From Eledone cirrhosa (lineage: Eukaryota): a stretch of DNA of 64,000 bases. Shown piece by piece: positions 1-64,000 of this stretch. Location of the stretch: NCBI GenBank assembly GCA_964016885.1, contig OZ024740.1:284952001-285016000 (forward strand), written 5' to 3'. The notes beneath the pieces are model-generated. The model ran no database searches, was not told where the DNA came from, and saw only the letters and a list, made by a program, of their open reading frames with translations. A program made the position numbers and the translations under genes. Within the stretch, counting starts at the first letter, position 1. Every line of letters begins with the position of its first letter.

Positions 1-384
1 TCTCCATGCTTGCATAGGTTGAATACAAAATGCCCTTCCTGATGCCAACCCATACCTTATTTTAAGTACAGTATATATACCACTGACATTCACCAAACTG
101 CTATGATGCAGGTTATAAAGTGTATGAGTGACATAAACAAAGTATAGACTATATAAATGACTTATATAAAAGTGAGGCAACAACCATGCACACACACACA
201 CACACACACACATTTAAGAGTATTTATATTAACAGTCAAACTTTTAATATAAATACTCTCAACTTCTACATAATGTGTTGATTGCTCTTTTCTTTCATTT
301 GTACCCACCACTATGTATGCATATGTGTGTATGTGTGTGTCATCATCATCATCATCATTTAACATCTATCTTCCACGCTAGCAA

Positions 385-431
<47 letters not shown>

Positions 432-432
<1 letters not shown>

Positions 433-687
433 CCGAAACAAATGAGGTCGTGTAGGTGTCATGACAAAAAAACACACAGTCCACACTGTAACGTGGCCGT
501 GTAGGTAACACGGTAAAAACCTCCCAGTCCACACTGTAAATGTGGTTGGTGTTAGGAAGGGCATCCAGCCGTAGAAAACCCGCCAGACAGTCCTATACGA
601 GCAGGACAACCAATCTTGCCTCAAGTGGGAAAACTCCCATCCAAACCTATGCAAGTGTGGAAGATGGACGTTAAACGATGATGATGA
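432..687 (+). mobile_element. 5'-truncated RTE LINE, 3' UTR only
   Basis: Near-identical to the 3' UTR of the LINE at 29250-29498 (ccgaaacaaatgaggtcgtgtaggtgtc...ggttggtgttaggaagggcatccag...ttaaacgatgatg). Starts directly after (TA)n and ends in an (ATG)n tail. Confidence 0.9.
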
Positions 688-697
688 CACACATACA

Positions 698-1041
698 CAG
701 TGTATCCCCCGACGCTCGTCGATTTTTTCCTTAAAACCTAACAATTGTTTGTGGAAATCACCGCATATTTGCAGAATCATAAATATCTTCCGTGATTTTT
801 TACAGGTTTTTTCATGGCAATATATATTTTTCTAACGCTAAATTATTAAAAACAACATATTGTATTTGCCGGCCTATTGGATGCCTCTTCGCATAGGACG
901 CTCCCTTTTTTTAAAAATTATATTTTACATTATATTTTGAGATTTATAGGCATTTTTATGGACTATGTCTAATATTCACGGTTTTTCACTCTTCACAGGT
1001 GCTCTAGGAATGTGACCCCCGTGAATACCGGGGTACAGCTG
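698..1041. mobile_element. possible MITE (Tc1/mariner-type ends)
   Basis: Imperfect terminal inverted repeats cagtgtatcccc / ggggtacagctg, with TA next to the right end. No coding capacity. Confidence 0.35.
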
Positions 1042-1054
1042 TACATATGCATAT

Positions 1055-1320
1055 ATATCCTGTAAGGTGGTCATGCTGGTGACACAAGAAGCAGCCAGTG
1101 TACCATGTACGGTGATCGTGTTGGTGACACAGCAAAAAGCACCCAGTCCACCTTGTTAGATGGTCATTTTAGGGTCATGATAAAAAGCATCCAGTCCACA
1201 CTGTGGTAGGTGTAAGGAAGGGCATCCATCTGTAGAAACCAAGCCAAAATACAGATACATATGAGCAAGACATGGTCACCTGACCTGACTTGTCCCATAA
1301 TGTGATAACCTGTCTTATCC
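1055..1320 (+). mobile_element. older RTE-type 3' tail with repeated ~48-bp stem-loop modules
   Basis: Repeated ctgtaaggtggtcatgctggtgacac...aaaagcacccagtcca units ending in aggaagggcatcca..tgtagaaacc. Confidence 0.75.
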
Positions 1321-1681
1321 ATACATTTGCCATTTTACCCATATGTTTACTTCTCTGTTCACATTATACCTAAATTGAATGCATGCATACATTCGGTCAC
1401 ACACACCTCCCCAATTTATACCAACTGATCTTGCTTATGTAACGGTATACCATAATATGCACCTGAACCGTAAAAATCAGGCAAAGTGCAGTGGTATCCA
1501 CCTATGCCCATAGGAGCCCCTATGAAAGTATACTTGTGTGTGTGTGTGTATTTATATTTGCCTGCATGTACGTACTCACGTATTCATGCAAGTATTTCCA
1601 TTTAGTCATGGTTGTATGCATCTATGTACCTGCCTAAATAATACAAATGGATATGTGTGCATGTGTATGTGTTTATATATA

Positions 1682-1731
<50 letters not shown>

Positions 1732-1869
1732 TGTAAATATATATAAATGTCTGTGTGTGTTTATGTGTGTATGCATATGCATGTATGCATCTGTAAGAGT
1801 GGCAGTATGTATATAGGTAATATAGGTATATGTATATATATTTGTGCGTGGGCATGTTTGGGTGTGTAT

Positions 1870-3290
1870 ATGTGCATGCAAACATTGTCAAAAACTTGCA
1901 GCTTGTGTAAATCTTGCTGCGCTTATTGGCCACAGATCACAGCCAGAGAGGAGGATAGTGTGAACAAGTTCTTGATTGATGTGGATTGTTTAGACTGGAT
2001 GGATCTCTGGCTTAGATCATAGTCAGCCTTGAAGACAACAGAATGCAGTGCATGCATGGTTAATGAGGAGATCTATCTCATTTTTATCTTAGCCTATGGC
2101 AGTGAAAGGCATGCAGAGTTACTTGAGTTAATCAACCTCTTCCAAAATCTTGCCAGTGAGTATAACAGGGACCCTTTTCAGAAGGTAAGTTAGCAACAGA
2201 TAATATCTTTGTCTTGATTACATTGATCTTCATGCCAACATTCTGTGTGTACACACTGAGGCATTCAATGGCTGAGTGAACATAGATTTAGTTTTTGTCA
2301 ACTATTACAAGATCAGTGACACTAAAGTCTCTTTCCTAGCAATGACTGGAAAATCCTTCAAAGCATGCTCAGCAATCCAGTTGAAGTGTGTTGAAGATAG
2401 AACACAGCCCAGCCAGACAAATCTCGGAGGAGCAAGATTCCTCATCATAATAGCAAACTTTTGCTTATGTGAAACTATAGTACATTCTTATTAATTTCAG
2501 TAATTTCACAGGTAGCCCATCTGTGACCATGATGTCATAGTGTGTGCTGCAACTGACAGACTCAAAGGCTGCTGCAAAGTGGACAAAACAGCTAATTGTT
2601 TGCCATTACTAGCTTAAAAGTTGTTTCAGAATCCTTCTCAATTATGCCATTGGGATTTTAGACAGTAGCACCTTGGACATCAAGAATTATTTCACTTGTG
2701 AGTGGCAGCCCTTCGTGGTCAATCTTAGATGTTGATACAGTCTTTGCAAATCCCCAAAGAAGCTGCACGCTCCATGTCTAGAGTGATGGTGCACCAGCAT
2801 TCATTACTATCTGTGAGCAGGGAGGACTGTCTGCCTTCTAAGACGCTGATACTTAGCAGCACTACTGTTTTAGGCATGATTGAAGCTTTTGGCAAGTTCT
2901 ATTGTATGATGTGAGATAAAAAAATTTTGACTACACTTTCTATGTCCTAATTCTTAAATCGCTACCACATGTAGGTGATGTTTCAAGTTGTGTTATTCAT
3001 CTTTGGTCATGGGTTCAGTTTGTTTTAGCATGTTCAAGCCATCAAAACAGTTACACAATTCTAGTTGAAAGCCTGTGGCTGTGTCACTGCATTTCAGCTT
3101 TGCAATATCATATATTGAGGACTTCTTAGATGGTTTGTTGGTCTTTAAATGCATGCAAAGTTTCACCCATACCAAAGTATGATCTGAGCCATTCTCATTT
3201 CCCATTTCAGCACCACGATAAGATCATCAGTCAAGTGAACAACTGGCCCAGTGAGATCAAACAAGGATGTAGCCGATGTTCTCTAGTAAA
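1870..3290 (-). mobile_element. degraded RTE-like LINE (endonuclease end to RT)
   Basis: ORF 2993-3205 gives GSDHTLVWVKL...YDIAKLK...FQLELCNCF, matching the APE C-terminal SDH motif and linker of RTE elements. The rest has many stops. Boundaries approximate. Confidence 0.65.
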
Positions 3291-3370
3291 CAATATGTTA
3301 TACCCTTCAAATATTAGCTATTGGGTTATCTATATTCTTTAAACTCACGTTATACATTCCAGCATATTAT

Positions 3371-3600
3371 TTAACCTTTTTATATACCAACCACCTTAAA
3401 ACAACCCTGGTTTTACAATACAGAACTGTTTTTTAAAGTGTTTATATTTATCTAAAAACTTTCTATCATAATTTTATGTAAGAACCTTCCAAACACCAGC
3501 TTAATAATGAGGATGTTGGTTATATTACTAAATCCCTCCAAATGTTTGATTATTTTCAAAATTATTAGAAAATCATATGCAATGTCTTTCATTAAATATA
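3371..3600. mobile_element. TTAA-bounded MITE family (related copies ~6801-7008, ~37715-37975, ~56888-57070)
   Basis: Shared start ttaacc.ttt.gatacca....cctgaaa...ctggtt in several copies. The 6801-7008 copy is inverted and bounded by ttaacc...gttaa. Confidence 0.5.
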
Positions 3601-5674
3601 TTACTTATTAACACACATTCAATATAATACTAATTTACATAGTATCCACTTTAACACATCCAATATATTGAAATATTTAAACCTATACTTATAACCAACC
3701 TATATTGTAAAAAGAAAGTAACTCTAACATTACCACAAGCAGGTCTCTGTTCACTGTGTGAACTAATACCATTCAAAATATTATATTTGAACTCGATAAG
3801 AAATTGATTCAACATCCTGTCTAGAACAAAGACTCTTTAAAAAAAACATTCCACATTTGGATTTGCTTGTTTTTACCTACTTATTGCTTTTAGTTGTTGT
3901 TTCTAATTATTTATTTTTACAAATGCCTTCATTCAAGAGATTACATACCTACAACTTAAGTCTAGAATGCTAACCTTTAGGCAGACCTCCAAGTCATGTC
4001 AATGATCAAATGTCTACAACACTTCAGCTATGCTTAAGCACTATTTCAAACCTCACCTGCTCAAAGTATTTACTTTTCTTTAATTCCTCTTTTTGCTTTT
4101 ATTATTTTTTCTTTCATTCATTGTTCATGTTTAGTAGCCGTCGACTCATTTGTTAAAAAGTGGAAATCCTTTGGCTTAAATCATACACATCCCTATGCCC
4201 TAATCTAGGTTTTATTCCTTCGTGTGCACGCTCGTGCGTTTTAATTTAACAATAACCACACCGTGCCTATACCTCATTGGCTCTGCTATCTTTGTTTTAT
4301 ACAAACACACAAAGTGTGTGTGAAGTAGTAGTAGTATATTTATATGCATATTTATATATTTGTGTGTGTGTGTAAATATTTACCTGTAGAGTAATCATAT
4401 ACTATAGAGTAACACCTTTAACCCTTGTTAGACACTAGGTTTAAATAACTCTAATAGTGCTGATGGTTACTACTGTAATTAGCATAATATTTTTGACAAA
4501 AAAAAAAAAAAAGGATTAGGACGACACAACCTAATGCTATTTTATTTACTGTTTTTTCATAGATTTCTTGAATTTTTCCAAATGACTGCAAACTGGAATT
4601 AAAGTTTTCATCTTGTCACTCAAGAGTTTAAATATTCATGCTTGGCAGTCAGAGGGGTTCATTTCTATTCTCCTTCAGTATGTTAAATTGTTACTTTATT
4701 CATGACCCCATGGCCTTTAATAACCATACATTTAACTACCAACACAAGGTGCAGATGACAACCCTTAATTTACCACATGTCCATCATCATGGACTCTTTA
4801 TTTCCACCAAGTGTTATCATTTACACTTTTCCAGATATTTTACTTAAACTGTATTTTAAATTCTTATGAATTCAGAAATATTTTCCTTCATTTAAATAAC
4901 ATAGACTGAATGAGTCAAGTTGCACTATTTGTCTATTAATCCAATGATATAAGATTAATCTGTAATCAACCCAATTTCTTTGTCATTACCATCAACGTGA
5001 TCGTTAAAGCCATTTTTCTTTCTTTTTCTTCCATGTTAATGTCTATACTATACTGAACTAGTGTCAGACTTATACGACTTCTATCACATGCTTCTTAGTC
5101 AATGCTAGATAATTTTTTAAGGTAATCTTTTAGCACAGAATTCCACAAATATTATCATTGAAACAAAAGCAGAAATCTGACATCTGCTACCTAGTCAGAT
5201 AAAGAAAAAAATTCAATTAAATACTAATTTACTTTAACAAAACGTAAGGTCATTTGATACTATTATGTTATTCATACTTATTTTTATCACCCGTAAAGGT
5301 ATAAAGGGTCAAACCAACCCCTGCAAGATTTGAACACTGGCATATAAGAATAAAATGTATATATAAGTTTGATGTTTAAGGTAGCAAACTTTCTAGATTG
5401 TATCTGGAATTCAAAAGTTCAGCTTTATCACAAAGTGTCATATTGATTAATTTGATGTCTCAGGTGGTGAACTGACAGAATTGTTACAGCATTGGATTGA
5501 ATACCTTGCAGTATTGATTCTGGCTTTTTGCATTCTGAATTCAAATCCCTCCCATGTTCACTTTATCATTCATCCCTTTTAGGTAGATAAAGTACTGGTC
5601 CAGTAATCGAGTCAATGTTGTGAGCATGGTTTAGTGCTTATTATTTATTTATATTCCTGTATTGCTTAAGATAG

Positions 5675-5960
5675 GCTGCAAACTGGCAGAGTTGTTAATA
5701 TGTCAGATAAAATGCTTTGCAGTATTTGTTCTGTTTCTTTTTTGCACTCTGAGTTCAAACTAGCTAAGGTCAATTTTGCCTTTCAACCTTTCGAGGTTAA
5801 TAAAAAAAATTAAAAAAAAAGTACCAGTCCAGTACTGGGATCAATTCTTCCTCTCTATCTCTTTCTCACTTCATCTCTATCACTTTCTTTCTCCTCTTAT
5901 GGAAGAAATCAGCTGTGTTCAGGCCTAGGGAAGGGATGGGCCTTTAAATGTTTTAAAATG
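5675..5960 (+). mobile_element. tRNA-derived SINE (family A variant)
   Basis: A-box-like tggcagagttg, B-box gagttcaaac, then ttttgcctttcaacctttcgaggt...gtaccagtccagtactggg. A similar copy lies at ~52415-53060. Confidence 0.65.
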
Positions 5961-8739
5961 TCTAAGACACACTGTTTGTCACTATGAGATTCCTACAACT
6001 TCATCAGGAGTTACAGATCCATACATATATATTGCTTAAGATGTAAACTATCAGTTTATAAGTGTTGAGCTCAAATCCACTGCAAGAATGTGTGGATTTA
6101 GGCATTGAACTTAATTCTATGTAGGTCAGTTCACTTACATTTTAGAAATATATAAGAGATATGTCACTTCCAATAAACTCATGCTCTATTTCACTTATTA
6201 CCATGGATTCAGAGCTAAACAATTTTTTCATGACAATTTTGTTTTGGGGGACATACAACTAAACCATTCTCACTAGCAAAGAAAAGCAGATGTAGAAAAT
6301 ATACCTTTTACTCTAAATTCCCCATAAACAAAACAAGGATCCAGCAAACTAATGAGGAGACATCTATAAAATCATTAATTCTGCTAGAAATTGCAGCTCA
6401 ATTTCCCTCAAAGCACTATCTTAAAAAAAGAAGGATACACTGGATAATGTAGTCTTGGATACACTGTCCGAAAATAAGATGAGATAGTCATGATTAGAAT
6501 GATTTGATCATAGGTCAGCTTAATTAGAACTGATCTGAGACAAAACAATAGCAGGAACTTGAAAGCCATTAAACCAACATGAATAGTTTACACCCTGAGT
6601 TCATACTGTCCACTTTGCATCACATTTAATTGGACTGTATCTAATTAAAACAGAATACCTTAATTTGGAGAATATTACTGAGACAAGCAATCTACGTTAG
6701 TTTAAATAACATTTTAAGGTGGCCATTTGAAAGGAGTATTTATTGCCAAACATTTACAAAGTCTGATGACATTACTGTAATATAAGGTACAACAATTTTA
6801 TTAACCTTTCAGTAGCAATATTTCTAATTAATTTTGAAAATCACAAATTTCAAAGATTTTATTAATTGGTGCTTTGAACTTAACAGAAAGGTTCTTGCAT
6901 AAAATCATGACAAAATATTTTAATTTAAAAACTGACAACTTAAAAACAAGCAGTTCTGTATTAAAGAGCCAGAAGTAATTTCAGGTGGGTTGGTATAAAA
7001 AAAGTTAAAATAAATAAAAGACGCCTGAATTTAAACCTTTCATAGTTGGGCACAGAGCCAACTCTTCTATTCATTATGTATATGTATTAACAGAGAAAAA
7101 TAACAACTACAATTGAGCTCAGTAGGGCCCTTCAAAATTATATCCCATGCCAACCAGACCACCAGCCTTAATCTCTATAACCTGGCCTGTTTATAAGTAA
7201 GAGGTATAGTCAATTTAATTGATGCCTCTATAATTATATTTGAAAAATAAAGTCAGTCCTGAAAAAAATCTGACCCCAGAGTGCAGAAAGAGATGAAGCT
7301 ATATACAGAAAGACATACTAAAATAGCCCAGAACTCTACCACTTTTGTTAACTCACCATCCTAATATTACATAATAGATTTGTAATCAAATCTGTGGCTT
7401 TGAAACTTCTGGTGTTCTTGGCCCCCATACCACATCCCTACTTAGTACTATTGAGGTGGAGTTGGCTACCCATAAGTGTGAACCCCACAAGGTGTAGTGG
7501 CTGTTCTAGCGTGTCTCCTTCGCCATCCTCTGAAGCAATATCTTCTCCATCCTGTTGGCCAGGATCATGAAGCAGACTGACCCTTGAAGAGAGTGATATA
7601 TACAGATCACACACACACAGAGAAAACATTATTATCCTGCTATTTTTCATATAAAAGATCAATAAAATAAGTAATGCGTACTAAATTGGATATGCCTATA
7701 AAATATAACAATAATGTATATAAAACCTCAAGTGATTTATTAAGTTACAATTTTAACAGATAAACAGATGAGTAATAAATCTTCCTTGAGATGGGGTGCA
7801 AGTCTAGTGAGAGGTAATTTATTTGATGTCAACTACATGAACTGTGTATAGTCAAAACATACTTAAATACTGCACTGGATTTGAACTCAAAATCTAGAGG
7901 CTGAAAATATCAACAGATATCTTACTACAATAATAACTTTACAAGATTTCTTTGACATTGGATTTCATCAAAATGTTTTAAAATACCATCATAAAAAAAC
8001 TATCATTCAAATTTGCATCTCAATGTAAGCAAATTAGCCTCTTTTTTCATACATCCCGAAATAATACTAGCAAACAATCATATGTGTTTTCTGCCAATCT
8101 AAATCTGCATTTTCTAATACTGAATGAAAATGAGCTTTTATAGGTGCACCTTTTAGATTCTAAACTCCCCCCCTTACTTTATGCCTTAAGCTTAGTGCCA
8201 AGTTCACCCTCAATCTTGAAACTATGTCAATGCTATAAATCTGCTACAGTACACCTTAACTCCAAATTTTCTGAAATCTGCCATTTTTTTTTAGTTCCAC
8301 AATAAAAAAAAACATACTACATATATACTGTATAAATTTGTGTATAAGACATCTTATTTTACATACAACATTGTACATACTATATATATTGAACTGAGAC
8401 TGTAGATCCAGTAAATAAATCACATGCTGGTTTTTCACATCATATTTTCATGTACACAGGACATCAAGAGGACACTAGTCAGCACACATCTTCCCCCTTC
8501 CCTCATTCATACACTTTCCCACATATTATATCTCAGCCATCCCAAAGCCTGCATACTTGTTTCACCCCTTCCACAACTCCTGACACACCTGTTCAACACA
8601 TACATATAAGGATGGAAAGCTAGACACACTCCTCACTTGCTCTCCCACAACAACAAAAAGCACTTTAGCCACAATGTAAGATTGTTGTGCTGACGACAAT
8701 AAGCGCCAAGTTTACCCATAAGGAAGTCATACTGGTGGC

Positions 8740-9625
8740 AGAACAAAAATCACTCCGTCGACCCTGTAAGGTGGTCATGCTGGTAACACAACTGGATGCC
8801 CTTCCAAACACCAACCATATTTACTGTATGTGCTGGGTGCTCTTTGTTGTGACACTTACATGACTACTTTACAGTGTGGGCTGCGTGTTTTTTGTTGTGA
8901 CACCTACATGACCACTTTACAGTGTAGACTGGGCGCTTTTTCCATATCATCTACATGACCACTTTACAGTGTGAGCTGGGCGATTTTTGTCATATCACCA
9001 ACACGACCATTTTACAATATGGGCTGGGTGCTTTTTGTCAAGTTGCCATCATGACCACTTTACAATGTGGACTGGAGACTTGAGTGGGGGGGGGGGGAGT
9101 GACGTGTGTGAGGGGCAGAGTGTTAGGACGTGAGAGGTGGATGGAAGGGAGGTGAAGGTGGTGCATACTAGATGTATGTTTCAACCTGTGTTCGTGGCAA
9201 GGCGGGTCTTTTTTATTACTGCATAATGCCAGAGATCGTAGTCCTGTGTCATCGCCTTTGAGAGGTGCAATTATGCAAGGTCAACTTTTATCATCTCATC
9301 CCAAGTCTTCCATCAACTTTGAGCACTCTGCACATTTTTATACAGTTGTCATCCTCCATACGCATCACATGCCCATACCAATGCAATCTCCTCTCCTGCA
9401 CCCTGCATCTGATCCCTCTAAGGCCCAGTTTCTCTCTCAGTTTCATTTATGCTTTGCCTTTAATGTATATTACTATTACACATCCATTGAAGCATGCAAG
9501 CTTCATTTATTTCCAATCATCACACGTCCTCTGCACACAGCACCCAAGCCTCACTACTGTGCAACATTGTTGTTCGTATACACACATATAATCTGCCCTC
9601 CATTTTGAGGAAAAAACCTTTTGTA
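8740..9625 (-). mobile_element. degraded RTE LINE 3' end plus modular tail
   Basis: 9180-9625 reverse complement matches the RTE C-terminus (RRLHWYGHVMRM...RGRLG..W). 8760-9075 is about seven tandem ~48-bp tail modules. Confidence 0.8.
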
Positions 9626-9663
9626 GCTATGTGTATGTATATATATATACATATGTATGTATA

Positions 9664-9708
9664 TGTCTGATGATCCTGTAAGTACACAGGTGAAACTCCA
9701 CAGTTACA
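9664..9708 (+). ncRNA. type I hammerhead ribozyme motif (probably weakened)
   Basis: tgt-CTGATGA-t-cctgt-aagtac-acagg-t-GAAAC-tccaca-GTT-aca. Full core, 5-bp stem II closed by U-U, short stem III, only 3-bp stem I. Follows a (TA)/(TATG) microsatellite. Confidence 0.55.
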
Positions 9709-10039
9709 AAACCCATGACTTAGCCATAAAAAAGAATATTTAATCTCTACTTTGGTTTCTCATACATCACACGAATATGTATGCATGCATGTATGTATGT
9801 TCTTCTGGTATTTTAATTTTATAAATGTTTACCAATAGAGAGAGAGAGAGAGTCGGTTTCTAACATAGACACAAGACTCTTTTATTGGAATTTAGACATC
9901 AAGTAGGTAGATATGTATGCATGTCTGTGCAGGTATGGATGTTATTGTATATGTGGATGTTTTGAGTCATATGTGTGAATATGCTTTGTATTTGTACATA
10001 CAGTTATTATAAGATAGAATACTTTATTTATCTATATTA

Positions 10040-10840
10040 CTCTCACTCTGGAGCCTCCTGGCAACATATCCATGCACAATTTTTTGCTGATAAGCATGCA
10101 GTTTTTCATACATGGATTAACTGCAGTATTGCTGGGCAATTTCCTTGGGTGTGTGTTTTTCATTATCATGCAGGGAGTATCTTTGAAGGAGTTCCTTCCC
10201 AATTCTCATGATCTCATCTGTCTTATGCAGACAGAATTGTTCAATAGATGGGCTCCTACGCTTGGAGGTTTGTAGATGCTGTCGGAGGGATATGATGTTA
10301 CACTCAAATGCTGTCTGGACTGATGTTAGGCCTCTGCCTGCATCATCATCATCGATTAACCTCTATCTTCCACGCTAGCATGGATTAGCTTTTCAAGTAG
10401 AGGCAGTCACTATTGATGTGGAAGTTTCTGGTGCTGTTTAAGATTTTTCAGGTTTTAACATCAATTGCTCAGATCCTGTCTATCGTCCAATCGAGTATTC
10501 CAAACATTGGTGTTAGGACAGGTGCAGCAAACATTGAAAAACCACTGTTTTATTATGTGCAGAGATTTCAGATGACCATATTTTTCTTAATTGGGTGTAA
10601 TATTCCCTGGTTACGCTTTCCAGCCCTATGTATCTGTAGCAGTCCTCGTCAGATATCGGTGAAACAGTTGACCATTCATAAAGATGTTGCTAGATGGGTT
10701 TTTCCATGTTTTACAATCATATATGAACATTTATCCTTGCCAAACACTATTCTTTTATCCTTTGAGAACGTTGTAGTCAGGTCAAGATTTTTCTTCATCC
10801 CATTTACGTGTGTTCTTAGCATACAGCTTCAGGTCATCCA
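10040..10840 (-). mobile_element. degraded R4/Dong-like LINE fragment
   Basis: Minus-strand translation gives ..FAAPVLTPMFGILDWTIDRI*AIDVKT*KILNSTRNFHINSDCLYL and CYRYIGLE, resembling the post-RT region of R4/Dong elements. A short RTE tail is inserted at ~10342-10390. Confidence 0.6.
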
Positions 10841-11819
10841 TAATGTGTATATGTGAGTGTGAGTGTGTGAGTGTGTATGTGTGCATTTGCATGCACACAT
10901 ACAATTAGTACTACATTCTTTGTACATTCTGGAAGACATAGAGAGTATTAAAAATTAATCGATCAGAGAATAACATTTTCAGACAAAGAGACAGTAAATG
11001 ATGGATAGGCTATGTGCTATTCTTTGCTGTTTATTGATTGTTAGCATTGTTCTCTTTGCAAGGAGGTACCTTTCTATGGCATTTGTGCACTCTCTGACAT
11101 TCACTTCATAGTAATTTATGTTGACATCCATATTCCCTGTGAGAGATTACATTTTACCTGCCTACTTTTTGGTGAGAGCAAAATTAAGCTGGGTTTCTTT
11201 TAGGTAACAGTAATAATAAATAAGATTTTTTCAGGCTATTAATTTCATGCTTAGGGGTGAAACATCATTTTGATTTGATAGCTGATCCTCATCAGGTATA
11301 TTTGTGAACAAGCCCATTATCAGGTTTTGGTGCTTGGGGAAACATTGTAACATTCTGGGTGGGCACTCTGATTCCCTATCATTCTAAGCCAGTTTCAGAA
11401 TAATCAAATCACTGTCAAGTTTCCTAAATCTGAAAGTGTACCATTAAAAAGTAGTAGGTAGCAATGCTATCCAATGCCTACCCCACTTTATGACAGGCCC
11501 ATTTCTGGATGTGTAAATGATAGTGAACTGAATTCAAACTAGAAGCTTTCATTTTTAAATGAAGGGTATTACACACTGGCTTGGTATAATGCAAATGTTC
11601 AGGAATAAGACACTTGACAAACTTTGATGAAACTTATCAAAACATAATGAAATTGTAAATATAAAAAAGTGTTTTATATCTAAAGATTACGTTAATAAAA
11701 TTTTAATCTTATTAACAATCACTCATTTCAGATATTTATACATTTAATTGACTGTAATAAATACTTGAGATTATGACAAAATAAAATTAAAAACAAAAGC
11801 AGTTAAAGAAGATTGCTAC

Positions 11820-11861
11820 CTTGTCAAGTTCTTCAAGAATTTCAACAGTTGTTTTTTGTTT
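11820..11861 (-). CDS. LNPK: 42-nt phase-0 internal exon, likely Lunapark (ER junction formation protein) N-terminal exon
   Basis: Strong polypyrimidine acceptor (cctttttttcttttcag) and GT donor (AAG|gtagc). Encodes KQKTTVEILEELDK, similar from memory to human LNPK TKPSTVEVLESIDK. No other exon found in the window. Confidence 0.7.
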
Positions 11862-12177
11862 CTGAAAAGAAAAAAAAGGAGGATGGTTATAGAGAAACAA
11901 CACTGATTGAAAACATGAATGTTTTATCAAAGAAAAAAAAAAAAAGAATCAGCAACTGCAATTATCAGATCATCAAACCACACTGAATAATATATTTAAC
12001 TTCAACCTTTTTTTACATCTTTTATTGGTTTCAGTCTCTGGATTAATGTCATATTTGATATAATCAACAATATAGCCACTCTGCAACAATTGCAGTTTTT
12101 TCTGGACTAGACTACTGAGTGTATCCAATTTAGAATAGGTACACTGTATCCCTGCGTGTCATCATAATAGGCAACTA

Positions 12178-12371
12178 TGAGGGTCAACTGAAAAGTTCAC
12201 AGGCTGACCAAGATACTCTCATGGAATGACCAAATGAGGTTTATTTTTCAACATAGTTCCTGGAAAGAAACAATGCAGTTATTAATAAGAAGAGTTGAAA
12301 TTAATGCATGCAAAATTTCACAGCTCTAGCCTCACTTCTTCATAGCCTAAGAACTTTTCAGTCTACCCTCA
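12178..12371. mobile_element. mariner-derived MITE
   Basis: TIRs tgagggtcaactgaaaagttc / gaacttttcagtctaccctca, flanked by TA on both sides. Confidence 0.8.
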
Positions 12372-12695
12372 TAAAAGAGTTGGTGCCAGGAAGAGATAGC
12401 ATTTGGCTGTAAGACATTGCTTCAAGAAGTACTCTATGATGAGTGAGAAGCTTTTCATTGGCATTGTTTTAACAAGGAAAAATTACCTCAAAACACTTGT
12501 TGCTACTTATTTTATTGACCATTACAGGATGACATGGAAAGTAGAACAGGGTGGGATTTGAACTTAGACTGTAAACAGACATAAACAAATATCAGGGTTT
12601 TTTTTTCTCCTACACTCAACCAATTCTGTCACCTACCTGCCAACCTGCTGAATATATTTTCACTAACCACCGTCAAATCTTAACATTACAAACTA

Positions 12696-12887
12696 CCGTA
12701 TATACACGAATATAAGCAGATCTCCCTATTTTATGTCTGATAAATGGGCAAAAATCAATACCCTGTTTATTAGTCATGGCAGCTAATAAACACATTATGT
12801 TTAGATGGCAAATATAAGCCCCCCCCCCCCATTTTACCATCGATTTTTTGGTTACACATTGCTCAGCTTATATTTGAGTATATGCAG
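12696..12887. mobile_element. pogo/Tigger-like MITE
   Basis: TA-flanked TIRs ccgtatatacacgaatataagc / gcttatatttgagtatatgcag. A related inverted copy lies at ~36255-37141. Confidence 0.75.
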
Positions 12888-13926
12888 TAATGTTTTTAGT
12901 TGAGTCACATAAGAGAACAAAATGTAAAACATACAATACTACAATGACATGAGTGTTATAAATGTTTGTGCTTAGCTGACAAGAAAGTTTCACTCATATT
13001 CTGAGGTTGTGTAATTAGCAATGGAAAAAGAATATCCTGCAGGAAAAAAAAATCATTTGATAAATATCCAAGTTTATGAAACCTGTCCCCCCTCATGCTG
13101 ATAATAAAAAAAGAAATGGATACAAAATGGTACATATTTACAAGAATATATAGAATGAAACATAGAACACATTCGTGTTACAGTATATAATATCTGTGTG
13201 TGTGTATGCGTTTCCATTCAAAAATAGGATTGTAGATTATTATGGATGTCATACTCACTGTATAAAACTATTGTTATGAAATTGATAGTGTACATACACA
13301 AGCACACACACACACAGTCTCATGTCTATCAGATCAAATAATCCTTTAATTATATCCTTATAAATCCAGCCCCACACTTCTAAAATGTATATTCAAGATA
13401 GAGAGAGGCTAGAGGAGTGTGTGTATGTGTGTTTGTGACAGAAATAAAAGGACTAAGAGAGAGGGAGATTGAAAATGAGAAAGACAGAAGAACTTATCTA
13501 GATATGAATGATATCTGAAAGCAACTTGCTAGTAGTATTGAGTAGATTTTGAATTTAAAGAAAAAGAATATCTCTTAAAAGAAATCTTAGATTTAAAAAA
13601 AAGATTATCATCCAAAGGAATATATATAGTTAGAGTTTCAAAAAAAGAAATGTTTTATAAACATTTGAAGAACATTCAATTTAGGAATTCCATGGGGTGA
13701 ATTTTATTGTCCATTTACATGGTAAGGTTCTTTTGACTAGCCAGTTGTTATAAAAGAAGTATACAGTTGATTGATTCAATCCATTGTAATATAAGTACTT
13801 TTTTATTGACTGAATACTGCATAGCAGTTAAGCAGCGTTCTAATATTTTTATCAGGTTACATACTTCTTAATCCTTCATAAAAACATCCAGTTTTTTTTC
13901 TTAAAATGTCCTGGATGCCAATTTAA

Positions 13927-14078
13927 TAATTGTTTCTACTTTTGGCATAAGCCAGCAATTATCCCAGTGTATTACTGGTACTTTATTTTATGGACCCCCG
14001 TAAGGATGAAAGGCAAAGTTAACCTCAGGGGGATTTGAACTCTATGGCGTCCGACCCTCTACCGAAACTGCCAATATG
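13927..14078 (-). mobile_element. tRNA-derived SINE family A (other copies ~15590-15720, 16065-16250, 17230-17420, 33689-33872, 40930-41255, 44668-44835)
   Basis: Pol III A box (tggcagtatcgg) and B box (gagttcaaatcc), conserved body ctttgcctttcatccttacggggtcgataaaataaagtaccag, and an (aatt/att) tail. Confidence 0.85.
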
Positions 14079-14167
14079 CCAATTTAATAATGATTTCTAA
14101 TTGAGGCATATTACTAGCAGTGTGTGGAAAGGGAAAAGTCAATTATAATGATCCAGTAATTAACTAA

Positions 14168-15589
14168 TCTATACTATAAAGATGACGGCCGTATGTAAGT
14201 AACAAACTTTCCACCAAGCGGCTGGACCAACTGGCACCAAATTTGCACCATAGATGTAATTTTTTCCAAGAAAGTGAGGGTATTTTTGTCTACTGAATTT
14301 TGTTAAAAGAATAAAGACATTATTTAAATATTCACTTCTTTAAAATTTCAAATGTCAACACTTCCGGTTATACGACATTCCTAACGTCTTCATGAACCAA
14401 AGTATCATCTTCCTGTTTTCTTTCGGTTTCAACGTTTTCGAAATATTTACTTCTGCGTTCACAGATTGATTTTTTTAGTTTCAGAAGATCCCGTTAAGAG
14501 TGAAAGCAGCGATTCTTTGCTGAAACTTTAATCTATTTTAATATATATATATATAATTATATATTCGTGTACAGATATTTTTGCATACACAAAAACAAAA
14601 TATAAACAAACGTACTTATCTCACGAAAGCACAGACGGCTTATCGTCATTGTTACTGCCGATATGCCACCCAAAATGTCCTAGCCTGGCCGCAAGATCAG
14701 ATTTTCTAGAAGAAAAAATGTTACTAGAGCAACAGAGAGACTAAGCTTCGAGATTACCATCAACAAAGCTCAGGGTCAAACCCTAAAAGTGGCTGGCCTT
14801 CATCTGGGAAAACCATGGTCAATTGTATGTAGGATGCTCTAGGATGAGCTAAGGAAGAGGAGAGGAAGCAGAGAAGGAGAAAAGAAACCTACAATGAAAG
14901 AACATCTTAAAGTTTACCCAAGCCAAATGTATTTATTAACATTTCTATCTGCAGGTTCTTAGCAAGCTTACTGGCGCTTCAGCATGGTACTCAATTCTCA
15001 TATCGTTTTTGATTGATATGGTGCATATATCGCAGCTTTTCATATGTTTTAAACATTAGATAACGATTGCTGATGTGACAGAATTAGCTGAAAAATATTT
15101 TGAATGAACAAATAAAAGAGATATGTTTGTTGGTTGGTTCCTTCGCGTATCACACGAAAAAAACAAAAAGTGACAATCGGAAAGTATGTACAGGATTGGG
15201 ATAAGAGTATATCCAAGAAAGTTTATTGATACTAATTTTATAACACCAAAGAAGAAGAAAGACATACCACGTATGCTAACCAACCTGACTGCTATTTCTA
15301 GTAGGTTGGGAACCAACCATAAGGGATTCTCTCTGCGAGTTCGTTGTCAGTGATCATCGTGTTTCGCAGCCTATGTCTCCGATTCCAATGGTGGATTACA
15401 CACACACACGAACACTCACACAGGCACACACATACACACATATATATATATATATACACACACACACATATATATATATATACAAACACACACTGTAAAC
15501 AAGACAATACATTCAATACAGACGTTTTCTCTTCTGCCGGTCTTCTCTTATCCTTTGTTAACCTTGGCGAAGCTGGGTACCTCAGCTAG
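14168..15589 (+). mobile_element. non-autonomous Helitron with Pif1-helicase remnant
   Basis: 5' TC(tatactataaa), 3' hairpin accttggcgaagctgggt then CTAG, inserted at A|T. 14738-14843 encodes RLSFEITINKAQGQTLKVAGLHLGKP..GQLYVGCSR (helicase motifs V-VI). It splits a family-A SINE. Confidence 0.9.
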
Positions 15590-17933
15590 TACTATATATT
15601 ATCAACCCTGAAAGGATGAAAGGCAAAGTTGTCCCCAGCAGGATTTGAACTCAGAATGTAAAGGGCCATAACTTTATGCCACAAAATATTTTGTCCAATG
15701 CTCTACGGATACTGCCCAAATGCTAATTTAATAATTACAATAATTTTATTAAATATATCCAAATTCTTCATTATTTTAAAAACTAACTGAAACATACATA
15801 CAGTGATAGAAATATAGTCACAAATGAGTTAAGATCTAGCAAAATGGAAACCATTGTTGTATTAAATTTTCCACTTCAATTCTCATGGTAATCTCTTAGT
15901 TCTAATTCATATTTGTAGCTATGTCAGTTCACTTGTCATTAATACTTTTGAGAAAAGCATGAATATCACACAATCCCACTTCTCCTTTCTTTATATGCCC
16001 GAGTCCTTATGCCTAGCAAATCTCTTATAAAGCTAAAAATCAATACTACTGTATATTGAAGTTTAATAATTGTTTCGACTTTTGACACAAGGCCAGCAAT
16101 TATCCCAGTGCGTTACTGGTGCATTACATTATCGACCCCGTAAGGATGAATAGCAAAGCCAACTATGGCGAGATTTTAAATCAGAACACAAAGGGCCATA
16201 ACTCTATGCTGCAAAGCATGGTGTCTGACGCTGTACCGATACTGCCAAATGAATATATTTATAAATATATTTGAGTGCATACAAAACAGCAATCTAAAAA
16301 TATTTACTGAAAAGAAAGATTGCTAAGTGGCTAAGGTAGGTAGACTACAACAAGCAATCTATAAACTGAAATCCTACCACTGACATCGTCGTGTGCCTTA
16401 AGAAAGACGGTATATTAGTCTACTTATTCAAAAATGTGAGTGGTTGGCATTATGGAAGAACATAGGATTGTGAAATATTTGCATGAAACATTCTTGCAAA
16501 TGTTTTAATTTTCCAATCATCTATGTCATATTATTCTCAATGATAGATTTTAAAAGGACAAGATTAAAAAAAAAAAAAAATATGTATGAATTTCCATAAA
16601 AGCTACACAGTGCATAACATACAAATATTTATCAACCCCAGACAGAGATGACTGGCCAAGTTAACCCTAGTAGGATAGAACTCAGAACATAGAGAGATGG
16701 AGTTGAATACTATAAAGTATTTTGCCACTTCAAAGAATGAATGGAAATTATTCTAAACTATATAGGGAACAACTAGTAAATAAATACATCTACCACTCAA
16801 AGGGGTCATAGTTCACATCCCATTCTCAGTATTGTGTTTGAATAAACATACTTTTAGCTCTTAATATCTATATAACTGGTAAAAAGAAATCACAGTAAAC
16901 AGTGAGGGAATAGAGTACTTGATAGGTACTTTCAGTTGCAGTGTTGAACACAAATCCACCCACTAGCAAAATTGGTGACAGATGTGCCTCTCAAATCTTC
17001 TGTGACAGGAACATTAAAATAAACTTCAAGACAGTACAAAAACATAAAAGATTACATATTTTTTTTAAAAGGCAGACAAAATAAAAAATTTAGAATAGAT
17101 ACAAAATATTTTATTAAAAACGCTTGAGCACACCACCGTTTATAGTAACAATAAAGAAGCTCTCGGAAATGTTATATGATTGTATATAAAGTATGTTAAA
17201 GTACAAAACTGTACATTAACCAGCTTATTACAGGCAGAATTGTTACAGTATCTCACAAAACACTTTATGGCATTTAATCGCAGCTCTTTATGTTCTGAGT
17301 TCAAATCCCACCAAGGTCAACGTTGCCTTTCATCTTTCAGAGGTCAATGAAATAAAGTATTAATCAACTTTCTTCTTCCTGTAAAATTTCTGGCCTTGTG
17401 CCTAAATTAGAAACCATTATTATTGTTGTGAAAAGGCAATAGAGAAGCACAACTAGTAAAGTGCCACCAAACTAAAAGCTATGTGGTATTTAGTCTTGAC
17501 CCTCTATATTCCAAGTTCAAATCCCATTGAGGGGTATGTCTTGATTTTCATTCCTCTGGAACCAATAAAATAATCTATATATAAATTTCTGCGATTCTGT
17601 CACATGTAAAGAGAATAGTTTGACTACCTTATACTACTCCTCTCTCTTTACGTCTGCTGCCTGCATGAATGTATCTGTGTGTAAAAGGAAAGAAGGGGAT
17701 GGTGAAAAAACTACGCTGTGTGTGAGTACATGTGTAAATGTATGTGTGTGTTTGTGTGAAGGTATGTGTATTTGTGTGAATGTATGTCTGTGAATGCATA
17801 TTTTTGTAAGTGTGTCTGTGTTTGCACGTTTATATTTATATACTCATACATATAAATGTATGCATATGTACATACACACACACATATACACATACGCGTT
17901 AGCATATGGAATAAAATTTGAGTTTTTAAAAAA

Positions 17934-18200
17934 AGGTTAAAGTTTGTCCCAAGCCTGGAGGCTCATCAGATCAGTGTATACTCCGGTTTCCTTGGTGTTT
18001 AGCGACTGAAAATACAGGACTTCCCACTGGACAGGACATCCGTCTATTGCAGGGTTAACTCTCAGTTACTGTTGGCACTCATTATCAGCTGAGTGTACTG
18101 GAGTAACATGAAATAAAGTGTTTTGCTCAAGAACACAATGTGCAACCCAGTCCAGGAATCAAACTCACAACATTATGATAATAAGTCCAACGCCCTAACC
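17934..18200 (-). mobile_element. V-domain-type tRNA SINE
   Basis: Reverse complement has a tRNA-like head, then aaccctgcaatagacggatgtcctgtccag...agtcgct...ggaaaccggag (V-SINE-like central domain) and an (acctt)-type tail. Confidence 0.65.
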
Positions 18201-20113
18201 AGTCCTTTATTGTGCTCAATCCAATCAACTATGCCCTTTCTCTACAAATTTCTGACCTTGTAAAACTCTTGTTGTTGTAAAAGGAGAGTGGGATCTTAAA
18301 AACCATAAAACTTTAAATTTAATGCCTGATATTTAATTTTTGCTAAAGCTAGTATGTTCTAAGTTCAAATCCTAGTGGGATCAACTGTACTTTCCATTCC
18401 CCCGAGGTCCATAAAATAACTACCAGGATTTACTGACTATATGCCTTCTTAGTAAAAATTTGTGCTCAAAAAGCCAATGTTATTTTCTTTCTGTGCTGTG
18501 GTCTTAATTCTTAACTGAAGCAATTTCATTTTATGTGTTACTAATCATTTACATTACTCTATATATACTATTATATTTTCACATTAAAGGTTTTACTTTA
18601 CATAATTATCTCACATAGTATTGAATCGATGAGATTTTGATATTTATTTTGGAAACAATTCCTTAATATCAGTATGAGCAGCTGGTTACAGCCAGTTTAA
18701 ACAGAAAGAGGTGAGAGAATATGGCCGGTTTAAATGCTAGAGGGTTAAGCCACCATAAATAACTTACCAAATAACTTGACTGATAGCAGGCTATTTGCTA
18801 AGCTGTGTCAACAACATGAGCATCTATGTGGTTGCTTGACCTACTAGAAATAGTAGCTAAATCATCCTGAAACCAAACTACAGTCTTAAAAAAAAAAGAC
18901 AGTGGATAATAACCTAGCTACACAAAGTTTGAAAAATAAAACAAAAAAGCATAGTCAGAACTGGAATACCTTTGATCAGAGATCTGCTTGATCAGGGTTC
19001 ATCTGGGACTAAACAACAATAACAAAGGAGCAAATTACTGAATTAAAAGAAATATGGTATTAAGTTATAGCCAGAAAATAATGGCAAAGTAATCAAGATA
19101 TGAAACTGGGGAGAGGGTGTAAGATAATAAGGACTGCAACAATCAACAGTGCCTTAAGGTAAGAGACATGATCTGTCTGTAAAATAGAGAACAAGGGAAA
19201 GAGAAAGCTCATACAGGGCAACTAGTGTAACTATATCATAATAGTAACCAGAATCTCAATGACATACCAACAAACAAAACTCAGCAAAACAAACTAAAAC
19301 AAAGAAAATAACTCCTACTTCATTGTTTTAAGTCTTAAAGCATTTTTGAGTCCCACATTTTTTTCATTTTACATGATGTTCAAACATGCAGTCACACACA
19401 TATACTCACATTCACACATACATTCATATACTTTATTTCAACATAAAAAGTAGAGTTAGGGTTGTTCAATATAGAAAGGTGGAGGATAAAAAAAAAAAAA
19501 ACATAATAAAAAAAATAAAAAAATGTATAACAAAAAGAAAACAACTACAAGTAAATTTCTAGGTCACAATAGTTCTGGTTCTATTTACATCTGGGTAGAA
19601 ACAATGAGAACAAGTTTACTAGGATCAAGAGTTCTAGATATTAAAAGTCAAGAAGATGGTAAAACAGCTGTGTAACTGAAAAAAATATGAGATAAAACAT
19701 ATTCAGAGATAAGTAGAATTAAAAAAAAAAATAGGAGGAGGGAAGTTAATGTAGAAAGAAGGCAAGAAAAATATTATTGAACAGTGAAGAAGAAAATATA
19801 AAGTAAAAGGTGTGAGAAGATTAAGGGGAAACATCTCTTGACACTTAATCCCCTCCCACCTTGCTGTAATAACTTTGTAAGAACCAAGAACAGATATATG
19901 TTTCTTATGATTATGATATGCCCTAAGGTATATTTAGGCAGTGGGGAGAACAAGATCAACTATTTTCAATGAAACTGAAATGTCTTCATCAGTGCATCAG
20001 CTGATGAGTATGACTAATGATGAACAACATAGATTGAATCAAAAGGTTCTTAATTTCCTGTCTCTACAGTTTAGAATCTCCAGCTAATCATTGAACTAAA
20101 TTGTAAGCCTTAA

Positions 20114-20333
20114 CCCTTTAGAATTTAAACCAGCTATATCCGGCCAGAATTCTCTCACCTTATCTATTCAAACTGGCCATAACTGTCTACTCATACTTAT
20201 GTCAAAGTATTTTCCTCAAAATAAATAATATCAAAATCTTGAAAATTCAATATTATATGAGATAATTATGTGAAATAAAGTATTTACTGTGAAAATACAA
20301 TAGTAAATATAGAATAATGTAAATGCTAAAGGG
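20114..20333. mobile_element. piggyBac-like MITE
   Basis: TTAA|ccctttagaattta...taaatgctaaaggg|TTAA. A related inverted copy ends at ~18748. Confidence 0.75.
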
Positions 20334-20429
20334 TTAAAATGTTTAAACTAAAAGATTTTAAATATACTTTTTACAGAAACGAAGTGTATGTGATTATATA
20401 TATATATATATACAGATATATAAATATAT

Positions 20430-20740
20430 AGTAATGCTTTCGCAGTTTTGTCCATGGGACGCAGCGCTAACACTGCCACATTTTGCTGGTCTTCCAGTCA
20501 CTTCTGTGTGCCAATACACTTCTTGTCCTCCTCCTCTTTCAATCTTTTCTATATTTTATCCACCTTGTGGATTATCTCTCTGTTGACCACTGGTCTCTGT
20601 CCTCTGAAGCATTTTTGCCCATCGCTGTCTTTGAAAGCATTTAGCTGTTTTAACGGATGTTCTAGCGATGATTTTTCTCATTTTTATATGTATTCAAATG
20701 CACTCTTGCTTTGTCTCGATCAGTGACAACATTGTGTTTC
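20430..20740 (-). mobile_element. degraded LINE C-terminus / 3' end
   Basis: Minus strand reads ..STRWIKYRKD*KRR..LAHRSDWKT, typical of a LINE ORF end. Flanked by (TA)n on both sides. Confidence 0.45.
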
Positions 20741-21069
20741 ACATATATTTACATATACATACATATATATATATATATATAAAAACAAGTAAAATTCCAT
20801 TATAATGAATACCATTATAACAAATTTTTCAGTATAATGAAATTTTTTTTCAATCCCCAAGGTAATAAACAAACAAACGCTCCATTTGTTTCGGTCGATC
20901 TCATTATAAAGAATTTTCGTGAAATTCAAGAAGGGCATGCCATCTTAAAACAACTATTCCAACTGAAGTATAGACCTCATTAAGTTAGACATAAGAAGAG
21001 CATGCATTCTTAAAACAACTGCTTCAAGAATAAATTGAAATACTTATCAATAACAAAAATATACTTATT

Positions 21070-21360
21070 ACTCTTTCTTTCTTATTGGTTTCTGTCACTA
21101 GACTGCAGCCTGGAAGGAATTTAGTTGACCATTTCAACCCCAGTACTTATTTTATTCAATTCATCTTTTTTTGTCAAACTGCTAAGTTACAAGGCATACA
21201 CATACACACACAAAGGGCTTCTGCAGTTTTTGTCAACCAATTTACACTCACAAAGCATTGGTCAACTTGAGGTAATAGTAGAAAACACTTGCCCAAGGTG
21301 ATCAAGTGAGAGTGAACCCCAAACCACATGGTTGCAAAGCAAACACCTTAACCATGCAAT
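21070..21360 (-). mobile_element. tRNA-SINE (third family; similar at ~39560-39680, ~57460-57580)
   Basis: Reverse complement: tgcatggttaaggtgtttgctttgcaaccatgtggtttggggttcac...accttgggcaagtgttttctactat. Confidence 0.6.
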
Positions 21361-23280
21361 TAAAAATAAATTGTTTTGTATAAAAAAAAATTGAATCTAA
21401 AGATAAGTTCTAAATACAATTCATGTCTTTAACCTGCAAATTATTTCTTATATTTTATTTCCTATAAACTTTGGTATGATGGATGATAAATAAATCCAGC
21501 AAGGTGAATAAAAATAAGAAAACTATTTTAGGAACAGAATTATATATAAAGAAACGTTCACTGTATTACTATGTTAAAATAACTGGTAGTGGTGAATCAA
21601 AGCTTAAATAAATAAGCATTTACTTAATTAAACATTAAAGACACTGGAAAAGACTCTTCTAGAATGTAATAACAATCAAGAAGATTTTAAGATATGACTA
21701 TGTAAATTAGCAACTATTTACAACTAATTTTCCAAGAATTAAAGTATATAAACAATGCTGCAATTTATAATTTATTTTGAATATTGTTACACTTTTTCTG
21801 TGAGAAATTGGAAATACAAGTTTTAGAATGTGTATTATTATTATCTTTATTTGAGAAGAAAAAAAAATAAGGTGGCTGAGCAAAAATTCCAAATATCAAC
21901 AAAATATCACACTTCCTCAATAAGTTTGGTGAAATTGTTTGCAATTCCTATTTTCTCTGAATTGACATTCGAAAATTGTTTGTGTTGTTAAAAAAAACTA
22001 TTTCTTCTAGCACAAGAAATTAATACAAATCAGATGAATTTTAAATCAGTATAAATGCCATGATATCAACACCTAAAATTCCTTTAAGCAATCAACTTTT
22101 AAATACAATACTATCCTCATTCTACAGCTGAACTGTTGAGTTTCGGAAAACAACCTACTTGGAAACCAGTAGATCTAGTATCAGAGCAAATATCCAGAAT
22201 TGCAGAACAATTTAAGCCAAGTTAACATAATAAATGTTGCCAACCTGCTTTACAGCATACTTCACCCTAGTTACAAACTCAATGGCATTTTATCTATTCA
22301 TATATGAAATAAAATATGACAATTTCATAACCGTGTTTCATTTTCTTTCACATTAATTTTAATTTTTATTACATCCCACTCATTTAAAATAGATATATTT
22401 CTTTATTAGCCACAGGGGCACAAAAGAAGGGGACAAAATAGATAGTTGCTTCATATGTAGCAGCAGGATATCTGATTTTCAAGGAATTTTAAAGAAAGCG
22501 GTAGCTACAACAAATGAAAAATACAACATACTACTGATGACATGATAAATTACCCCAGTTCATATAGTAAAGTGATTAGTGAAAGGGCATCTGCCTGTAA
22601 AAGCAATGCTGAAAATCACAAGCAATAAATGAAAGAGATGTGAACTCCATAGGCTGCATACATTCAACTCATCTAAGAGAGCAGCAACTTTGAACTAAGG
22701 GGAAAATGTAACACAGTAAAGTCCCATTGCTGGTAGAACCTCAAGTACTGGCAGCACCAAAGAATGAACACAATACATGCTGTAAAGTGGTTGGTGATAG
22801 TATTAAATATATATTTATATACACACACACACATATCATCATAGAGAGAGAGATAAAGACACACACAACAATAAAGACTGGCAACTTCTCTGCTGTGTGA
22901 GTGCTAGATGATGAAGGACCATAAGTGGTGAGAATCTGTGAAAGCTGACCAACCCATTCCAGCATGGGAAAACAAAATGATATATATAAATGTAAATATA
23001 TCTTCAGCGTAATTATAACCACAAACACTCCCTCTCAATCAGACATCATATATCAATACCCACAATAAAATATCTGGAGGCAATTAGCAGTGTACCAAGA
23101 AAATTATGCCACACACCACAGCACATATGAATTAATTAATAAGAAAGTATTTCCCAACTTGCTATATGATTGAAATCCTGATTTTTCTGTTGTCAGACCG
23201 GTATGTTTTCTCTAGTGATAAAATATTTCTTTGAACAGGGCTAGAAATACTTTCATATATATATATATATATATATATAT

Positions 23281-23549
23281 CCAAGGGGTGTAACTTGTAG
23301 TTACTGCAGGTTCACCCGGGAGAGCACTCGATGTTTAGGTTCACTTCTGTGATGAGGTGTAGAGCTATACAGAGTGTAATATATTGAAAGGATAACAGCA
23401 TTTTAAAGGGTCCGTCGAGCCGCCGATTATTGAGTCGGGTAGGATCGATACAGATCGAACCTTGAGCTGATCAGTGGCGAAACGCGCGTCACCTACCAAT
23501 AAATGCAATGAAGGAGTAATCAATCGTCCTTGTTATCCTTTCAATATAT
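23281..23549 (+). mobile_element. (TA)n-embedded fold-back mini-element with hammerhead-like GAAAC-GCGC-GTC motif
   Basis: Perfect 19-bp inverted repeat 23379-23397 / 23531-23549. Inner ggtagg/cctacc helix. Contains CTGATCA-gtggc-GAAAC-GCGC-GTC at 23467-23490. Confidence 0.55.
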
Positions 23550-24469
23550 ATATATATATCTATATATAACAAATTATTATACTTCATGTTTGTAATATAA
23601 AATATTACAAGCATTAAATATATGGAACTATTTCTAGCCTTGCTTTAAAACAAAGCTGGAATCATCATCATTTACCGTTCGGTTTTTTTCCTCGTAGCAA
23701 GGGTACAATGTCATCACAGACAAGTTGGTTCTCAAGCTGAACCAGTGACCTCCATGTAGGCTAGGGGCACACATCTCACATTGACATATTTTATTGATTG
23801 TTCCAAAAGGCCAGAGACCTGACATAGGATCCCACTCTCTAATGAGTGCATTTTATTATGGAACTATCCCTAGGAAAGTTGTCACATCTTTGACACAACT
23901 GAAGAATCCTTTCAACCTTTTGTTTGGCAAGTTTTTTTTAATAGTTGGATGCCTTTCCTATTACCTTTACAAAGTGTACTAGGTACATTTATCATGTAGA
24001 TCAATCACACTAGACTAGACTGACAAACTTGATAACAACTGCCGAGTCCTCTCAACCCTTTTGACATAGTTTCTTTATAGAGATAACCTTCCTATCACCA
24101 ACCATTTTACAGAGTGTACTGGGGGCATTTATTATGTAGATCACCAACACTAGGGAGGTTGTCATGTCTATGGCACAACTGAAGAGTGCTTCTGACCCTT
24201 TGACAGTATAAAAAAGTGCAGGGTGCTCGAGGTGGTAGGGTGCCTTAAAAGTGGAAGACCTAGAAGATGTGGGATGAAACAATAAAGGCTGACCTAGTTC
24301 AACTGAACTTCTGAACAGAGATGACAGAGGACCAAGATTTCTGGTGCTATGAGGTACAACAAAAGACTCAAGTCGACAACCCACCCCAGCCCACACCATA
24401 AACATGGATTGTGCTTTGAAAGGGCATTCAGCTGTCATGGAATCCCAGCCCAAAACATTGTCTCACTAT

Positions 24470-25190
24470 GAGCAACAGTGGTCCCAGCATGGCCAACCAG
24501 CCAGACCTACCTCATAACATGCCCATCTAGCTCCCATAATATGGGTCCGTTGGCCTGACTTACCTCATAAATGTGACCCCAGTCCCCCTCTGTAAATGTG
24601 GTTGGGTTGGTGTTAGGAAAGGAATCCAACAGCTGTAAAAATCCCAGCCAAAACACAGGTCCCACTATGAGCAGGGTACGACACGGCCAACTGGCCAGAC
24701 TTACCTCATAACAGGACCACGATTCCATTACGAGCAAGGTACGGTGAGGCCAACTGGCCAGACTCCTCCTCATAACAGGACAACCCAGTTCCACACTGTA
24801 AATGTGGCTGGCGGTAGGAAGGGCATCCAGCAGCCGTAAAAACCCAGCCTGAACATGGCCTCACTATGAGCAAGGCATGGTGCAGTCAACTGGCCAGAGC
24901 TCCCTCATAATGCGACCACCCAGCTCCCAAATTACATTTCAGCTGCAAGCAGGGTACGGTGCGACCAACTGCCTAGACCCTCCTCATAATTGTGCTACCC
25001 AGTCACACACAGTAAACATGGTTGGTGTTAGGAAGGGCATCCAGCAGCTGTAAAAGTCCCAGCCAAAATACAGTCCTGTTTGAGTAATGTATGGCATAGT
25101 TATCTGGCCAGGCATGTTTCATAACATGGACGACCTATCTAACCCACGCAAGCATGGAAATATAGAGGTTAAACGGTGATTATGATGATA
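24470..25190 (+). repeat. tandemly reiterated RTE-type tail modules
   Basis: Several copies of actatgagcaaggtacgg...ccaactggccagac..cctcataac, interleaved with three ggttggtgttaggaagggcatcc modules and ending in an (ATG)n tail. Confidence 0.7.
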
Positions 25191-26000
25191 TATACAGTGA
25201 TTGTATATGAAATAAATATCATAGTGCTGAACAGCAAAGATGGAAGCTGGAAATATTTTATGTCAATGCTCTAGTGAATCATTTGCTTTTTGAATTTCAA
25301 AAGTTCAAAAGAGTAAAAACTTATTGTGTAAAGCATGAATACTTCATTTATCTTATGGCCTGGATTTTATCCTGACCTATACTTTGGGCCTTAAGTCAGC
25401 TGGTTAGGAGTGAGACAACTTGTCTAGAGTTGCTTACTTGTGAAGAGAATAATAGATGCTTTCAGTTAAAGTGATATTTCCCAGCATTAAAAAAGCACAG
25501 TAGCTAAAAAAATGTATATGTATTATATGACTTGATTTGTTAAATATGCGTATAAGAAAATATAGCAAATATATAAAAAAAAGGAAAATGACTTGATTTT
25601 TGTACACCTCTAAACTATGTATACCACATTTGAACTTGGTAGTTGCAGTGATTTATCACTAAAGCTTATTGTTTTAAGCAAAGGAAAATTTATTGAAGTC
25701 TATCTTAATCGTTGTAAGCAGTTTATATATATATGTATATATATATATAGTATATGTTAGGTTATATTGGAGTTTACCAATATATATCCTGGTAAAGATT
25801 ATAGAAGCTCAATGCTAATCAGTAACCGTGGTCGATCAGTAATCCAAAACAGTGATTTTTCTCTGTAAATTACGTTATTGATTGTTATGGCACAAAATTT
25901 AATAATTTAAGGGTGAATAACCAATTTAGATTTATAACATGATTTTACTCTATGTGCGTTTCAATGTACAACAGCCGGCCATACCTCAATATATATATAT

Positions 26001-29000
26001 GCTGCCGGACGAAAGGGCAAGGCCCCCTCCTCTTTGTTGCGGCCGCGGATGGCCAACATAACCCCAACCCCATCCACCTCACCCCTCCCTGCGCCCCACC
26101 CACCAAACGCAATCCAAAACTTCAAAGTTGGTACCATGAACATAGGCACCTTAAAAGGCCGCGCTAACGAGGTTGTAGAAATGCTTGAACGTAAGGAGGT
26201 TGATGTTTGCTGTATCCAAGAGACCAGGTGGAGGGGCGGGTCTGCTAGATTCATTGTGGGTAAAAAAACGATGCTATAACCTTTTCTGGGTGGGAAATGA
26301 CAATGGGCTGGGTGGGGTAGGAATCATGTTAGCAGAAAAATGGGTGGATAAGATAATAGACGTAAATAGAGTGAATGACAGAATAATTAAAATAAGACAT
26401 GTTCTAAATAGAACTACTGTGACGGTAATATCTGCGTACGCGCCCCAATCTGGACTGCTTGGCGCTATAAAAGACAGTTTCTATGAGACACTGATGCTCA
26501 CTACCTCCCAAATAACCGACAGTGACTATATAATTATTGCTGGCGACCTAAATGGTCACGTTGAACAACATTGTGACGGCTATGATGGAATACACAGAGG
26601 CTATGGGTTTGGTACTAGAAATGAGGAAGGCTCCGGAATCCTGGAATTCTGTGACGCAAATAACCTAACTAATCTGTAACACAAACTTCAAAAAACGAGA
26701 CAATCACTTGATCACCTACAGATCAGGGGAACATACCTGTTGTAAACACTAAATTTCTCCCCCATGAAGGATGTACCTCCCAACATAGACTCATAATTAG
26801 CGACCTCATAGTCAGGACGAGACGTACACGATAGCAGAAGAGGACTTTCCTCAGGAGAAAAATATGGAAGCTAAAGGACCCCACAGCCAGAAATAAATTT
26901 AAAAGCATATTACTTGATGCTTTCGACAGTAAGGAAGAGCACTTAGAGTCGTACAATATAGAGGAACAGTGGGAATTCCTGAAAGCAAACCTGCTGATGG
27001 CAGCAGACAAAGTCTGTGGCTGGAGCAGGCCTATAGGCAGGAGGAGAGTAACATGGTGGTGGAACAGTAAGGTGGAGGAGTCAATTAAGGCCAAAAAGCA
27101 GGCTTGGAAAGTATGGAAGGATGGGGGAAGTAGAGAAGACTATCAAGTGGCCAGGAGGGAAGCTAGGAGACAAGTGTACTTCGCAAGAAGGGAAGCAGAG
27201 GAAAGAAAGTTCAAGCATGTTCTACAACGCGAGGACCAAAAACGTGAGGTGTTCAGGATTGCTAGGCAATGTGTCAAGGAAAACCGTGATATTGTCGGGG
27301 AGAAGTGTGTACTTAATGATGATGGTGTACTTGCCATCACTGACACTGATAAGAAGGTAGCCTGACGAAAGGCTACTAAATGAGGAGAATAAATGGGAGA
27401 AAGACAGTCTCCCCCACATCGACCCAATAGAGGGACCAGCAGTGTTAGTCGAAGGTAGTATAATAAGTAAGGCAATCAAAGATATGAAGACGGGCAAGGC
27501 GGCTGGGCCTTCGGAAATAGTTGCTGAAATTCTGAAAGCCTCTGGAACGGTGGGACACACCATGGTCAGCCGGATAGTAAATCAAGTCATACAGAATGGG
27601 GTTGTTCCGAAGGACTGGCGTAGCAGCATCATCATTAACTGCTACAAGGGTAAAGGAGATGCCCTAGATAGGAGTAACTATAGAGGCATTAAATTAATCA
27701 ACCAGGTCATGAAGGTCACAGAAAAAGTAATAGCGCAACTAATCAGAGAGAGAATTGATCTAGATGAAATGCAGTTCGGGTTTGTGTCAGGCAAAAGTAC
27801 CACAGACGCTCTTTTCATTGTACGACAACTACAGGAGAAGTACCTAGCTAAAAGTAAACCCCTTAGCTTTTGTTGACTTGGAGAAAGCCTTCGACAGAGT
27901 CCCCCGTTCCATTATCTGGTGGGCTCTTAGAAAACTAGGTGTTGATGAATGGCTTGTGAGAGCTATACAAGCCATGTATAAAGAAACAGTCAGCAAGGTT
28001 AGAATTAACGAATATAGTGAAGAGTTTAGCGTATAAGTTGGTGCTCATCAGGGCTCTGTTCTTAGCCCCCTACTATTTATTATTGCCCTTCAGGCTATAA
28101 CAGAGGAGTTCAAGACCGGCTGCCCATGGGAACTCCTATATGCAGATGATCTAACGCTCATAGCTGAATCAATGGCTGAACTAGAGAAGAAATTCCAAAC
28201 ATGGAAGCATGACCTAGAATCAAAAGGCCTTAAAATTAACCTGTCTAAGACTAAAGTTCTAGTTTGTAGGAAGGAAAATAGGGTGCCGGTCCCATCCGGG
28301 AAATGACCATGCTCAGTGTGTAGGAAAGGAGTGGGTAGAAACTCCATTTTATGTCCCAAATGCAAAGTATGGGTGCATAAAAGATGTAGTGGGATCACAG
28401 GTAAGCTAACTAAGAACATAGATTTTATATGTGGCCGGTGCTCTGGTGCAATAAGTAGCAGCAAGTCCCCACAGAATACTAGCTCTTTCAATTGCGCAGA
28501 GGGTTCTATAGAAATAGTGGACAGCTTCCGTTACCTGGGTGACAAAATCAGCAGTGGGGCAGGGTGCTCTGAAAGTACAGTAGCTTGGGGCAGGGTGCTC
28601 TGAAAGTACAGTAGCTAGAGTCAGAACTGGATGGAAAAAGTTCAGAGAGCTTATACCACTATTAGCCGCTAAAGGGTTCTCCCTAAAAATGAAAGGCAGG
28701 CTGTATGATGCCTGCATACGAACAGCAATGTTGCATGGCAGTGAGACCTGGACATTGTGTGCAGAGGATATACGCAGACTAGAGAGGAATGAAGCTTGCA
28801 TGCTCCGCTGGATGTGTAATAGTAATATACGTTAACGGCAAAGCATAAACGAACTAAGGAAAAAATTAGAAATAAGAGGGATCAGATGTTGTTTACTCGA
28901 GAGAAGGCTACGTTGGTATGGTCATGTGATGCGCATGAAAGACGACAGCTGTATAACAAAGTGCAGGGCAATAAAAATAGACGGTAGCCACGGAGTAGGT

Positions 29001-29498
29001 AGACCCAGAAAAACCTGGGACGACTTGATAAATTCCGACCTCACACACTTACACCTCTCCAAGACAATGTCACTGGACCGAGACCTTTGGCGCTACACAG
29101 TAATAGAGAAGAGCCGCCTTACCTAAATACAAAGTAAAACCTACTACAGTCAGTAGGCATCTCTAACAAAATACACCCCCATCCCACTACCCCTGCCCCC
29201 ATCCATACCACCCCTTTCAATGTAAATTTATGTTGGTACCACAACATCCAGGCCGAAACAAATGAGGTCGTGTAGGTGTCACGACAAAAAAACACAGTCT
29301 ATGCTGTAATGTGGCCGTGTAGGTAACACGGTAAAAACCTCCCAGTTCCACACTGTAAATGTGGTTGGTGTTAGGAAGGGCATCCAGCCGTAGAAAACCC
29401 GCCAGACAGTCCTATGCGAGCAAGACAACCACTCTTGCCTCAAGTGGGAAAACTCCTGTCCAAACCCATGCACGCGTGGAATATGGCCGTTAAATGAT
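26001..29498 (+). mobile_element. full-length RTE-clade LINE (single ORF: APE endonuclease - RT - PHD-like finger), inactivated
   Basis: ATG at 26049. Endonuclease motifs VGTMNIGTL, CIQETRW, SAYAPQ, AGDLNGHV. RT motifs NYRGIKL, QFGF, DLEKAFDRVP, QGSVLSP, YADD. Stop at 29126, then 3' UTR and ATG tail. Broken by frameshifts, stops, deletions and a 31-bp duplication (28555-28616). Flanked by (TA)n. Confidence 0.95.
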
Positions 29499-29505
29499 GA
29501 GAGAT

Positions 29506-29571
<66 letters not shown>

Positions 29572-30497
29572 CGCACACATATATATATATATACCATTCT
29601 CACATCCATTCTGCTTGATTAAATTATGATATGATAAAGATTTTTACAATTCATAGTTTTGGTGTGGTTTTACTGTCTGGATGCCCTTCCTATCATCAAC
29701 CACTTTAGAGCATAGGCTAGGTCCATTTTATCATGCCACCAACACTGGAGAGGTTGCCTGTCAGGACTAAAATTTCCTACTCTATACTGTGTCAATTTTA
29801 TTCAGAGTTACTGCTCTTCTAAATGAGTTGCAGCTTCAGGAGCCAATATCTCCCCCTCTCTTTGTGTATATATATATATATATATATATCATCATCATCA
29901 TCAACACAGTTTAACATCCATTTTCCCTGCTAGCATGGGTTAGACGGGTTGTCCGATTTGAGGCCAGTCGAGGTTAGATGACCATGTCTTGCTTATACAG
30001 AATTGATTTTGGCTTGGTATCTACAGATGGATGCCCTTCCTAATTCCAACCACATTTAAAGTGATCACTGGGTGTTTTTTTGACATGACACCTACACGAC
30101 CATTTTACAATGTGGGCTGGGTGCTTTTTGTTGTGACACCTACATGACCACTTCACAGTGTGGGTTGGGTGCTTTTTGACATGACACCTACACGACCACT
30201 TTACAGTGTGACTGGGTGCTTTTTGTTGTGTCAGTAACCAATAACAAATAAAGTTGAAGTGAAAGTTAAATAGTGTGTGTATTTTTATTGACCAAATTGC
30301 ATCATGATCATCCCCAAATATAACACCATCTATCTATCTATATATATATGACCAAAGATTAATATGGTTCATTGATTACTCAATGAATACCATGTTACAA
30401 TAGATTAAAAGCACTCAACAAAAAAAGTTTTCCTGGAGTTTTTAATATTATTCAAAATATTAACAAATGAAGGATATTCACATAATCAAAATATTTG

Positions 30498-30514
30498 CTT
30501 TATTATATATATTT
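30498..30514 (-). ncRNA. 3' half of a hammerhead interrupted by a LINE insertion
   Basis: Minus strand AAA-tatata-TA-ataaag. It completes the core whose 5' half lies at 31223-31270. Confidence 0.7.
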
Positions 30515-31193
30515 GTGTAATAGTAATATACGTGAACGGCAAAGCATAAACGAACTAAGGAAAAAATTAGAAATAAGAGGGATCAGATGTTGTTTACTCG
30601 AGAGAAGGCTACGTTGGTATGGTCACGTGATGCGCATGAAAGACGACAGCTGTATAACAAAGTGCAGGGCAATAAAGATAGACGGTGGCCACGGAGTAGG
30701 CAGACCCAGAAAAACCTGGGACGACTTGATAAATTCCAACCTCACACACTTACACCTCTCCAAGACAATGTCACTGGACCGAGACTTTTGGCGGTACTCA
30801 GTAATAGAGAAGACCCGCCTTACCTAAATACAAAGTAAAACCTACTACAGTCAGTAGGCATCTCTAACAAAATACACCCCCGTCCCACCACCCCCACCCC
30901 ATCCACACCGCCCCTTTCAATGTAAAGTTATGTTGGTGCCACAACATCCAAGCCGAAACAAATGAGATCGTGTGTCACGACAAAAAACACACAGTCCACG
31001 CTGTAATGTGGCCGTGTAGGCAACACGGTAAAAACCTCCCAGCCCCACACTGTAAATGTGGTTGGTGTTAGGAAGGGCATCCAGCTGTAGAAAACCCGCC
31101 AGACAGTCCTATGCGAGCAATGACAACCACTCTTGCCTCAAGTGGGAAAACTCCCGTCCAAACCCATGCAAGCGTGGAACATGGGCGTTAAAC

Positions 31194-31222
<29 letters not shown>
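30515..31222 (+). mobile_element. 5'-truncated young RTE LINE copy
   Basis: Near-identical to 28814-29498. (GAT)n tail. Short attt duplication at the two junctions. Confidence 0.95.
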
Positions 31223-31225
<3 letters not shown>

Positions 31226-31270
31226 CAGAGGTACTGCGTTGTTTTTTCAGTACGTCTTCGTCAGATAAAA
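31223..31270 (-). ncRNA. 5' half of interrupted type I hammerhead
   Basis: Minus strand ttttat-CTGACGA-aga-c-gtactg-loop-cagtac-c-tct-GAAA, running directly into the LINE tail. Confidence 0.75.
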
Positions 31271-32354
31271 TATATGATTTGATATAAGACATTGATTATA
31301 CAATTCCAGTATTGGCAGTCAATATATATATATAATACAGAAGACCCGACTTCCCACGGGAACAAGCCGAAGCTGAAGCATATAGACAATATGCCCCCCA
31401 TCCTCTCCCACTGCAAAGTGGTCGGTCGTGGAGGTGTCACGACAAAAAAGTACCCAGCCCACACTGTAAAGTGTGGTTGGTGTTAGGAAGGCCATCCAGC
31501 TGTAGAAATCAAGCCAAAATCAGTTCCCGTATGAGCAAGACAAGGTCACCTGACCTGGCATTGCCCACAACAGGACAACCCATCTAACCCATGCTAGCGT
31601 GGAAGAATGGATGTAAAATAGTGATGATGATGATGATGATGATAATAGTAATAAATAAAAAATATATACGTTATATCATCTCTATTTATTTCATTATATA
31701 TATTTCAAAGATATAAAGTTTTATGTATAACAAAGCAAAACATCTCTTCCTCAGACAAAATACATAAAAAATGCATAATATTTTCATGATATGCTGGTAG
31801 ACAAACAAGCTGGACAGATCGGTGACCACCAAATCAACTAACTCTTCTTTCATTGATTAATATATATATATGTATGTATGCATGCACACATATATATATA
31901 TACGAGAGATTCACTGACATAGATAGCTTATATTTTGAAGTTGAAAGAATGCAGAGATAGCTAAGCAATCCAGAAGATATGTTGAAAATGCACACAGTTA
32001 CTGTAGGGTCAGGCACAAAAAAAAATGAAGGAAAATCAAAACAAACATCCGTTTTACAATATTAAAAATACATAAACGAAATTTTTTTTTTCTTCGCTTA
32101 TGCAAGTCAATAAACTCATGAAACATAAAACTGTGTCCTATTCATTTTATTTTCTTCTTTATTTATGTCAGTCTGCACATGTTTTTTCTGTAATGTATTT
32201 TGGAAAATTATGAAAGCTCTTCATAATTATCAGCATCATTTTTCATCCACTTTCCCTGTTCACATGAGTTGCACAGATTGACACAATCTGAGACATGATG
32301 GGTCAGATAACCATGCTTTACTCATGTTCCATATTTACAGATGGCACTATATTT

Positions 32355-33110
32355 TTAAGAATCATCATCATCATCATTTTTACGCCCGTTTTTCCACACT
32401 TACATGGGTTGGACTGGTCCTTCTCAGCATGGCATCTCTCCACATGTCGCAATCCTTTGTCATCGCGTCTGTGAGTCTCAGTGATTTGAGATCAGCTCTC
32501 ACAGCCTCTGCCCAGGCCTTTATTGGGCTATCTCTACTACGACTTCCTTCCACTGGCATTTCCAGGCACTTCTTCACCCAACAATCATTCTCCATGTGCA
32601 TCACATGTTCAAACCAATGCAGTCTCCTCTCCTGCACACTGCCTCGAATTCCTCTTAAACTCTGCTTCTTCTTCAACTCATCCAAGCTCTACCTCTCTCT
32701 CAGATTACACATCCAACGGAGCATGGTTGCTTCATTTCTCTCCAGTCACAGCTCATGTTTCACTACCATGCAGCATCACACATTGCACACAGGCGTCATA
32801 CAGTCATCCTTTTCTATGTAGAGAGAAACCTTTTGTGGTCAACAGTAGGAGTAGCTCGCTAAACTTTTTCCAACCTATCCTTCTAGCTATTATGCTCTCA
32901 GATCACCCTCCTCCATTGTTAATTACATTGCCTAGATAGCAGAAGCTATGAACCACTTTTATGGTCCTTCCTGACTGGAATAGGCTTACATTACTGGTTA
33001 TCTTCTCCTTGATCACCCTGTGCATCCTCTACAAATGAAGCCTTCCCTTCCTGTTAGCTTACTTGTTATCCCACTACATCTCTTGTATATTCAAGATTTA
33101 CATTGTGTAA
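32355..33110 (-). mobile_element. degraded RTE LINE 3' part
   Basis: ORF 32380-32685 LRGIRGSVQERRLHWFEHVMHMENDCWVKKC..., PHD remnant near 33020-33110, and an (ATG)n tail at ~32362. Confidence 0.85.
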
Positions 33111-33688
33111 ATCTTGGGTACAGAATATTAATAATAATAAAATACTTAGAAACAAACTAAATTCTAATCTTATGGCAAATTTGTTGAAGACCTAAATAAT
33201 GGCTACCAGCAAAGGGACACACATTACAGTGATGTAACTCACACCAGATGAATGTCTTACATTATATAACGTTTGTGTTACCTTTAAGAAACATTTGTTT
33301 ATTACCTACTAGTGAATGAAAAATGCTCCTATAATGATTAAGAAATGTTGATAACTTCATTCCATCAGTCAGCCACATTCCAAATGATTGACAGCAAAAC
33401 AATAGCAATGGCACTACACCTTGGTAGGAGATAGCATCAACACAAAAACTGCAGCAAAGATTATGGGTTTTACAACCGTTCAGTAATTTCTCTTGACCAA
33501 AATATAAACAAACCACACATTTACACAGTAATTCTGATTACTGGTAGAATTGGGTTATGGTATCCCACTTAATTCTTTTAATTTATAGTAAATTTCCAAC
33601 ACGGTTTAAACCCATGTCCCAGTAACAACAAAAGCAAGGTTATTAAATCTATGCTCGATGTTGTAGACTATTTGAAAGGTACAATAAT

Positions 33689-33895
33689 TGTTTCTACGTT
33701 AGGCACAAGGCCAGCAATTACCCAGTGCATTACTGGTACTTTATTTTATCGACCCCGTAAGGATGAAAGGCAAAGTTAACCTTGGTGGGATTTGAACTCA
33801 GAATGGCAAAGGCCGTAACTCTATACATCAAAGCATGGCGTCCGACCCTCTACCAATACTGCCAATCCACCAATGGTGGATTGGCAGTATTGGTA
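33689..33895 (-). mobile_element. family-A SINE with 5' fold-back and 15-bp target-site duplication
   Basis: TSD gaaaggtacaataat at 33674-33688 and 33896-33910. Perfect palindrome with 24-bp arms at 33849-33897. Confidence 0.85.
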
Positions 33896-34139
33896 GAAAG
33901 GTACAATAATAAGGTAATTGCAGGGTATTTCATCCAGCACCAACTGATAAAATGGTAAGGACTTTGAGGAAACAAGAAAATCATCTGACAGCTGCTAGAG
34001 GTAGCAAACAGTTTCCATTAAGGAATTATCAAGTGGTCAGAATTTGAGGAAGAAGCAAACACCTGAGTGATAAACCAAAGAAATTTGAGCATTATAGTAT
34101 GCATCAGAATGATTATTTAACATTTAAGCCTAACAATAA

Positions 34140-35245
34140 CAAACTGAGATACGAGTGATTTTAGAGGATCAATGAACTTCAGGAAACCAGCCAGCTGCCT
34201 AATCACCTATCAACCAGGTAGTCACATCAGCCAAATAGACTTTATTCCAGGAAATGAAATAGACGAATGGTCATAAATGCCAAGTTTTTCTCTGACGAAG
34301 AATGTACCTCCTAACATATATCAGATATCAGTAACCTTAGAGGAAGGTCTATGTGAACTCAGAAACAGAAGCCTATCTAGAAAAGGAAGACATGGAAGCT
34401 GAAAGAATGCTCAACTGAAGACAAATTCAGAGAAATCCTACTTGTCAATTATGAAAGAAAGAGTAGCTGGAGACTTATAGCATAGAGTAAAATTGGGATT
34501 TTCTGCAAGACAATCTGCCGAGGACCATGGACAGGTCTGCAGGTGGAGCAAAGTACCAGCAAGATGGAAAGTAATATGGTGGTGAAATAATAGGGTAGAT
34601 AGAACCATAAAACCAAAGAGCCTAGAAAAAAAGGAGGAAATAGAGGGTAATACCAAATAGCTAGAAGACAGGCTAGGTATGAGGTATATTTAGTAAGGGG
34701 AGAAGCAGGTATGCTCATGTTCTATGATGTAAGGATCAGAAGCATGAAGTGATTCAGATTGTGAGCCAGTATATTAGAAAAAAAAAATCAAGATATTGTT
34801 TGGGAAAAGTATGTTCGAAATGGTAACGAAGCACCTGTTTTGACAGATTCCCCCTACCCCCACTCCCACCCCAAAAATAAATAAACATGAATGTCAGTTT
34901 AGGAGAGACTGTTGAATAGCAAAGTGAGGGCTTGCTCCTAACAGACCAAAGTGAAGGCCTGCTCCTATCAGACCAAAGTGAGGGATCAACCATAAAAATA
35001 GATAGCAGTATGATAAACAACACAATTAAGGATATGAAGGTAAAGAAGGGAACTGGACCACTGGTATTGTTGATGAGATGCTAAAAACATCTGGCATGGT
35101 AGGTTATGATGAGCTAGTCCGACTTGTAATCAATCAAGTAATGCAGGATGGTGTCATACTCCAACAACTACCACAGCGGTATCATCATAAACTCCTACAA
35201 AGTCAATGGAAACACACTAGAAAGAGGTAACTATAGAAGCATCTG
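34140..35245 (+). mobile_element. degraded RTE LINE (endonuclease end to RT start)
   Basis: Colinear with 26650-27690 (aatcacctat...atggaagctgaaag...aaggatatgaag...ggtaactatagaagcat). Contains an internal 27-bp tandem repeat at ~34920-34985. Confidence 0.75.
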
Positions 35246-35560
35246 GAGAAGGAATACTATTACACAAATATGTGAGTGTGTGCAAGTTCATGGAATGCTC
35301 TAAGAGAAAAAGTAATTGTGAAATCATATTTTAAAATCTGGCATAAGTAATGGCCCTTGATGATACTGAGGGCAATTTATAGTTTGAAAACAATATTGAT
35401 GACCCAGATCCTATTGCAGAGAATTCCAGTGATGAAGAGAGCAATATGGCTGCCAGCAGTGAGACTGAGCTTTCAGGCTTTGCAGATAATAGTTTGCCTA
35501 GTTCTGAAGATGATGATTTCCTAAATTTTGTAGCTGAGGTTAAAATAAATCTTCATAATT
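35245..35560 (+). pseudogene. pogo-type DDE transposase C-terminal remnant
   Basis: Frameshifted EKVIVKS..KSGISN.LDDTEG motif followed by an acidic tail, as in pogo transposases (IVKSFKKCGISNALDGTEDD). Confidence 0.55.
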
Positions 35561-36254
35561 TAGTTTAATATTCTGCTGCTTCCTATGTAACCTATGCTAT
35601 TCACTGGAATACCAATCTCTATTAAAATGTATTCAATTTGTACTCTTATTGCTTGCTGTGTATTAATATTAATGAAATATTTGTTCTGTCTGCATGTACT
35701 GTATCTATAGTAATTCATTCATATATATTGTATTTTGCTGCTTGCTTTGTACTATTTTATTAACATTTTCAACAATTATATATTTCATTCTTTGTTTTGT
35801 CTGCATATGTCAGCATTTACTCATACCAATGTTCAGTATTTCTTTTCAGGTTTATTATAATTTTTAATTATTTTCCTTCCAAAGTTATACATGATTTCAT
35901 CATTCATTCTAATATCTCTTTTACCCTTTTACCTGTTCCAGCCATCCGGCTGATGCTATGCTGGGGCACCGCCCTTGATATATATTGTATTTACATGCAC
36001 AAAATCCCATTTTTCTCTCAAAAACCCTTTAAAATTACTTTCAGTGAATGTATAATGAAACATACTTAAATGTTTTGTTTTTTTGTTCCATAACACACCC
36101 TTGTAAAATAGCAGTGAATCTTAAGCAGTTGTTTTTATATGCCACCAAATATGATATTTATTTATACCACTGACATATTTATAATAATGCATGCATTAAC
36201 TTAGTCACATTAGAATTTACTACAGAGGTTTAGGAAATGAGACACACAGTAAAG

Positions 36255-37141
36255 GAATCATATATACTCAAATATAAACTGAAGAATATTTGACCAAAAA
36301 ATTGATGGTAAAATTAGGGTGGGTGGGTGCCAACTTATGTATGGGGGTCAATATTTTGATGATTTTCACCAACTTCAAATTCTACGTAAATAAGGTGATA
36401 AAATATCTAGAGTATATTTTACAATGAAACACTCTTTTTCTACATTTATTACATTGTCATTAGTGTTATTTATGCATTCCCTTGAAAATATTTCCAACAA
36501 ATTTTTGTAATTGAACTTTGTAATACATAACTATCCCATACATATAGACACACACACACACACATGCATGCATGCATGCACATATGCATGTGCGCACACA
36601 CACATACACACTCACACACAAATACATAAACACCGACTGTTTTTCTCTGACATATTTTTCTTTCAATCTTACTTTTACTTGCATTTTATTGCTCTCTCAC
36701 TCTATCCTTCTCTCATTCTTACCCTCTCCTTTTCTTGCTCTGCCTCCCCCTCTCTCTCTCTCTTCTACTTTATAAATCCCTATACAAAGTTCTCTTATTC
36801 GATCTCTTGCTTTTAACTACCCCCAGTATGTGAGTAACCGGAAGTAAACAAAAATTTGAGAAACTTGTTGAAATTATAAGACAGATGAAATGGTAAAAAA
36901 ATCATTACTTAATGGAGTTGTGAAACAAAAACTATACTTTAAACGACACTTAAAACATTTTAAACATCAAAATATCAAACTTCATAAATATATTCTATAC
37001 TCATGAGAATTTCAAAACCACGTCATCAAAACAATGTTTTGATTAGCTGCTCAGCTTATAAATGAGGTTTGGAATTTTGCCCATTTCGCAGACATAAAGG
37101 AGGGGGGGGGGGGTCTGGCTTATATTCGAGTATATACAGTA
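36255..37141. mobile_element. pogo/Tigger-like non-autonomous element with internal (CA)n
   Basis: Right TIR ggcttatattcgagtatatacag|TA. The left part matches the reverse complement of 12820-12887. Confidence 0.55.
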
Positions 37142-39494
37142 AGTGGAAGAAATAAAGGTGAATTATGTTGACTTGAACAGGAATATTACACAGGCTGATA
37201 GTTTAGAAGAGTAGAAACCATTGTAGCAGTGATCGAAGAGTGCCACTGTTTAGCCCTGTGGTCAAAGGAATTTTAAGCATCACCGGCCATCATTTTACAA
37301 GTATCTAGGACTAATTATTCAAGATGGTAGGATGTGATTTGAGGGAGATTTGGCTGCTATTTCTAGCAGGTCGAATTACCTGTTTAGAGACTCCGTCATT
37401 GGTTCAAAGAAGGTGGTGTAGTGTATGTTGGTGGGCTAGTGATTGAAGGTATCGGTCTAATGGTATTTTTCTAGATGCAGTCTAATCACAGATGTGTGCA
37501 GTACATAAATATGGGCATACTTGATTCTTGTAGAATGTCAGCAACTATTCAGAGTTAAAGTAGTTTCTGGCCTTTTGGAAGCAGAAAAAACACTGCATTT
37601 ACCATTCAATAACTAGAATTGAGTAAAATAAGCAGACTACCAAAAAGAGTTTTCCTGATTCAAAAACATATTCACAGCCAATCGAAAAAAATATCAAATA
37701 ATTGGATACTATTATTAACCATTTTGATACCAAAACGCCTGAAACTAACTCTGGTTATATGATCAAAAATTGTTTATCTTAAAGTGTTTATATTTATCTC
37801 AAAAACTTCCGTTAGAATTTTTTGTAAGGATTTCTGTTAAGTTATGTTTCAAACAATAGATAAATAATGAAAATGTTAGTTACATTACTAAATCCCTATA
37901 AATTCTAGATTATTTTCAAAATGATTTGAAAATTAAAGGTAGTGTTGTCTCATTAAAAATATGCTATATGAATAGACAAGTGGTAAACAAAAGATTTCTT
38001 ACCCACTTTAAATTGAATACTGTATTTTGTGTCCTAAATCATAAGATATGTTCACATTTTAGAAGACATTAGACCACCCGTGACCCATTGGGTCACATCC
38101 AATAGCAATTTTTAGACAACTTAATCAATGAAACAATTAATACTGTAAATAAAATCCTTTTTGTACTGTTGACCATGTTATTCTTCACTATTTCACTATT
38201 ATTACTCCAAGATTAAGCTGCATAGGAATTCGCGAGAACTCGCAAACTCGCTACCTAAGGAAACCTCTTGTTGAGTCAAACAACGCCGTACGCGAAAACT
38301 ATCCACAATACAAAGTATTTACAACCTCTAACTGGATTACCTATAAGTGTGTGCGTATTTATATATGTGTGTATATATATATATATATGGGATATATATA
38401 TTTATATATATACACACATATATAAATACACACATATATATATACACACACACATATAAATACACACACACTTAGAAACCCTTCCCTGTCCTAACACAAG
38501 TTATATGATACATATAACTTAATATTCAACCACCAAATTCAACCTAGATACAGTAATGCTGTATTTGATTCTTTGAAGTCACTTGCTTTAATTTCATTCA
38601 ATACCACCAGCTCTCTCTCTTCCATTTTCCTTCTCTGTGTCCTATGTCTACTCTCTCAGAACCACTATCTCTTTCTCTCTCTCTATTTATGAAGGTTCCC
38701 AGAAAAACCCTGTATCTCAGGAACCTGTGCTCCGATTTATGTGAAACTTGTTTTATTCCATTTGTATTCCCATTTCAGGGGCAACTTCCTTTCAAAGTAT
38801 TTTCCCATCATGCACCATTTTGGCTGTATTAAATTACAGACAAGCACACAATGACAGAGTTTTAGTAGTATATAGATAGATGGGCAACTACAGCAGTGCC
38901 TGCTCCTCAAAGCTGCCAAGTTGCATACCACCTGATTCTCCTTCTCTTATCACAAATACTGTCCCCTTTTCTTCAGTTTTTCCATGCTGAAACTTTTTAA
39001 GGCAGTGTTCTATGTTTAGATGTCCTTCTTGATGCCAACCCATACTTTATTTTTAAGTATGGTATGCATTTTCCATTGATCTTCATCAAATAGTTAAGAA
39101 GCAGGACGTTTTGTTTTATACAGGACATAAAAGATGCATGCGGAAGGTTGTCATGTTTTTTTAACATGCTTTCTAACTACCTTACAGGGTGTACAGGGTG
39201 CATTTTTCATGTAACCAGCACTAGTGAGGTTGTCGGTCATTGACTCAACTGAAGAGCCCTCTTTATCCTATGGGGGAATAGGACAAGAAGATAATTATGG
39301 TGTCATGAACATATGGCAGGTAGGAGAGGTGAGAAAGTATGTCACAAGTGCATGCTCAGTGGAAGGATTTGACAAGGTGATGTCTGGGAGGGGATAGAGT
39401 GGGATGGGGTGTACAGTAATGGTGAGAATAGCTACTAAAGAGTGATATTGGAGGAGGGCATGAACGAGTCAGGTCACATCTTTAATACTGGCAG

Positions 39495-39557
<63 letters not shown>

Positions 39558-40129
39558 CAATTTCCATCTACCAAATTCCACTCACAAGACAAAGTCAAGA
39601 CCCAAAGAGCCATACCTTGAGGTCAAAGCCAAGACAAGGTAGTTGTGAAGCAAACTTCTTAACCACATAGTCATGCCTACACCTATATAAATGGTAGATA
39701 TTTGTGTGAAACAAAAGAACGAAGAAACAATATCGTCTCTCCTTGAAAAGCAGGTTGGCTTCTTCAGAAGAATGAGTTAAAAATAATATAGACTGGTTAA
39801 TATTTAATACAAAAATACAAACTATGAGGTCACAAATATGACTTGTGAGAAATCGATTTAAACTGTACTTGAATGTACAATGGAATTTGCCTTCCCAAGC
39901 AGTTGATATACATGTGTGATTTAATATTATCATATACATAATAGTGTAGAGAGTTGGTGTAAACACAATCACAATCAAAGCTAAGTGCTAACAAAACATT
40001 TTTGTTTTATTTTGTTTTTTTAATGAAAAGGGCCAAATGAATGCTCAAAAATACATTTTCCAGCTATAAGCTAGCTTTATTTGACAAAGGATATTGAGAA
40101 ACTATCAAGTCTAAAATGAATAATAAAGA

Positions 40130-40550
40130 CAAGCATGTGTAGTGTGTATATTGATATTATACGCAAGTATATATGCATGTAGATATGATACATAAAATAA
40201 AATCGTAATTGACAATATACACAGAAATTGAACGAAGACTGCGTTACACTGTCTTATTTAATCAGTAACGTAATCCATGATACATTAAAAAAAGGCGATA
40301 TATAAAAACTGCATTAGGAGAAAATTAGTGACGGAAATATATGAATGTTTATTTAAGCGATCGCTAACCGGAAGTGTTGAAATTTGAAAATTTTAAAGAA
40401 GTGAATCTTAAAATAAGCAACAAAATTATTTATATTTAATCAAGAATCACGAAATTTAGTAGATAAATTATGAAATATTCATTCATTATTTATTCAAAGT
40501 AATCCAACTTATTTTACAAATGGGGAAAAAAAAAATATTCTGGACAGTCC
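40130..40550 (-). repeat. interspersed repeat; inverted, uninterrupted paralog of 43050-43429 + 44362-44420
   Basis: Reverse complement aligns continuously across the point where the 43430-44361 Helitron is inserted in the other copy. The motif ttcacttcttt...aacacttccggtta also occurs at 14331-14370. Confidence 0.75.
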
Positions 40551-41856
40551 TGCACTCCTTACTTTATTATAGTTTAGATTTAATGAAATTGTACATACCA
40601 CTTCCCTTTTTTTTTTTTTACAAGGCACAGGGCCAATTATTTTCTCGACAGACAATCAAATGAATGAGCTGCAGTATATTACAGCTATAGATTTCATTAA
40701 TCACTCCTTTCGGAGAGATGAAAGGCAAAGGTAACAGCTGATGGGATTTTAATGCATACAGTATAAGAGTAAAACTAAATGCTATCATGCATTTAGTCTT
40801 GTACTGTACCATTTCTGATAACTTGCCACTTTTCATTGTACTATACATTGATTAAATACATGATTAAAATTCTTGTGATTTAAAAAAGATTTTTTTATAT
40901 TGGTAAAATCATTAGAGCATCAAACAGATGAGTAGCAGTGTTCTGGCTCTTTACGTTCTGAGTTCAAATACTGCCAAGGTCAACAAAATAAAGTACCAGT
41001 AAAGAACTGGGGTCGATATAATCGACTTTCCACTCCCTACAAGTTGCTGGTTTGGAGCCTAAATTAGAAATCTTGGTAGTAGCAGTAGAGGGTCGGGTGC
41101 GATGCTTTGACGCATAGAGTTATGGCCCTTTCCATTCTGAGTTCAAATCGTGCCAAGGTTAACTTTGCCTTTCATCCTTACGAGGTCGATAAAATAAAGT
41201 ACCAGTAATGCACTGGGATAATTGCCGGCTTTGTGCCAAAAGTAGAAACAATTATTTTCATTACTAGAAATAAATAGAAAATATATGATTCCACAATTAA
41301 TCAAGCTGGATATACAGCAGTTTGTTTTCTCTTTCCCTTCACAAAGATAAACTGAATGAATCAACTATTGTGAAACTTTTTGATGTGATGATTCCTAACC
41401 ATTGAAAAAAATCATTTGAGGTGATTCCAACATGACTGACGAAAGATTGGCAAGCTTTCAGCTGAAGCAATGGCTACAACAAAAACAAAGAATTTCCCAT
41501 AAACTTCTGAATTTGTAAATAACAAAATTGGTTTAACAAGAAACATATGATAGTGATTAAAACAAAGTTAAGATTTGCATTGGTATGCACTGATATGGAT
41601 TCACAAAGAAAACTAACAAGAAAAGATTAGCAGTAGTGTAATCAGTGAAAATTCAAGAAAAGAAAAATCAATGTGTGCATATTAACCCATTTAATTTCAC
41701 AATGAAGGAACGAACCTCTTCAAGGTGACTTGATCTGTGAAAAATTGCAACCAAAAATTCTCTCAAATCTTACTATATCATCTTTCATCTTTAAAAAGAT
41801 AAGAATACATGAAGAGGGAACTTTTATGATGTTGCTTGATCTGCTAAGAATAGCAA

Positions 41857-42433
41857 TCAAATATATAAAACTGAGGATGTCTGTCTGTGTGTGTGTGAGT
41901 TTGAATCCCTAAAACTCGAGAACCAACCAACCGACTGTTTTCAAACTTTACACCTGTAATTCGTATGTTTCACAAAATGTTCTGAGCAAAAAAAATTTCA
42001 AATTTTCAATGCCCTAGGGACCGGACCGCCTTAGGCGATTTAACGATCTCTCTCTATAATTCTTAGTCTTTCTCTTTTTAGATAGATACATACATATAAC
42101 GTCCCGCCCTTATAATATCTGTCTGTATGTCTCGCTGTCTGCATTACGTCACTTCCTTGAGGATGTCTGTGTGTGTGTGTGTCTGTGAGTTTGAATCCCT
42201 AAAACTCGAGAAGTACCCAACCGATTTTCTTCAAACTTTACATGTGTATTACTTATGTTTCAGGGAGTGTTATTCACATAGAAAAACTTTTTGATCTCAT
42301 GAGGTGAAAAACTGCGTTTTTTAAGCTTTTTATGGTTTTTTTGAGGCATTACGTCAGACCAATTTCCTTGAAATTGTAACTATGTATTAGTCAATCTCTT
42401 CTTCATACCGTAAGCAAAGGGTACCACTGCTAG
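41857..42433 (+). mobile_element. non-autonomous Helitron
   Basis: A|TCaaatatataaaactgaggatgtctgtctg start and ...gggtaccactgCTAG|T end. Internal ~115-bp direct duplication (41872-41990 / 42159-42270). Confidence 0.75.
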
Positions 42434-43429
42434 TCTAAAATAAAAGATACATACAAAAATACAGAATGCCTTTGATCACAGGTATGTTTTATTGTGGTTG
42501 ACCTTAGGTTAAACAACAGCAACCAATTCATAGCTACAACCATGTTTGCAATGGTTATAATATATTAAAATCACAATGGAAATAAACAACAAAAGAAGGT
42601 ATAAAATATATTAAGAAACAAAATTAGATACAGCTATTTTCAAGTTCAATATTCTGAAGTTGGCTTTATATTATTTTCTTTTAGCTTATTGACGCCTGAA
42701 TTGGTTGAAAAAAAGATAATAGAATGAGTGTTTCTATCAAGGACAAAATCCTTAACAGGAACTGAACTTAGCCCTGGAAACTATTGAAGAAAAACTTGTT
42801 AACAATAGTGGGTTCCTACTGTATGTAGCGCTGACTGTGGTATTCAATTACTGCTAAGAAGATTGAGCCAATGAAAGTTCAGCGTTTTAACTGTGAATAG
42901 AACAAAACGCAATTGGCAAGATACAAACCAGTGACCCTTTAGCTCCTAACCTGAAACCCTACTGATTGGGTCAGCAATACTACATATGGTTTTACTACTG
43001 ATGAAAAAAAAGTTTTCACTTCAAAATCTTAACTATAATAAAGAAAGGAGTGCGGGACTGCGTCCAGAATATATTTTTTGTCCCGTTTGTAAAATAAGTT
43101 GGATTACTTTGAATAAATAACGAATGAATAGTACATAATTTATCTACTAACTTTTGTAACTCTTGATTAAATATAAATAATTTTATTGCTTATTTAAAGA
43201 TTCACTTCTTTAAATTTTTCAAATGTCAACACTTCCGGTTAGCACCTGTTATATTATAACACATAAAGACATCGCATATATTTCCATCGCTAATTTTCTC
43301 CTAATACAGTTTATATATAATATCATCTTTTTTAAATGTGTCATGGATCACTTTACTGATTGCAGAAGAGGGTGTAACACAGTCTCTCTTCAATTTCTGT
43401 GGATATGTCAATTACGATTTTATTTGACA

Positions 43430-44361
43430 CTAGCAGCAGGATCCAGTGTTGCACTGGGTAGGAAACATGAAATAGCAACAGATGTATGCAAAGATTGAGG
43501 AATGTAGCTGTGTAATTTTTGAATTCCCTTATTCTCAGGGAATGATTGAGGAGCGACGTAGTCGATTGTGTGAAAACCAAGTAGGGATGTACGTTTAAGT
43601 AGGGATATTGAGATGACAAAATCAGCATGGCAACGCAGCTGCAGCAGAAGGGGGTCATAGTGCAATTAGCACAAATGCTGGGCGGCACTGGTTGCACTGC
43701 ATTTACACAGCAACAAAGGTGCGACAAAAGGGGTCACCGTGGAATTAGCACAACCGCTGTTCGGCGTACTTGTGCAGGGCAGTCATACTGTGGTGTAGGT
43801 GCAACAAAAGGGGTCTTAGTAGAAGTAGCACAGGTGTGAGTTTTACAGTGTCAATAACACAGCAATGTACACAGGGCCCGGAGTTGCGCATGATGAAAGC
43901 ACGGAGCGTCAACAAGGCACCACAAAAATTTTAAGGTCCTCCTCATTTCCTCAATCCCCTGAAAATGGTCCTGCTTAAAAGTAAGTAAGTGTTGTGTCCT
44001 CTGTTAAATAAACCAAATTTTTAACGAAATATTATACGCTACTTATGATGTTTAAGTAGCGTTTATATTGAAAATGAAAATGGCTTGTAATAGCCAATGC
44101 TAATTCGTAAATTTCCTAGAAACCATTAATGGAATCAGAAATTTTGGATGCGAGGGGACTAACTAATGTGTGCTGCAAATTTCGAGGAAATCGGCTGGAT
44201 TATCTTTAAGTTACGCCTCAAAAGGCCTAAAAAATGCGGTTTTTCGCCTAATGCAGAAAAAGATAAAATGTTTAGCCCATTGCACTTCAAGAAATATAAG
44301 TAACACATGTGTGGATTTACACAGACAGACAGACATCCTCTGTTTTATATATATATAGAGA
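43430..44361 (-). mobile_element. non-autonomous Helitron
   Basis: Minus strand A|TCtctatatatatataaaacagaggatgtctgtctg...cccagtgcaacactgga hairpin...CTAG|T. The empty site is seen in the paralog at 40130-40550. Confidence 0.88.
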
Positions 44362-45891
44362 TATCATATCTACATGCATATATATATTTGCGTATAATAT
44401 GAATATGCACACTATAAATGCTAGCAGAAAACCACCCTTCGGGTGGTTTTTCTGCTTGTTACAATGCATATTTGAATAAAAAAAACGTTATATCAGTGGC
44501 CTTCACAATTGTATAACAAAGAGAATACCAGAATGAATATTATAAAGTAAGTTGAAAATGAGATACCAAGTATGGAAATAGACAAATAAGTTGTGTGTGT
44601 GAGTACAAATGTATGTGAGTATGAAAGAGAGTAGGTGAGACAAAAATGTAAAAATCTGCTAAGATCATAATTGTTTCTACTTTTGGCACAAGGCCAGAAA
44701 TTACCCAGTGCATTACTGGTACTTTTATCGACCCCGTAAGGATGAAAGGCAAAGTTAACCTCGGCGGAATTTGAACGGCCGTAACTCTATACGTCAAAGC
44801 ATGGCGTCCGACCCTCTACCGATACTGCCAATCCATTTGCTAATATCATAATGAGGACAAGATTGATATTTAGTTTTGTAAAAGAAAAAAAAAATGTAAT
44901 CCCTAGGGAAAATTGAACAACAAAAAAGATGTGGTCTCAACATATCTTTTGATACTGATTATATATATATATATATCATCATTCTACGTTCGCTGTTCCA
45001 TAACTGCATGGGTTGGACAGGTCTTTCTCAGTACACCATCTCATCCCTTGTCATGTTCCTTTAATAAATAAATAGCTAGGTATACAGATAGATAGACACA
45101 CAGACAAATAGATAAGCAGGTAGGTAGATAGTGAGGCAGTTAGGTAAGCAACAGACAGACAGATACATAAGTAAATAGAAGGATAGATGCACAGAAAGAT
45201 AGAGAAATGGAAAACAACCAAATAGGTAGGTAGATGAATAGATGTTGTACTCAAAGACCTACACAGAGGTGGATGTATGTCTAGTCAACATTGTGTATGA
45301 GAGAATGAGAAAGGGAAAAAGACACTAAAGCACATGCACACATTACCACTTCCTAGACAAACTATCTATCACAAAATGGCTGTCATGTGATCACATTTTT
45401 ATAATGGTGTGTGTAACTATTTTATAATATTATCCATGATTATACTAAGCAACTTATATACAATGATATCGGCCATTGTAGAAAAGATGACATTAAATAT
45501 TGATGATGTTACAATGTATGTATCAATATACTATATACAGAGTGAGAGAGTTATTTTATACATAAAATTCACAATATGAAGCACTTGTATCAAAAGGTAC
45601 CCAGTCCATCCTGTAAAGTGGTTGGAATCAAGAAAGACATCCATTTATAGAAAATGGAGCCAAATACAGATTGTATGAGCAAAACAAGGACACCTGACGT
45701 GGCCTCATAACCTGACAGCCTGTCTAATCCATGGTGATGATAATGATGATACAAATGATATTCTAATTAATAATAGATTTTCATGACATTGACGACTCTC
45801 ACCCACTTTTAATATACCTTTCTTCACTCTCTTGGCTTCAGCAAGTAGCTACCTATTACAGTCTCTCTTTCATTAGGGGATTGGTAAATCT

Positions 45892-45934
<43 letters not shown>

Positions 45935-45937
<3 letters not shown>

Positions 45938-46275
45938 TTCATCATCATTTCATTTTACGTCTGCTTTTCCCTGCTTACAAGGGTGGGACGGGAACAGATT
46001 CTGGCTTGATTTCTACAGCTAGATGCCTTTCCTAACACCAACCTCATTTACAGTGAGTGCTCGGTGCTTTTTTGCCGTGGCACCTCCACGACCACTTTGC
46101 AGTGGAATGATAGGGACCCCAGTCCCTATCATCTCATTTCTACAGCTGAGGAAACTGGAGCAATGTGAAATAAAGTGTCTTGCTCAAGGAAACAACACAT
46201 CACCCGGTCTGAGAATTGAACTCACAACCTTTCGATTGCAAGACCAATGCTCTAACCACTAAGCCATGTGCCTCC
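45935..46275 (-). mobile_element. tRNA-head SINE with RTE-derived tail (family B)
   Basis: A box tggcttagtgg, B box gagttcaattc, CORE-like ccttgagcaagacacttt, tail ggttggtgttaggaaaggcatctagctgtagaaa and (ATG)n. Flanked by (TA)n. Confidence 0.9.
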
Positions 46276-46330
46276 ATATATATATATCAATGATATTTAT
46301 AACTGGAGACTATATTTATAAAACCATATT

Positions 46331-46391
46331 TATTCTATTATATATATTTCAAGGGTACCAAAACTTTGGTACGCTCTCATCAGATAAAATA
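46331..46391 (-). ncRNA. intact minimal type I hammerhead ribozyme
   Basis: tattttat-CTGATGA-gag-c-gtaccaa-agtt-ttggtac-c-ctt-GAAA-t-atat-a-TA^atagaata. 8-bp stem I, ~10-bp stem II, minimal stem III with palindromic ATAT loop, AUA cleavage triplet. Lies in a ~165-bp element between (TA)n runs. Confidence 0.85.
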
Positions 46392-46868
46392 CAAAATTTG
46401 TTTTATAAATAGTGACATACCCAGGAATCGGACCTTAACGGTTCAAGTTCCGTATATATATATATACATATATATATATATTGTAACTCTCAGATACGAG
46501 TTACAAGTCGGGAAAGCCACACAGCTCTCCATCTCTATTAACCTTTGAAAATCATGAAACTTGTGAAACTAGTAAAGTTATAAATTATTGTAAATAAACC
46601 TTCTTTAAAGTCTCCAATTGCATTTTCAACTTCTTTTTCCTAGATACGTGTGTGTGTGTGGTTATTACCAGGAAGGGCAGCCTGCTGTAAATATTGCCTC
46701 AAAATGTCCTGTTCAACCCATGCTAGCATAGAAAAGTCGATGGAAAAACAATGAAGATAAGGATAAACACACACACATATATATGGTAACTATAGAAGAG
46801 GAAGACCTAAGAAAACTTGGGATGAAGTGATAAAAGCTGGCCTTGCCAAATTAAACCTCACAAAGGAG

Positions 46869-48604
46869 GGCTCTGTTCTTAGCCCCCTACTATTTATTAT
46901 TGCCCTTCAGGCTATAACAGAGGAGTTCAAGACCGGCTGCCCATGGGAACTCCTATACGCAGATGATCTAACGCTCATAGCTGAATCAATGACCGAACTA
47001 GAGAAGAAATTCCAAACATGGAAGCACGGCCTAGAATCAAAAGGCCTTAAAATTAACCTGGCTAAGACTAAAGTTCTAGTTTGTAGGAAAGAAAATAGGG
47101 CGGCGGTCCCTTCCGGGAAATGGCCATGCTCAGTGTGTAGGAAAGGCGTAGGTAGAAACTCCATTTTATGTCCCCAATGCAAAGTATGGGTGCATAAAAG
47201 ATGTAGTGGGATCACAGGTAAGCTAACTAAGAACATAGATTTTACATGTGGCCGGTGCTCTGGTGCAATAAGTAGCAGCAAGTGCCCACTAAATACTAGC
47301 TCTTTCAATTGCGCAGAGGGTTCTATAGAAATAGTGGACAGCTTCCGTTACCTGGGTGACAAAATCAGCAGTGGGGGAGGGTGCTCTGAAAGTACAGTAG
47401 CTAGAGTCAGAACTGGATGGAAAAAGTTCAGAGAGCTTATACCACTATTAGCTGCTAAAGGGTTCTCCCTAAAAATGAAAGGCAGGTTGTACGATGCCTG
47501 CATACGAACAGCAATGCTGCATGGCAGTGAGACCTGGGCATTGTGTGCAGAGGATATACGCAGACTAGAGAGGAACGAAGCTTGCATGCTCCGCTGGATG
47601 TGAACGGCTAAGCATAAACGAACTAAGCAAAAAATTAGAAATAAGAGGGATCAGATGTTGTTTACTCGAGAGAAGGCTACGTTGGTACGGTCACGTGATG
47701 CGCATGAAAGACGACAGCTGTATAACAAAGTGCAGGGCAATAAAGATAGACGGTAGCCACGGAGTAGGCAGACCCAGAAAAACCTGGGACGACATGATAA
47801 ATTCCGACCTCACACGCTTACACATCTCCAAGACAATGTCACTAGACCGAGACCTTTGGCGGTACTCAGTAACAGAGAAGACCCGCCTTACCTAAATATA
47901 TAGTAAAACCTACTCCAGCCAGTAGGCATCTCTATCAAAATACACCCCCGTCCCACCACCCCCACCCCATACACACCGCCCCTGTCAATGTAAAGTTATG
48001 TTGGTGCCACAACATCCAGGCCGAAACAAATGAGGTCGTGTAGGTGTCACGACAAAAAAACACACAGTCCACGCTGTAATGTGGCCGTGTAGGTAACACG
48101 GTAAAAACCTCCCAGCCCCACACTGTAAATGTGGTTGGTGTTAGGAAGGGCATCCAGCTGTAGAAAACCTGCCAGACAGTCCATGCTGTAATGTGGCCGT
48201 GTAGGCAACACGGTAAAAACCTCCCAGCCCCACACTGTAAATGTGGTTGGTGTTAGGAAGGGCATCCAACTGTAGAAAACCCGCCAGACAGTCCACGCTG
48301 TAAATGTGGCCGTGTAGGCAACACGGTAAAAACCTCCCAGCCCCACACTGTAAATGTGGTTGGTGTTAGGAAGGGCATCCAACTGTAGAAAACCCGCCAG
48401 ACAGTCCACGCTGTAAATGTGGCCGTGTAGGCAACACGGTAAAAACCTCCCAGCCCCACACTGTAAATGTGGTTGGTGTTAGGAAGGGCATCCAGCTGTA
48501 GAAAACCCGCCAGACAGTCCTATGCGAGCAAGACAACCACTCTTGCCTCAAGTGGGAAAACCCCCGTCCAAACCCATGCAGGCGTGGAACACGGACGCTA
48601 AACC

Positions 48605-48633
<29 letters not shown>
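46869..48633 (+). mobile_element. 5'-truncated young RTE LINE nested in an older RTE 3' end
   Basis: RT from GSVLSP through YADD, PHD and C-terminus. TSD aaaggag at 46862-46868 and 48634-48640. The older element resumes after it (gatgacag..gacctctgg...aagaccc). Confidence 0.95.
48065..48514 (+). repeat. 4 tandem copies of a 112-113-bp unit in the LINE 3' UTR
   Basis: Unit starts at 48065, 48177, 48289 and 48402, each beginning cagtcc. Other LINE copies carry one unit. Confidence 0.95.
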
Positions 48634-48635
<2 letters not shown>

Positions 48636-49240
48636 AGGAGATGACAGGATCAAGACCTCTGGCATCATGCTGTACTACAGAAGACCCACCCCCTCATGCA
48701 CAAAGTGAAACAAACATGCAGGGGTCACACTAGCTTGCGTCAATCCCCCCCTCCACTGCTTTAATACACAGATCACATCTAAATATCCCATGCACCTAAT
48801 TGATGTTGAACTCACTTACCTGTCCCCACTTGCCCTGGTTCACCTCACCTGCGCAGTCCATGTAAGAAAGACAGGCTTGACATCTGACCTCCCACAATGC
48901 CATACCATGACAAAAAGCACAAAGTCGACCCTCCATGCTGATCTGACACCAGAACAACAATAGCACCCAGTCCATCCAGTAAAATGATCATAATGGTGAC
49001 ACGAGAAAAAGCACCCAGTCCACCCTGTAAGGTTGTTGTTTTGGTGCCATGATAGAAAGCACCCACTTCATACTGTAATGTGGTTGTTGTTAGGAAGGGC
49101 ATCCAGCTGTAGAAACAAAGTCAAAATACAGATCTGTATGAACAAGACCTGGTCTCTAGACCTGATTTGTCTAACAACTTGACAACCTGTCTAATCCATG
49201 CAAGCATGAAAAATGTACATTAAGTGATGATGATATGTAA

Positions 49241-49316
49241 ACATACACAAATACTTATATATACACACATACACAAATACTTATATATACACACATACAC
49301 AAATACTTATATATAC
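49241..49316 (+). repeat. 26-bp minisatellite x3
   Basis: acatacacaaatacttatatatacac repeated about three times. Confidence 0.9.
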
Positions 49317-49392
49317 CAAGCGTGAACCTAATATAACTGTGTTAAAATTGCCTCCTATGTTTTGTTTGTTTCATTTATTAACTATATATATA

Positions 49393-49590
49393 TAGGAAAA
49401 GAGTGAGAACCCCAATGGTTGAGCTCCGGCCGTTTCAACAGCTAGATCGGAACTCGGTTCAGATCTAGCTGTCGAAACGGCCGGAGCTCAGCTGTCGAGG
49501 TTCCGACTCTTCCTATTACCCATTCTACTACCCTAAATATTGAGTACTCTGGTGCGTTATGATCCACCTGGTATCTAACCACACCCATTG
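49393..49590. mobile_element. (TA)n-embedded fold-back mini-element
   Basis: 34-bp arms 49420-49453 / 49457-49490 with two mismatches, plus outer arms 49393-49411 / 49499-49515. Contains GAAAC-GGCC-G. (TA)n on both sides. Confidence 0.7.
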
Positions 49591-49633
<43 letters not shown>

Positions 49634-49676
49634 CATAAATATATACATATATAAACATATAAATATATACATATAT

Positions 49677-50027
49677 GGAGGCACATGGCTTAGTGGTTAG
49701 AGCATTGGCCTTGCAATCGAAAGGTTGTGAGTTCAATTCTCAGACCGGGTGATGTGTTGTTTCCTTGAGCAAGACACTTTATTTCACACTGCTCCAGTTT
49801 ACTCAGCTGTAGAAATGAGATGATAGGGACAGGAGTCCCTATCATTCCACTGCAAAGTGGTCGTGGAGTTGCCACGGCAAAAAAGCACCGAGCACTCACT
49901 GTAAATGAGGTTGGTGTTAGGAAGGGCATCCAGCTGTAGAAATCAAGCCAGAATCAGTTCCCGTCCCTCTCTTGCAAGCAGGGAAAAAGCAGACGTAAAA
50001 TGAAATGATGATGATGATGATGATGAT
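49677..50027 (+). mobile_element. tRNA-head SINE with RTE-derived tail (family B)
   Basis: Near-identical inverted copy of 45935-46275. Begins right after (TA)n and ends in (ATG)n. Confidence 0.9.
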
Positions 50028-50329
50028 ACTCACTGTGTAATAGGGAAGAATGATGATAATGACTTACATATATATATATATGTATTATCAAGCTATGTAT
50101 GTGATTGATCAGATAAGAATAGTGAATTAGTTCATAGGCACAAAGTTGTACCTTTAATCTATTTCTATCTAGATAGCTGAAAATCACATCTCATGATTAC
50201 ATAGCACATTAGCATACTTTATGCCCCACAACAGACACATATGAATTTGCCAACTCTATTCAACTGAACACTGACACTAAACAAATTGCTATCATAGAAT
50301 AACCTGCACATCAGTTTTATCTTTTTCTA

Positions 50330-51360
50330 ATACATCTCTATCATACATTATATTTGTGAGATCTTACTTCATTTCCCTCCACATATCCTCAGCATTCACT
50401 GCCCATGCAATATCACACATCATGCACAAGCATCATATAGCCAGCCTTTTATTTGTAAACAAAAACCCTTTGTTGTCAACAGGGATAGTATCATTTTAAA
50501 CACACATTTCCCCCAACAACATTTTGATTCACACTGACACACTGCTTTGCAATGCTAAACACCTCCCACTTTCAGCATCTTTGCATGCTATATATACCTG
50601 TCATCTAGCTTCTCTTTTACCTACCTGATATTGATCTTTGCTACCCTCATTTTTCCAGTCTTTCCATGACTGTCTCTTGGCTTTAATGGCTCTAGCCCAA
50701 GTGCTTTTCCACTGCCATGTCACCCTCTGTCTGGCTGGAGCTTTGCTCCAGTTATGGGGCATGTCAACAACCTGCAGTAAGTTGTGATACATGTCAGAGG
50801 ACGATTGAAATTTCATATCTGATTCATCCTCCCTCCCATCGTTAGTTCATCTACATCACAGAATACTAGGAGTTTTACTCCCTCGTCATTCTCATGTCAT
50901 AACCACAGCCACTGCACACTCCAGTGTAACCATCCTAGTGTTGTCCAATGTATCCATTGAAGACGTCAGCTAGAATAATGACATTTTGTCATCTGTAGCT
51001 AAAGTTGTCTGTAAGAGTTCCTAATAGAAATAATCCTTCTTTACTTAATCCTGATTATGGTACATAAGTAGAGATAACTGCCTATGACTATTCTGAGCTT
51101 GATAAATCTGTCACTTACTTTAACTATCTCAATATATATCCATCTTTCAGCTAGTAGAATGCCTACTCCACCTCCTGCATTTTCATTTCCTACACAAAAA
51201 AACATATCTATGCTGATTACCTGTGAATAGTCATGCTGAGGCAGCCCTCCATCTCACCTCATGAACACATCAAACATCAACTCATCTCTTTTCAAGCATC
51301 TGGATCTACCTTTCAGTGTGTTCACATTAAGACTAGAGGCCTGAGATGTGTTACTGACTG
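50330..51360 (-). mobile_element. heavily degraded RTE LINE pieces
   Basis: ORF 50601-50816 RQRVTWQWKS...AIKAKRQSWKDWKNEGSKDQYQVGKREAR matches 27040-27170. Endonuclease remnants at 50900-51340. Confidence 0.75.
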
Positions 51361-52570
51361 TGGTGATTAGGTTATCATCATCATCATTGTTCAGTATTCA
51401 TTTTTCCTGCTAACAAGTGTATACAAAATCTTACACTAGTAACTCCCCATGGTTTCCATTTACAGCAAAATGAACTGGGACATCATGAAGCAGCCCAGTA
51501 CTTGTGATGTGATACAAATCCTTGAGAATTTTACCCTCAAATTACAGAATATATTCATTAATGTATTCTTTGATACACTACATATGGAAAAAATGGAATG
51601 GTCACAACTGGAATTTATTTGATTCAAATTTTCGGGGAGGGCAAAGTCAAGAGAATTAACTCACAAGTTCACTTATTATTTTATCGACCCTGGAAAAATA
51701 AAAGTTAAAGGTAATCCATGTAAGATCTGAACTCAAAATATAAAGGAATATCACTAATTTTTTAGAATAGGTACACCATATCCCTAAAAGTTTGGCATCA
51801 GGAAGGAAATCCAGCTGTAAAACATTGTCCCAAAATATCTCATCCAACCCATGCCAGCACGGAAAAGTGGACACAAAAATTATGATGATCATCATCATGA
51901 TCATTCTAATGCATCTGGCATCCATGATGTAACATAATCATGATATACACATGCACACACAACATAGAGTAGATAACCTATTGAGCTACCAAGACAAATC
52001 TGCTGGTATTTCATTGTTGCTAGGAAAAACACATTGTACGTTGCCTCAAAATGCTTAAATACTGGGAACAGACACCAAATCATCAAGGAAAGTTTGGCTT
52101 CAGAACAGAGTTTGCTAATTGTCTCAGTTCACTTGGCTATTGGATTACAGATTGAGCCTAATGGTTGATCTGCAACAACGTCCAATTTATGTTAAATTCA
52201 TTTTGCCCAGATTTCCACTTTTTAACTATGAAGTACTCTCACCAATATATTCATAAAGAAAAATGATAATATGATTTCATTTTGAAAACAGTCAGTCAAT
52301 AGTAGGTTTCAATTCCAAAGAAGTCATTGCATTAAGGCTTTAATGTAAGTTGGTTACTGTACTTTGCATCAATCCATCTAGGTTAAGATGTCTAAAATAC
52401 AATAATTTATGCTGCCAATGAGTTGGCAGAGTCATTAGAACATCAGATAGAATACTTTGCAGCATTTGTTTTGGCTCTCTGAGTTTAAATGCTGCCAAAG
52501 TCAACTTTGCATTTCATGTAATAAAAAAGTACCAATCTAGTACTGGGGTCAATTCTTCCTCTATATCTCT

Positions 52571-52980
52571 TTTGCTGTTGAAATGTTTAAGAATGGGGAA
52601 TCAGTAATTGCAATGCAGAGAGCTTTTTGTACTCACTTTAGGTTATGTTGGAATGATGCTGTTTCAGATTAGAAATCCATACCGACATGGGATGAAAATT
52701 TCATGGCGACAGGTTCAGTGCTAAAAAGAAAGTCTCTTAGAAGACCTCAGAGCATTTGATCTCCAGAAAATGTCCATACTGTGAAAGTCTATTTTGCAAT
52801 CTTCTACACATTCAGCTCGCAAACATGCTTCTGCTTTATGATTGTCTGATCAAACTGTCAAGAGAATGTTACACACTGATCTCAAGTTCCATCCATACAA
52901 ATTGATGATTGTTCACAAACTGCATGAACACAATTGTGAAAACCACAAGGCATGCTGAGGATATCCTTGAAAATGTTCCT
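52571..52980 (+). pseudogene. internal fragment of the DD41D transposase element
   Basis: Highly similar to 54394-54806, same orientation, no TIRs. Confidence 0.9.
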
Positions 52981-53180
52981 TTTTCTCTGGAAAATATTCA
53001 GACCTGGAAAGAATTGGGCTCCGCCAGATTTTGAAATGCCCTAGAAATGCCCAATGTCTCGCAGGAGTTACGTGATGATGCATGCAATTTATGCTAGGAA
53101 GGGCATCTGGTCATAAAAGAAAGGAAACTAAATTTGTTAACCAGTGAAATGTAAAGGGATGAGGAAGAGGTGGTTGATGG

Positions 53181-53184
53181 TAGT

Positions 53185-53264
<80 letters not shown>

Positions 53265-53285
53265 TAGTAGTAGTAGGAGGTAGTA
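53181..53285. repeat. compound (TAG)n/(CAG)n microsatellite
   Basis: Alternating tag and cag blocks. Source of spurious poly-L/Y/C/T/A ORFs. Confidence 0.95.
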
Positions 53286-54168
53286 AGCAGGTGTGATAAC
53301 TGACACAAAAAAGCTGGTATTGTGTGTCTATCTTCAGGTACATTAATTTACCATGTTGAAAAATAGCACCATTTTCATGTTATGGTTGAATGATTCATTA
53401 GGAAAAGTATATAGTTATGAAACATCTGTTCTAATTATTCACACCTTATTCAAGTTTAGAACCAGTTAATCCATTTCCACAATAGCTTTTTTCTAATGTA
53501 TTTTAGAATGCCATACACACATATCTACAAACACACACACACTCCTATCACCATTTTAATTTCTCTTTTTTTATGCTAATAATACTTACATTCACAAACT
53601 GGCTTTACACATTACTATTATTTTATAGGTTTCACTATTGTAACTTTTCATCTATGAAAGGTATAAAATTCTCTGATCTAATCCAAACAATTTTTTGTTG
53701 ACTATCCCTAACAAAAGAACACTTCACCATGAATTCTGAACACTTTTTCACAAAGTTTACATTATCTACGATGCATGTGTGTGTGCCCATATGCAACAGG
53801 ATTTATATGTACAGTTTTAATAACTTTCCATTAAACATACATTACCAGATTTGATAATATATTTTCAATAAAGCTCGTATATTAAATATTTTACAAGAAT
53901 AATCATGCCTATGCCATGAAATGCAAATATGTTTACAGTCAATCATGCATATGAGTTGTCCCATTTGAGATAATTCAGATAAGGTGATCGTGTCTTGCTC
54001 AACCACATTTATAGTGTGGACTGGGTGTTTTTTGTTGTGTCGTCAACACAACCACTTTACAATGTGGACTGGGCACTTTATGTTGTATCACCAACATGAC
54101 CACCTTGCAGTGTTGACTGGCTGCTTTTTGTTGTGACACCAAAACAACCACTTTACAGTGTAGACATA

Positions 54169-55552
54169 CAGGGTGGCCTAAAAGTCACTACATTGTTTTA
54201 AAATATAACTTTTTTACAATTTTTTCAGTTAAAATAAGTTATTATATAGAGTGCAGCAGAAAAATGTCCCATATTTTACAAGGTCAGTGGTGTGGCACTA
54301 GTGAAGTTAGGCAGGTAGTAACAGTCTTCATGTAGCTAATGTAGCATTTTCTGTTCAGTTACCATCTTAGCTTCGACCAGTGCATACTCTGCGTTTGCTG
54401 TTGAAATGTTTATCAAGAATGGGGAATCAGTAATTGCGATGCAGAGAGCTTTTTGCACTCACTTTAGGTTATGTTGGAATGATGCTGTTCCAGATTGGAA
54501 ATCCATACTGATATGGGATGAATATTTCAGGGCTACAGGTTCAGTGCTAAAAGGAATGTCACCTAGAAGACCTCAGAGTATTTGAACTCCAGAAAATGTC
54601 CAGACTGTGAAAGTCTATTTTGCAATCTTCTACACATTCAGCTCGCAAACATGCTTCTGCTTTATGATTGTCTGAGCAAACTGTCAAGAGAATGTTACAC
54701 ACTGATCTCAAGTTCCATCCATACAAATTGATGATTGTTCAGGAACTGCATGAACACAATTGTGAAAACCACAAGGCATGCTGAGGATATCCATCAAAAT
54801 GTTCCTACAAATGCTGTTCTCACAAGTGACGAAGCTCACTTTCATTTGTCTGGCTGCGTCAATAAGCAGAATTTTTGCAACTGGGTGAAAACTGACCTTA
54901 GACAGCTTCTTGAAAGGCTTCTACACAGCAAACGAGTGACTATGTGGTGAACAGTTGTGAAATTTGGCGTTTGGGGACCTACCTGGGGGGGGGGGGGGGG
55001 GCACCAAGTGGTAACAATAACACCTGACTGGTAAATGGAGATGCTGCAGAATTTTCTGGAGCCAAAATTCACAGACCTTAGGAATTCAGATGTATGGTTC
55101 AACAGGATGGAGCCACTGCACACACAGCAAGAAGATCAATGGAAGCTTTAAAAAAGATGTTTCCAGGTCACTTCATTTTCATATACGGTGATATTCGATG
55201 GCCTACACACTCACCTGATCTCACCCTCTGTGATTATTTTCTCTGGGTTACAAACATCGACCAGCAACCATTGATGAATTGAAGGCTGCTATACACCAAA
55301 CAGTGGCAGAAATACAGCCGGAAATGACTCGTCAGGTGATTGAAAACTTCAGAAATCGACTATAACGGTGTATTACAAATAGAGACCACCATTTAGAGGG
55401 TGTCATTTTCAAAGCCAAATGAATACAAACTGTATCGTTTCATTTTAATGATAATGGAATAATTTTGGTCATTTTGTCAACCCTTAAAATGTGGGAGGTA
55501 TTTTTGCTGCACCATGTATTTGAAATGGTCTCGTAACTTTTGGGCCACCCTA
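54169..55552 (+). mobile_element. Tc1/mariner DD41D (rosa/Visitor-type) transposon, transposase pseudogenised
   Basis: TA-flanked TIRs cagggtggcctaaaagtcac / gtaacttttgggccacccta. Motifs TSDEAHFHLSGCVNKQN, QQDGATAHT, WPTHSPDLTLCDYFLW, with 41 residues between the 2nd and 3rd catalytic D. Multiple stops and frameshifts. Confidence 0.92.
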
Positions 55553-57699
55553 TATACATAAATATATACATATTTAAAAGTAAATCTATACTATAAGAGC
55601 TATGTCTGTCAGTCTGGTGATTGTTGTTGTTACTGAGAGAGAGAGAGAGGATGTGTGTGAAAGATAGATAGAATTAAAATTTGTTTTCAGAAAAAAAATA
55701 CTAGGTTGTTATTGAGAGAGAAATACAGTGAGAGAGAGTGTATGTGTGTGTGTGTGTGTGTGTGAAAGATAGGTAGAGAGTGTTGTCACCACACTAAAAG
55801 TTTGGATTGAACATGTTGGAAATTTTAAATGGAAGTCTGTCAACACATGTGGAATCCCCCACCCTCTATGTGTGTTTCTGTATGTCCTAAAGAATAAACC
55901 CCTGGCTACAACTAGTGAATATAAAAAGAAGGGGATAAAGAAACAACAACAACACTGTTCTAATAAATACTGACAAATATATGAAATTAATTTTGGATCA
56001 AAACTGAATGACAATTTTTTTCAGTCTCTCTTTAAATTCTTACCATTAAGATATGTTTTGGACTTTGCTAAAAATTTTTTTTATATATTTGCATAATTTT
56101 GTATTTCTAGCATATATCCTAACATATATTAAGTATTAAATATTGTCTTAATGTTTCCAAAGCAACCTATCTCTCAATTTTGAATTAAAGCTGTAACATT
56201 AATTGTGTTTCATTTCTCAACCTACTCATGTTTATGGAAATAAATCTACACCACCACCACCATAAATGAAACTTAAGTGTCAGTTCGCCTTGTGGTTCCA
56301 ACCGACAGGATGGAGAAATCACTATACATTTTAATTTCTTAATAACTGAGGATTTATTTTCTTTCTTTAAATCAAATTTATTTAATTGTCTAGAGCAATC
56401 CTTTTATAACATTAAATCAAAATTAAACATATACTATATTATGATGCCCAATTTTTTTTCTGTGAAAATCATGTTCTCATTATGTGGAAGAATACAGATA
56501 AAAAAGAGCCTAGTTCTGATATAAGTCAATAGGCGGAGTCCTTAGACAAACAAATATCTAAGAAAGAGGAAAATAATTACACAAAATATACGATAATACA
56601 TTATTTTTACTTTTGGCAAATGTTCTGATTTTAGGAACTATGCTATTTACCAGATTAGTTTCTGCGCTATCTGGTTTCAGTGAAATACATAATTGCTACA
56701 CATGGCTGAATGTAAGGCCATATTTAGACATAAGCTTTGGGCTTCAGTTTGCTGGAGCCCTTCAAAATCTCAGATTTCTTTTTCATTTGTTAGTTTTATA
56801 TTCATATTTATGTATTGATTTAACCCAATTAATATTAACAAATTAAACCCAATCATTAAAAGATATTACCATATTTTTAGAATTATATTTAACACTTTTG
56901 ATACCAAACTGCCTGAAATTACTACTGGTTCTACTATACAAAACTATTTGTTTTAAAGTGTCAACATTGATCTATAAACCTTCAAGCTTAATAATGAAAA
57001 TAAAAATCCTTGATTATTTTCAAATTGATTTGAAAATCATAGACAATGTCTTGCATTAGAAATATGGTAACGATTCAGACGCTATTTATTCCTAGCAAGT
57101 CAAACAAACATAGTGGCTGCCTCAGTAGCTCATTTTAGAACAAAGCCTTGACTAAAAATATTACATTTTTTCATTGTTTGATTTGATATTGTAATATTTA
57201 CATGCAACATTATTTCTGGTTTAGCCAGTGCACACCATTTTTTATAAGTCCTTAAAAACTGGTGAGAAAAGTGAAGGAAAAAACCCACAACTCATGGTTT
57301 GGTTTCCTGCAGTAACAAGCAAGTGCAACCAAGACATCAAGTTTTCTGGCCCAAATGCATGCAACAGTATGGACACAGCAAAAGGGACAGGTGATGATGT
57401 GAAACTGGATAACAGATAAGGTCCAACTCCAAAGAATATATACAGATAAAATCCAGTAAACTTTCCATCTGCTCAGTTTCATTCACAAAAGCTTAGGTAG
57501 AATATACTTGCCCAAAGAGCATGCATTAGGTTTGACTCTGGAACCATGCAAAGCTAACTTCTTAAGCTCCAAACCATGCTAGAACTCATCTGTTCATGTT
57601 TTTTATGAAAAACTAACATGCTTTGCAGCATATAGTTATGGCCCTTTACGTTCTGAGTGCAAATCCCACCAAGGTTAGCTTTGCCTTTCATCTGTAATG

Positions 57700-59245
57700 G
57701 TGGGTTACACCTTAATCACTCGTATCGCAAACCAAGTAATACAGAGGAGGGGTCATAACGAATGATTGGCAGAGCAACCTCATCATCAACTGGTACAAGG
57801 GCAAAAGAGATGCACTAGATACAGGAAACTATAGAGGCATCAAGTTGATGAATCAGGTCATGAAAGTTAAAAGTGTTATTGTACAACTGATTAAGGACCG
57901 AGTTAATCTAGATAAGATGCAATTTAGATTTGTGCCAGGTAAAAGTACCGGTGATGCACTCTTCCGCGTGAGGCAACTACAGGAGAAGTACCGAGCTAAA
58001 AGTAAACCACTCTACTTGGTATTTGTTGACCTGGAGAAAGCATTTGACAAAGTCCCCAATTCCATATGGTGGGCTCTTAGAAAACTAGAGTGGCTTGTGA
58101 GGACAGTACAAGCCATATACAAAAGAACAGTCTGGGCACTGTATGCAGAGGACCTACGAAGATTGGAAAACAAATGAATCTTGCCTACTTCGATGGATGT
58201 ATAATAGTAGTGTAGATGAATGGCCAAACATCAATGAACTGAGAGAGCAACTGGGTATAAGAGGGACCAGATTCAGTGTATATGAGAGGAGATTGTAGTG
58301 GTATGGACAAGTGATTTCTACAAGTAGCTGTAGAAAAAAGCCCAGGGTACTCAAAATCAATGGAAACCATCAAAGAACACCTAGGAAAGCTTGGAATGAG
58401 GTAATAAAAGCTGATATTGCACAATTAAACCTCCCAAATGAGATGACACAAGATCGAGATCTCTGACGTTACACTGTACTGCCGAAGACCCACCTTCCCA
58501 TATGCAAAGGATGAAACAAACATGTAGAGGGCACTAGTCTGTACCAATCTTCTCCCTACCCCCTCCCCCATTCATGTTTTTCAGTCTTAATACTCTGCCC
58601 TCACCAACTGAATATTCTACTCACTGCATCCATGTTCAACTTGCATGCCTCCTCCCCTCCCCAACTTCCACACTCCTAAGATTTCCTGTTCAACTCATGC
58701 ATCCAAGCATGGAAAGTTAGATACGCTCCAAATCTGCTTTCCCACCCCTCCTATAATGCTGATGACATGACCCCTCCCCCACAAAAAAAAGAAGCACTTT
58801 GTCCACCCTGTATGACGATCTGTTGCCACAACAAAAGCACCCAGTACATTTTGTAAGGTAGTCGTACTGGTAACATGACAAGAGGCAACTCCTAATCCAC
58901 TCTATAAGATGGTTGTGGTTGTGCTGGTGGCATGACAAGGGGCTTCCAGTCCACCCTGTATTGAGGTTGTGCTGGTGACATGAGAAAAAGTACCCAGTTC
59001 ACTCTGTAAGATAGTCGTGTTGATGACATGAGAAGAAAAACAAAATATGCGCCCAGTCCACCCTGTTTTATGGTCGCTTCAGTGCCATGATAAAAAAATA
59101 CCGTTCACACAGTAACATGGCTGATGTTAGGAAGAGCATCCAGCCATAGAAACCAAGCCAAAATACAGATCTTGATTTGAATTATCTCATAACATGACAA
59201 CCTGTCTAATCCATGCAAGCATGGAACAAGGATGTTAAACAATGA
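57700..59245 (+). mobile_element. degraded, internally deleted RTE LINE with modular tail
   Basis: ORF 57845-58177 MQFRFVPGKSTGDALFRVRQLQEKY...VDLEKAFDKVP jumps straight to WALYAEDLRRLE. Tail modules at 58740-59245. Confidence 0.85.
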
Positions 59246-59262
59246 TGATGTGATGATGTTGA

Positions 59263-59304
<42 letters not shown>

Positions 59305-59310
<6 letters not shown>

Positions 59311-59571
59311 TCATCATCATCGTTTAACGTCCATCTTCCATGCTTGCATGGGTTTGGACGGGAGTTTTCTCACTTGAGGCAAGATTTGTTGTCCTGCTCG
59401 TATAGGACGGTCTGGCGGGTTTTCTACGGCTGGATGCCCTTCCTAACACCAACCACGTTTACAGTGTGGACTGGGAGGTTTTTACCGTGTTACCTACACG
59501 GCCACATTACAGCGTGGACTTTGTGTTTTTTTTGTCGTGACACCTACACGACCTCATTTGTTTCGGACTGG
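59305..59571 (-). mobile_element. 5'-truncated RTE LINE, 3' UTR only
   Basis: Near-identical inverted counterpart of 432-687. Sits between two (TA)n runs. Confidence 0.9.
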
Positions 59572-59907
59572 ATTTATATATATATATATAAATATATCAT
59601 CATCACCATTTTTAACATCCATTTTCCATGCTAGCATGGGTTAGACAAGTTGTACCATTGTGAGACAAGCCAGGTCAGATGACCATATCTTTCTCATATA
59701 GAACTGAGTTTGGCTTGATTTCTACAGCTGGATGCTCTTCCTAACGAGCAACCACAATTAGTGTGTACTGGGTGACTTTTGTTGTGACACCTCCATGACT
59801 ACACACACATATATATATATGTATGTGTAATACATATAGAAGAAAAAAAGAAGTAGCATTGTGAAAAATGTTTATGAGAAGAAAGCCTGTTTGTGTTTTA
59901 GTCACCC

Positions 59908-59938
<31 letters not shown>

Positions 59939-59973
59939 GGTATACATGTATGTATATTCATATATGTATGTAT

Positions 59974-60003
<30 letters not shown>

Positions 60004-60006
<3 letters not shown>

Positions 60007-60160
60007 GTGACGAAACATAATGTCAATTGCATGAACTCGAATTCATGCAATTGACTTATGTTTCGTCACTATTATAACTCCGGAACTTATATTTTCGTTG
60101 AGTGCTCCCTATCCGCATACTGAAGCACTGGATTTTACCAACACTTACTTTCTTGCTTAT
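60004..60160. mobile_element. (TA)n-embedded fold-back mini-element
   Basis: Hairpin 60004-60035 / 60042-60072 (31 bp, one bulge) containing GAAAC-ATAAT-GTC on + and GAAAC-ATAA-GTC on -. Confidence 0.65.
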
Positions 60161-60163
60161 ATA

Positions 60164-62205
60164 TCATCATCATCAACGTTTAACGTCCGTGTTCCACGCT
60201 TGCATGGGTTTGGACGGGGGTTTTCCCACTTGAGGCAAGAGTGATTGTCTTGCTCGCATAGGACTGTCTGGCAGGTTTTCTACAGTTGGATGCCCTTCCT
60301 AACACCAACCACATTTACAGTGTGGGTCTGGGAGGTTTTTACCGTGTTGCCTACACAGCCACATTACAGCGTGGACTGTGTGTTTTTTTGTCGTGACACC
60401 TACACGATCTCATTTGTTTCGGCCTGGATGGTGTGGCACCAACATAACTTTACATAGAAGGGGAGTGGGGGGTGGGGGTGTATTTTGTTAGAGATGCCTA
60501 CTGACTGTAGTAGGTTTTACTATGTATTTAGGTAAGGCGGGTCTTCTCTATTACTGAGTACCGCCAAAGGTCTCGGTCCAGTGACATTGTCTTGGAGAGG
60601 TGTAAGTGTGTGAGGTCGGAGTTTATCAGCTCGTCCCAGGCTTCTCTAGGTCTGCCTATTCCGTGGCTACCGTCTATCTTTATTGCCCTGCACTTTGTTA
60701 TACAGCTATCGACTTTCATGCGCATCACGTGTCCATACCAACGTAGCCTTCTCTCGAGTAAACAACATCTGATCCCTCTTATTTCTAATTTTTTCTTTAG
60801 TTCGTTTATGCTTTGCCGTTCACGTATATTACTATTAAACATCCAGCGGAGCATGCAAGCTTCGTTCCTCTCTAGTCTGCGTATATCCTCTGCACACAAT
60901 GCCCAGGTCTCACTGCCATGCAACATTGCTGTTCGTATGCAGGCATCATACAACCTGCCTTTCGTTTTTAGGGAGAACCCTTTAGCGGCTAATAGTGGTA
61001 TAAGCTCTCTGAACTTTTTCCATCCAGTTCTGACTCTAGCTACTGTACTTTCAGAGCACCCTCCCCCACTGCTGATTTTGTCACCCAGGTAACGGAAGCT
61101 GTCCACTATTTCTATAGAGCCCTCTGCGCAGTTGAAAGAGCTAGTATTTTGTGGGCACTTGCTGCTACTTATTGCACCAGAGCACCGGCCACATGTGAAA
61201 TCTATGTTCTTAGTTAGCTCACCTGTGATCCCACTACATCTTTTATGCACCCATGCTCTGCATTTCTGACACAAAATGGAGTTTCTACCTACGCCTTTCC
61301 TACACACTGAGCATGGCCACTTCCCGGAAGGGACCACCGCCTTATTTTCTTTCCTACAAACTAGAACTTTGGTCTTAGCCAGATTCATTTTAAGGCCTTT
61401 TGATTCTAGGCCGTGCTTCCATGTTTGGAATTTCTTCTCTAGCTCGGCCATTGATTCAGCTATGAGTGTTAGGTCGTCTGCGTATAGGAGTTCCCATGGG
61501 CAGCCGGTCTTGAACTCCTCTGTTATAGCCTGAAGGGCAATAATAAATAGTAGGGGGCTGAGAACAGAGCCCTGATGGACGCCAACTTTTACGCTAAACT
61601 CTTCACTATATTCGTTGTTAATTCTAACCTTGCTGACTGTTTCTTTATACATGGCTTGTATAGCTCTCACAAGCCATTCATCGACACCTAGTTTTCTAAG
61701 GGCCCACCAGATAATGGAACGGGGGACTCTGTCGAAGGCTTTCTCCAAGTCGACAAAAGCTAAGTAGAGGGGTTTACTTTTAGCTAGGTACTTCTCCTGT
61801 AGTTGTCGTACAATGAAAAGTGCGTCTGTGGTACTTTTGCCTGACACAAACCCGAACTGCATTTCATCTAGGTCAATTCTCTCTCTGATTAGTTGCGCTA
61901 TTACCTTTTCCGTGACCCTCATGACCTGGTCGATTAATTTAATGCCTCTATAGTTACTCCTATCTAGGGCATCTCCTTTACCCTTATAACAGTTAACGAT
62001 GATGCTGCTATGCCAGTCCTTCGGAACAACCCCATTCTGTACGACTTGGTTAACTATCCGGGTGACCATGGTGTGTCCCACCGTGCCAGATGCTTTCAGC
62101 ATCTCAGCAACTATTTCCGAAGGCCCAGCCGCCTTACCCGTCTTCATATCCTTGATTGCCTTACTTATTATACTACCCTCGACTAACACTGCTGGTCCCT
62201 CTATT

Positions 62206-62207
<2 letters not shown>
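60164..62207 (-). mobile_element. 5'-truncated young RTE LINE
   Basis: Same family as 26001-29498. (ATG)n tail at ~60164-60175. 5' end abuts (TA)n at 62208. Confidence 0.96.
60528..62207 (-). CDS. uninterrupted RTE reverse transcriptase ORF with PHD-like finger (endonuclease lost by truncation)
   Basis: ~560 open codons from PIEGPAVL to EKTRLT*, with NYRGIKL, QFGF, DLEKAFD, HQGSVLSP, YADD and FRYLG. The listed N-terminus (MFVHIG...IYIY) is microsatellite read-through. Confidence 0.85.
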
Positions 62208-62241
<34 letters not shown>

Positions 62242-62770
62242 CCTATATGTACAAACATTATATATATATATATATTATGTATGTATCAAGAGTAATTCTT
62301 GAGTGGAGTAGTAGTATGAAGTTAATTATATTTTCTTATCTATCAAATGAGAGGTATTATTGTTGACTTGCCTTATCTGAACAGATCAAAAGCTCAAGTA
62401 AATTTGGACTACTTTCAGTCAACCATTCATTCTTTCATTCAAACTCTCTGAGCTGCCCATGTCCATTGATCACATGCTGGTTGTAAACCTTCTAAAAATA
62501 TTTCCTAATAAATTCACTATCCCAGCTCCACAGTTCTATGTTAGTTGTTAGGCATTTATTAATGTATTCTCTTCACGTTTTTATTTTTTAATATAATCAT
62601 TGTCAATGTCTTTGGTTTATTCATATCATATATATATATATATGTGTATTGGGATTTTGTATTTCTAAAGAAATATGGTATGTTTATAAAAAACATTTAG
62701 AAAGCCGTAGCTATGCAAAAAGACTGGCAGCTATCACCACCTGGCGGTATTCAGCAGATGCAGGGGTGAC

Positions 62771-62816
62771 AATCGTCTATGCATTTCAAACTGAACTGGT
62801 TCTCATCAGGATGATT
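62771..62816 (-). ncRNA. minimal type I hammerhead ribozyme (copy 1)
   Basis: aatcatc-CTGATGA-gaac-cagttca-gttt-GAAA-tgca-TA^gacgatt. Palindromic TGCA loop in place of stem III. Confidence 0.8.
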
Positions 62817-63112
62817 CCTCCTGTTCTTGCAACTGCTGGACTTTGAAAACAGGCGAGAATATATAGTTTTCTCGTCTGTGTAAATGAGGTGATTAATCTC
62901 ATTTGCATATGAAGCTGTATAAGTTGGCTCAACTTATAATAGAATTGAATTAGAATTTAGCTTCGAGCATAGCTGTATACAGATATGTATTGGAATTTCG
63001 TATTTCTAAAGAAATTCGGTATGTTTATAAATAAACATTTAGAAAGCAGTAGCTATGCAAAAACACTGGCAGTTATCGCCACCTGGCGGTGTCCAGCAGA
63101 TGCAAGGGACAC

Positions 63113-63158
63113 AATTGTTGATGCATTTCAAACTGAACTGGTTCTCATCAGAACGATC
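63113..63158 (-). ncRNA. minimal type I hammerhead ribozyme (copy 2)
   Basis: gatcgtt-CTGATGA-gaac-cagttca-gttt-GAAA-tgca-TC^aacaatt. Confidence 0.8.
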
Positions 63159-63192
63159 CTGCCCGCTCTTGCAACTGCTGGACTTTGAAAAC

Positions 63193-63450
63193 TGTGATTG
63201 GAAAAGGTTTATATCATTAGCAGTCTTCCTCTCAATTTATCCTGTACATCTTCTACAAGCAAAGTTCTCTCTTCCTGTTAGTCTACTCGTTATCCCACTA
63301 CATCTTTTGTGTACCCCAAATTTACATTGTGTATATTGTATGGAGTTTATGCCTACTCCTCTTCTGCATATTGAGCATGGCCACTTCCCTGAGGGAATAT
63401 GGGTCCAGTCTTCTCTCCTACTCACTAGCACATTAGTTTTGGTTACGTTT
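63193..63450 (-). mobile_element. older RTE fragment (PHD region)
   Basis: PSGKWPCSICRRGVGINSIQYTQCKFGVHKRCSGITSRLTGRENFACRRC. Confidence 0.85.
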
Positions 63451-63612
63451 AAGAAGTGCGCTAGCAGCCAAAGTGTACAATGATGTTATATCTGTATACA
63501 TAAAGTGTGGGTAATCGAGACTGCACCAATATATATATACACATATTCAATATGTAAGCATGTAAACATGTCAGAAAATATAGATTTCCTTGTAAATTGA
63601 AAAAAATTATAA

Positions 63613-63659
63613 ACACCTTTAATCAATTTTTAGACCTAACTGGGCCCTCATCAGGTGTG
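63613..63659 (-). ncRNA. degenerate hammerhead relic
   Basis: acac-CTGATGA-gggcc-cagtta-ggtct-AAAA(GAAA mutated)...ggtgt. Confidence 0.4.
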
Positions 63660-63763
63660 TATATCATTCAAACAACTACAAGGAAACATATATTTGACAG
63701 GCTTATATACCTGTTCACTCTTAGTATTATTCTGAAATGGATGTACTAATTTTTATATAATTA

Positions 63764-64000
63764 GTGCGCAAGTTAGTTTTACAAGAGATAGAAAATGAAG
63801 ATCTCAAACCAGCTAAATATACAACTAAAGAACAAGAAGGAATCCCATTTGAAAGCAGGCACTGTTTGAAATTGAAACTGAACTCAGAATTTTACATGAA
63901 ATACAGAAAGGGAAGTAAGGGTTATAGAAAATATAAAAATAAACCAGAAGGCCTTCTTTAAATTTGCAAAAGATATTTCTTCAGTACATTACAGGATAGA
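63764..64000 (+). mobile_element. possible CR1/L2-like LINE remnant
   Basis: An alternative frame reads VRVIENIKINQKAFFKFAK, similar to the IKxNPKxFY tether motif of CR1-group ORF2. Confidence 0.35.

What the first reader, a model, noticed from the sequence alone, without database searches (positions are those of the whole stretch)
30350..31320. Hammerhead ribozyme split through its catalytic core by a LINE insertion
Seen: removing the RTE copy 30515-31222 (short attt duplication) rejoins ttttat-CUGACGA-aga-c-gtactg/cagtac-c-tct-GAAA with tatata-UA-ataaag. This restores a complete hammerhead with the same architecture as 46331-46391 (same C-C mismatch, compensatory stem II changes gtaccaa/ttggtac vs gtactg/cagtac). 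That is internal covariation support for the fold. Inference: the TA-preferring LINE hit the TATATA loop of the ribozyme and inactivated it.
Basis: seen in the sequence. Interest (0 to 1): 0.7.

Follow-up and report, generated by a model that had tools for sequence, protein, structure and literature searches.

The report
LINE nested in Penelope hammerhead
One jumping gene (a likely RTE-type LINE) landed inside the predicted self-cutting RNA motif of a truncated, gene-less fragment of another jumping gene, an ordinary event estimated at about one per 800 such motifs in this genome, roughly what the LINE's general liking for AT-rich sites would give.

Summary
A 707-bp, 5'-truncated LINE with a (GAT)n tail and a 4-bp duplication (30511-30514 / 31222-31225) interrupts a minimal type-I hammerhead on the minus strand. 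In 29 of 29 fetched paralogues of the left flank, the flank runs straight into the rest of the motif. The host is a ~260-bp solo pseudo-LTR of a Penelope-like element with Hydra-clade protein motifs, inserted in (TA)n and carrying no ORF, so it was already a dead fragment. The genome holds 63,006 intact motifs of this kind; an estimated 78 (0.12%) carry such a tail in the loop, against 48-84 expected from the genome-wide rate per AT site. The (TA)n beside the element is hit about ten times more often. So the ribozyme is not a special target. One real pattern remains: hits cluster at the last AT of the loop (28 of 45) and are at least tenfold biased to one orientation although the loop is palindromic. 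This fits the published RTE 'Tn-TA' signature, which my own test could not confirm. Inactivation is likely but untested. Earlier scan notes found Penelope hammerheads in this genome, none a nested split. Ordinary; low interest.

The parts
30340..30349 (.). (TA)n target of the Penelope-like element, at its 3' end
   Evidence: Sequence; (TA)>=3 beside this end in 24 of 29 paralogues
30351..30514 (-). 3' part of a solo pseudo-LTR of a Penelope-like element; homology ends sharply at 30351; a second, shorter end maps near 30444 in many other copies
30497..30514 (-). Cleavage-site half of the hammerhead: AAA of GAAA, palindromic loop, UA, helix I 3' strand
30499..30501 (+). T stretch 10-12 nt upstream of the duplication start; fits the RTE Tn-TA signature (inferred)
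   Evidence: for positions; for the signature
30511..30514 (+). Left copy of the target-site duplication
30515..31221 (+). 5'-truncated LINE, likely RTE type: end of the RT ORF (stop near 30827), 3' UTR shared with SINEs, (GAT)n tail 31193-31221
   Evidence: 92-95% identical to three longer window copies, up to 96.5% to fetched copies; the longer copy at 60535-62285 hits RVT_1 and PHD
31222..31225 (+). Right copy of the target-site duplication
31222..31270 (-). Catalytic half of the hammerhead: helix I 5' strand, CUGACGA, helix II with C.C mismatch, GAAA-U
31271..31319 (-). 5' remainder of the pseudo-LTR, truncated, with a deletion of about 12 nt against paralogues; (TA)n follows at 31322-31334
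31683..31764 (-). Neighbouring intact hammerhead motif of another family, same strand, same palindromic loop
46331..46391 (-).

Best explanation
A 5'-truncated LINE, likely of RTE type, inserted into the predicted minimal hammerhead of an ORF-less solo pseudo-LTR of a Penelope-like element, likely because that loop is an ordinary AT-rich target and not because it is a ribozyme. Order of events: (1) a Penelope-like element with Hydra-clade motifs left a ~260-bp 3'-end fragment in (TA)n (shown by boundaries and paralogues); (2) the LINE endonuclease nicked the ribozyme-sense strand at the GAAA-U/loop edge, and the AU of the tail RNA paired with the nicked end (inferred from the 2-nt microhomology); (3) reverse transcription stopped after about 700 nt and left a duplication of up to 4 bp (shown). 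The T-rich antisense of helix I lies one helical turn upstream of the last TA of the loop, which likely explains the preferred position and orientation (inferred from the published Tn-TA signature). The insertion removes the palindrome from the catalytic half, so that half can no longer form the 8-bp dimer helix III and is predicted to be inactive; the copy was probably inert already.
For: Empty alleles in 29 of 29 left-flank paralogues; 3,859 exact intact junctions of this subfamily. The pseudo-LTR flanks a PLE ORF directly in L122 and in inverted form in L124-L126; 13 of 58 flank paralogue loci have a PLE ORF hit nearby, the window has none. Protein motifs RWR, DKT, CxCX5C, C-terminal GIY-YIG; Atlas neighbours at 0.96-0.98 carry HTH_animal, GIY-YIG or RVT_1. 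Recurrence: 18 of 19 tail-bearing loci are in the loop, 15 independent, with different elements and truncation points. No overall excess: about 78 of 63,006 against 48-84 expected; 17 of 1,442 at the flanking (TA)n; 0 of 1,119 in helix II. Helix III duplex -3.2 kcal/mol intact, +2.7 after insertion.
Against: The last AT of the loop is hit 5.5 times more than bulk ATTTC sites, and the opposite orientation holds only 3-5 loop hits in 43,098; generic AT preference does not explain either. My test of the Tn-TA signature was inconclusive (17 of 110 insertions usable, several duplications doubtful). The figure 78 is extrapolated from 100 of 159 rows, and the background rate includes non-retroposon (GAT)n. 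Pfam found no family in the two PLE ORFs scanned. The RTE label was not tested by phylogeny. Cleavage was not tested.
Confidence: 0.85

Rival explanations
1. The LINE machinery recognises the hammerhead itself, as a DNA structure or through ribozyme-cut RNA, and disables Penelope ribozymes preferentially.
For: 28 of 45 loop hits at one position (p about 3e-6), 5.5-fold over bulk ATTTC; at least tenfold orientation bias; seen across several families.
Against: No excess over the per-AT rate; the flanking (TA)n is hit about ten times more; 40 of 45 junctions lie 5-7 nt from the self-cleavage site and only 3 of 45 within one base of it; target duplications point to insertion into DNA.
Confidence: 0.07
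2. Plain (TA)n preference, with no role for the flanks.
For: 19 of 25 tails are followed by AT and 8 of 25 by ATATAT; total loop hits match the per-AT rate.
Against: The loop reads the same on both strands, yet hits are about 0.12% in one orientation and about 0.01% in the other, and they skew to one end of the run.
Confidence: 0.2
3. The split motif is still a working discontinuous hammerhead: the two halves rejoin across the insert, or the cleavage-site half is cut by the neighbouring 31683 motif or by intact family RNA.
For: The duplication leaves the full palindrome, UA and helix I strand in the left half; these can pair with the neighbouring motif (helix III -3.2, helix I -0.1 kcal/mol). 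A discontinuous mammalian hammerhead is cited by title in PMC6765202.
Against: Helix I probability about 0.002 in the folded split allele; the pairings are weak and AU-rich; even intact PLE dimers cleave poorly in vitro; transcription of this strand is not shown.
Confidence: 0.08
4. The two flanks are unrelated, or the LINE and half the ribozyme travel together as one composite element.
For: Four loci on contig C2 share one junction.
Against: Those four also share flanks at about 57-kb spacing, so they are one duplicated event; the others differ in element and truncation point; the flanks are contiguous in paralogues.
Confidence: 0.01

Closest known systems
Minimal type-I hammerheads in pseudo-LTRs of Penelope-like elements (Cervera and de la Pena 2014, PMC4209133; parts 1-2 of 4 read)
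   Same: Type-I order, long helix II, short palindromic loop 3, thousands of mostly solitary copies and close inverted pairs, predicted to work as dimers.
   Different: Here helix II carries an internal C.C mismatch, the first pair is A-U in 61 of 111 motifs and G-C in only 22, no extra base after position 9 is needed in this register, and this copy is interrupted.
Hydra clade of C-terminal EN+ PLEs (Craig et al. 2021, PMC8557442; section 11 and passages read)
   Same: DKT, CxCX5C linker, C-terminal GIY-YIG, terminal CxH, canonical hammerhead, (TA)n targets, direct and inverted pseudo-LTRs.
   Different: RWK reads RWR; the one-ended extension is about 94 nt against the 30-40 bp that paper gives for PLEs; L122 spans about 4.6 kb against 'generally <3 kb'; the main text names Octopus only for Naiads; supplements not read.
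RTE-clade 'Tn-TA' insertion signature (Nishiyama and Ohshima 2018, PMC6007223, abstract, Results part 1 of 2, Discussion; Nakatsuka and Ohshima 2026, PMC13295347, abstract and Results)
   Same: Duplication starts with A after T, about 10 nt downstream of three Ts; microsatellite-like tail; 1-2 nt of 3' microhomology.
   Different: The parts read cover plants, reptiles, mammals and fish, not a mollusc; duplications here are very short (0-5 bp, once 13); not confirmed by my profile.
Nested retrotransposon insertion (general knowledge, recalled)
   Same: A younger element with a target duplication inside an older, truncated one.
   Different: Only that the interrupted feature is a ribozyme motif.

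Membership tests
Type-I minimal hammerhead (PLE type) | CUGANGA and GAAA boxes joined by helix II | tested here: met
   pairs 1-3 and 5-10 formed in 83-99% of the motifs (111; 108 for pair 10)
Type-I minimal hammerhead (PLE type) | Helix I around a UH cleavage site | tested here: met
   Six pairs formed in 92-95% of 111 motifs; in this copy only if the insert is removed; not the predicted monomer fold
Type-I minimal hammerhead (PLE type) | Palindromic helix III/loop 3 for dimer formation | tested here: met
   8-bp self-complementary duplex, -3.2 kcal/mol; lost from the catalytic half after insertion
Type-I minimal hammerhead (PLE type) | G10.1-C11.1 pair | tested here: not met
   A-U in this copy; G-C in 22 of 111
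Type-I minimal hammerhead (PLE type) | Match to an Rfam hammerhead model | tested here: not met
   None among 93 matches at E<=5, the intact 46331 motif included
Type-I minimal hammerhead (PLE type) | Self-cleavage | not testable with these tools
   Needs an assay
Penelope-like element (host family) | Direct or inverted pseudo-LTRs around one RT + GIY-YIG ORF | tested here: met
   L122 direct, L124-L126 inverted; motifs; Atlas. Pfam itself gave no hit. The window copy has no ORF
Hydra clade PLE | DKT in place of DKG; CxCX5C linker | tested here: met
   DKT in 10 and CxCX5C in 11 of 21 locus stretches scanned, some overlapping
Hydra clade PLE | N-terminal RWK motif | tested here: inconclusive
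   Reads RWR in L116, L122, L125, L128 (L116 and L122 overlap), aligned to RWR/RWK of homologues
Hydra clade PLE | Insertion into (TA)n; canonical hammerhead | tested here: met
   24 of 29
Hydra clade PLE | Placement in an RT tree with reference PLEs; absence of the CCHH motif | not tested
   No reference set was fetched
RTE-clade LINE (insert) | Non-LTR RT, 5' truncation, microsatellite-like tail, short duplication | tested here: met
RTE-clade LINE (insert) | RT phylogeny within the RTE clade | not tested
RTE-clade LINE (insert) | Tn-TA target signature | tested here: inconclusive
   Fits this site (TTT at 30499-30501); profile over 17 of 110 insertions uninformative

The most novel reading that the evidence does not exclude
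The geometry of the Penelope hammerhead makes it a one-way landing pad for RTE-type retroposons: they cut it at a fixed spot into a dead catalytic half and a complete substrate half, and that substrate half is still cleaved by intact family ribozymes, so dozens of loci would be natural split hammerheads created by one transposon in another.
Probability: 0.08. Interest if true: 0.5.

Novelty: new member of a known kind. Interest (0 to 1): 0.17.

Why it matters
As a locus it matters little: one of an estimated 78 such nests among 63,006 motifs, in a fragment with no ORF. Two by-products have modest value. The near-identical palindromic loops with fixed flanks act as a natural reporter of LINE target choice and show a strong orientation bias, which makes the Tn-TA model testable in a mollusc. 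And the host family carries Hydra-clade PLE motifs at very high copy number in an octopus-type genome.

Tried and rejected
Rfam scan: no hammerhead hit. Pfam on two PLE ORFs: no family. PDB sequence search: nothing relevant, best E 0.016. Neptune was my first clade guess; I dropped it when the linker read CxCX5C and DKG read DKT. My first rate (15 of 3,859, 0.4%) suggested a hot spot; I rejected it because that denominator omitted subfamilies with a C in the loop. Target profile from duplications: inconclusive. Upstream context of 60 background insertions: 5' ends too fuzzy for a matched control; three of the six 'HHR' flags (L183, L185, L192) look like chance. Orthologous empty site: public contigs are too fragmented, none spans the stretch; no RNA holder listed. 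Control near the ATGACATACC box: 4 plausible and 3 chance loci, denominator not measured; 3 loci, denominator not measured. Dropped from the 48 loci: one insertion upstream of the loop and two likely chance matches. Lunse et al. (PMC5785218) is not held; I saw only its title. Literature searches for a nested insertion splitting a hammerhead and for Penelope + hammerhead + octopus returned one paper each; the first I saw only as a listing, and in the passages read of the second no such case appears. The held library is partial.

Full report
Observation. The window is G000:C1:284952001-285016000 of a 3.0-Gb genome; I infer an octopus-type animal from its repeats, and no call names it. On the minus strand, 31222-31270 carries the helix I 5' strand, CUGACGA, helix II and GAAA-U; 30497-30514 carries AAA, the palindromic loop, UA and the helix I 3' strand. 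Between them lies 30515-31221, which is 92-95% identical to three longer LINE copies in the window, begins in mid-ORF and ends in (GAT)n. ATTT is present at both ends (30511-30514, 31222-31225). Its AT is shared with the tail and its last T with the LINE's 5' end, so the duplication is 4 bp at most. The break is at the edge between GAAA-U and the loop. Rfam does not detect either this or the intact 46331 motif.

The flanks are one element. Searches with each flank gave 2,565 and 710 candidates, 40 scored each. Of the 29 best left-flank paralogues fetched, 29 run straight into helix II (28 by pattern, one by eye), 28 reach the CUGANGA box and 22 have every box and the loop intact; 28 of 29 right-flank paralogues are preceded by the loop. 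Across 111 distinct motifs in all fetched DNA, helix II pairs 1-3 and 5-10 form in 83-99%, pair 4 is C.C in 98, pairs 9 and 10 covary, and six helix I pairs form in 92-95%. These sequences are related by descent and I ran no shuffle control, so this supports the fold without being an independent statistical test.

The host. Homology stops sharply at 30351 beside (TA)n in 24 of 29 copies, and many copies form inverted pairs with one long and one short end about 94 nt apart. In L122 two direct copies flank an ORF on the ribozyme strand; in L124-L126 the upstream copy is inverted. [quoted passage not shown] Atlas neighbours score 0.96-0.98 and carry HTH_animal, GIY-YIG or RVT_1; 189 homologues were found, mostly unnamed; Pfam gave nothing directly. 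These features match the Hydra clade of Penelope-like elements as described in PMC8557442 section 11; I built no tree, and that paper's supplements, unread, may already list such families. The window copy is about 260 bp without the insert, 5'-truncated, between two (TA)n runs, and the window has no PLE ORF hit. It could not have transposed on its own.

Is the ribozyme a target? For the window's family, a tail pattern gave 19 loci: 18 in the loop, four of them one duplicated event, so 15 independent insertions by different elements with different truncation points. The other half of the pseudo-LTR was found at the 5' junction in 10 of the 15, with duplications of 0-5 bp, once 13. Across all families there are 63,006 intact motifs (reversed control 2). 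The tail pattern gave 159 rows; the 100 shown are 48 loci, 45 in the loop after dropping three, which extrapolates to about 78, or 0.12%. The genome has 184,088 tails followed by AT[ACT] (control 44,483); with the site frequency from 200 kb of fixed-coordinate sample this predicts 48-84 loop hits. The (TA)n beside the element has 17 tails in 1,442 ends, 1.2% (there the order of insertion is unknown), and helix II has 0 in 1,119. So the loop is hit at an ordinary rate.

What does not fit plain TA preference. Of 45 loop hits, 28 are at the last AT, 12 at the one before, and 5 further up (p about 3e-6; 5.5-fold over bulk ATTTC, 1.5-fold over bulk ATATTTC). In the opposite orientation only 3 clear and 2 doubtful loop hits occur among 43,098 motifs, although the loop is palindromic; the two orientations were counted with different anchors. 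RTE-clade elements are reported to cut about ten bases downstream of a T stretch, with 1-2 nt of tail microhomology (PMC6007223; PMC13295347). Here TTT at 30499-30501 lies 10-12 nt upstream of the duplication start, and this T-rich stretch is the antisense of helix I. That would explain both position and polarity, but my own profile was inconclusive, so the link is inferred. Only 3 of 45 junctions lie within one base of the ribozyme's cleavage site, which argues against a role for self-cleavage.

Consequence for the ribozyme. PLE minimal hammerheads showed no cleavage as monomers and low cleavage as dimers (PMC4209133; reviewed in PMC6765202, passages). The rejoined allele is not predicted to form helix I alone (P about 0.001), while its palindrome gives an 8-bp intermolecular helix of -3.2 kcal/mol; after insertion the catalytic half gives +2.7. 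That half is therefore likely dead. The duplication leaves the other half with the full palindrome, cleavage site and helix I strand, which could in principle pair with the same-strand neighbour at 31683-31764 (-3.2 and -0.1 kcal/mol) or with family RNA. The pairing is weak and transcription is not shown, so I give this 8%.

Comparison and verdict. Hammerheads in pseudo-LTRs, Hydra-type PLEs in (TA)n, RTE insertion signatures and nested insertions are all known. RTE and Penelope families are listed as recently active in Octopus vulgaris, and that paper's main text has no mention of hammerheads or nested insertions (PMC13282606, passages). A preprint linking retrozymes to PLE pseudo-LTRs (10.64898/2026.07.22.740005, passages) does not mention octopus or RTE. 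Earlier scan notes report many Penelope hammerheads in this genome and none holding all words of a nested split. The finding is real and well spotted but ordinary; the orientation bias is the one point worth a follow-up. Interest 0.17.

Noticed in passing
window 31683-31764, minus strand: A third hammerhead motif (CUGAGGA core, long helix II, same palindromic loop) 490 nt from the split one on the same strand; its helix I strand can pair with the cleavage-site half, so cross-family dimers look possible.
   Followed up: partly
G000 genome-wide: 63,006 minimal hammerhead motifs share one loop design across several Penelope-like families, about one per 48 kb, against about 4,000 and 9,000 reported for coelacanth and Xenopus in PMC4209133.
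   Followed up: partly
window 60535-62285 (minus) and 46767-47603: The LINE's RT ORF carries a PHD finger just after the RT core (Pfam PF00628, E 1.2e-6); Atlas shows RT+PHD clusters, commonest phylum Mollusca.
   Followed up: partly
L005, L006, L012, L024, L032, L058 and others: Fold-back pairs of pseudo-LTRs with one long and one short end about 94 nt apart, longer than the 30-40 bp extension described for PLEs.
   Followed up: partly
L093-L096 (G000:C2:201.82-202.00 Mb): Four copies of one LINE-split hammerhead at about 57-kb spacing: a tandem segmental duplication.
   Followed up: partly
window 48034-48634: The 3' UTR of a LINE copy holds a ~112-nt segment three times in tandem.
   Followed up: no
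window 46209-46266 (minus) and 49686-49743 (plus): Partial tRNA-like matches, probably SINE heads (Rfam RF00005, 30.5 and 28.1 bits).
   Followed up: no
L042, about 1-560: A C-terminal GIY-YIG ORF piece of a different Penelope-type element near a pseudo-LTR of this family.
   Followed up: no
L108 and G000:C6:19719425-19719478: A tail joined to the hammerhead half and then an immediate fold-back; it may record an insertion followed by inversion.
   Followed up: no

Follow-up and report, generated by a model that had tools for sequence, protein, structure and literature searches.

A dispersed non-coding hammerhead family of Eledone cirrhosa with insertion anatomy like that of Penelope-like elements

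The window (the whole 64,000-nucleotide stretch of Eledone cirrhosa contig OZ024740.1 that was analyzed) contains a decayed hammerhead insertion 1.6 units long, which belongs to a non-coding family, dispersed in the genome, with units of 342 and 323 nt. In our reading, which we give a probability of about 0.85, the family is an animal non-LTR retrozyme that was likely copied into (TA)n by the reverse transcriptase (RT) and GIY-YIG machinery of a Penelope-like element (PLE), probably of Neptune type. The family has a conserved hammerhead fold, two fixed 3′ ends and scattered 5′ ends, and its copies include two-armed insertions and seamless runs of more than one unit. Its value lies in this insertion geometry, not in the aged window copy.

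Unit positions are numbered from the predicted cut, and the two sites at which 3′ ends cluster are designated S1 (interval +124 to +157) and S2 (interval +165 to +191). The window locus is composed of the following parts.

62645..63192, minus strand: whole insertion, subfamily A, single-armed, 1.6 laps of the 342-nt unit, starting at phase +270 and terminating at S1 (about +135)
62986..63192 (207 bp), minus strand: overlap region, upstream copy, truncated at the 5′ side rather than bounded by a fixed LTR end
62645..62850 (206 bp), minus strand: downstream copy of the overlap region, terminating at S1
63113..63158, minus strand: hammerhead 1 (whole), with palindromic loop and AUC site; predicted cut 63120/63119
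63158-63152 (5′ strand) and 63119-63113 (3′ strand), minus strand: stem I of hammerhead 1
63151-63145, 63144-63130 and 63129-63126, minus strand: CUGAUGA, stem II and GAAA of the hammerhead 1 core
63091..63183, minus strand: extended stem I enclosing hammerhead 1, with about 18 further pairs in the family
62778..63119, minus strand: predicted cut-to-cut monomer of 342 nt and candidate circle (from sequence and circular fold prediction)
62851..62985, minus strand: single-copy part of the unit ('spacer', 135 nt), holding the S1-S2 tail and three hairpins
62771..62816, minus strand: hammerhead 2, with weakened stem I and AUA site; CUGAUGA at 62809-62803; predicted cut 62778/62777
62628..62644, no strand assigned: (TA)n tract at the 3′ end of the insertion (from sequence)

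At its 5′ end the insertion adjoins a LINE-like fragment, and at its 3′ end it runs into (TA)n, the tract at 62628-62644 being the likely target of the window copy. A sequence-only reading of the window had reported two minus-strand repeats of ~206 bp with complete hammerhead cores. This was confirmed for both repeats (207 and 206 bp) and for every core element (CUGAUGA, stem II, GAAA, A-UGCA-U and UH), and the predicted cuts indeed lie 342 nt apart, at 63120/63119 and 62778/62777 on the minus strand. The overlap copies (63192-62986 and 62850-62645) are 88% identical at a distance of 342 bp, and the '206-bp repeats and spacer' are 1.6 laps of one circularly permuted 342-nt non-coding unit, not LTRs. 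Each hammerhead has a stem II of 4 pairs with a 7-nt loop, the palindrome A-UGCA-U and a UH site. Among the 16 matches to CUGANGA...GAAA in the window the identical core is common to these two only. The three spacer hairpins described earlier are present in the predicted fold, and the spacer (62851-62985) is the part of the unit that is best conserved between subfamilies. The predicted fold of the 342-nt circle has a z-score of -6.0 (against 50 dinucleotide shuffles), a value that is uninformative on strand because for the family majority the opposite strand gives a fold that is as good or better.

Two direct repeats around a short interior, together with a family repeat that starts near TG and ends in CA, would also suit a miniature LTR element, either a TRIM or an LTR retrozyme of the plant type, whose LTRs would measure 206 bp and whose interior would measure 135 bp. 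Plant LTR retrozymes resemble the window locus in that two hammerheads flank a non-coding monomer (PMC7229834; 2026 preprint), but as described there they have type III hammerheads, fixed LTRs, PBS, PPT and 4-bp duplications. The family has a type I hammerhead and 5′ ends scattered over the unit, and this scatter refutes an LTR origin. Many copies also carry interior sequence outside the supposed LTRs, and neither inverted arms nor microsatellite ends are features of LTR elements. The copies in the genome are many and fixed LTR ends are absent (PBS and PPT were inspected by eye). A miniature LTR element has a negligible probability.

The window copy is decayed. It differs from the subfamily A majority at 31 of 547 aligned nt (5.7%), and 11 of the differences are of CpG type. 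Both cores carry G10.1·U11.1, a CpG-type change at a position where the subfamily has G-C. Stem I had been read as a pair of clean compensatory variants; instead, each copy has 6 of 7 pairs and an A·C mismatch, while the family majority has 7 of 7. The predicted probability of stem II is 0.01-0.05 in the window copies and 0.62 (subfamily A) and 0.98 (subfamily B) in the majorities, and in the downstream copy stem I is predicted not to form. All conserved core nucleotides and the palindrome are kept in both hammerheads, and the window locus is one of 13 fetched loci with two matching cores one unit apart. These two features speak for a window locus that is itself transcribed, cut twice and now yielding a 342-nt circular RNA. 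We consider this unlikely in view of the doubled G10.1·U11.1, the A·C mismatch in each stem I, the 5.7% decay and the loss of stem II and of the downstream stem I in the predicted fold. By these measures the window copy is an ordinary aged insertion with two decayed predicted ribozymes. Because of the decay (G10.1·U11.1 in both cores and A·C in stem I), it is also a poor test substrate; better-preserved hammerhead pairs are found in L008 (subfamily A) and in L192, L203 and L217 (subfamily B).

The 3.0-Gb genome, which has the window on contig 1, was searched at the DNA level, giving 4,079 first-look candidates, of which 40 were scored. A spacer 20-mer has 1,534 exact matches in the genome (control 0) and is exact in 36 of 73 covering arms that were sampled independently of it, which together give a family size of about 3,000-3,100 arms. 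The family falls into subfamily A, with a 342-nt unit and 175 intact-core pattern matches, to which the window copy belongs, and subfamily B, with a 323-nt unit and 682 such matches (control 0 for each). Median identity to the own majority is 93-95% in subfamily B (best 98%) and 88-89% in pattern-sampled subfamily A, and subfamily B is therefore the younger. The longest ATG frame in a concatemer of the unit has 67 codons (342-nt unit) or 42 codons (323-nt unit). CpG decay is strong throughout the family, which suggests methylation of the copies.

Classical retrozymes often occur in long arrays. The sequence-only reading had proposed a search for further genomic copies and tandem arrays; the copies are there, and long tandem arrays were not found in the assembly (assemblies can collapse arrays), in which no run exceeds 2.3 units. 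Pairs of spacer motifs at a distance of one unit occur at 17 places in the genome, none of them consecutive. Head-to-tail copies with at least two hammerheads are limited to partial tandems at the window locus and 12 other fetched loci. In one copy (L051:1132-1459) a 21-nt piece of the spacer has grown into a minisatellite, and eight same-strand matches at 58-170 kb intervals (G000:C1:143.35-143.97 Mb) are probably a series of segmental duplications.

In the predicted fold of the family majority, a 7-bp stem I with an extension of ~18 pairs and a 4-bp stem II are combined with a helix III of one pair, closed by a palindromic tetraloop. The type I core with stems I and II (CUGANGA, GAAA, UH) is present in the family. 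Pairing was assessed in an alignment of 54 of the 70 hammerhead rows (16 were omitted, most of them with indels), in which 90.2% of 1,615 cells are paired, compared with 29-42% for slid partners. Between subfamilies A and B, two-sided changes affect three pairs of stem II and one of stem I, and one further pair shows them in 5 rows; this count of pairs was equalled in 229 of 500 shuffles, and few events lie behind the covariation. In 202 matches the loop reads AUGCAU. A longer variant, AUGCGCAU, occurs in 4 matches with the palindrome kept, and it is the only insertion variant of the loop that was seen four times.

The hammerhead had previously been called minimal, a term that does not fit its layout. 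The minimal hammerhead described in PMC4209133 has a helix I of 4-5 bp, a helix II of 7-8 bp and an extra base before stem II. In the family, helix I has 7 bp and a long extension and helix II has 4 bp, as in the canonical retrozyme layout. Rfam hammerhead models, a scan with which had been proposed, had no match in the window at gathering scores, in 62500-63300 at E <= 10 or in four well-preserved loci at E <= 1; such a match does not define a type I hammerhead, and the models may lack cover for a helix III of one pair. Rfam miRNA matches in those regions proved to be (TA)n tracts and inverted arms.

The 3′ ends of the insertions cluster at S1 (about +135 to +137) and S2 (about +176 and +185), ~45 nt apart, and 83 of 119 segment 3′ ends fall within +121 to +200. 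A simple-repeat run is present at 82 of 111 S1/S2 ends, compared with 229 of 1,980 control positions. The 5′ ends are dispersed over the whole unit but are enriched in two stretches, +109-144 and +174-191, each close to one of the 3′ end sites; near S2 (19 observed, 8.6 expected) AT-rich microhomology could also be the cause. A second, inverted arm that is joined head to head with the first is present in 71 of 129 pattern-sampled loci. Both outer ends lie in S1 or S2 in 45 of these two-armed loci, and in 39 of the 45 there is one arm at each site (P = 3e-7); in the remaining 26 at least one end lies outside S1/S2. This discordance was first noticed in 20 of 24 loci and then found in 23 of 25 among 60 freshly fetched loci, the S1 and S2 intervals having been set after inspection of the data. 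The combined arm length exceeds one unit in 38 of 39 S1/S2 loci. Single-armed loci are split about evenly between the two sites: 25 terminate at S1, 23 at S2 and 8 elsewhere. A different hammerhead-like repeat with a longer palindromic loop lies beside family arms in the 5′ flanks of L122, L154 and L231 and at L110:266; in two cases it is positioned across a (TA)n tract from the family arm, which suggests shared target hot spots.

The family carries the marks of PLE mobilization, i.e. 5′ truncation, an inverted arm, a tail and a microsatellite target. According to PMC8557442, PLEs show truncation at the 5′ side, inverted 5′ copies, a tail of 30-40 bp that is often one-ended and a bias toward microsatellites and (TA)n. 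For Poseidon, PMC11167929 reports a protein that cleaves both strands of AT-rich DNA and extends each of them, with reverse transcription starting at two internal RNA sites which bound the tail. Neptune PLEs (PMC8557442) and Poseidon PAc (PMC11167929), as described in these sources, thus share with the family 5′ truncation, the inverted 5′ arm, a tail that may or may not be present between two 3′ ends, insertion into AT-rich or microsatellite DNA and a hammerhead upstream of the ends. Unlike PLEs, the family has no reading frame, and its whole element is one 342- or 323-nt unit. We conclude that the family was very probably mobilized by PLE machinery, and a PLE of the Neptune clade is the probable mobilizer.

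Candidate donors are present in the same genome. A search for GIY-YIG gave 10,596 candidate matches, of which 150 were scored. Long frames of 938, 1096 and 636 aa combine RT and GIY-YIG with a CxxxxCxxC linker, and the PLE domain set was confirmed in them, the Pfam GIY-YIG match of the 1096-aa frame being below threshold. The CxxxxCxxC linker is given as a Neptune-type motif in PMC8557442. PLE families with long open RT and GIY-YIG frames, most of them of Neptune type, were seen at L099:2809-5622, L101:775-4062, L102:3222-5129 and L109:2144-3574, and inverted two-armed PLE insertions at L104 and L111. One coding PLE family has two ends, the tail being present in 5 of 8 copies and absent from 3 of 8, and its hammerhead is a minimal one whose palindrome is GUAC; at L111 one arm of this family has the tail and the other lacks it.

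Homology between the unit and PLE ends was searched for with nhmmer and blastn in 46 GIY-YIG loci (from the 150 scored of 10,596 candidates), and none was significant: the searches returned separate insertions of the hammerhead family itself and weak matches only. A likeness between GGAATTCC and GAAATTCC just ahead of the first end site was too weak to serve as a link between the unit and PLEs, and the GIY-YIG match found at L098, at a distance of 3 kb from a core, is part of a distinct PLE that has a hammerhead of its own. Two more hammerhead-like families unrelated to the unit were encountered, one at L077:1035, L101:7828, L111:1990 and L113:627 and the other at L110:4266 and L112:6461.

Since truncated PLE ends are common (PMC4209133) and the end anatomy is the same as that of PLEs, the copies could be 5′-truncated pseudo-LTR pieces of an autonomous PLE. 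This is a very improbable and largely refuted reading. On the 5′ side of the hammerhead the sequence re-enters the unit, inverts or stops, with no common unique upstream body; the locus is not a fragment of a coding PLE. An RT and GIY-YIG frame is absent from the hammerhead element, and the longest ATG frame of the concatemer, at 67 codons, also argues against such an origin. An apparently complete PLE at L067, flanked by two dimers that lie 5.1 kb from each other, was rejected, as it is a local duplication around LINE pieces with no PLE frame. Of the earlier proposal, the part that is supported is a retroelement family of the non-LTR retrozyme kind that is non-coding, occurs in many copies, has a conserved type I hammerhead and is tied to PLEs.

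If PLE machinery copied the family, the form of its template can be judged from the arms. Repeated passes within a locus are closer to each other than passes from different loci (0.098 versus 0.131 at non-CpG sites, 35 pairs, P = 5e-8; 0.079 versus 0.108 in a second comparison with 16 pairs), and there are no left/right diagnostic columns between passes except two at the ends. The cut site is crossed by 149 of 166 arms and crossed twice by 11, the first crossing being largely forced because most arms were sampled on the core; 60 of the 166 arms, from both subfamilies, are longer than one unit. There is no accumulation of 5′ ends at the cut site (2 at +1 to +8, 2.5 expected), which indicates that the cut linear monomer is not the template and that reverse transcription used uncut or re-ligated RNA. 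Past 290 nt, a threshold chosen after inspection of the data, arms stop at a rate of 0.96 per 100 nt, compared with 0.35 before it, and the increase is sharpest for S1 arms at 290-400 nt.

A circular rather than a linear template is mildly favored, and it explains the arm data without master arrays. Uncut linear multimers are a possible template as well. The same family and the same PLE machinery would then act on uncut linear transcripts of 1-2.3 units, whose source would be dispersed copies or arrays that the assembly has collapsed, with circles absent or a side product. This has a lesser but appreciable chance. In the in vitro work with an autonomous PLE reported in PMC11167929, unprocessed RNA was the main substrate, cleavage was dispensable and hammerhead mutants inserted normally; in bioRxiv 10.64898/2026.07.22.740005, 8 of 9 Xenopus dimers are given as showing no cleavage. 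Arms cross the cut site freely, and the rising stop rate fits finite, short linear templates too. Linear copying should never give daughters longer than their parents, yet arms of more than one unit are found in both subfamilies and no array was found. Both passes within a locus carry the same subfamily variants, and no two of 56 single-arm loci have in common a carried-over 5′ flank at one breakpoint; four flank matches among these loci are other repeats at different offsets.

Under the circular reading, two hammerheads of a more-than-unit transcript would pair through the palindrome and excise a monomer, which a host ligase would close into a circle. The PLE protein would cut both strands of a TA tract, and one DNA end would be primed at S1 and the other at S2 within the RNA. 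Each cDNA would then run backward across the cleavage junction over about one lap or, in some cases, two, and the pair would be joined head to head. Tentatively, at a little below even odds, the copies may be fossils of a rolling reverse transcription in which a borrowed enzyme of Penelope type copied an RNA circle made by the ribozyme. In that process the two ends of one double-strand cut were primed at different internal sites, one at each, the re-ligated junction was read through and stops became more frequent after about one lap. If true, this would explain the one-sided tail of PLEs and give direct genomic support to the proposed cycle of PLEs and circRNA retrozymes.

By its sequence-level features the family is an animal non-LTR retrozyme, a class described in coral, mussel and axolotl (PMC7229834) and hence already known in molluscs. 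As in the retrozymes of that study, the unit is non-coding, 150-450 bp long and of low GC, is present in thousands of copies in a genome that also has PLEs, and carries a type I hammerhead whose helix III is a single pair and whose tetraloop is palindromic, in a strongly self-paired monomer. The closest known counterparts are the Mytilus repeats of 350-390 bp and axolotl HHR_Amex1, whose hammerhead layout is similar and for which good cleavage is described for the dimer only (PMC7229834). The family differs from the retrozymes of PMC7229834 in having no long arrays (longest run 2.3 units) and in being known here from genomic DNA alone, and its two-armed, two-end insertion geometry is without description in the available text of that study. 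Like the vertebrate non-LTR retrozymes of 10.64898/2026.07.22.740005, it consists of dispersed monomers and dimers and co-occurs with Neptune and Poseidon PLEs. A literature search found no paper on a cephalopod retrozyme; Repbase or the supplements of PMC7229834 and the preprint may list the family. PMC7229834 names PLEs as a candidate mobilizer of animal retrozymes, and the 2026 preprint, as far as its available text goes, ties vertebrate retrozymes to PLEs by pLTR homology and co-occurrence. In the present family, for which no homology was found, the link is the insertion anatomy itself, as it shows PLE insertion marks directly along with a counted rule of one arm per start site.

The surroundings of the window copy contain other repeats. 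LINE reverse-transcriptase fragments, which we take from their motifs to be RTE-like, are located at 60528-62285 (minus strand), 26179-27876, 46767-47603 and 57740-58177, and a 585-aa open frame of the LINE-fragment region adjoins the hammerhead insertion. A tRNA-like Rfam match barely above the cut-off (46209-46266, minus strand) is probably the head of a SINE. Other CUGANGA...GAAA motifs, in some of which stem II can pair, occur at 46383, 31264 and 19992 (minus strand) and at 9667 (plus strand), and these may be hammerhead cores of other repeat families.
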